Positions 1-36,490 of a stretch of 36,490 bases of DNA are shown here, piece after piece. Under the pieces are notes generated by a model. The model did not search any database and was not told where the DNA came from. It was given only the letters and a program-made list of their open reading frames with translations. Each line of letters starts with the position of its first letter. The stretch's first letter is position 1. The position numbers were made by a program, and so were the translations under genes. Source of the stretch: a virus (Duplodnaviria; Caudoviricetes); IMG/VR virus record IMGVR_UViG_3300046009_013981, positions 1 to 36,490 of that record, one strand, 5' to 3'.

Positions 1-2
1 AC

Positions 3-1028
3 GAAGCATTACCAGAAGAAATGATCGATAAAACAATTATTGAAGAAGCTCAAGCTGGCGGATCAAGTCATAGTAGTTTTTTACGAGAATATTGCGCTAG
101 ATTTATTGATGGTAGTGATAGTTATTTTAGTGCTAAAAAAATGGAAGAATGCACAATTCCAAATGGTCAGTCTCCACATACTCTTATGAAAGGTCTCCCA
201 AGTAAAAAATATATTCTAGGAATCGATCCTAATATGAGTGATAGTCCTAATGCTGACTATTTTGCAATGGCAGTCATAGAAGTTGATGACGAGGCAAAAA
301 CTGGCACCCTTGTTCATACATATGCTGGCCTTGGAAATTTAAAAAACCATGTTCAGTATTTATATTATATAATGACTAATTTTAATATTGTATTTATGAT
401 ACTTGATAATGCTGGAGCAGATGTATTTCTTTCTGCTTGTAATGAATCTGAATTATTTAAAAATAATAATTTTAAAATAAATTCTTTTGAATTTAATTCA
501 GATTTAGAAGGTCTAGATTATGATCATGAAATAAAACGAGCAAGGAATTCCTATAATTTAGAAGCAAAGAAAATTGCTTTTAATCAAGTATTTACAAGTA
601 CATTTATAAGAAAATCTAATGAATACCTTCAAGCTTCTATTGATTATAAAAAGATATGGTTCGCAAGCAAAACATGTGCAAATGACACTTTCTTTGAAAA
701 TCAATTTAATCAAAATATACCAATAGATTTAATGAAAAGTGAAGAGAAGAAGGATTGGTCTACCTTAGATTTTATAGAAAATCAAGATGACTTTATCTAT
801 CAGACTAAAAAACAATGCACTCTTATAGAGCATTCTTCCACGGCTAGAGGCACTCAATCTTTTGATTTACCTCAACATTTAAAAAGAAGCTCATCAGCAA
901 ATAAAGCGAGAAAAGATAATTATTCTGCACTTTTATTAGCAAATTGGGGTCTCAAGTGCTATAATGATATAATAAATGCACCAAAAGAGGAGATATCCAA
1001 CACTTTCACGCCAATAATGATAAAATAA
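3..1028 (+). CDS. terL: Terminase large subunit, C-terminal RNase H-like nuclease domain (5'-truncated by window edge)
   Basis: Frame is open from position 3 (EALPEEM...). FLREYCARF linker, ILGIDP acidic motif and a terminal KDNYSALLLA motif; lies directly upstream of the portal. Confidence 0.85.
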   Translation, partial: EALPEEMIDKTIIEEAQAGGSSHSSFLREYCARFIDGSDSYFSAKKMEECTIPNGQSPHTLMKGLPSKKYILGIDPNMSDSPNADYFAMAVIEVDDEAKTGTLVHTYAGLGNLKNHVQYLYYIMTNFNIVFMILDNAGADVFLSACNESELFKNNNFKINSFEFNSDLEGLDYDHEIKRARNSYNLEAKKIAFNQVFTSTFIRKSNEYLQASIDYKKIWFASKTCANDTFFENQFNQNIPIDLMKSEEKKDWSTLDFIENQDDFIYQTKKQCTLIEHSSTARGTQSFDLPQHLKRSSSANKARKDNYSALLLANWGLKCYNDIINAPKEEISNTFTPIMIK

Positions 1029-1035
1029 GTGTAAT
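1029..1035 (+). promoter_or_regulatory. GTGTAAT putative late promoter (portal)
   Basis: Recurrent intergenic motif; 11 nt before ATG. Confidence 0.7.
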
Positions 1036-1046
1036 ATTTACGTTAA

Positions 1047-2969
1047 ATGAGTAAAAAATCTAAAAAAATCGAAGAAGTACAAGCTTCTTTTGCTGTTCCA
1101 CTTTCTGAAGCTACCCCATTGATGGTATATGGAAGTGATGTTAATAAGCCAAAAATTAAAATGTCTGAGGCTAGAGCCGCTGCTACAGGTATTCGTAGAA
1201 ATGCAGCTTCAACAATAGAAAGAACCAATAGATTTACTAATATTGATACAGGATTAATTCCTTTTAGGTATTCGACTTATGTAAAGAATCTTTCGACTCT
1301 AGACGTTAGAGACGCAATTATCCTTTGTCAAAAAGCTTATTATAATGTAGCAATATTTAGGAATACTATTGATCTAATGACTGAATTTTCAAGTAGTCCA
1401 ATATATCTAAGCGGTGGGAGTCAAAAGGCTAGAGAATTTTTTGAAGCATATTTTAAGAAAATTAATCTTGCAAGTTTCCAAGATCAATTCTTTCGTGAAT
1501 ATTATCGTAGTGGTAATGTATTTACTTATAGATTTGATACATCATTAAATCCAGAGCAACTTCTTAGAGTTACTCAAACATTTGGATCAAAACTAAAATC
1601 AATTGCTCAAGATGGTAGCGTTAAATTACCAGCTCGATATACAATTATTAATCCAGCAGATGTTTACGTAGGTGGTACAGTGAACTATGCATTTAATATG
1701 TATTATAAACTTCTTAGTGATTACGAGTTGGAAAGACTAAGAGATCCTAAGACAGAGGAAGATAAAGAAGTTTACGAGTCACTACCACCAGAGATTAAGG
1801 AGCAAGTTAGAAATAAAGGAATCTCTTATATCCTTCTTCCTCTTGATGGTAAAAGATTAGCAGCTGTATTCTATAAGAAACAAGATTACGAGCCACTTTC
1901 TATTCCAATGGGTTTCCCAGTATTAGATGATATTAATTGGAAATTAGAAATGAAAAAAATGGATATGGCAGTCACAAGAACAATGCAGCAAGCAGTTCTT
2001 CTTGTTACGATGGGAACAGATCCAGATAAAGGTGGAGTTAATCAAAAGAATCTACAAGCCATGCAAGCTCTTTTCGAAAATCAGAGTGTTGGTAGAGTTC
2101 TTATCGCTGATTATACAACCAAAGCACAATTTGTAATTCCAGATATTGGTAATCTAATTGGTCCACAAAAATATGAAGTTGTTGATCGTGATATTCAAAT
2201 TGGTCTTAATAACGTATTGATTGGTAGTGAGAAATTTGCAAATCAAAGTATTAAAGTTCAAGTATTTGTAGAAAGACTAAAACAGGCTAGAGAAGTTTTC
2301 TTAAATGAATTTTTGATTCCAGAAATTCGTAGAATGAGTAAAGATCTCGGATTTAAAAACTTTCCAAATCCATCTTTCGAAGAGATGAATCTTAAAGATG
2401 ATGTCCAATATTCTCGTATATTTAATCGTCTTATTGAGCTTGGCGTACTTACTCCAGAAGAAGGTTTACAAGCAATTGAAAGTGGTAGACTTCCAACTAG
2501 TCAAGAATCAGTTGATTCTCAACTTAAATTTAGACAACTTAAAGATCAAGGTCTTTATCAACCAATTATTGGTGGTGGAGCAGCCCCAGCAGGAAGACCA
2601 TCTGGATCTACTGGAATACCACAATCTACTAAAAACATAGCTCCAATTGGTGCAAGTTCTAATTTCTCAGTAACTAAAATAAAAGAAAATATATTAGCTA
2701 GTCAAGATCTAGAAGAAGAAGTTAAGTCTGCAGTAAGAAAGAAGTTTAGTGTTAAGAAATTAAGCAATCAGCAGAAAGAAGATGCAGAGAAGATATCAGA
2801 GATTATTATCGCTAATGAATCTCCAGAGAATTGGAAATCTAAAATAGAAGAGTATATCGAAAAACCTTTCGATCAAAATCAAGATCAGATAAATCAAATT
2901 CAAGAGATTGCCTCTGAACATCAAGTTACAAATTACCTAGCAAGCCTATTATATCATAGTAAAAAATAA
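1047..2969 (+). CDS. Portal protein
   Basis: 640 aa, follows terL. Portal-like pattern (FRNTIDLMTEF, FFREYYRSGNVF, a helical region, then a low-complexity GRPSG C-terminal linker). Confidence 0.8.
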   Translation: MSKKSKKIEEVQASFAVPLSEATPLMVYGSDVNKPKIKMSEARAAATGIRRNAASTIERTNRFTNIDTGLIPFRYSTYVKNLSTLDVRDAIILCQKAYYNVAIFRNTIDLMTEFSSSPIYLSGGSQKAREFFEAYFKKINLASFQDQFFREYYRSGNVFTYRFDTSLNPEQLLRVTQTFGSKLKSIAQDGSVKLPARYTIINPADVYVGGTVNYAFNMYYKLLSDYELERLRDPKTEEDKEVYESLPPEIKEQVRNKGISYILLPLDGKRLAAVFYKKQDYEPLSIPMGFPVLDDINWKLEMKKMDMAVTRTMQQAVLLVTMGTDPDKGGVNQKNLQAMQALFENQSVGRVLIADYTTKAQFVIPDIGNLIGPQKYEVVDRDIQIGLNNVLIGSEKFANQSIKVQVFVERLKQAREVFLNEFLIPEIRRMSKDLGFKNFPNPSFEEMNLKDDVQYSRIFNRLIELGVLTPEEGLQAIESGRLPTSQESVDSQLKFRQLKDQGLYQPIIGGGAAPAGRPSGSTGIPQSTKNIAPIGASSNFSVTKIKENILASQDLEEEVKSAVRKKFSVKKLSNQQKEDAEKISEIIIANESPENWKSKIEEYIEKPFDQNQDQINQIQEIASEHQVTNYLASLLYHSKK

Positions 2970-2977
2970 CATATAAA

Positions 2978-2984
2978 GTGTAAA
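2978..2984 (+). promoter_or_regulatory. GTGTAAA putative late promoter
   Basis: Motif variant; 7 nt before ATG 2992. Confidence 0.65.
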
Positions 2985-2991
2985 TGTTTAC

Positions 2992-3285
2992 ATGCGCACT
3001 TTCAATGGCTTACAGATTTTCACTGAACAGCTAACTAATTCTGGTCAATTAGACTTAAGATATGCTCGCATTAGTGGAAATGATTCCGAAGTTAATTTAA
3101 ATGCTGGAGTTAGAATTGGAGCGAATTATACACCAAGTGGTCAGTATGCCCCTGGTTATAGCGGACAAGTAGCTTGGGATAATAATAGAATTTATATTTG
3201 TGTCAGTGGAAATGGAATTGAAGGAAAATGGAAATCTAGTCTTTTATATTCTCCATCTCCAGAAATTATTGAAGGATGGGTATAA
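2992..3285 (+). CDS. Small virion adaptor/fibre protein, copy A
   Basis: First 24 aa identical to 4409..4690. C-terminal PxxxxxPGxxGQxxWDxNxIYxC fibre-type domain. Has its own GTGTAA promoter motif. Confidence 0.6.
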   Translation: MRTFNGLQIFTEQLTNSGQLDLRYARISGNDSEVNLNAGVRIGANYTPSGQYAPGYSGQVAWDNNRIYICVSGNGIEGKWKSSLLYSPSPEIIEGWV

Positions 3286-3287
3286 TT

Positions 3288-4364
3288 ATGGATAAAAATA
3301 ATATATTTCTAATTCGTCAAAATGAAGATGGTTCATTTACAAATGTACCATTCAACTCTGCGGGTATAGAGATAAATGATAATAATTTAACTTTTATTAG
3401 CGAAAATATATCTTTTCTTTCTACTGGAGATTCAAGTACTCCTAGTGGACCAATATCTTATATCCAAGGAAATCCAATTATATTTAGTGGTCAAGGACTA
3501 TATGATAATGGAAGAGATTTAAGATACCCTTATATTACAATTAACAATACCGATTCTCAAGGAAATGCTTTATTTATTCAAAAAAGAAAATTTATTGGTA
3601 ACGGACCAACCTTTAGAAATATTGAAGATAATTATTTAATAAACGCAAGAGATGAAGATGGAATACCTGTATTTGCCGCGAAGCATTTCTATACTTTTGC
3701 TCTACCTGGCCAAAGTAGAGCTGATAAGGGAAGACCATATATTGGATTATTTTGTAATCCAGATTCTACACCTCTTGGCGAAGGCTCAAATTTACCTTAT
3801 TCAATTAGCATAAGTGGTCATCCTACTTTTGGCGCATCTGTTAGGTTTTTTAGTAATCCATTAACTATTGGAGAAGATGTATATGCTTGGGGCAAAGAGA
3901 TTGTATATGACGATAACTCTTTAAAGATAAAAACGCATAATACAGAAGGATATAATACTAATTTTGAAATTGATTCAGATGGATTTATTTATATGTCTGA
4001 CCTAGATGGAGTATTTTTCTCTACAGAAGAAAGGAAATTTTTTGGGGCAAATTGGTATTTTGATCAAAATTTAAATGCAGATACATTAAATGCTAATCAA
4101 ATTAACGTAGCAAATTCTGTATATGTAGATGTCGATTTAACCGCCGAAGGGACAATAAATGCAGGCGAAATTATAATAGACAATAATGTTAATATTAATA
4201 GTATAAATGCATCTTTTCAAAATATAAATTTCTATCCACCTACAGGTACAATTCCTTCTTCAGATTATCCAGGAAATAAAGGTGAAATGGTATTTGATGC
4301 AAACTATGTTTATTATTGTAAAGAAAATAATAAATGGGTTAGAACTGCTCTTTCTGAATGGTAA
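3288..4364 (+). CDS. Fibre/spike-like virion protein (start probably 3288 rather than 3276)
   Basis: TAA-TT-ATG junction parallels TAA-TTT-ATG at 4688-4696. Beta-rich shaft repeats; C-terminal PGNKGEMVFDANYVYYC...WVRTALSEW domain. Confidence 0.55.
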   Translation: MDKNNIFLIRQNEDGSFTNVPFNSAGIEINDNNLTFISENISFLSTGDSSTPSGPISYIQGNPIIFSGQGLYDNGRDLRYPYITINNTDSQGNALFIQKRKFIGNGPTFRNIEDNYLINARDEDGIPVFAAKHFYTFALPGQSRADKGRPYIGLFCNPDSTPLGEGSNLPYSISISGHPTFGASVRFFSNPLTIGEDVYAWGKEIVYDDNSLKIKTHNTEGYNTNFEIDSDGFIYMSDLDGVFFSTEERKFFGANWYFDQNLNADTLNANQINVANSVYVDVDLTAEGTINAGEIIIDNNVNINSINASFQNINFYPPTGTIPSSDYPGNKGEMVFDANYVYYCKENNKWVRTALSEW

Positions 4365-4393
4365 ATTTATATTTAATATTTTTTATATATTTT

Positions 4394-4400
4394 GTGTAAT
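4394..4400 (+). promoter_or_regulatory. GTGTAAT putative late promoter
   Basis: 8 nt before ATG 4409. Confidence 0.7.
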
Positions 4401-4408
4401 ATTATTAA

Positions 4409-4690
4409 ATGCGCACATTTAATGGATTACAAATATTTACTGAGCAGCTTACTAATTCTGGTCAATTAGACCTTAGATATGTTCGTATAACTGGTAATGA
4501 TTCAGTTCCTTATATTACTCTTGGAGCCAGAATAGGCATAGGTAATAACCAACCATCTTCTCCAACTTCTCCTGGATTACCAGGTCAGATTACATTAGGA
4601 GATGCTTCTGCACCTTTGGGCGAAGGAATATATGTTTGTTTATCCGATGGTCAATGGGCTTTTGCGCCATTGATAAGATTTGAGGCATAA
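4409..4690 (+). CDS. Small virion adaptor/fibre protein, copy B
   Basis: MRTFNGLQIFTEQLTNSGQLDLRY identical to copy A; C-terminal PSSPTSPGLPGQI...IYVC...W domain. Confidence 0.6.
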   Translation: MRTFNGLQIFTEQLTNSGQLDLRYVRITGNDSVPYITLGARIGIGNNQPSSPTSPGLPGQITLGDASAPLGEGIYVCLSDGQWAFAPLIRFEA

Positions 4691-4693
4691 TTT

Positions 4694-6181
4694 ATGTCAT
4701 TAGATAATATTTTTGTATTTAAAAAACAATATAATGGTACATATTCTTATGTTCCAGCTTCTGGTTTATTATTCGGTCTTGGTACAAGTGGAACAGTTGT
4801 TTTAGGTGATCAAACTAATAAGATATCTGGAATATATAATAGTATATTGGGTGGTTCTAATAATTGTTTTGGTGCAAGTACTTCAAGAAGTATTATCGGC
4901 GGTGGAAATTTTAATTGTATTCGTTTAGGAAATGGAAACTTCATTACGGCTGGAGAATTCAATTATATATCTGGATGCGCAAATTCAAGCAATGTAATTA
5001 TCGGAGGATGTTCAAATGTTATTTTAGGTAATCAAAGTCTTATCGGTGGAGGATGTGGAAACTTTCTAGGGGCAGGTATTAATGACGTAACATATCTTGG
5101 CGCACCTACAAATACGATTGTTGGTGGTCAATATAATTGCGCATTTGCAGCAAATCCTTTTGATGCAGCTTCTATATACAATCAGCTTAATGGCTGGAAT
5201 GGGGTTAATTTTGGTGGAACAGTTTATTATAATCCACCATGTGAATCTGCAATAGTTGCAGGCAGTCAAAATAGAATTGGTGGATGCAGAAGTTTTCTTG
5301 GTGCTGGTGCTACAAATTGGGCGATTAAAAATTATTCAACGGTAATCAATGGCTATGATAATAAAAATTCATCAATATCTTCTACAATCATCAATGGTTG
5401 TGAGAGTTTTATAGCAAATGGATGTTTTAATAAAATTGATAATGGATTGTGTAATCGCATAGGAATACAATTTGGTGAGGGAATACTTAACGTTACAACA
5501 GCAACAGAATCATATTTCTCTTCAATTGGTAACGGTTGTTGTAATATAATTTTAACTGCATGTAATTCAAATATTAGTAATGGTTGTTGCAATAAAATAA
5601 CAAATACATATTCTGCATCTATTGGAGGTGGTCAAAGTAATAATATTATTGATTCTGCAAATGGTTTTATTGGCGGTGGATCATCTAATAATATGGTAAC
5701 AGCTTCAGCAGGTTTTATAGGTGGAGGTTCAAATAATTGCGTCAAACAACATGGAGTAGTAGTCGGTGGTGTTAATAATTGCGCTTTATCAAATTGTTCT
5801 TCAATTTTAGGTGGTGAAGGTAATTGCATTTCTGCAGATGGATATTACGCTACTATTGGTGGTGGCGTAGGAAATTGTATCTTTGCTTCTCATGGTTATA
5901 TTATTGGCGGAAGACGTAATAAAATACAATCTACTCATACTGGTGCAGCTGTTTTGGGTGATGGACAAGATCGAGATCATCTTTCCTCTGGTCCAAATAC
6001 ATTAACATTAGACTTTATCAGTGGAACCTATATTAAGAACAGAGCAATCATTCAAAATGATTCATATGTACCTAGTACATATACAGCTTTTGGTGTTAGT
6101 GGTCAATTAGCCTTTGATAATAATTATTTTTATAGACATAATGGTTCAAATTGGACAAGAACCGCAATGTCTACTTGGTAA
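4694..6181 (+). CDS. Cys-rich beta-roll (YadA-head-like ~14-aa repeat) fibre/adhesin
   Basis: Repeated (I/V)GGxxNxI/C units, a GAAVLGDGQDRDH...LTLDF cap, and a C-terminal GQLAFDNNYFY...WTRTAMSTW domain. Confidence 0.6.
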   Translation: MSLDNIFVFKKQYNGTYSYVPASGLLFGLGTSGTVVLGDQTNKISGIYNSILGGSNNCFGASTSRSIIGGGNFNCIRLGNGNFITAGEFNYISGCANSSNVIIGGCSNVILGNQSLIGGGCGNFLGAGINDVTYLGAPTNTIVGGQYNCAFAANPFDAASIYNQLNGWNGVNFGGTVYYNPPCESAIVAGSQNRIGGCRSFLGAGATNWAIKNYSTVINGYDNKNSSISSTIINGCESFIANGCFNKIDNGLCNRIGIQFGEGILNVTTATESYFSSIGNGCCNIILTACNSNISNGCCNKITNTYSASIGGGQSNNIIDSANGFIGGGSSNNMVTASAGFIGGGSNNCVKQHGVVVGGVNNCALSNCSSILGGEGNCISADGYYATIGGGVGNCIFASHGYIIGGRRNKIQSTHTGAAVLGDGQDRDHLSSGPNTLTLDFISGTYIKNRAIIQNDSYVPSTYTAFGVSGQLAFDNNYFYRHNGSNWTRTAMSTW

Positions 6182-6200
6182 AATATAAACTCAAATAAAA

Positions 6201-6207
6201 GTGTAAT
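6201..6207 (+). promoter_or_regulatory. GTGTAAT putative late promoter
   Basis: 21 nt before ATG 6229, with AAGG motifs in between. Confidence 0.7.
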
Positions 6208-6228
6208 CCTATATAAGGATTAAGGTAA

Positions 6229-7521
6229 ATGGCTAGAGATAGAATCATCTATAATGTAGAAGGCTTATTTGTTGGTCCATATTCTGGAGAACAAAATCCT
6301 TCCTCTGATTATTATCTTAGTGGTTATCAAATACTTAAAAAGCTAGAAAAAGTACAATCATTCAATTATGCAATTCAAAAGAATGAACTTGATGCTCAAG
6401 GTTTTGGACAAAAACAAAATATTTTTCGTGGGCAAGGATTAGCTCCAGAGGTTACATTTAATTTCTCTTATATTCCAGATGGAGTAACGAATGAAAATAG
6501 ATTAGATTTTAATGTTGCAGATTTTAAATCAAGTTTTCAAGCCCCAATGTTCTCTGGATTATGTAGTAACAATCCCTTATTAAATAAAAGGGATTTTTAT
6601 CTTATTATAAATAAAAATGATAATGATCTTTTCAAAAACTATCCATTATCAATTTATTCTATAGATCCAACTGGATTAGATGATGTACTTGATCCTAATT
6701 CAAGAAATTATGGAATTTTACATTTTCAAAATGCATATTTGAATGAATATTCTTTCAGTACAGCAGTTGGTAATTTACCAGAGGTAAATCAAAGTTATGT
6801 AGCTGATAATATTACATATTATTTAAGTGGATCAAATATTAAATATTCTATTTTAAATTTAAGATCAGGTTTTGCAGAGAATCAATCAGATCAGATTATA
6901 ATTCCAAAAAGTTTAAATTATAATGATCCAGAGATTAGCGGTCAAAATATTTTATTGCCAGGAGATGCAAGTGTAACTTTTTATACAAATAATACTGGCG
7001 TAGCATTCTATACAGATACAATTCAAAGCCTTGATTTTTCATTGAATTTTAATAGAAAAGCTTATCGTTCTATTAATTATTTGTTACCACTTTTAAGAAA
7101 AATAGAATTTCCAATCAATGGAACTTTAAATACTAGTTTTATTGTAAAAGAAAATTTAAGCGGTTCATTTCTTGATACTCTAAATTCTGATGATAACTAT
7201 AATGTTATAGTTAATTTTAATAAATGTAGTAGTAATAATAACGGAATTTATCCAACAAGGTTCATATTTAGTGGGTGCAGATTTAATAATATAAATTATG
7301 ATTCTTCAATTGGTAGTAATAAAACTGCCACTTTGAGCTTTAATTTTGATCTTGACCCAGATTTTGGAAGAAGAGGAATCTTTGCTAGTGGTAATGTATT
7401 ATATTGTAATGCAACAAGTACGCTAGAAGGCACAGAATCTTCTGTTGACTATCAATTAACTGCTACAGAAAATTCTATTGTCTATACTTTAGGCGATAAT
7501 TTAATTAGAACATTAATTTGA
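6229..7521 (+). CDS. Divergent paralog of the tail tube protein with C-terminal extension
   Basis: Colinear similarity to 29286..30443: RIIY..E.L..GP, FGQ, FSYI, VGN.P, L.PGD, I.FP, SIGSNKT/DIGANKT, G.F.SG. Confidence 0.7.
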   Translation: MARDRIIYNVEGLFVGPYSGEQNPSSDYYLSGYQILKKLEKVQSFNYAIQKNELDAQGFGQKQNIFRGQGLAPEVTFNFSYIPDGVTNENRLDFNVADFKSSFQAPMFSGLCSNNPLLNKRDFYLIINKNDNDLFKNYPLSIYSIDPTGLDDVLDPNSRNYGILHFQNAYLNEYSFSTAVGNLPEVNQSYVADNITYYLSGSNIKYSILNLRSGFAENQSDQIIIPKSLNYNDPEISGQNILLPGDASVTFYTNNTGVAFYTDTIQSLDFSLNFNRKAYRSINYLLPLLRKIEFPINGTLNTSFIVKENLSGSFLDTLNSDDNYNVIVNFNKCSSNNNGIYPTRFIFSGCRFNNINYDSSIGSNKTATLSFNFDLDPDFGRRGIFASGNVLYCNATSTLEGTESSVDYQLTATENSIVYTLGDNLIRTLI

Positions 7522-7524
7522 TAA

Positions 7525-7531
7525 GTGTATA
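7525..7531 (+). promoter_or_regulatory. GTGTATA putative late promoter variant
   Basis: 12 nt before ATG 7544. Confidence 0.55.
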
Positions 7532-7543
7532 TAATTATATATT

Positions 7544-8785
7544 ATGGCAAACAAAAATGTAAATAGTTTTTTAACAACGTCTAATATAGATTTAACTACA
7601 GATTCATTATTATCAATAAAAAGTAATGAGTTAAAACAATTTAAAAGTAGCACCGCTGATCTTAGCGTTAATACAATTAATGCAACAAATATTGTTTATA
7701 CCAGTGGTAATCAAATTATAAGTGGGAATAAAACATTTCTTAACTCTGGCGTGTTTTCGCTTTCTGGAATAATACCACTCGCATTACCAAATAATCCTCT
7801 ATCAGTAGTTGGTAGTGGAAATAGCTATATTCAGCTTAATATCCAAAATAGAGCAACTGGCACTAATGCTACTGCAGATTTAGTTATTACAGCTAATAAT
7901 GGAACTGATACTAGTAATTATATTAATCTAGGTATAAATAATTCTGGATATAATGATCCAGCTTTTACCAATGGAACTGGTTTAGATGGCTATTTATTTA
8001 TAAATGGTGGAAATTTAGATATTGGAACTCAAACTCCAGGAAGAAATATAGAATTCCATGTTGGAGGAACGACTTTAGATAAAGTTGCAGTAATAATGAG
8101 TAGTTCTGGAGTACTTGTAACTGGAAGTATTTTTAATGATGAATTTGAATATATAAATAAAATACCATCCTTAACAGATTTAAATACTCCAACTCAGCCA
8201 TATCTTTGGTTTTCTAATGGTACTAATAGTGCAACGAGTTTATCTTGCACATCACAATTTTTATTTTTATCACCTTTTTGGGTATCTGCAAATTGCACAA
8301 TTATTTCTGGAGGATGTTTAGCTGGAACAAACGCCGCACCAATAGATGTTGATATTGGATTATATGGGGCAAATATAAATGGATTACCAGATTCAAGATT
8401 AGTTTATGGAAATCTAACAGCTGCTACTACAGTAGCTGGAGATATCTTAAGAGGTACAACTAGTTCTGTTTCTTTGCGTAGAGGTATGTATTGGGGAGCC
8501 GTTATGCCATTTGGAGCAAATGCAAATTTATATCAAACAGCAGTAAGCTCAATGACTACTAATACTAATACTAGAGCAACTGTTGGTGGATTAGATAGAT
8601 TGCTTCCTTTTTATAAAGACGTAACTGATGCTTATTTAATTACTACCGTCACAGCTGGCAGTAGATTACCTACTGCATTAGCAGGAACTAACAGAAAATT
8701 AGATTTTGTTACCGCAGGACAAGCTTCTACAGCTTATAGATCTAGAACAACTGCGCCATCTGTATTTTTTATACCTAGAATGTAA
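7544..8785 (+). CDS. Fibre / receptor-binding protein
   Basis: VYTSGNQIISGNKTF fibre repeat, a beta-rich middle region and a distinct C-terminal globular domain; followed by a chaperone-like gene. Confidence 0.6.
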   Translation: MANKNVNSFLTTSNIDLTTDSLLSIKSNELKQFKSSTADLSVNTINATNIVYTSGNQIISGNKTFLNSGVFSLSGIIPLALPNNPLSVVGSGNSYIQLNIQNRATGTNATADLVITANNGTDTSNYINLGINNSGYNDPAFTNGTGLDGYLFINGGNLDIGTQTPGRNIEFHVGGTTLDKVAVIMSSSGVLVTGSIFNDEFEYINKIPSLTDLNTPTQPYLWFSNGTNSATSLSCTSQFLFLSPFWVSANCTIISGGCLAGTNAAPIDVDIGLYGANINGLPDSRLVYGNLTAATTVAGDILRGTTSSVSLRRGMYWGAVMPFGANANLYQTAVSSMTTNTNTRATVGGLDRLLPFYKDVTDAYLITTVTAGSRLPTALAGTNRKLDFVTAGQASTAYRSRTTAPSVFFIPRM

Positions 8786-8791
8786 ATTTTT

Positions 8792-9082
8792 ATGAAAGAT
8801 AGAAGAATAATTGAAAATGGTAAGATAATAGATAATCGTGACTTAGAATCAACTAAGACCACAAAGATTAATGATTATAGAGAACAAACAAACTATAACA
8901 TATTAGTAATCGAAGGCATTGATCAGACTACTCAAATTAATGCTGCTTTGGGAATTTATGATGAAGAACGTTTATTAGAAATAAAATCAAAAATAGAATT
9001 TTGGAGAAATAGATTTTTAACTGCCAAAAGTAGAATCCTAACCGCAAATACTTTAGCTGAACTAGATGATATTTTATTATAA
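8792..9082 (+). CDS. Putative fibre assembly chaperone (DUF4376/Tfa-like)
   Basis: 96 aa directly after a fibre gene; ends in ILTANTLAELDDI, resembling the IxxAxTxxELxxI ending of phage fibre chaperones. Confidence 0.45.
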   Translation: MKDRRIIENGKIIDNRDLESTKTTKINDYREQTNYNILVIEGIDQTTQINAALGIYDEERLLEIKSKIEFWRNRFLTAKSRILTANTLAELDDILL

Positions 9083-9089
9083 TTAATAT

Positions 9090-9128
9090 TAGATTTTAAA
9101 AATATATATTATTATAATATAGTGTAAT
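9090..9128 (+). promoter_or_regulatory. Tandem promoters for lysis cassette: TAGATT-N17-TATAAT and GTGTAAT
   Basis: TAGATT 9090, TATAAT 9113, GTGTAAT 9122, ATG 9134. Confidence 0.6.
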
Positions 9129-9133
9129 CTATT

Positions 9134-9433
9134 ATGAAGACTATGCTATCTAAATTATTTGGCCCAAATTGGAGATCTTCGACATCGGGGATTATAACAG
9201 TCGTAGCCGTAGCAACAGCTTTTGCAATTCACGGAGATAATTCGTTAGTAGCATTTTTACCAGATAAAGCTGAAGAATATATAGTTGGAATTTCTAAACT
9301 AATCGCCGTTGTTAGTGGTATCATTTTTGCTCTTACTGTTAAAGATGCTGCTGTTACTGGTGGCAAAGTAGCTCAAACAAAAGAAGCCAAAAAAAGAATA
9401 AAGAAAGAAATAGGACATGGAGAAAATATATGA
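9134..9433 (+). CDS. Holin (two transmembrane segments)
   Basis: NWRSSTSG N-terminus, two hydrophobic helices, KD after the second helix and a basic C-terminus; first gene of the lysis cassette. Confidence 0.65.
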   Translation: MKTMLSKLFGPNWRSSTSGIITVVAVATAFAIHGDNSLVAFLPDKAEEYIVGISKLIAVVSGIIFALTVKDAAVTGGKVAQTKEAKKRIKKEIGHGENI

Positions 9434-9888
9434 ATAAATTAAACTTAATTGCCGTTGCCCTTATGGGTATTTTTATGGTAGGTTGCTCTACAACAAATAC
9501 TGGTGTAGATAATCAAATAGGCGGAACAACCGCAGTAGAGAACGCTTTACCTTATATTAAACCAGCAACAATTTTAATTTGTACAGTTGTTCTCGAACAA
9601 GCTCTTTCTGCAGAAGATCGTCAAGAAAAAGCTAAAATGATTAATCATGTTTCTACTATAGTAGAAGGATTAACAGTAGGATCTACCCCAACGCCAGATC
9701 AGTTACAAAAAGCTCTTATGGATTATCTTCCAGCAGAAAAAACTCATTGGGCAAAATATATAACAGCAGTTAAAGATATTTATGCAGCGCAATTCGCTAA
9801 AATTAATGGAGACGCAGCTCTAGCCGTAAAAGTACTGAATGCTATCGCAGCAGGATGTAAAGACGCAACGGCAGAATACGTAGAGTAA
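9430..9888 (+). CDS. Lipoprotein in lysis cassette
   Basis: Signal peptide MNKLNLIAVALMGIFMVG-C with a lipobox; ATGA overlap with the holin. Confidence 0.65.
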   Translation: MNKLNLIAVALMGIFMVGCSTTNTGVDNQIGGTTAVENALPYIKPATILICTVVLEQALSAEDRQEKAKMINHVSTIVEGLTVGSTPTPDQLQKALMDYLPAEKTHWAKYITAVKDIYAAQFAKINGDAALAVKVLNAIAAGCKDATAEYVE

Positions 9889-10086
9889 GTGACAGAACTT
9901 TTTGGTGCAGTTGTTAGACTTGTTGGTGGAATATTTGAAGCAATCAATAACGTCTTTGGTGCAAAAAATACCAAAGAGATGAAAGATCGCCAACAAGCTC
10001 AAAAAGAAGTTGATCATCAAAGTGAAATAGAAAAAGCAGTCAAGGAGAAAGATCTTGAAGAAGTTCGCAAGCATATTGGCTCTTAA
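9889..10086 (+). CDS. Putative inner-membrane spanin (Rz-like)
   Basis: GTG start, N-terminal hydrophobic/amphipathic helix, then a charged coiled coil; 3' end overlaps a lipoprotein gene. Confidence 0.45.
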   Translation: MTELFGAVVRLVGGIFEAINNVFGAKNTKEMKDRQQAQKEVDHQSEIEKAVKEKDLEEVRKHIGS

Positions 10087-10471
10087 TTTTTTTATTGTTG
10101 GTTGCGCTACAATAACACCAGATAAAATACAAGATAGTACTGCGTCATACGATGCTTCTACTCCAGTGAATTATAATAAAGATAATGGCGGTTTAGTAGC
10201 TCTTCTTGATAACGGAGCAGTTATTACTTCACAAGCTAAAGAAAGATACAATAATTTAATTAAAATGTATAAAGTAAAGTTTAAAAAAGAAAAAGCTATT
10301 GAATTAGTGGAAGATGCAGGTGTTAAACCATATAAAGATCGTTATGGGAATGACCTATTTCTAATTGATAATGAACATCTTGTTTATTTTGGAGTAATGA
10401 ATTCTTGGTTAAAAGAAAAAGTTCCAGCAGACAATATCATAGATAAAACAATAGACAAAATAAATAATTAA
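10055..10471 (+). CDS. Lipoprotein, putative outer-membrane spanin (Rz1-like)
   Basis: TTG start preceded by AAGGAG; lipobox FIVG-C; overlaps the preceding gene. Confidence 0.55.
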   Translation: MKKFASILALNFFIVGCATITPDKIQDSTASYDASTPVNYNKDNGGLVALLDNGAVITSQAKERYNNLIKMYKVKFKKEKAIELVEDAGVKPYKDRYGNDLFLIDNEHLVYFGVMNSWLKEKVPADNIIDKTIDKINN

Positions 10472-10474
10472 TAA

Positions 10475-11167
10475 ATGTTAAACGATAAATCTCTTAAACT
10501 CATTTTTGACTTTGAAGTTGGTGGCGGTGAAAATTATTATAATAAATTTTTAAAAAATCCAACATGGCCAGGAGAGCAAAGTGGAGTAACAATAGGGGTA
10601 GGTTATGATGTCGGATATGTAAATAAAACAGAATTTGCTAATGATTGGAAAGATCTCCCAAAAGAAACTTTTGATCGTTTATATAGAGTAGTTGGGGTAA
10701 AAGGATATCAAGCAAAAGAATTAGCTCGTAGATTAAAAGACATTACTATACCTTGGGAAATGTCAGTAAAAGTATTCATGAATAAAACCGTAAGGAAATT
10801 CTATGATCTCACTCGCGCAACTTTTCCTAATTTTGATAAACTACCAGAAGATGCAAAAGGTGGTTTAGTTAGTCTTGTATTTAATAGAGGAGCAGCCCTC
10901 GAAGGAGATCGTCGCCGCGAAATGAAAGTAATTCGTGATGTTATGGTGAGAACAGAGAATTTTGATGAAAGAACTTTATCTCAAATAGCTGATCAAATAA
11001 GAAAAATGAAAAGGATATGGATAGGTGGCGGTATAGAAAAAGGTATGAGTCGCAGAAGAGATGCAGAAGCTAAATTAGTAGAAGAAGCTTTAGCTAATGT
11101 TCTAGTTAATCCTAAAGATAATATATCGAAGACAGATAAGATAATCTCTGATAAATTTAAGTCATAA
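10475..11167 (+). CDS. Endolysin, lysozyme-fold (pesticin C-terminal-like/GH24-related muramidase)
   Basis: Catalytic-type FE near the N-terminus, SGVTIGVGYDVG motif, LVSLVFNRG, and C-terminal GMSRRRDAEA. Confidence 0.85.
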   Translation: MLNDKSLKLIFDFEVGGGENYYNKFLKNPTWPGEQSGVTIGVGYDVGYVNKTEFANDWKDLPKETFDRLYRVVGVKGYQAKELARRLKDITIPWEMSVKVFMNKTVRKFYDLTRATFPNFDKLPEDAKGGLVSLVFNRGAALEGDRRREMKVIRDVMVRTENFDERTLSQIADQIRKMKRIWIGGGIEKGMSRRRDAEAKLVEEALANVLVNPKDNISKTDKIISDKFKS

Positions 11168-11173
11168 TTAAAA

Positions 11174-11180
11174 GTGTAAT
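11174..11180 (+). promoter_or_regulatory. GTGTAAT putative late promoter
   Basis: 7 nt before the ATG of the 48-aa lipoprotein. Confidence 0.7.
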
Positions 11181-11187
11181 ATTTATT

Positions 11188-11334
11188 ATGCGATTAATTT
11201 TAATATTACCATTGTTTCTATTAATTTCTTGCTCTGAACCAAATTACGAGAGTCACGAATTGCCAACTAAATATCCAGATACACCAACTAGCGGCGCAGC
11301 CTACGATATTACAGAAGAATTGAATAAAAAATAA
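11188..11334 (+). CDS. 48-aa lipoprotein not in the ORF track
   Basis: MRLILILPLFLLIS-CSEPNYESHELPTKYPDTPTSGAAYDITEELNKK*; lipobox LISC; own GTGTAAT motif 7 nt upstream. Confidence 0.7.
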   Translation: MRLILILPLFLLISCSEPNYESHELPTKYPDTPTSGAAYDITEELNKK

Positions 11335-11354
11335 TTTAAATTAATTAAATTAGA

Positions 11355-11361
11355 GTGTAAT
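11355..11361 (+). promoter_or_regulatory. GTGTAAT putative late promoter (head operon)
   Basis: 12 nt before ATG 11374. Confidence 0.7.
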
Positions 11362-11373
11362 ATTATTAAATAT

Positions 11374-11958
11374 ATGAATTACGATTCAGAACAATATGGC
11401 TTTGAGTTTATTAAAGCCAAAAGGCGTGGTCCAAAATCTTCTGCTCAGACACCAGCTAAACCAAGTGAACGCCGTAAAGGTTCTAGTCGCAATAAACCAG
11501 GAAGTGCTGGTACTAAAAGCGATAAAGCTATAGATTTTTCTAAAAAAGTAATTGAAGCTCTAAAAAATAAAGTAAAAGAGCATAATTCTAAATATAAAAA
11601 GAAAGTAACATTAGGTCAATTAAAGAAGGTATATCGTCGTGGCGCTGGCGCTTTTTCCTCTTCTCATAGACCAGGAAAAACTCGTGGTCAATGGGCAATG
11701 GCCAGAGTAAATATGTTTCTTAGAATGGTTAGCGGTAAACCAGTAAAAGATGCTTATCGTAAAGCGGATAGTGATATTGCTCGTGCCTCTGTAAATGATT
11801 ATACAATTGAAGCAAATTTTGAACCTAATGACGAAGATTTCAATCAAGCAGACGAAGATATTAAAAATTATAATCTAAATGATTTTGATTTTACTAGTGC
11901 CGATGAACTTTATCTTGATGATGAACAAGACGGCTTTCATTTTACATTCGAGGTTTAA
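11374..11958 (+). CDS. Basic protein with acidic tail; DUF5824-like core; possible internal head/DNA-binding protein
   Basis: K/R-rich N-terminal two thirds, LKKVYRRGAGAF..SHRPG.TRGQWAMARVN.F motif, D/E-rich C-terminus; immediately upstream of the prohead protease. Confidence 0.5.
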   Translation: MNYDSEQYGFEFIKAKRRGPKSSAQTPAKPSERRKGSSRNKPGSAGTKSDKAIDFSKKVIEALKNKVKEHNSKYKKKVTLGQLKKVYRRGAGAFSSSHRPGKTRGQWAMARVNMFLRMVSGKPVKDAYRKADSDIARASVNDYTIEANFEPNDEDFNQADEDIKNYNLNDFDFTSADELYLDDEQDGFHFTFEV

Positions 11959-11960
11959 TT

Positions 11961-13499
11961 ATGCAATTTAAATATAATACAACTTTTGCTAATCTTCATA
12001 TTAAGCCAGTAGTTAGCGAAGAGAAGGATAAATATCTATCTCTTGCTTCTATGAGCAATTTAAAGAAGTTTTTACCAGATATTGATACAAATAAAAACAT
12101 AGATTTACTACCTATAGCTTTTGATGCTTGCGTTGTTAATAGGGTAAATAAAAATGGTGACGTTATAAATTCAGCTACTGCTGCTGAAATGGTAAATAAT
12201 TTTATTAATAAACCAATTAATATTGAGCATGATCGTTCAAGAGTAGTTGGCTGTATTTTAACTGCTAGCTTTAGTAAATTTGGATCAAATGAATCTCTTG
12301 CTGAATTAGACGTTAAAACAATGAAAGAGCCATTTTATATTACTCTTGGTGGTGTAATGTGGAAAATTATTAATCCTCAATTAGCTAATCTTATTGAAGA
12401 GAGCAATGATCCTTCTAGCGAAAATTATATGAAAGTAAGTGCTTCTTGGGAACTTGGTTTTAGCGAGTATGATCTTGTATTATTAGATAATAATAATAAA
12501 AATCTTGAAGATGCTAAATTTGTTACAGATGAGGATGAGAAAGATAAATTAAGTAAAAATCTCAAAGCTTTTGGAGGAACAGGTAAAATTAACAATAATA
12601 CCTATATTTATCGTCAAGTAGTAGGAGATGTTATTCCTTTAGGTATAGGATTAACTTCGAATCCAGCTGCAGATGTACAAGGTGTAGCTGTAAAAGATGA
12701 GGATAAAATAGCAGTTATTGAATTTAAATCTAAAGAAGAAGAGTCTGAGTCCTCTAATAATAGTGAAAATAACATTTCACAAAATACAGAAAATACTGTA
12801 AACCAAGAAGGAGTTATAAACAGAATAATTATGAAAATAGAAAATATCAATCAAATTACTGACGAGCTATTAAAGCAAGTCACAGCTTCTAGCGTAACAG
12901 ATTTCATTCAAGAAGAGCTAAAGAAAGCTTCTGAAGTTTTCGTAGCAGAAAAGAATGAAAAAGATGTTGCTATTAAAGCTGCTCAAGAAAAATATGAAGC
13001 ACTTTCCACAGAGAGTGAAAAAGTAAAAGAAGAACTTGAAAAACTCAAGGCTGCTCTTGCTAAACTCGAAGAAGAGAAAGTTGCTAAAGCTAAAGAAGAA
13101 GCATTCAATTTAAGAATGGCTTCTTTTGATGAAGAATTCGATCTATCTGATGAAGACCGTCAAATTCTCGCAACTGATATTAAAGATTTAGACGAAGAAG
13201 CATTTGCCGCATACAAGAAGAAAATGGCAGTTCTAATGAAAGACAAGAATAAAGCTGCTAAAAAAGCTAAAATGGACATGATGGAAGAAGAAATGAAAAA
13301 AGCAAAAGCTTCTGAAGTTAAAGAGGAAGTAAAAGCCTCGACATCTTCTGAACAATCTGCAACCGAAGTTGTAGATGAAGTTCTAGACAACGCAAACGTT
13401 GAAAAGACTTCAATCCCAAATTCAACAACAACCGCTGAAGTTTCACTACGCGAAAAGTATAGTAAAGCTTTCGGTTTTGAAGGATTTGATATTAACTAA
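11961..13499 (+). CDS. Prohead maturation protease fused to coiled-coil scaffold
   Basis: NKNGD, KPINIEH (His) and SASWE (Ser) motifs of HK97/herpes-fold prohead proteases; E/K/A-rich coiled-coil C-terminal half. Confidence 0.8.
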   Translation: MQFKYNTTFANLHIKPVVSEEKDKYLSLASMSNLKKFLPDIDTNKNIDLLPIAFDACVVNRVNKNGDVINSATAAEMVNNFINKPINIEHDRSRVVGCILTASFSKFGSNESLAELDVKTMKEPFYITLGGVMWKIINPQLANLIEESNDPSSENYMKVSASWELGFSEYDLVLLDNNNKNLEDAKFVTDEDEKDKLSKNLKAFGGTGKINNNTYIYRQVVGDVIPLGIGLTSNPAADVQGVAVKDEDKIAVIEFKSKEEESESSNNSENNISQNTENTVNQEGVINRIIMKIENINQITDELLKQVTASSVTDFIQEELKKASEVFVAEKNEKDVAIKAAQEKYEALSTESEKVKEELEKLKAALAKLEEEKVAKAKEEAFNLRMASFDEEFDLSDEDRQILATDIKDLDEEAFAAYKKKMAVLMKDKNKAAKKAKMDMMEEEMKKAKASEVKEEVKASTSSEQSATEVVDEVLDNANVEKTSIPNSTTTAEVSLREKYSKAFGFEGFDIN

Positions 13500-13517
13500 T
13501 AAATAAGGAGAAATAAT

Positions 13518-14132
13518 ATGGCACATACACTAAGACCATTCAGAGACTACAGCGAACATGATGTAGTCAACCTATTTACCTATAGTGGACAACAAGACGC
13601 TAATGGCGTTATTGCCACTGCAGGTACAGTAGTAAAAGTTATCGGAAATGGTTTCCAACCAATCGTAGCCTCTACAACTCCAGGAGGCACAGGCTTCCTC
13701 GGAGCAGTACCAGTTGATCTAGCTGGTCTCGTAGGCGCTGGTTTTGCAAACACAGTTTCTGATCGTTATGCTTTAACAGCAAAAGTAACCGCAGCAACCT
13801 CTGGTGACGCTGCCCTTGGTATCACTCTAATAAGTACTCAAGAGCTAGACGAAAATGGTGAGAAACTAGTTTTCAATCCACGTAAAGCCGCTGAGAAAAA
13901 CGTAGTAGTTAGTGGCCAAAGCGTTCCAGTTTTAACTAAAGGCGTTGTAGTCTATAGTGGAACTGAAATTGGTTCTGCATCAGTTGGTGCAGGAGTTTAT
14001 CTAAGTAACCTAAATGCAGGTGAACTAAGTACAGTCAATAGCACTGCCGGTGGTGCAACCCCAGGCAATAAAGTTGGCACACTACTCAGCGTACCAGTAA
14101 ATGGCGTTGCTCTAATCAAACTCAACTTCTAA
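13518..14132 (+). CDS. Capsid decoration/cement protein
   Basis: 204 aa, G/A/V/T-rich, between protease and major capsid protein; strong AAGGAG Shine-Dalgarno; codon usage typical of high expression (TTC, AAC, GAC). Confidence 0.65.
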   Translation: MAHTLRPFRDYSEHDVVNLFTYSGQQDANGVIATAGTVVKVIGNGFQPIVASTTPGGTGFLGAVPVDLAGLVGAGFANTVSDRYALTAKVTAATSGDAALGITLISTQELDENGEKLVFNPRKAAEKNVVVSGQSVPVLTKGVVVYSGTEIGSASVGAGVYLSNLNAGELSTVNSTAGGATPGNKVGTLLSVPVNGVALIKLNF

Positions 14133-14153
14133 TTTAAGGAGATTATATAGAAA

Positions 14154-15242
14154 ATGAAAATCAAACTAAAAAATACCCCAGAACAAGTTGAGCTTGTAAA
14201 AGCTATGGGCAGCAGAGATGTTGCAGTAGCTCGTGAAGCCTCTGAAGCTTTTGCCGCTTTCATTGGACCAGTCGTAAGTAAGGTTCTAATGCAAGCTGGT
14301 ACAGCCAGTGCAATCTACTCTGACGCACCATACGACGAAGACGATAATCCAAGTCTTCCTCTCGATCTATGGTTCGATCAAGGTCAAGACTATGTTACAG
14401 TTTGGAGTCAAAATGTAGCAGGTGGTCTTCCTTCTTCAACAGTAGAAGGTTTCAGCGAATTGAAAGTTTCAACCTATCGTCTAGATAGTGCTGTAAGCTT
14501 CCTAAAACGCTATGCTCGTCGTGGTCGTCTCGACGTAGTAAGTAAAGCAGTTGAGAGAATGAGCAATGAAGTTCTTGTAAAACAAGAACGTAATGCTTGG
14601 GCAGTAGTTCTAAAAGCCCTTGCTGAAGCTCGTACTCCAGCAGTTGGAAATAATAACGGCGTAAACGGTGGCCATATTGAAACCGCTGCAACAGCTGGCA
14701 CATTCCAACTATCTGATCTCAACAGTCTAATGACCCTAGTAAAAAGAATTAATACTTCTTATGCTGGTGGTACAACAACTGATTCCTATGGATTAACCGA
14801 TCTATTCGTAAGTCCAGAGATCAAAGCTGATATCCGCGCATTTGCTTACCAACCATTCACCACAACTGGTGCTGCTGGTACAAATCTTCCAGACAATGTC
14901 CGTGAAGAAATCTACCGCAATGCTGGAACAGAATCACTTTATGGTGTTACTATCCATGAATTGGTTGAACTAGGCGTAGGTCAAAAATATAGCGCTCTAT
15001 TTAACGCATTCAAAGGCGCACAAGCCTTCAATAGCGTTACTCAAGAGCTTGCTATCGGTCTTGATCTAAGCAAAGAAGCATTTATTCGCCCACTCGCTCG
15101 TCAAGCAGAATCCGGTGGAACATTCACTGTTCTTCCAGACGATCAATTCGTTGCCCGTTCAGAGAAAACTGGTTTCTACGGTTCTCTCGAAGAAGGTCGC
15201 GTTTGTATCGATGCTCGTGCAATCGTTGGCTTACTAGTCTAA
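14154..15242 (+). CDS. Major capsid protein (HK97 fold)
   Basis: 362 aa at the canonical position, AAGGAG Shine-Dalgarno, high-expression codon bias, followed by a strong terminator. Confidence 0.85.
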   Translation: MKIKLKNTPEQVELVKAMGSRDVAVAREASEAFAAFIGPVVSKVLMQAGTASAIYSDAPYDEDDNPSLPLDLWFDQGQDYVTVWSQNVAGGLPSSTVEGFSELKVSTYRLDSAVSFLKRYARRGRLDVVSKAVERMSNEVLVKQERNAWAVVLKALAEARTPAVGNNNGVNGGHIETAATAGTFQLSDLNSLMTLVKRINTSYAGGTTTDSYGLTDLFVSPEIKADIRAFAYQPFTTTGAAGTNLPDNVREEIYRNAGTESLYGVTIHELVELGVGQKYSALFNAFKGAQAFNSVTQELAIGLDLSKEAFIRPLARQAESGGTFTVLPDDQFVARSEKTGFYGSLEEGRVCIDARAIVGLLV

Positions 15243-15263
15243 TTAATAATTAGATTAAATTTA

Positions 15264-15301
15264 AAGGCCCAGTAGGTTAATCCCTACTGGGTCTTTTTTT
15301 T
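15264..15301 (+). terminator. Rho-independent terminator after major capsid gene
   Basis: CCCAGTAGG-TTAATC-CCTACTGGG perfect 9-bp stem (extendable), followed by a T8 tract. Confidence 0.9.
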
Positions 15302-15313
15302 AGATAAATAGTT

Positions 15314-15341
15314 TAGACATTTAATAGTCTAGAATTATAAT
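15314..15341 (+). promoter_or_regulatory. Sigma70-like promoter TAGACA-N16-TATAAT
   Basis: Just after the capsid terminator, upstream of 15359. Confidence 0.55.
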
Positions 15342-15358
15342 ATAATAAGGAGAATATT

Positions 15359-15703
15359 ATGCCAAGAAAAAGAAAAATAGAAGAACTTTCCCAAACTCAT
15401 GGAAAATTAGAGAATGTACAATATAAGAGTTTAGACCAAATTTGGGGTGATACAGGCTTGAGTAAATATAAGACAACTAACCTCGAAGAATATATTAATT
15501 TTATCAATGAAATGAATAAAAGTGATCTTCAAGCTCATGCTAATAAAGTAGGTCTTGTGCCTATTGATAATAGAGATATGCTAACTAAAAGATTAGTCGC
15601 AGAATTTAAAAAATTTGTTTCTACATTTAATGTTCCAAAAACAATAGATAATTCAGTAAATTTAGATAAGAAATCTAAAGATGTTCTTTCTGAAGGTAAG
15701 TAA
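15359..15703 (+). CDS. Hypothetical protein (possible small helical HeH/Rho_N-like domain)
   Basis: AAGGAG Shine-Dalgarno; MNKSDLQAHANKVGL...RDMLTKRL pattern. Confidence 0.4.
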   Translation: MPRKRKIEELSQTHGKLENVQYKSLDQIWGDTGLSKYKTTNLEEYINFINEMNKSDLQAHANKVGLVPIDNRDMLTKRLVAEFKKFVSTFNVPKTIDNSVNLDKKSKDVLSEGK

Positions 15704-15731
15704 TTATTTTTAAAAATTTTTTTTAAATAAA

Positions 15732-15738
15732 GTGTAAT
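15732..15738 (+). promoter_or_regulatory. GTGTAAT putative late promoter
   Basis: 9 nt before ATG 15748. Confidence 0.7.
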
Positions 15739-15747
15739 TATAGTATA

Positions 15748-18039
15748 ATGATTACTACTGGCAATCTATACATTCAAGTCTATAATGCATTATCAAATAA
15801 GTATGTAGAATTACCAGTTGACGAACTAAGTATACAAACGTTTTTACGTAGTGGAAATTTTCCACTTACAGGATTTTTAATTACAGGAGATTTAAGATTA
15901 AATAAAAAACTTGAGATGGCAACTATTGATCTTGGTAGATACAATAGAACTTATCAAGGTCATAACATCGGAGTTGGCAATAATATAATTGGATTGAGCG
16001 GTTCACTTTGGCAAACTTATCCTTCTTTTAATATCGGTAGCTTAAATTATCAAACATCTGGATACAATAGTTTTAATATTGGTCAAAGTAATTCTATAGC
16101 ATCTAATGATTCTAGTTTTGCTATAGGAACAAGCAACTCAATCTCTGCATTAAATTCGCCATTTAATTTATATCAATATACATTAGGAAATGACAATCAA
16201 CTATCATTAAGTGGAGATAATAATTATGTTATTGGTCAATTAAATGATTTAAATTTTGTTATAATTTCTTCTAAGATTTTTGGAGATAACAATATAGTTA
16301 ATACTGGTGAATACATAAAAATCATTGGTGATTCAAATTCACTAGGAAACTCTTCATATGTTGATTCGCTTGGCGATTCGAATACCTTTAGTAATTCACA
16401 AGCAATATTTTCTCTAGGTGATACAAATAATATCTCTTCTTCTACTGGAATATTTAATGTATCTAAAAATAGCGATATAACAAGAAGTGAAAATGTTTTA
16501 ATTTTTGGAAATGATAATTCAAGTACAAATGGAAATAGTTCTATAATTGTAGGTCAATCAAATACTCTATCTGGTTCAAATGAAGCCATATTGATAGGAT
16601 ATTATAATGATATAGTAAATACTGGTGACTTTAGATCTACTATAGTAGGTTATGATAATGACTTCTCAGATAGAGTGTCGAATATAGATGTTTTTGGTGA
16701 TTATAATTCTAATAGTGGTTCCTTCTCTGATTCTTTTATCGTAGGAAGCAATAACTACGGAGTTAATAGTTCTAATAGTAATATTAATGGTTCTATAAAT
16801 ATCATAGAAAATTCCGAATATGTAAATATCTTTGGCACAAATAATGAAGTTGATAGATCCTCTTCTAATTCTATTTTTGGTAGATATAATACTTTAAGTT
16901 CTGGAATAAATTGCAGCATAATTGGCTATAATAACTCTGTTTCTGGTTTACAAAATTATGTTTTTGGAAATAATAATATCGTAAGAAGCGGAGATTATAA
17001 TTCTATACTTATTGGTATATCTCATGAATTTACTGGCGACTTTAAAGTAGCTTCTATTAACATCGCCTCGGTTGATTCTAAGATTGAAATTACACCATCT
17101 GATATAAAATTAAACTCTTTTAATAGAGCAAAATTTAATGATGAAAATATTGCGATAGTCTCAGATCTAAATAACTATTTAAATTCTTCTAATGGATTAA
17201 GTAATAGTGGAGTATTTACATCTTATGTTATAAACGATCCTAACTATACTAATCTCTCCGCGCAAATAGAATTACAAGCTTTTGCTTATTCTGGAAAAGA
17301 AGATAGATACTATGGTGGATTCAGTGGATTAAATACAAGTGATCCAAATGCTTATAACTTTACAGGATTTTTTAGAAAACAACCAGCTTTATATTATGAA
17401 GGCTTGCATAGCATTTATGGAAACAACTACTATCAAGCAAGTAATCAAAATTTTGAAATTCTATTTAGTAGAGATATTGAACCAGTAACTGGTAATTGGA
17501 TCATTTCTCCAAAGAATAGTCTTGGCGTATTATTCTATAATAAAAGCACAAATACTGGAGTTTTCCCAACATCAAATTGGATAAGAACAGGCGCTAATAC
17601 AATTACTGGTTATGATCCTGCTCCAACATTTGAATATTCTTCTGAGTTTACAGGATTTTTCCCTACGCAAAAGATTAATAGTTCAAGCTCTTATACTTCA
17701 AACTATTTTAATAATTTCGGAACCATAGCTTACTCATCTCATGATGAAGTAGCGGTAATCTATGGAAATCATTCAAATCCTCAATTTAACCCAACTTGGT
17801 TGATTATAGATAAATATTCTAGTGGAGTATATTATATTAATAATTCTATCCCAAGTACAACAACACCACAAACTGGATGGGTTGCTACAGGATATATGGG
17901 TTATACTGGTAGGAATCCAGAAGACTTAACTAACGCAATATCTAATACTGGAATTAAAATAAGTTTAGGTACAAGAAGTGGGATTATATCTTCTTATGAT
18001 CCAACTTACGGAAAAATTTATATTCCATTTTTATATTAA
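15748..18039 (+). CDS. Asn/Ser-rich beta-roll fibre with duplicated C-terminal domain
   Basis: ~14-aa (I/F)GxxN repeats over roughly aa 60-430; two tandem W-containing C-terminal repeats; ends in IYIPFLY. Confidence 0.6.
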   Translation: MITTGNLYIQVYNALSNKYVELPVDELSIQTFLRSGNFPLTGFLITGDLRLNKKLEMATIDLGRYNRTYQGHNIGVGNNIIGLSGSLWQTYPSFNIGSLNYQTSGYNSFNIGQSNSIASNDSSFAIGTSNSISALNSPFNLYQYTLGNDNQLSLSGDNNYVIGQLNDLNFVIISSKIFGDNNIVNTGEYIKIIGDSNSLGNSSYVDSLGDSNTFSNSQAIFSLGDTNNISSSTGIFNVSKNSDITRSENVLIFGNDNSSTNGNSSIIVGQSNTLSGSNEAILIGYYNDIVNTGDFRSTIVGYDNDFSDRVSNIDVFGDYNSNSGSFSDSFIVGSNNYGVNSSNSNINGSINIIENSEYVNIFGTNNEVDRSSSNSIFGRYNTLSSGINCSIIGYNNSVSGLQNYVFGNNNIVRSGDYNSILIGISHEFTGDFKVASINIASVDSKIEITPSDIKLNSFNRAKFNDENIAIVSDLNNYLNSSNGLSNSGVFTSYVINDPNYTNLSAQIELQAFAYSGKEDRYYGGFSGLNTSDPNAYNFTGFFRKQPALYYEGLHSIYGNNYYQASNQNFEILFSRDIEPVTGNWIISPKNSLGVLFYNKSTNTGVFPTSNWIRTGANTITGYDPAPTFEYSSEFTGFFPTQKINSSSSYTSNYFNNFGTIAYSSHDEVAVIYGNHSNPQFNPTWLIIDKYSSGVYYINNSIPSTTTPQTGWVATGYMGYTGRNPEDLTNAISNTGIKISLGTRSGIISSYDPTYGKIYIPFLY

Positions 18040-18062
18040 TTCTTTTTAATTATTTTTAATTG

Positions 18063-18069
18063 GTGTAAT
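18063..18069 (+). promoter_or_regulatory. GTGTAAT putative late promoter
   Basis: 7 nt before ATG 18077. Confidence 0.7.
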
Positions 18070-18076
18070 TTATTAT

Positions 18077-18478
18077 ATGGCAACTTCATATAATATAAGC
18101 ACAATTCAAGGTGATAATCTTCAAATTACTCTTTCGGTAAAAGATCAATATAGTAACCCAATTAATTTAAGTGGCTACGATGTAAGAGGCGTAGTAAAAT
18201 ATGCCTATTTTGGTTCTCCTCCAGCGCTAGATGTTTCTGGAAATTATATCTCTGGATTTTTAATAAATCTTAATCCAGTTATTAATAGTGGAATTAATGG
18301 TATATATTATCCTTCTGGTCTAATAAATATTAATGTTCCTTCATATACAATGGCATATATGCCAGTAGGTACTTTTGTTTATGATATTGAAAGATTTCCT
18401 TATGGTATTCCTACTGGAAATTCGATTAAGTTACTAAGAGGTAAATTTATTGTTAGTCCAGAAGTTACAACTTTTTAA
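18077..18478 (+). CDS. Virion structural adaptor (BppU N-terminal-like domain)
   Basis: IQGD...VKD...PINLSGY...GTFVYDIE...LLRGKFIVSPEVT pattern, common in phage fibre-anchoring proteins. Confidence 0.55.
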   Translation: MATSYNISTIQGDNLQITLSVKDQYSNPINLSGYDVRGVVKYAYFGSPPALDVSGNYISGFLINLNPVINSGINGIYYPSGLININVPSYTMAYMPVGTFVYDIERFPYGIPTGNSIKLLRGKFIVSPEVTTF

Positions 18479-18481
18479 TTT

Positions 18482-20038
18482 ATGGATGAAATCAATGTTG
18501 ATGTTATTGTTTCAAATGGAACAAATGTTGAAGTATCTTCACCATCAACATTAGTAAATGCCCATGTTAATTTACCACCACCGATTGAATCTACAACAGA
18601 TTCACCTTCTATAGATTATAGAACTCATGTTATTCTTCCTGGGCCACAAGGCCCCGCTGGTCCAATTGGTCCTGTCGGACCTCAAGGACTTCAAGGTAAT
18701 ATTAGTGGAATAAATGATTTAAATGCTCCAGTAATTTATCTATCTGGACAAGATGGAATAACTGTGTATAGTGGAAGTTATAATACTTTATGTATATCTG
18801 GAAATAGTGGATATTTCCAAGATCAGATTAATCTATTAACATTAAATTTATTTAATACAGGAAATAATCTATATTTGTTACAATATAACTATAGTGGATG
18901 GGCAAATAATCAATTTGCAACAAATGCAAATCTATTGATTACTGGTAATTTACTTCAAGGACAAATTAATACACTAGCAACAAGTTTTGCTTCAACTGGT
19001 AGCGGTTTACAGACACAAATCAATACGCTTACCACGAATCTATTTACGACTGGAAGTACGCTTGCAACGAATCTTGCTTTGACTGGAAGTTCGTTGCAGA
19101 CGCAAGTAAATACGCTTACCACGAATCTATTTACGACTGGAAGTACGCTTGCAACGAATCTTGCTTTGACTGGAAGTTCGTTGCAGACGCAAGTAAATAC
19201 GCTTACCACGAATCTATTTACGACTGGAAGTACGCTTGCAACAGGTATTGCTAACTATAGCGGTTGGGCTACGAATATATATGCTACTATTTCAAATCTA
19301 AATTTAACAGGAAGCAGTTTAGCTCTACAAATTTATAATACTGGTTCTATCTTAGATAGTAAAATAAATTCCCTTAGTGGAGTCTCTGTCTTAACTTTTG
19401 GAAATCAAAATATATATGGAAATAAAAACTTTTATGATACTGTATTTATTAATAATCTTACTGTAACTGGAACAGAAACTATTGTTAGTACTCAAAATTT
19501 TAATGTTCAAAGTCCTTATATACTTTTAAATCTAACTGGCGGAGCAGTTGATGGCGGTATATTCTTTGTAACAGGCTCAGGATTAACTGGAATTAATGAT
19601 CCTGGGCCAATAATTGGTTTTGATCATAGTGATAATTTTGTCTTCGGTATATCTACAAGAGCGAGTGATTTATCAACATTAAATAAAATCGCATCAAAAC
19701 AAGATATATCTAATTATAGTGGATTTGCTAGTTCAACATATGCTACAATAATTAATTTAAACATAACTGGCTCAAGTCTTCAAAATCAAATAAATACAAT
19801 ATTATCTAACCAGCAGATATTTACAACATCATTAACTCCTGGTCTAGATGCCTATCAAATAAATTATCCAGTATCCTTTAGTTCAATACCTAAAATTCAA
19901 GCAACATTAGAAGTTCCAGGAAACATATTATACAGTTTAAGTATAAGTAATATTAATATGACGGGTTATACAGGTTTATTATCTGATGATTTAACTGAAG
20001 TGGGCGCAAAAATACATACTTTCGCAAGCATACAATAA
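18482..20038 (+). CDS. Fibre protein with short collagen-like segment and coiled-coil repeat shaft
   Basis: (GXY)6 at 18641-18697, 29-aa tandem repeats, GNQNIYGNKNF fibre motif. Confidence 0.65.
   Translation: MDEINVDVIVSNGTNVEVSSPSTLVNAHVNLPPPIESTTDSPSIDYRTHVILPGPQGPAGPIGPVGPQGLQGNISGINDLNAPVIYLSGQDGITVYSGSYNTLCISGNSGYFQDQINLLTLNLFNTGNNLYLLQYNYSGWANNQFATNANLLITGNLLQGQINTLATSFASTGSGLQTQINTLTTNLFTTGSTLATNLALTGSSLQTQVNTLTTNLFTTGSTLATNLALTGSSLQTQVNTLTTNLFTTGSTLATGIANYSGWATNIYATISNLNLTGSSLALQIYNTGSILDSKINSLSGVSVLTFGNQNIYGNKNFYDTVFINNLTVTGTETIVSTQNFNVQSPYILLNLTGGAVDGGIFFVTGSGLTGINDPGPIIGFDHSDNFVFGISTRASDLSTLNKIASKQDISNYSGFASSTYATIINLNITGSSLQNQINTILSNQQIFTTSLTPGLDAYQINYPVSFSSIPKIQATLEVPGNILYSLSISNINMTGYTGLLSDDLTEVGAKIHTFASIQ
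19022..19242 (+). repeat. Exact 87-bp tandem repeat, ~2.5 copies
   Basis: Units start at 19022, 19109 and 19196; each encodes NTLTTNLFTTGSTLATNLALTGSSLQTQV. Confidence 0.95.
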
Positions 20039-20047
20039 TATTATTCA

Positions 20048-20054
20048 GTGTAAT
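20048..20054 (+). promoter_or_regulatory. GTGTAAT putative late promoter with long structured leader
   Basis: 68 nt before ATG 20123. Confidence 0.65.
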
Positions 20055-20122
20055 TTTATTAGATTCTTTAGCTCGCCTTTAAAAGCGACAATTTAGCGTA
20101 AGCTAATAAAAAGAACAAAAAT

Positions 20123-23100
20123 ATGGCAAATATATTTAAGGCTAAGACTTTATTAGGTAAAAGTGGGATTTTTTCTCAAGAAGTAATTGCTCCTAATCTA
20201 GTTTATAATACTGGCAATCAAAATATATCTGGGGTTAAAAACTTCTATTCTCGTCCAACAGTTAATGGTACAGGAGTTTTATTAAGTGGTGAAGTTCAAA
20301 CTATAAATTTACCAGATACTATAGTTTATACTACTGGTAATCAGACAATTAGTGGAAATAAAAGTTTTATAAATAATATAGAAGTTCAGGGAACAGGTAT
20401 ATTTAATGCAGTTGATTTAAGTAATATAAGTGAATTCCAATTTTCTGGTACAAATATAAATTTAGTTGATAGTAATATTTATGTTTCTGGTGGAAACATC
20501 TATATTTCTGGAAATCCAGTCTTAACTGGAGTAAATTTAACTCCATATGCTTTATCTAATCAAGTAGTCTATGTTACTGGTAATCAAATTATATCTGGTG
20601 ATAAAACATTTAATAATACATTGACTATAAATAAAAGTGGAATATTAAATTTCATTAATGAAATTATAACTGGTGTCACGATCAGTTTTTCTCAGCCAAA
20701 TAATTCTGTAACTCAATTATTTGATAATATTGACACAAATTTATCTATAACTCGTGGTGCAGCTGGAGGATTATATAATTCAGTTTACGAATCTGTTTGG
20801 AATGCTATAACACCAATATCTCCAACTGGAACTCTATGGAATGCTGATGGTTGGGACAATTTATGGAATATAAAAGATAGATCTTATGTTCCTTTATATA
20901 ATGCAGTAAATTTCGCACTTGCAAATATTACAAATTACGATCTTATTATGCATGATATTTTAAATAACAAGTATCATAAAATAAAATTTACTAACTGGCA
21001 GGTGGGCGCAGGAGGATCACCTGGTTATAGAGGTTTTGCATATAATAGACAAGAGATTAGATTAGATAATGCATATGTTAGTGGAGATGTAAGATTTTTA
21101 GATAGATTAATTGCTAAAACAGGATTTTTTGGTTTTGGTAATCAATTAAGAGGTCCTGGAAATGCTATTGGCGGTGGAGAGTTTAATTTTACTAGTGGAA
21201 CATATTCTGCTATCGGTGGAGGTTATAGAAATTATGCAATAGGAAATAATTCATATATTGGCGGAGGTGATACGAATTTAGCTATAGGAAATAAATCATA
21301 TATTGGTGGAGGCGAGGGTAATTCTGCGCTTGGAAATTGTACAAATATTTTAGGGGGTAGATGTAATTGTGCAACGACAAATTTTACAACTGTTGTCGGC
21401 GGATACAAGAATTGTGCAACAGCTTTTGGCGCAACTGTAGTTGGAGGCTATTGTAATCGGGCAATAGGATCTAGTGCATTTATTGGTGGTGGAAATAATA
21501 ACTGTGCCACAGCAAACTTTACAAATGTTGTTGCTGGTGCAAGTAATTGTGCTACTGCAGATTATTCTAATGTTGCTGGTGGAAAAAATAATCGTGCGAC
21601 ATTTGGTTGTTCAGTAGTTGGTGGTGGATATCTCAACACAGCCCAGGGATGTTTATCAATAATTGCTGGAGGAAGTCGTAATACAGCGGGCGCTTGTTCA
21701 ACTATTGTTGGAGGATTTTGTAACTCCGCAATAAATATAGCCTCAAATATTGGTGGAGGATATAGAAATTCTATATTAGGAAATTCTTCTACAATTGCAG
21801 GCGGAAGGTTTAATTGTATAAATGCAGATAGTGCAGCAATTGGTGGTGGGAATTATAATCGTGCTATAGCGCAAAACGCAAATATTGGTGGAGGAAAGTC
21901 TAATTGTGCTGGATTAAATTATTCGACTGTTGGTGGTGGATATTGTAATATTGCATCTGGAACTTATGCTAACGTAGCAGGTGGTAGAGGTAATTGTGCA
22001 ACCGCTGCTTATTCAACGGTTGGGGGAGGATATTGTAATGTAGCAAATAATAATATGACAACTGTTGCGGGTGGGTCGCGTAACTGTGCAGTTGGAAATT
22101 TTGCTTCTGTTGGTGGTGGATATAAAAATTGTGCGGTAGGTGGTTCATCATCTATCGTAGGCGGAATATGTAATTGCGCGGTAGGTGGTTCATCATCTAT
22201 CGTAGGTGGAATGTGTAATAATGTTTCCTCACTTTGGTCTGTTATCAATGGTGGTTGTTGTAATATTATCTCTGGAAATTATGGAATTATAGGTGGAGGA
22301 GCTTGTAATATATTACTGCCTGGAACAGTAACAGCATACTCTTCTTTAATCGGTGGAAGAGGAAATTGTATCTCTGGGTCAGAATCTACAATTGGTGGTG
22401 GATTACAGAATAAAATTTTTGGAAACTATGCAACTATAGGAGGTGGCGCACAGAGTACTATATGTGGACAATCTAGTTTCCTTGGTGGTGGTAGCATTAA
22501 TTGTATTGAAAGTCTTGGTTGTTGTAGTGCCATTGTTGGAGGTTATTTTAATAAGATTATAAATAAATTTGCATTTATAGGTGGTGGTTATAAAAATTGC
22601 ACATTTGGAGCCTATAATAACATAGGAGGAGGATATAATAATATTACGTCTACTAATTATGCCTCTGTTTTTGGTGGATATAGAAATTACGCATCTGGAG
22701 AAAGTTCTGTAGTAGCTGGTGGAGAATGCAACTATTCTTCGTGTAGATCTTCATTTATTGGTGCGGGATGTATGAATTTTGTAGGTGGAAATTATTCAAA
22801 TATTGCAGGCGGTGCATTTAATTCAGTTTTAAATGATTATATTTCTATTGGTGGAGGGTTTAATAATACAGCTTCTGGTATTAGATCAACTATTGGAGGT
22901 GGATCAATAAATTGTGCCTGGGGTTCAGATTCAGTAATTGGAGGTGGGCGATATAATTGTGCAAATGCTAATTGTGCAACAGTAGGAGGAGGAGAAAACA
23001 ATCAGAGCGCCGGACAATTTGCTACAATTGCTGGAGGAAGATTTAATTGCGCAACAGCGTTTGGTTCAACTGTTGGTGGAGGATATTATAATTGCGCAAT

Positions 23101-23635
23101 AGGATATAGTTCAAATGTTGGTGGAGGAAGATGTAATTGCGCAATAGGAGATAGCGCAACTGTTGGTGGAGGAAGATATAATTGCGCAACAGCATGTACT
23201 TCAAACATTGGTGGAGGAAAACATAATTCCGCAACAGAAGATAGCGCAACTGTTGGTGGAGGAAGGTTTAATTGCGCAAGAGCATTTGGTTCAGCTGTTG
23301 GTGGAGGAGGAGATAATGTTGCAACAGGATGTTTTTCCTTAATAGGAGGCGGCGAAAGAAATTGCGCATTTGCCTCTTATAGCTATATCCCAGGTGGAAG
23401 ATGTGCTGTTATTAATGCTCTTCATTCTGGCGCGGCAGTATTTGGCGATGGTCAAAATCGTATTCATAATTCTTTTAGCCCTCATTCTTTAACCTTAGAT
23501 TTTGCGACAGGGATTCATTTTGCTAGTTCGACAACTGGAACATTATCAAATTCTGCTACAGCAACTTATTTAAGAATATATGTAAATAATAATACATATT
23601 ATCTCCCATTATATACTGGTACAGCTTTAGTATAA
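20123..23635 (+). CDS. Large Cys-rich beta-roll fibre/adhesin (1170 aa)
   Basis: Three VYxTGNQxISGxKxF repeats, then about 50 14-aa GGxxNCAxxxxSxV repeats, a GAAVFGDGQNRIH...LTLDF cap, and YLRIYVNNNTYYLPLY near the end. Confidence 0.7.
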   Translation: MANIFKAKTLLGKSGIFSQEVIAPNLVYNTGNQNISGVKNFYSRPTVNGTGVLLSGEVQTINLPDTIVYTTGNQTISGNKSFINNIEVQGTGIFNAVDLSNISEFQFSGTNINLVDSNIYVSGGNIYISGNPVLTGVNLTPYALSNQVVYVTGNQIISGDKTFNNTLTINKSGILNFINEIITGVTISFSQPNNSVTQLFDNIDTNLSITRGAAGGLYNSVYESVWNAITPISPTGTLWNADGWDNLWNIKDRSYVPLYNAVNFALANITNYDLIMHDILNNKYHKIKFTNWQVGAGGSPGYRGFAYNRQEIRLDNAYVSGDVRFLDRLIAKTGFFGFGNQLRGPGNAIGGGEFNFTSGTYSAIGGGYRNYAIGNNSYIGGGDTNLAIGNKSYIGGGEGNSALGNCTNILGGRCNCATTNFTTVVGGYKNCATAFGATVVGGYCNRAIGSSAFIGGGNNNCATANFTNVVAGASNCATADYSNVAGGKNNRATFGCSVVGGGYLNTAQGCLSIIAGGSRNTAGACSTIVGGFCNSAINIASNIGGGYRNSILGNSSTIAGGRFNCINADSAAIGGGNYNRAIAQNANIGGGKSNCAGLNYSTVGGGYCNIASGTYANVAGGRGNCATAAYSTVGGGYCNVANNNMTTVAGGSRNCAVGNFASVGGGYKNCAVGGSSSIVGGICNCAVGGSSSIVGGMCNNVSSLWSVINGGCCNIISGNYGIIGGGACNILLPGTVTAYSSLIGGRGNCISGSESTIGGGLQNKIFGNYATIGGGAQSTICGQSSFLGGGSINCIESLGCCSAIVGGYFNKIINKFAFIGGGYKNCTFGAYNNIGGGYNNITSTNYASVFGGYRNYASGESSVVAGGECNYSSCRSSFIGAGCMNFVGGNYSNIAGGAFNSVLNDYISIGGGFNNTASGIRSTIGGGSINCAWGSDSVIGGGRYNCANANCATVGGGENNQSAGQFATIAGGRFNCATAFGSTVGGGYYNCAIGYSSNVGGGRCNCAIGDSATVGGGRYNCATACTSNIGGGKHNSATEDSATVGGGRFNCARAFGSAVGGGGDNVATGCFSLIGGGERNCAFASYSYIPGGRCAVINALHSGAAVFGDGQNRIHNSFSPHSLTLDFATGIHFASSTTGTLSNSATATYLRIYVNNNTYYLPLYTGTALV
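21160..23410 (+). repeat. Degenerate 42-bp (14-codon) coding repeat array
   Basis: GGxxNC periodicity; near-identical DNA units around 22130-22210 and 23030-23300. Confidence 0.85.
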
Positions 23636-23657
23636 TAAATATAATTTTTAATTATTC

Positions 23658-23685
23658 TAGATAAATATATATTATAATCTATAAT
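23658..23685 (+). promoter_or_regulatory. Sigma70-like promoter TAGATA-N16-TATAAT (sulfotransferase)
   Basis: Matches the second motif class; no GTGTAAT in this spacer. Confidence 0.5.
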
Positions 23686-23698
23686 ATAATAGATAAAA

Positions 23699-24508
23699 AT
23701 GCAAAATAAAGAAATATTTTTTATATCTGGTCTACCACGATCTGGCTCGACTCTTCTTTGCAATATACTAGCTCAAAATCCAGATTTTTTTGTTACGAAG
23801 GCTACAAGCGGTTGTGTTGAAATATTATTTTCGGTTAGAAATCAATGGGATAGAATAGTTGAACATCAAGCAGAAGGTATAAATAGAGAACAGTTAAAAA
23901 ATGTCTTAGCCAGTATTTTACATAACTACTATCTTACAGATAAAAATATTGTATTTGATAAAGGTCGCGGATGGTTATCTATGATAGAAACTATCGAATT
24001 TGCTTTAAATAAAAAAGCTAAATTAATTTGTACAGTAAGGAATATAAATGAAATTCTTGCATCCTTTGAAGTATTATGGAGAAATACTACTGGTCAAAGT
24101 CAATGGAACATAGAGAAAGATAATTATGAGAAAAGCCTTACAATTAAAGGAAGATGCGAAATCTGGTCAGAAGCAGGGCAACCACTAGGTTCTGCTTATA
24201 ATAGACTAAAAGATGCAATTGATAGAGGACTGAAAGATAGATTATATTTGCTAGAATTTGATGATTTAACTCATAATCCAGAAGCAGCGCTAAGGAATAT
24301 TTATAATTTTATTGGATTAGAATATTATAAGCATGATTTTAATAATGTAATGCAGGTAACAAAAGAAGATGATGACAATGTTCATAGAATAAAAGATTTA
24401 CATACAATCCGTTCAATTGTTAGGCCTGTACAGTTAAAAGCTGAAAAGATACTAGGTAAGGATATTGCAAATGCTTATAAAGATTTTGAATTTTGGAGAA
24501 AGATTTAA
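23699..24508 (+). CDS. PAPS-dependent sulfotransferase
   Basis: 5'-PSB loop ISGLPRSGSTLL, 3'-PB motif VRN...LAS, and EFDDLTHNPE..LRNIYNFIG. Confidence 0.9.
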   Translation: MQNKEIFFISGLPRSGSTLLCNILAQNPDFFVTKATSGCVEILFSVRNQWDRIVEHQAEGINREQLKNVLASILHNYYLTDKNIVFDKGRGWLSMIETIEFALNKKAKLICTVRNINEILASFEVLWRNTTGQSQWNIEKDNYEKSLTIKGRCEIWSEAGQPLGSAYNRLKDAIDRGLKDRLYLLEFDDLTHNPEAALRNIYNFIGLEYYKHDFNNVMQVTKEDDDNVHRIKDLHTIRSIVRPVQLKAEKILGKDIANAYKDFEFWRKI

Positions 24509-24509
24509 T

Positions 24510-24538
24510 TAGATTAATAATCACACTTAAAATATAAT
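24510..24538 (+). promoter_or_regulatory. Sigma70-like promoter TAGATT-N17-TATAAT (DUF6734-like gene)
   Basis: TATAAT ends 6 nt before the TTG start. Confidence 0.55.
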
Positions 24539-24544
24539 TAATTA

Positions 24545-25405
24545 TTGAAGGCTTTATACACTTTTTGGTCAAAACCTATAAGAGAAAATCTCGCTCGTTG
24601 TAATAATGAGAGAAATTTCATTATGATGTTTGTATACTCTATGCTTTGGTCAGCTAAATGGTTTGATAAAGTAGAATTAAATACTGATAATTATGGACAT
24701 AATATATTCAAATTTTTTGAAACAGATAAAATCAGAATTAAAAATACGTTAAATAATTTTCAAAACCTTGATACTTATCTTTTTTGGGCATATCCTAAAA
24801 TATATTCTTTAACACTTCAAGATGAGCCTTTTGTACATTTAGATGGTGACATTTTTATATTTAGAAGATTAAGAGATAGCATATTTGAAGGAGATTTTGG
24901 TTTTCAAAATCTAGAAAAAACTTATTATGAAAGAACATATAGCGGATTAGTTAATTTTTGTGATGTATTCTTTAATCATAAACCCGAAGAATGGAATCCA
25001 AAGCTTAATGGTGCAATTAACTGTGGATTAATGTACTTTAAAGATCCTAGTTTAGCCAAAACGTTTCATGATAATTGTTATAAATATTTTATAGACTTAG
25101 ATTATTTTCTATTAGAAAAAATTAAGAAAGAATTAAAACAGATTATAAATATAAGATATATAACATATCCACTTCTTTTTGAACAGTATTATTTAAATTG
25201 TTTTGTTAATTCTTTTAAAGATAAGAAAGTAAATTATTTACTTTCGGATAATGAAATAGAAAAGGAAGAAAAGGGTGAGCCTTGTATAGAAGGATATATA
25301 CATCTAATAGAAGATAAAAATAATCCAGTTTATTTATCAAATATAGAAAGAAGATTCTCTTTAGAATTTCCATATCAATATCAGACTTTCTTAAGGCTAA
25401 AATGA
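24545..25405 (+). CDS. DUF6734-like / GT-A fold putative glycosyltransferase
   Basis: TTG start; YTFWSKP, WAYPKI...QDEPFVHLDGDIF (DxD), NCG, EQ and late His motifs resembling GT-A (GT8-like) enzymes. Confidence 0.6.
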   Translation: MKALYTFWSKPIRENLARCNNERNFIMMFVYSMLWSAKWFDKVELNTDNYGHNIFKFFETDKIRIKNTLNNFQNLDTYLFWAYPKIYSLTLQDEPFVHLDGDIFIFRRLRDSIFEGDFGFQNLEKTYYERTYSGLVNFCDVFFNHKPEEWNPKLNGAINCGLMYFKDPSLAKTFHDNCYKYFIDLDYFLLEKIKKELKQIINIRYITYPLLFEQYYLNCFVNSFKDKKVNYLLSDNEIEKEEKGEPCIEGYIHLIEDKNNPVYLSNIERRFSLEFPYQYQTFLRLK

Positions 25406-25911
25406 ATTTTAATAATTTAGATTTCTTAGAAATTGGCGTATCCTTTAGTCCAAATACTAATATCTGCACAAAGATTCAAGATGATATGTATGGTTTTGTT
25501 ATTGATGCAGATTTTAATTATCTTGAAGATTTAACGTGTCCATATACTGTTAATAAAATTTATTATAATAATTGTTTTAATCTAATAGATATATTTGATC
25601 TATATAATATTATAAGTATAAAATATTTAAAAATAAAATGTAATGATTTAAATTACTCAATAATATCATCATTAATAAATAGAAATAAACCTATAAATAT
25701 ACAAAAAATTCAGTTTGAGTCTACTACAAAGAATCATGTTTATGATGAAATTCGTAACTATTTAGAGAATAATCATTATATATATTTAGATGGAAACTCT
25801 GATTCTTTTTTTATTAATAGTAAAAAAGTATCAAATCTAATCTGCAATCCAGATATTCTTGATCAGATATTTTTATATAATCTAAGATATAATTTAGAAT
25901 CTGACTATTAA
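25402..25911 (+). CDS. FkbM-like SAM methyltransferase, apparently degenerate
   Basis: LDFLEIG start, YNIISIKYLKI and KIQFES pattern; the usual KIDxEG reads KIKCND, and the protein is short. Confidence 0.4.
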   Translation: MNFNNLDFLEIGVSFSPNTNICTKIQDDMYGFVIDADFNYLEDLTCPYTVNKIYYNNCFNLIDIFDLYNIISIKYLKIKCNDLNYSIISSLINRNKPINIQKIQFESTTKNHVYDEIRNYLENNHYIYLDGNSDSFFINSKKVSNLICNPDILDQIFLYNLRYNLESDY

Positions 25912-25922
25912 TATTATATAAT
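25895..25922 (+). promoter_or_regulatory. Sigma70-like promoter TAGAAT-N16-TATAAT (GT9-like gene)
   Basis: TATAAT ends 6 nt before ATG 25929. Confidence 0.5.
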
Positions 25923-25928
25923 AATATA

Positions 25929-26801
25929 ATGTCTAAAACTGTAGTATTCTTTCTGCAAGGTGGAATTGGTAAGCATATAGCGGCAACGGCTGTTGCTGAA
26001 AATATTTCTAAAAATTTTCCAGACAGAAAATTAGTAGTAATCTGTCCATATCCAGAAGTATTTCTTAATAATCCAAATGTATATAGAATTTATAGATCCA
26101 ACTCGGCTCAATATTTTTATGAAGATTTTATAAAAGATAAGGATGTTATATTTTTAGGAAATGAGGTATATCAAAGTCATCAGTATGTTGTGCAGAAAAA
26201 GCATCTTATTGAGTCTTGGTGCAATATGTTTGGATTACAATATGCTGGAGAAAATCCTAAATTATTTTTAAATTTTGCAGAGGTTATGGATGTAGCAAGA
26301 AAATATAATCGAAATAAACCTTTATTATTACTCCAAACTAATGGTGGTGGAAATGAAGGACATATTTACAACTGGGCTAGAGATCTGCCAGAATTCTTGG
26401 TCAAAAATTTAATAGAAAAATTAAAAGATAAATATCATATATACCATATAGCAAGAAATGATCAAACTTCATTTGAAAATACTGAAAAAGTTAGTACACA
26501 TTTTCGAGAATTATTTGGTCTAATTAGCCTAAGTCAAAGAAGGTTATTTATAGATTCTTTCGCTCAACATGCAGCCGCTAGTCTTTTACTTCCATCAACT
26601 GTATGCTGGATAGGTACTTCTCCAGATATTTTAGGCTATAATATACATAATAATATAGTTGCAAAAGATCAAAGTAAGATATTTACTCATAATATAGATG
26701 GTATAGTGATGGAAAAAGAGTTCGCTGGATTACCCCATCAGTGCGAATACAACATATTAGAAGCCTTTAATACAGAAGAAATCTTATCAACTTTGCTTTA
26801 A
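25929..26801 (+). CDS. GT-B fold glycosyltransferase (GT9/heptosyltransferase-like)
   Basis: QGGIGKHI, EVFLNNPNV, HLIESW, and FIDSFAQHAAASLLLPSTVCW (DS..H.A motif). Confidence 0.75.
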   Translation: MSKTVVFFLQGGIGKHIAATAVAENISKNFPDRKLVVICPYPEVFLNNPNVYRIYRSNSAQYFYEDFIKDKDVIFLGNEVYQSHQYVVQKKHLIESWCNMFGLQYAGENPKLFLNFAEVMDVARKYNRNKPLLLLQTNGGGNEGHIYNWARDLPEFLVKNLIEKLKDKYHIYHIARNDQTSFENTEKVSTHFRELFGLISLSQRRLFIDSFAQHAAASLLLPSTVCWIGTSPDILGYNIHNNIVAKDQSKIFTHNIDGIVMEKEFAGLPHQCEYNILEAFNTEEILSTLL

Positions 26802-26818
26802 ATTTATAATAATTTAAA

Positions 26819-26825
26819 GTGTAAT
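26819..26825 (+). promoter_or_regulatory. GTGTAAT putative late promoter (neck operon)
   Basis: 7 nt before ATG 26833. Confidence 0.7.
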
Positions 26826-26832
26826 TTAAAGT

Positions 26833-27342
26833 ATGATTATAAATACTGTTACATCTATTGCTCAAGAAATATACGAAGAAATGGGCGAACCAAGCGATTT
26901 TAGTATAGCAGCTATAGCCGCATGGGTAAGAAGGAATATCGGCGGACTTGGAAACATGTTAAATACTGAATTTACTATTGATAGTACGACTTTTGAAATT
27001 ACTCCAAATCTTACTGATATACAGAAATATATCTTTAAAAAGATGTATTCTATATACTTTTTTGACCTAAAGATAAAAAGCACTGGTAGTCTTGCAATTA
27101 ATGACTATACTTCAATTAAAGATGATTTTGGCAGTGTACAAAAGCTTAATAAAAATGAAGTTTTGAAAAATTTTTATCAAATTCGTCAGCAAGAATATAA
27201 AGAGCTACAAGACTTAGTTAATAAATACGAACTTAATGAAGTTACTCCTTTACAAGTCGCTGGTGATGATACTATTCCAGGAAATTATGATTTTGAAAGG
27301 GATGCATTATATTATATCCGCACAATATATAATGCAGACTAA
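26833..27342 (+). CDS. Putative head-tail adaptor
   Basis: Position at the start of the neck operon, helical 169 aa, GTGTAAT motif upstream. Confidence 0.5.
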   Translation: MIINTVTSIAQEIYEEMGEPSDFSIAAIAAWVRRNIGGLGNMLNTEFTIDSTTFEITPNLTDIQKYIFKKMYSIYFFDLKIKSTGSLAINDYTSIKDDFGSVQKLNKNEVLKNFYQIRQQEYKELQDLVNKYELNEVTPLQVAGDDTIPGNYDFERDALYYIRTIYNAD

Positions 27343-27344
27343 AA

Positions 27345-27782
27345 ATGAGCTTTATAGATCCAAGTGTTGCCGCAGGGTTTTCACAGGAATTTGAAAATTT
27401 TTTCAATTATTTTGCTAGAGAATTTATTGTTAATAAAGAACCATTAAAAGTATTAATTACTCCTGCAACGACTCCACTATTTGGTTATGATTTACAATCT
27501 ACTCCAGAATCTTATGAATATATTCCAGTTCAAGCAACATTTAGAGGCAGAATATCTTATAACAAGAAACAAAGCGAAGATTTATTAGCCGATCTAAGGG
27601 TAAATATAACAGAAGGAATTGTAACCCTAATTGTAAAAGAAGATGCTAAAAATTATATAGACAATGGAACAACGTTAAATATTCAATTTGATGGTAAAAC
27701 TTTTAATAAAATTACGACAGCAGGAGTAAGAAAATATCTTAATAATACATATTATCAATATTATTTACAGGAGACAAAATAA
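27345..27782 (+). CDS. Putative head closure (stopper) protein
   Basis: Position, size, beta-rich sequence with IQFDGKTF. Confidence 0.5.
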   Translation: MSFIDPSVAAGFSQEFENFFNYFAREFIVNKEPLKVLITPATTPLFGYDLQSTPESYEYIPVQATFRGRISYNKKQSEDLLADLRVNITEGIVTLIVKEDAKNYIDNGTTLNIQFDGKTFNKITTAGVRKYLNNTYYQYYLQETK

Positions 27783-28363
27783 TGGCTGGTAGAATTAATA
27801 AATCAATTCTTAAGAATGAGATTGCTTCTACTCAATTTAAAGCTTTAGAAAAAGAAGCAAGGTTAATAGCTAATAAAATTCTTGAGGATAGAAAAAAGGA
27901 ATATATCTCTGAAATTTTAGATCATCCAGTCTCCAAAGAATTAGCTGATGGCCCAGAAGCTGAAAATATCTCCAATACATTAAATGGAGAAGGGAATCTT
28001 TATAGTTTTATTGGATTTGATGCTGGAGATAGACCAATAGAAAATCTTATAGACATAGTGGATAGAAATACAAGAGTACAGCCAATTAAATCTAAAGGTG
28101 ATGTATTCAATTTCCAAGTTTATACTCCATCTTTAGATGAGCTTAAAGGATATACTCCAATGCCATTTGAAGGTGGAAATAGTTGGTTAAAGGGTATAGA
28201 AAAAGGCATATCTGGATTCAGTAATTATCTTTATGGTTTATTATTTCCTACTAGTCGTTCCGGTAGAGGTATTCAAAGTAAAAATAAAATTAGAAGAATA
28301 TCATATAAACCAACAAAATATTTTAGTGTTTTATATAAAAATTTTATAGAAAGTTTCAAGTAA
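27782..28363 (+). CDS. Putative neck/tail completion protein
   Basis: Position; basic; TAATG overlap with the previous gene. Confidence 0.45.
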   Translation: MAGRINKSILKNEIASTQFKALEKEARLIANKILEDRKKEYISEILDHPVSKELADGPEAENISNTLNGEGNLYSFIGFDAGDRPIENLIDIVDRNTRVQPIKSKGDVFNFQVYTPSLDELKGYTPMPFEGGNSWLKGIEKGISGFSNYLYGLLFPTSRSGRGIQSKNKIRRISYKPTKYFSVLYKNFIESFK

Positions 28364-28364
28364 A

Positions 28365-29228
28365 ATGAAAATACAATTTAACAATATAGCAATGACAAGC
28401 ATGCTATTCTGGTTTGATAACAAGCTATTAAGTAAAGGGGAAGCTTTTACAAATCATGCTAGTTATTTCTGGCCTATTGACACAAGATATTATGGATACT
28501 ATACTTACGGCGCACCATTCAAACAAATGGTAATTGATGAATCTATTTCTGGCGCAAATATCATAAGTGGAGTATACATAAACGGAACATTCACTCAAGT
28601 AGGCCAAAATTATCTAAGTGGAATTAATGCATCTCAAGGACAATTATATTTTAGTCAACCAATTGCTGGAACACCAAGTTCAATAAGCGGTAATTATGCA
28701 GTCAAAGATTTTAATATATATTTGACAAGTGAAACAGAAGAAGACCTTTTATTTGAAACGCAATTTCAATTAAAGCCTCAAACTTACCAAAATCCTACTG
28801 GTTTAGCCTCAAATGTTGAGACATATCCTGTGATATATTTAAAATATCAGGGTGGCTCAAATGAACCGCTAGCTTTTGGCGGTATGGATACAACATATAT
28901 TAATGTGAGAGCAATAGTATTATCTGATAATATATTTAAATTAGACGCTGTTACTAGTATATTTAGAGACACATCTAGGCAGTTTGTGCCACTAATATAT
29001 GATAATGAAATGCCATTTAATATGCTTGGTAGCTGTACTGGAGAATGCTTTAATTATCAAGAGTTGGTAGCTAATAAACAGGTAGATTATCAATATTTAT
29101 ATATTAATGATGTTAGCGTGTCCAAAACTGACAGTAGGCTTAGTAATAGCTATAATAAATTAAACCCTAATCTTTTCACAGCTTTTATTGATTTTGAATT
29201 AGCTCAAAATCGTCAACCTCACCAATAA
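28365..29228 (+). CDS. Putative tail terminator protein
   Basis: Immediately upstream of the tail tube; YPVIYL...NEPLAFGG pattern. Confidence 0.5.
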   Translation: MKIQFNNIAMTSMLFWFDNKLLSKGEAFTNHASYFWPIDTRYYGYYTYGAPFKQMVIDESISGANIISGVYINGTFTQVGQNYLSGINASQGQLYFSQPIAGTPSSISGNYAVKDFNIYLTSETEEDLLFETQFQLKPQTYQNPTGLASNVETYPVIYLKYQGGSNEPLAFGGMDTTYINVRAIVLSDNIFKLDAVTSIFRDTSRQFVPLIYDNEMPFNMLGSCTGECFNYQELVANKQVDYQYLYINDVSVSKTDSRLSNSYNKLNPNLFTAFIDFELAQNRQPHQ

Positions 29229-29254
29229 AAAAGAGTAAAAATCTAAAAAATAAG

Positions 29255-29261
29255 GTGTAAT
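29255..29261 (+). promoter_or_regulatory. GTGTAAT putative late promoter (tail tube)
   Basis: 24 nt before ATG, with GGAG in between. Confidence 0.7.
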
Positions 29262-29285
29262 AACAATAAATGGAGAACTTATAAT

Positions 29286-30443
29286 ATGGCAACAAGAAAT
29301 CGTATAATTTATCAATCTGAAGCTTTATATGCTGGACCAGCACCAGCTACAGGTTATCACTATGGAACTTTTACTCCTGGCGTAGGTGGAAGCACAAACG
29401 TACCAGACGCAGGAGCTAACCTAGTAGAGCAACTTCAAAGAATTCAAACAGCAAATTACAGTTTTACAGTTGATCGTACTGATGTAAATCAATTCGGTCA
29501 ATTAGCTGCAATTGATCGTGTTATCCTAACTAACCCAACTGTAGCTCTAGATTTTAGTTATATTTTAGCAAATCTTATCAATGAAAAAAATCTAGGATTT
29601 ACAATTGCTACAGCAGGATCTACTCAAGATGTTTCTGCTATCTCAGGCTTTCTAAATGGAACAGAAGATGAAAGAAATTATTTCATTCGCACTGTACCAG
29701 AAGGCAGTGACGCAGTAGGATTTGATAATATTGCTAGTGGAACAAACGGTGTAATTGGAGTTGGCAATGGATTTATATCATCCTACTCCACAGAAGGTTC
29801 TGTTGGTAATTTCCCAACAACAACAATTAATGTTGAAGGACTAAACATGAATTTCCAACAAGGACTAAGTGGAAATTATGTCCCAGCAGTAAATCCTGTA
29901 GATGGTTCTGCGATAGAAAATTATTATCAATTACCATTTACATTACAAAATACTTCTACAAATGCTACAGTAAGTGGCATTAGCGCTCTTCGTCCAGGAG
30001 ATATTACTCTAACTATACCTCAAACAACTGGTGGTGGCGTAAAGACAAGTACAATGAATGTTCAAAGTTATACAATTAGCTTTGATCTTGGTCGTACACC
30101 AATCGAAAAACTTGGCAGTAGATTTGCATTTGCAAGACCAATTGACTTCCCATTAACAGTAAGCATGAGTGTTGATGCTCAAGTAACTGAGATGGTAGCT
30201 GGAAATCTCGCAAGTCTTGTATGTGATGATTCTGCAACATATACACCAGTCGTTAGAATTGAAAAACCAGTATGTAATGATACTACTGTAGTTGCTGAAT
30301 TCAAACTTAAGGGTGCTAAACTCGATAGTCAAGAATTTAGTTCTGATATCGGAGCCAATAAGACTGTAACATTGACATTCAGTACTCAAGTCGGTGGTCC
30401 AGAAGACTTAAATAATGGATTGTTTATTAGTGGTTTATATTAA
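29286..30443 (+). CDS. Major tail tube protein
   Basis: 385 aa, T/G/S-rich, GGAG Shine-Dalgarno, followed by a terminator, then chaperones and TMP; internal two-fold repeat. Confidence 0.8.
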   Translation: MATRNRIIYQSEALYAGPAPATGYHYGTFTPGVGGSTNVPDAGANLVEQLQRIQTANYSFTVDRTDVNQFGQLAAIDRVILTNPTVALDFSYILANLINEKNLGFTIATAGSTQDVSAISGFLNGTEDERNYFIRTVPEGSDAVGFDNIASGTNGVIGVGNGFISSYSTEGSVGNFPTTTINVEGLNMNFQQGLSGNYVPAVNPVDGSAIENYYQLPFTLQNTSTNATVSGISALRPGDITLTIPQTTGGGVKTSTMNVQSYTISFDLGRTPIEKLGSRFAFARPIDFPLTVSMSVDAQVTEMVAGNLASLVCDDSATYTPVVRIEKPVCNDTTVVAEFKLKGAKLDSQEFSSDIGANKTVTLTFSTQVGGPEDLNNGLFISGLY

Positions 30444-30465
30444 TAAATAATTAATTAAATATTAT

Positions 30466-30501
30466 AAAATAACCCTCGCGTAATTGCGGGGGTTATTTTT
30501 T
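30466..30501 (+). terminator. Rho-independent terminator after tail tube gene
   Basis: AAAATAACCCTCGCG-TAAT-TGCGGGGGTTATTTT hairpin (two G-U pairs) followed by a T tract. Confidence 0.85.
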
Positions 30502-30502
30502 G

Positions 30503-30509
30503 GTGTAAT
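30503..30509 (+). promoter_or_regulatory. GTGTAAT putative late promoter
   Basis: Immediately after a terminator; 40 nt before ATG 30550. Confidence 0.7.
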
Positions 30510-30549
30510 GTATTGTAAGGTTAAAGGTTTAAAATAAAGGTAAAAGATT

Positions 30550-30774
30550 ATGGAAAATGATCCTATAAAAGATATTACTCTTTTTCAGATAAAGAGAAAA
30601 ATTACAAATATTTACAAGAATTTCTTTTTTATTCTTGAAGATTTAAGCGATTCTGGCTATAATATAAATGATGAAACTTATCAAAAAATACGTAAAAGAG
30701 TACTCGATAACGCAAATGATGCTATAAGAGAAATAGAAGAAAGTTTTAATAAATTAAATATATCAATAAAATGA
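30550..30774 (+). CDS. Hypothetical protein
   Basis: 74-aa helical ORF with GTGTAAT motif and AAGG-rich leader. Confidence 0.6.
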   Translation: MENDPIKDITLFQIKRKITNIYKNFFFILEDLSDSGYNINDETYQKIRKRVLDNANDAIREIEESFNKLNISIK

Positions 30775-31046
30775 GAAGCAAGAAATTAAATTATAATTTT
30801 AGCATAGATCAAATAATAGAAGGTAATCTATCTGTGCAGAGTATACAGAAAAGTTTAAAAGATAATTTTGGTATATTAATGCCAAGTTTAACAACTTTTA
30901 AAAATCCTAATTTTATTAAAACATACCAAAGATGGGATGATAATAAAAAACATCAGTTTCTTAAAACTATTGGCGGAGTAGTTTATTATGGAAAAATTAA
31001 GAAATATCTAAATGATATAATCGAAAATAATGGAGAAAAAATATGA
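30771..31046 (+). CDS. Hypothetical protein
   Basis: ATGA overlaps at both ends. Confidence 0.55.
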   Translation: MRSKKLNYNFSIDQIIEGNLSVQSIQKSLKDNFGILMPSLTTFKNPNFIKTYQRWDDNKKHQFLKTIGGVVYYGKIKKYLNDIIENNGEKI

Positions 31047-31804
31047 AAACAATGTTTGAATTTGATATCTATCATGAAAAAGAAATAGAAAAAGTTGAGG
31101 TTTCTACTAATGAAAAAGGTGAAGAAGTTAAAGTAACTTCTAAAGTTAAAACTACTGCTCCAATTAAACTAGCTATTAAAAAACCAACCCGTAGTCTTTT
31201 TGATGAAGCTGAACTTTTCTATGGCGTAAGATTATCTGAAGGAATTAAAGCTGGTCTTTTAACTCGCGCATTATTGGCTAAACGTTTTAATAATGATGGT
31301 GGAGTTTTAAGCGAAGAAGAACAGAAGCAATATAATGATCTTTATAATGATTTTTTAAATCTACAAGTTGATTTTCAAAAATTATCCTTAAAACAAGAAT
31401 CCTTAAGAACAGAAGAAGAGAAGAGTGAGCTTTCTAGCATTATTGAAAAGATGACAGAAACAAGAGAAATGATCCAAAAATATGAGATGGCTCAAGCTAA
31501 CCTATTCGAACAAACTGCAGAAAATAGAGCTAGAAATAAGACTATTATGTGGTGGGTTCTTCAACTCAGTCTTATTGAAGGAGAAGATAAGAAATTGAAG
31601 GAACTCTTCGGAGAAGGATCTTATGAAGAGAAACTAAAGAAGTATGATGAAATTGAAGAATCAGAACTAGGTCTTGAAAAGATTGCTCTTCAAAAATTAT
31701 TATATTTAATTAGTTTTTGGTATATCGGTAGAGCTGCAAGCCAAGAAGAATTTTCTAAGCTTCTTGAAGCAATAAATAAAGATGGTAAAAAAGCGGAGAA
31801 GTAA
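31043..31804 (+). CDS. Putative tail assembly chaperone 1
   Basis: Acidic and helical; located between tail tube and TMP. Confidence 0.55.
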   Translation: MKTMFEFDIYHEKEIEKVEVSTNEKGEEVKVTSKVKTTAPIKLAIKKPTRSLFDEAELFYGVRLSEGIKAGLLTRALLAKRFNNDGGVLSEEEQKQYNDLYNDFLNLQVDFQKLSLKQESLRTEEEKSELSSIIEKMTETREMIQKYEMAQANLFEQTAENRARNKTIMWWVLQLSLIEGEDKKLKELFGEGSYEEKLKKYDEIEESELGLEKIALQKLLYLISFWYIGRAASQEEFSKLLEAINKDGKKAEK

Positions 31805-31807
31805 TGA

Positions 31808-32824
31808 TTGGAAACGATAGATAAAAATAAAATAAGATTACTATTTATTGATATACTCAAGGGCTATACAGAAGCGTATTATAAAAATAATAAAATCTAT
31901 TTTAAACATAATACAAGTTTTGATTCGGGTGATATAGACTCTAAAAGGCAGGATTTTATAAGAAGAGCTAAAAGTAATGGTTTGCCTAGTGAAGAAGAAA
32001 AAGAAAAATATCTAATCCTAGAAAAACTTTGGTCGAAAGAAAAGAATGACGACATAAAAAAGATAAGATCTTATATCTCTAATCTTAAAACAACAAAATC
32101 AAAATTATTTAGGAATGAAGAAATTGAATTTATAAATAAACAAATAAATGAAGAAAATTTAAAACTAATAGGACTAACATCTGAAAGAAAAGAGCTTTTA
32201 GGTTTTACTGTCGAGGATTATGCAAATAAAAAGGTTAATGAATATTACATGTTTAATTGTTTATTTAGGGATAAGTTTTTAAAAGAAAGATATTTTTCTG
32301 AGAATGAATTTGATGAACTAGAGAATAAAGATATATCGGAAATAATAGAGATATACAATGCTATAAATAGTAGTTTTTCTGAAAAGAATCTAAAAAAAAT
32401 AGCTTTATCATCTTTTTATCTTAGTTTATATAATATGTGTGAAGATAACCCATATTATCTATATGGAAAGCCAATAATACATCTTACTTTTTATCAAATT
32501 GAGGTATTCAGTTATTCAAGATACTTTAGAAATGCTCTTTCCGATGCTAAACACAAACCAGCTGATGAATTATATGAAGATCCAGAGAAGCTTATTGAAT
32601 GGCTTGAGAGTAGCAAGAATGCTGAAGAAGTACTCAATAAGAATAATATAAAAGATAACAAAAAGAGCGAAGGCGCAGTTGGAACATCTATTATAGGCGC
32701 TAAAAAGGAAGATCTTGCTAAGATTGGAGCAGATGAAAAAGGAGTAAGTCTACATGGAGAAGCCTTAAGAAAAGGTGGCACATTAAATATGCAAGATTTG
32801 ATGAAACTGCATGGTATTAAATAA
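31808..32824 (+). CDS. Putative tail assembly chaperone 2
   Basis: TTG start with GGAG 9 nt upstream; YGKPIIHLTFYQ and EDPEKLIEW motifs; directly upstream of TMP. Confidence 0.55.
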   Translation: METIDKNKIRLLFIDILKGYTEAYYKNNKIYFKHNTSFDSGDIDSKRQDFIRRAKSNGLPSEEEKEKYLILEKLWSKEKNDDIKKIRSYISNLKTTKSKLFRNEEIEFINKQINEENLKLIGLTSERKELLGFTVEDYANKKVNEYYMFNCLFRDKFLKERYFSENEFDELENKDISEIIEIYNAINSSFSEKNLKKIALSSFYLSLYNMCEDNPYYLYGKPIIHLTFYQIEVFSYSRYFRNALSDAKHKPADELYEDPEKLIEWLESSKNAEEVLNKNNIKDNKKSEGAVGTSIIGAKKEDLAKIGADEKGVSLHGEALRKGGTLNMQDLMKLHGIK

Positions 32825-32853
32825 GTAAAACTATCATAATTATCAATATTTTC

Positions 32854-32860
32854 GTGTAAT
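32854..32860 (+). promoter_or_regulatory. GTGTAAT putative late promoter (TMP)
   Basis: 23 nt before ATG 32884, with AAGGA/AAGG in between. Confidence 0.7.
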
Positions 32861-32883
32861 TTATTGTAGTAAAGGAATAAGGC

Positions 32884-35800
32884 ATGGCAAGGACTTCGGC
32901 TACAATTTCTGTAGGTGCAGATACAAGGCAACTTGAAAGAGATATTCAAAAAGCCTTGGGGCGTGATTTTAAATTTAAAGGATTAAATGAAAAAGCTTTT
33001 ACTCAGCCATTGGGTAGAATTACTGGCGCAGCCAATGAGTTTCAAAAATCATTAGATGCTTCTAATGCTCGTGTTATTGCATTCGGTGCGAGTGCAGGTC
33101 TAATCTATACAGTAGAGAGAGCATTTTCGGCATTAGTAAAAAGTACGATAGATGTTCAAAAATCATTAACAGATATTAATGTTATTTTAAATGTTAGTAA
33201 TAAAACTCTTCAAAATTTCGGAGGTCAATTATTTGATATTGCTAAAAATACCGCTCAATCTTTTGATACAGTCGCTCAAGCTGCAACAGAGTTTTCGCGT
33301 CAAGGCTTAGGTTTAGAAGAGACACTTAAGAGAACAAGAGACGCACTTGTTCTAACTCGTCTTAGTGGTCTAGATACTGTTAGCGCTGTAGAAGCACTAA
33401 CCGCTACAATTAACAGCTTTAGTAATGCAGCTTTAGATTCTACAACTATTATTAATAAATTAGCCAATGTTGACGCTGCATTTGCAGTCAGTTCAGCAGA
33501 CTTAGCAGAAGCTATTAAACGAGTTGGAAGTTCTGCTCAAGATGTTGGTGTAGATTTCGATCAATTGTTAGCAATTGTTACAAGCGTTCAGCAAACAACC
33601 GCTAGAGGTGGATCAGTTATTGGTAACTCCTTAAAGACTATTTTTACAAGAATACAAAGAACTGATACTCTTGATCAATTAGAAAGATTAGGAATTGAAG
33701 TAAGAACGCTAGAGGGTAATACTTTACCTGCAATTACTATTTTATCTAATCTTGCTAGTACATTTAATACCTTAAGTGATTCTCAAAGAGCGCAAGTAGC
33801 TGAAACTGTTGGCGGCGTATTTCAAATTAATATTTTAAGGGCAGCTTTAGGTGATTTACAAAAAGAATATTCTGTATATAATAATGCTTTAAGAACTGCT
33901 TCTGGAGCGACAGATGAAGCTATACAAAGAAATGAAGCTTTAAATCAAACTTTATCCGCATTAATTAATAAAACATTTGTTAATCTTACGAAAGTAGGAT
34001 CTGATATCGGTAGGATTTCATTTCAACCTACATTTGAAAATTTATTAAATACTTTAAATAAAGGACTAGAAAGTTTAGATGTAGAAGCTCAAACAGCTGG
34101 TGGTAAAATTGCTAGAGGAATTTTAGAAGGTATAGGCGCATTTATAAGTGGTCCAGGAGTAATTTTGGCTACTGCTGTTATTGGTAAATTAGTAATTAAT
34201 TTAGCTAAATTTGCCAGTCAATCATTACAAACGCTTTTAAATCTTAATACTCAAGCAGAACAGAGAGCGCAGATACAAACAAGAATAAATCAAGTCTTAG
34301 CTCAAGAACCAGCATTAGTAGCAGCAGTTTACAACAAACAGATTAGTGTTTTAGATGTTGAAAATAAAATATTAAATATTATTCGTCAGCAAACATTAGA
34401 AAGAGAAAGGGCTGCTGCGATTTCAACAACAATTGCAGGAGGTTTACTTGGAAAAGGTGTTACAACTAAGGGTGGTACATTAAGAACTAAAAGTTCTGGA
34501 TTTATACCTAATTTCGCAATGGGCGAAATCTTTGGTGCATTAGCTGGAGGATATAATCCAGGAAATATTCGAAGAATGAATATTCCTGGAGAAGGTCCTG
34601 TAATTTACAATAGTGCAGAAAAAGTAAAAAAATTTCCAGGATTAAGTCAACCAGCTATTATGCCTCCTGGCCAAAGCGTTGCCGGTAAAAATTATAAAGA
34701 CGCGTTTGGCTCAATATATGGATTTAATCCATATGCTTTTGATGGATTTATACCAAATTTTGCTCCACTTACACCACAAAGAGTTACTTCGATTACTAAT
34801 GAAATTCTAAAAGGAAATAGACCTAATTTAACAAATTATACCAAAGCTCAGAGAGATCAAATTGCAGCAGCATTAAAACAAAAAAGACAAGGTCAATTAT
34901 TAGGTGGAACAGTTGAATATAACGCAAGTAAACTTGGAGTTGTTGGAGTAACTGGTGGACGGGGTCCATTTAATCCAAGTACAACTTTTGCTCAACTTGG
35001 ATATCCAAATGATCCAAGATCAGTTAGATTTACTGGAATACAGGGAAGAACTATTGACGATTTAAGAAATAATGCACTTTCTCAAAAGGGAGAATTCTCA
35101 AGATCAATTAATTCTCTATTCGCAAATCCATTAACACAATTAGCTTCAACTATTTTTGGTAAAGTAAATCCCGATAAAAAATTTCTTAGTTTATTACAAT
35201 CTTCTGGGCGTGGAAATATTAATTTATTTCCTCCAGGAACAGAAGGTTCTATTTTTGAGGCGGCAGTTAATTTAGCTACTAAAAAAGGTACAGGAGCATT
35301 AGAAAAAGCTTTTAATCAAGACTTAGCCCAAAAACCTTTTGATTTTGAAGAATATGGTTCTCCTTCTCAACAATTTAATAAAACTTTTGGATTCTTTCCA
35401 TTTGTAACAAAAGCAGATGCGAAGAGAACAGTTGATACAAATTCTGCAAGAGAAATTATACAAAAAGCTTATCAAGTTGGTTCTGGCGTAGCTGGTCTAC
35501 CAAAACCAGTAACTAGAAAATTAGCTTCGCAAGGTTTTATTCCTAATTTTGCAGCTCTAAGTGAGTCTATTGACAGAGAACTAGCAGCCGGAGTATCTCC
35601 ATCTAAAATAAGAATAGGCAGAGATAAAAGATTAACCTCTGCTTATAATCCATTAGGTCTTGGAATATATAATACAAAAGATGAACCTCTTGGTTTAAGT
35701 CAAGGAGTATCAAGATACAGTGGTTCAAGGGCTAAAAGCGCAGGAGCTTCTGATGGATTTATTCCTAACTTTGTTCTTCCAGCTATAGCTGCGGGAGGAG

Positions 35801-36489
35801 CTTCAATTTTAGGATCTCAATTAGTAAGATCTGTCCTTAGTATTGCGATATATACGCTTATTGATAAAGTTGGTCAAAGAATTGTTGATTCTATAGAAGA
35901 CGAAAGAGGTAAAGCTATAGCTCAAGCTGGAGTTGGGGCATTATCATTTGGAGCAAGTGCAGCAGCTTTTGGTGGTGGAAAAAAAGCATTTTTAAGTAGT
36001 ACAGCAATAGGTTTGGGCTATGGTTTAACTGGGGCATTTGACACATTAACTAAAACTCAAAAAGAAGCAATTGTAGAAGCTGAGAAAAATAAAGATATTT
36101 TAGAGCAATTCTCTTCTCAACTTTCAAATTATAATATAGCACTAGAAAAACTAGAATCTTCTACTTTAAATTCAGCAGATAGAGCTAAAGTACTAGCAGA
36201 ATCAAATGAATCTCTTTCTAAGATATTAGAGGTAGCTCCAGATGAATACAGAAAAAATCTAATTAGCGCAATAGAAGGTGGAAATATACAAAATATTAGA
36301 GATGAACTAGCTAGGTTACAAACTGTTATCCAAGCTCAAACTGCTAATTCAGAAAGTCTAGCAAAAATTATTGCAATTAGTTCAGATCAGGCAATCTCAA
36401 AAGAAGAAATAAAAGGATTAACTTCTGCATTATTAGGCTTTAGAACAAAAACTGGAGAAACTTTAAGAGCCACGTTTTTAGCTGATCCA
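32884..36489 (+). CDS. Tail tape measure protein (3'-truncated, >1200 aa; not in ORF track)
   Basis: MARTSATISVGADTRQLE...; TP901-like core (EFSRQGLG, KLANVDAAFAVSSADLAEAI, TARGGSVIGNSLKTIFTR); no stop codon seen before the window end. Confidence 0.9.
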   Translation, partial: MARTSATISVGADTRQLERDIQKALGRDFKFKGLNEKAFTQPLGRITGAANEFQKSLDASNARVIAFGASAGLIYTVERAFSALVKSTIDVQKSLTDINVILNVSNKTLQNFGGQLFDIAKNTAQSFDTVAQAATEFSRQGLGLEETLKRTRDALVLTRLSGLDTVSAVEALTATINSFSNAALDSTTIINKLANVDAAFAVSSADLAEAIKRVGSSAQDVGVDFDQLLAIVTSVQQTTARGGSVIGNSLKTIFTRIQRTDTLDQLERLGIEVRTLEGNTLPAITILSNLASTFNTLSDSQRAQVAETVGGVFQINILRAALGDLQKEYSVYNNALRTASGATDEAIQRNEALNQTLSALINKTFVNLTKVGSDIGRISFQPTFENLLNTLNKGLESLDVEAQTAGGKIARGILEGIGAFISGPGVILATAVIGKLVINLAKFASQSLQTLLNLNTQAEQRAQIQTRINQVLAQEPALVAAVYNKQISVLDVENKILNIIRQQTLERERAAAISTTIAGGLLGKGVTTKGGTLRTKSSGFIPNFAMGEIFGALAGGYNPGNIRRMNIPGEGPVIYNSAEKVKKFPGLSQPAIMPPGQSVAGKNYKDAFGSIYGFNPYAFDGFIPNFAPLTPQRVTSITNEILKGNRPNLTNYTKAQRDQIAAALKQKRQGQLLGGTVEYNASKLGVVGVTGGRGPFNPSTTFAQLGYPNDPRSVRFTGIQGRTIDDLRNNALSQKGEFSRSINSLFANPLTQLASTIFGKVNPDKKFLSLLQSSGRGNINLFPPGTEGSIFEAAVNLATKKGTGALEKAFNQDLAQKPFDFEEYGSPSQQFNKTFGFFPFVTKADAKRTVDTNSAREIIQKAYQVGSGVAGLPKPVTRKLASQGFIPNFAALSESIDRELAAGVSPSKIRIGRDKRLTSAYNPLGLGIYNTKDEPLGLSQGVSRYSGSRAKSAGASDGFIPNFVLPAIAAGGASILGSQLVRSVLSIAIYTLIDKVGQRIVDSIEDERGKAIAQAGVGALSFGASAAAFGGGKKAFLSSTAIGLGYGLTGAFDTLTKTQKEAIVEAEKNKDILEQFSSQLSNYNIALEKLESSTLNSADRAKVLAESNESLSKILEVAPDEYRKNLISAIEGGNIQNIRDELARLQTVIQAQTANSESLAKIIAISSDQAISKEEIKGLTSALLGFRTKTGETLRATFLADP
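34498..35772 (+). repeat. Four GFIPNF peptide motifs within TMP
   Basis: At 34498, 34744, 35533 and 35755 (KSSGFIPNFA, AFDGFIPNFA, ASQGFIPNFA, ASDGFIPNFV), encoded with different synonymous codons. Confidence 0.95.
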
Positions 36490-36490
36490 T

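Follow-up and report, generated by a model that had tools for sequence, protein, structure and literature searches.

Introduction

Tape measure proteins (TMPs) occupy the lumen of the phage tail and, at infection, leave it ahead of the DNA (PMC10038345, PMC12617516, PMC10713586). In the available text of the same sources, the T5 TMP and its lambda counterpart are described as being cut during assembly, with the lambda product gpH* forming a trans-envelope channel, and they are given as the only two TMPs shown to be cleaved in particles, the lambda site being unmapped and its catalyst unknown (PMC12617516). In T5, pb2 is cut past a hydrophobic stretch after R1127 into pb2* and pb2C, so that the ruler and a muralytic domain come apart (PMC10038345); in lambda, the cut in gpH falls within a glycine-rich region and is made while the tail is being assembled, and the protein is then ejected as the channel (PMC12617516). 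Several TMPs embed peptidoglycan hydrolases (PMC12617516), and the accessible part of another source mentions TMPs solely as conduits (PMC7824862). TMPs are usually seen as rulers and channel formers, at times with a cell-wall hydrolase.

For a second group, the polyvalent proteins that phages and conjugative elements encode, a proposal is that they enter the cell together with the DNA and are then taken apart by proteolysis (Iyer et al. 2017, PMC5512222). Each is a long single chain, and the conflict enzymes in it vary (ART, GNAT, kinase, ParB-like and zincin peptidase); their release is ascribed to an in-chain MPTase domain, a zincin that is frequent and not strictly required (PMC5512222). 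The term 'tape measure' occurs 0 times in the main text of that paper as available (PMC5512222).

In this study, we analysed a window of 36,490 nt, the whole stretch of DNA of a caudoviricete record of IMG/VR (IMGVR_UViG_3300046009_013981), whose TMP is a motif-indexed array of cassettes. The system would work like a polyvalent protein and belongs to the PF10145 TMPs, and it is a real and widespread feature. It is unlike the polyvalent proteins in that the carrier is a TMP and a single fixed peptide fences every unit, and unlike lambda gpH, for which neither an enzymatic activity nor swappable cassettes are described in the text available (PMC12617516). The peptide, GFIPNF, was not found in a relevant context in the literature searched, and neither was a GFIPNF-fenced cassette architecture of TMPs (the search covered main texts, for the most part of papers outside subscription).

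The tape measure gene and its neighbourhood

The gene (32884..36490, + strand, as are all features of the protein given below) contributes the 5' 1202 codons and is open at its 3' end at the end of the window; it is missing from the ORF track because the reading frame from 32884 runs past that end. The remainder is encoded on locus L001, which overlaps the window by 1614 nt with 2 mismatches, and the full-length protein has 1905 aa. A PhageMin_Tail (PF10145) region covers aa 120-311 (33241..33816; Pfam, E 2.2e-29) and scores 103 bits against a Pfam cut-off of 33.2, which places the protein in PF10145, and in a PHROG search of the part encoded in the window 17 families were matched, 16 of them TMP families. 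The length of the protein and its tail-gene context are those of a TMP, the neighbours having been judged by eye to be chaperones and tail-tip genes, and by its sequence the ORF from 32884 is a TP901-type TMP. With other TP901-type TMPs it shares the N-terminal PhageMin_Tail region, hydrophobic segments in mid-protein and embedded globular domains; it is unlike them in that the cargo of its family, where nameable, is not directed at the cell wall, and is fenced and exchanged as cassettes.

On L001, a convergent set of genes on the - strand 3' of the TMP gene (L001:3734-10942) looks by eye like the tail tip genes of lambda (M, L, K, I, J). It includes, at 8485-9210, a 241-aa gene with what appear by eye to be JAB- and NlpC-like motifs, presumably a candidate TMP protease. 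Upstream of the TMP gene, window positions 31043-31804 and 31808-32824 probably encode two tail assembly chaperones, which share one frame and have TAA TGA between them; readthrough of these stops was rejected, because the frame relation is not kept across 72 contexts. Further upstream, a sulfotransferase (PF13469, E 1e-18) and a DUF6734 protein are encoded amid structural genes at 23699-25405 and possibly serve in modification of the virion or its fibres, while 10475-11167 and 11374-11958 encode a pesticin-like lysozyme (PF16754) and a DUF5824 protein (Pfam, PHROG).

Four GFIPNF motifs and the segments between them

The sequence-only reading, made from the letters of the window without database searches, had described four GFIPNF motifs with differing codons, and a sequence scan confirmed them at aa 539-544 (motif 1, 34498..34515), 621-626 (motif 2, 34744..34761), 884-889 (motif 3, 35533..35550) and 958-963 (motif 4, 35755..35772). 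Their spacing is 82, 263 and 74 aa, the chance expectation is 3.7e-5 per protein, and their codon strings differ at synonymous positions; no fifth copy is present in any of the six frames of the window. In the non-TMP reading frames of the loci at hand the strict motif occurs 0 times in 343,244 residues, so that among these it is specific to TMPs. Codon use within the motif is near background at four of six positions and skewed at Pro (CCT 72% vs 36%) and Gly (GGA 65% vs 46%), and because of this skew the data are also compatible with a role at the DNA level.

Between the motifs lie module A (aa 545-620, 34516..34743), predicted as a helix, four short strands and a helix, with invariant YNxAE and AIxPP; the exchangeable cargo domain (aa 627-883, 34762..35532), which is basic and predicted to be globular alpha/beta (pLDDT 88.5); and module B (aa 890-957, 35551..35754), with invariant NPxGxG and NTxDEP. 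The structure models thus predict globular segments between the motifs and not ordinary TMP helices. Motifs 2-4, and motif 1 in part, fall in low-confidence (<50) linkers of the model of the block, and for this reason GFIPNF behaves, as modelled, like an exposed linear signal.

A family of cassette-bearing tape measure proteins

Block and module searches retrieved 187 viral loci and 120 proteins, which together with the window gave 191 distinct blocks, and the order module A, cargo, module B could be labelled in 130 of these. Among representatives clustered at 50% identity, 1517 matched the window TMP at E<=1e-30, and the best 150 of the 1517 were taken as a distant set. At least one motif is present in 148 of them and 5-18 motifs in 33 (range 0-18, counted with a loose pattern); module A is found in 138, module B in 118 and the cargo family of the window in 106, and relatives accrete up to 17 fenced segments. 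The expectation that TMPs of this kind differ in how many domains the motifs enclose, and in which ones, and yet retain modules A and B is borne out across these 150 distant TMPs. Among cultured phages the block had no match (0 of 50,697 phage records). The giant TMPs P0256, P0157 and P0220 have 4,493-5,354 aa and 12-18 motifs; P0157 and P0256 have two copies of module B each, and P0157 also a tandemly duplicated 109-aa cassette.

A Pfam scan of 34 of the 150 representatives, picked for their many cassettes, gave a cargo family above the cut-off in seven, namely SNase in three, ART-PolyVal in two, GNAT in one and PcfJ in one, and none above the cut-off in the other 27. Mixed conflict enzymes, as in the polyvalent proteins, are thus present at the level of the family (7/34), ART-PolyVal in two relatives being a domain of those very proteins, whereas the protein of the window itself carries a single cargo. 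Every Pfam-named cargo is confined to a single fenced segment; those that hold SNase or ART, at 183-199 aa, are of single-domain size. Fencing of one unit per enzyme is easier to explain if each enzyme must be freed. A PHROG endonuclease match was obtained in P0148 (14 proteins scanned). In all, 149 inter-motif segments, from 61 of the 150 proteins, match none of our four profiles and form 94 clusters, some of the segments being diverged A or B modules; the family is in this way a source of mostly unnamed segment clusters. In pattern screens, the 149 segments yielded four kinase, seven HExxH and one ParB match, against 0, 0.15 and 0.05 in shuffles. HExxH, which would mark the zincin peptidase to which release of polyvalent proteins is ascribed, is absent from the block of the window.

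Exchange of the slot between the modules

A comparison of the window with a close relative, L028, shows that the slot is exchangeable. Identity is 93% in the N-terminal flank, 87% in module A, 24% in the cargo and 90% in module B, and at the DNA level identity breaks off with the last codon of motif 2 and is regained just before motif 3, so that these two motifs form the left and right edges of the exchanged segment. Over 198 blocks and 1639 pairs prefiltered by k-mers, 440 have flanks that agree at 90% or more of positions, and these fall into two groups, the cargo being below 30% identical in 76 and at least 50% in 358, with six pairs at 30-50%; conversely, the cargo is 70% identical or more in 664 pairs, and the flanks of 144 of these are below 70%. 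We also built trees from 28 rows, hand-picked so as to include exchange-type pairs, and the cargo tree breaks up six groupings that are starred in the flank tree. Because the identities are bimodal and the flank groupings broken, the divergence of the cargo is due to exchange, as judged from these sequences, and not merely to fast drift. Cargo domains of one allele class evolve under purifying selection (pN 0.12-0.27 vs pS 0.35-0.56 in 5/5 pairs, uncorrected).

The edges at the motifs do not locate the crossover, as a crossover at any point of the conserved modules would leave identical edges. The sequence beyond motif 4 also diverges sharply among relatives: the next 150 aa (window 35773 onward) are 21-53% identical in L002, P0005 and L028 and module B 87-90%, and since the module stays conserved while what follows diverges, motif 4 reads as a further edge of exchange.

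A likeness to the T5 cut site and its meaning

The closest mapped site is that of T5 pb2, where the context of the cut (arrow) is SFVPR↓AEGG and contains the sole F-x-P of the 1219-aa protein. In 13 T5-like sequences (five taken from 30 loci and eight from 40 rows, one unrelated cyanophage row being excluded), F-x-P-R stands at the cut position in 12 and GFIPR↓AEGG in two (L216 and L219). In the family studied here, [RKFY][AS]x(1-2) precedes 556 of 1032 G[FYLH][IV]P cores, the figure for other glycines being 8.7%; among the same cores an exact RAEG is found in six and a run-on into FAx(x)GG in 22, and in divergent members NF is often missing where the upstream half is retained. Of the sites of the window, 4/4 have F-I-P and 2/4 the upstream [RKFY][AS]x(1-2)G, with an order and register that differ from T5, and the register of a candidate cut is ambiguous (before G, after N or after F). 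We consider GFIPNF likely to be a T5-type processing site, and infer that the extended form, [RKFY][AS]x(1-2)G-F-I-P-N-F-A, would be a tandem member of a TMP family of AxGG motifs that includes the T5 site. The likeness is a short motif recognized post hoc and as such a resemblance, not a demonstration. Like T5 pb2, a TMP cut at these sites would lose an enzymatic domain past a hydrophobic stretch; unlike T5, which has one C-terminal site with Arg at P1 and demonstrated cleavage (PMC10038345), this family has four and up to 18 internal sites and is known from sequence only.

HHalign gave E 0.77 for module A and E 0.49 for module B against the module that follows the T5 site (the T5 profile being shallow, Neff 2.4), the GExGxE module of T5 pb2C was not found by HHalign after GFIPNF, and neither A nor B has a profile match to the AxGG module at the C-terminus of the family's own TMPs. 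Two copies of that module (AxGG...DxVPAML..GE) are present at the TMP C-terminus on L001, at ORF aa ~930-990 and ~1100-1155. As the last 700 aa contain [RK][AS]xGG in 153 of 248 full TMPs and the T5-like P(x)[RK]AxGG in 22, these copies and counts suggest that the family TMP probably has a T5-type site of its own at its C-terminus. In one T5-like TMP end, that of Aeromonas phage Akh-2 (L226, MK318083 95066-95518), there are in-frame stops, one right after F-K-P-R, which may be sequencing errors or recoding.

The block had been described as lying between hydrophobic segments, and it does: a hydrophobic helix at aa 409-445 (34108..34219, max KD 1.92) lies ~129 aa ahead of module A, and on its other side a hydrophobic region covers aa 958-1030 (35755..35974, max KD 1.63), with Gly/Ala-rich stretches at aa 962-1030 (35767..35974). 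Within the block of the window no membrane segment is predicted, and among 261 related blocks a hydrophobic helix is found before the block in 230, inside it in two and after it (KD19 >1.6) in 119. Because the conserved helix precedes the block and none lies inside, the block would form a soluble loop beyond a membrane.

We lean towards the reading that the window TMP is a processed cargo polyprotein, whose cargo is freed at the motifs and delivered to the host when the ruler is ejected. On ejection of the TMP the block would travel through the envelope as a soluble loop, and a protease acting in trans, probably that of the maturation of the TMP C-terminus, would cut every copy of GFIPNF, either in assembly or after entry; the JAB/NlpC-like gene product of L001 would be one candidate. 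Modules A and B, which stay fixed, would serve as chaperones or for docking. Recombination within the conserved modules and the motif codons would bring in new cargo, which would be retained only when fenced on both sides. The freed enzymes would then hit nucleic acids or proteins of the host or a rival prior to phage transcription. If true, this would be an unrecognised route for effectors against host or competitor that act before transcription, and since the motif is repeated hundreds of times and resembles the T5 site, it would allow residue-level predictions on how TMPs are cut. In a more ambitious form, which we put forward tentatively and as rather less likely to hold, the TMP would be a programmable injection magazine in a large family of uncultured phages, its GFIPNF-fenced enzymes being cut at a T5-type site by one conserved activity and released ahead of the genome, and GFIPNF and the C-terminal AxGG would be one cleavage code that also explains the maturation of the T5 and lambda TMPs.

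The same observations could be read without any cut. The motif might be a signal for binding or folding, recognized by a tail assembly chaperone, the wall of the tube or the motif of neighbouring TMP chains, and at the same time a joint for recombination, in which case the cargo would stay on the membrane-inserted TMP and act where the DNA enters. The hydrophobic anchor ahead of the block in 230/261 relatives would suit such a tether, as would the skewed Pro and Gly codons of the motif, the fencing of the fixed modules A and B along with the cargo, and the lack of the NF half at several first sites (e.g. P0249, P0245 and P0180), and the cut site itself is a candidate, proposed by likeness of sequence. 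However, both halves of the motif resemble the mapped T5 site, and enzymes that are unrelated and differ in their likely targets have each a fence of their own, so that we regard a permanently tethered cargo as unlikely, though as the most serious of the alternatives.

The cargo of the window

In 47 inserts that are 11-62% identical, G162, E166, D194, K221 and K235 (insert positions) are invariant; in the window these are G788, E792, D820, K847 (in D-x-K) and K861 of a nuclease-like core at 35245..35466. An E...D...(D/E)xK pattern is present in 218 of 282 family matches, against 1.25 in shuffles. We take this to be the order of the PD-(D/E)xK nucleases. The cargo further resembles that superfamily in that, in the model, E belongs to a helix and DxK to a strand; it is unlike it in that no strand is predicted where the conserved Asp lies, a helical insert separates this Asp from DxK, and neither sequence nor fold could be matched. 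The cargo had no Pfam, PDB or BFVD match, in fold searches that barely probed the core, and PADLOC matched 1/47 cargo members, weakly (E 0.03). By eye, some cassettes of relatives look more canonically nuclease-like, and the cargo profile matches these at E 0.16, which is not significant. We therefore regard it as roughly an even call whether the cargo is a divergent PD-(D/E)xK-type nuclease, and hold with greater confidence that it is an enzyme of some kind. As a nuclease it would attack DNA of the host or a competitor before phage gene expression, and this is the least certain step of the proposed mechanism.

A nuclease within an essential gene could instead be a selfish element, that is, a homing-type endonuclease inserted in frame, tolerated through excision at the motifs and spreading by cutting rival alleles in mixed infection. 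This would account for the nuclease-like pattern in 218/282 matches and for the bimodal exchange of alleles, and it might be thought to explain why the slot is never empty, the shortest A-B block of the 261 having at least 298 aa; yet the missing empty allele also means that no homing target is evident, the same slot takes cargo that is not a nuclease (ART, GNAT, kinase, HExxH), and the cargo of the window has no nuclease fold match. We think it improbable that homing explains the slot.

Modules A and B

Delivery of processed cargo, the reading we prefer, leaves the cutting to a protease in trans, whereas the sequence-only reading had raised the idea that the paired small modules are autoprocessing units and mutually homologous. 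Similarity of the 82- and 74-aa segments is found with the motifs included (BLASTP E 8e-5; HHalign 84.9%, E 6e-6) and falls to a weak signal once they are removed (HHalign 8.5%, E 0.004), and iterated profiles of A and B never matched each other; the modules may be anciently related. Neither has a Pfam or PHROG match, and no peptidase fold was matched, the modules having been folded only within the 443-aa block, so that the fold searches barely probed them. The residues at the motif junctions are G and F, and not the C, S or T expected of inteins and other self-processing proteins. On these grounds, autoprocessing by the modules is not supported.

Asparagine-lyase-type chemistry offers a model for cleavage at the motif Asn, and A and B might pair around the cargo like intein halves around their endonuclease, with their invariant acidic residues (E10/E41 in A; E16/D50/E51 in B) driving the reaction: A and B do bracket the block in most relatives, Asn is present in 97-98% of motif matches (the search patterns favoured N/S at that position) and the T5 register (F-x-P-P1) would put it at P1; but we consider this improbable, given modules with weak homology beyond the motifs and no match to a peptidase family or fold, motifs that are disordered and undocked in the monomer model (block pTM 0.50), up to 18 motifs alongside few modules, and three proteins in which A has no following B.

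In these three proteins (P0163, P0254 and P0262), module A is followed neither by B nor by a recognisable cargo, and in P0217 modules A and B flank a short unrelated segment; the four may be reduced or ancestral states. Two contigs in a Halobacteriovorax MAG (L230 and L231), which may be mis-binned phage contigs, encode TMPs of 3,200-3,300 aa with six fenced segments of 262, 314, 331, 343, 166 and 89 aa.
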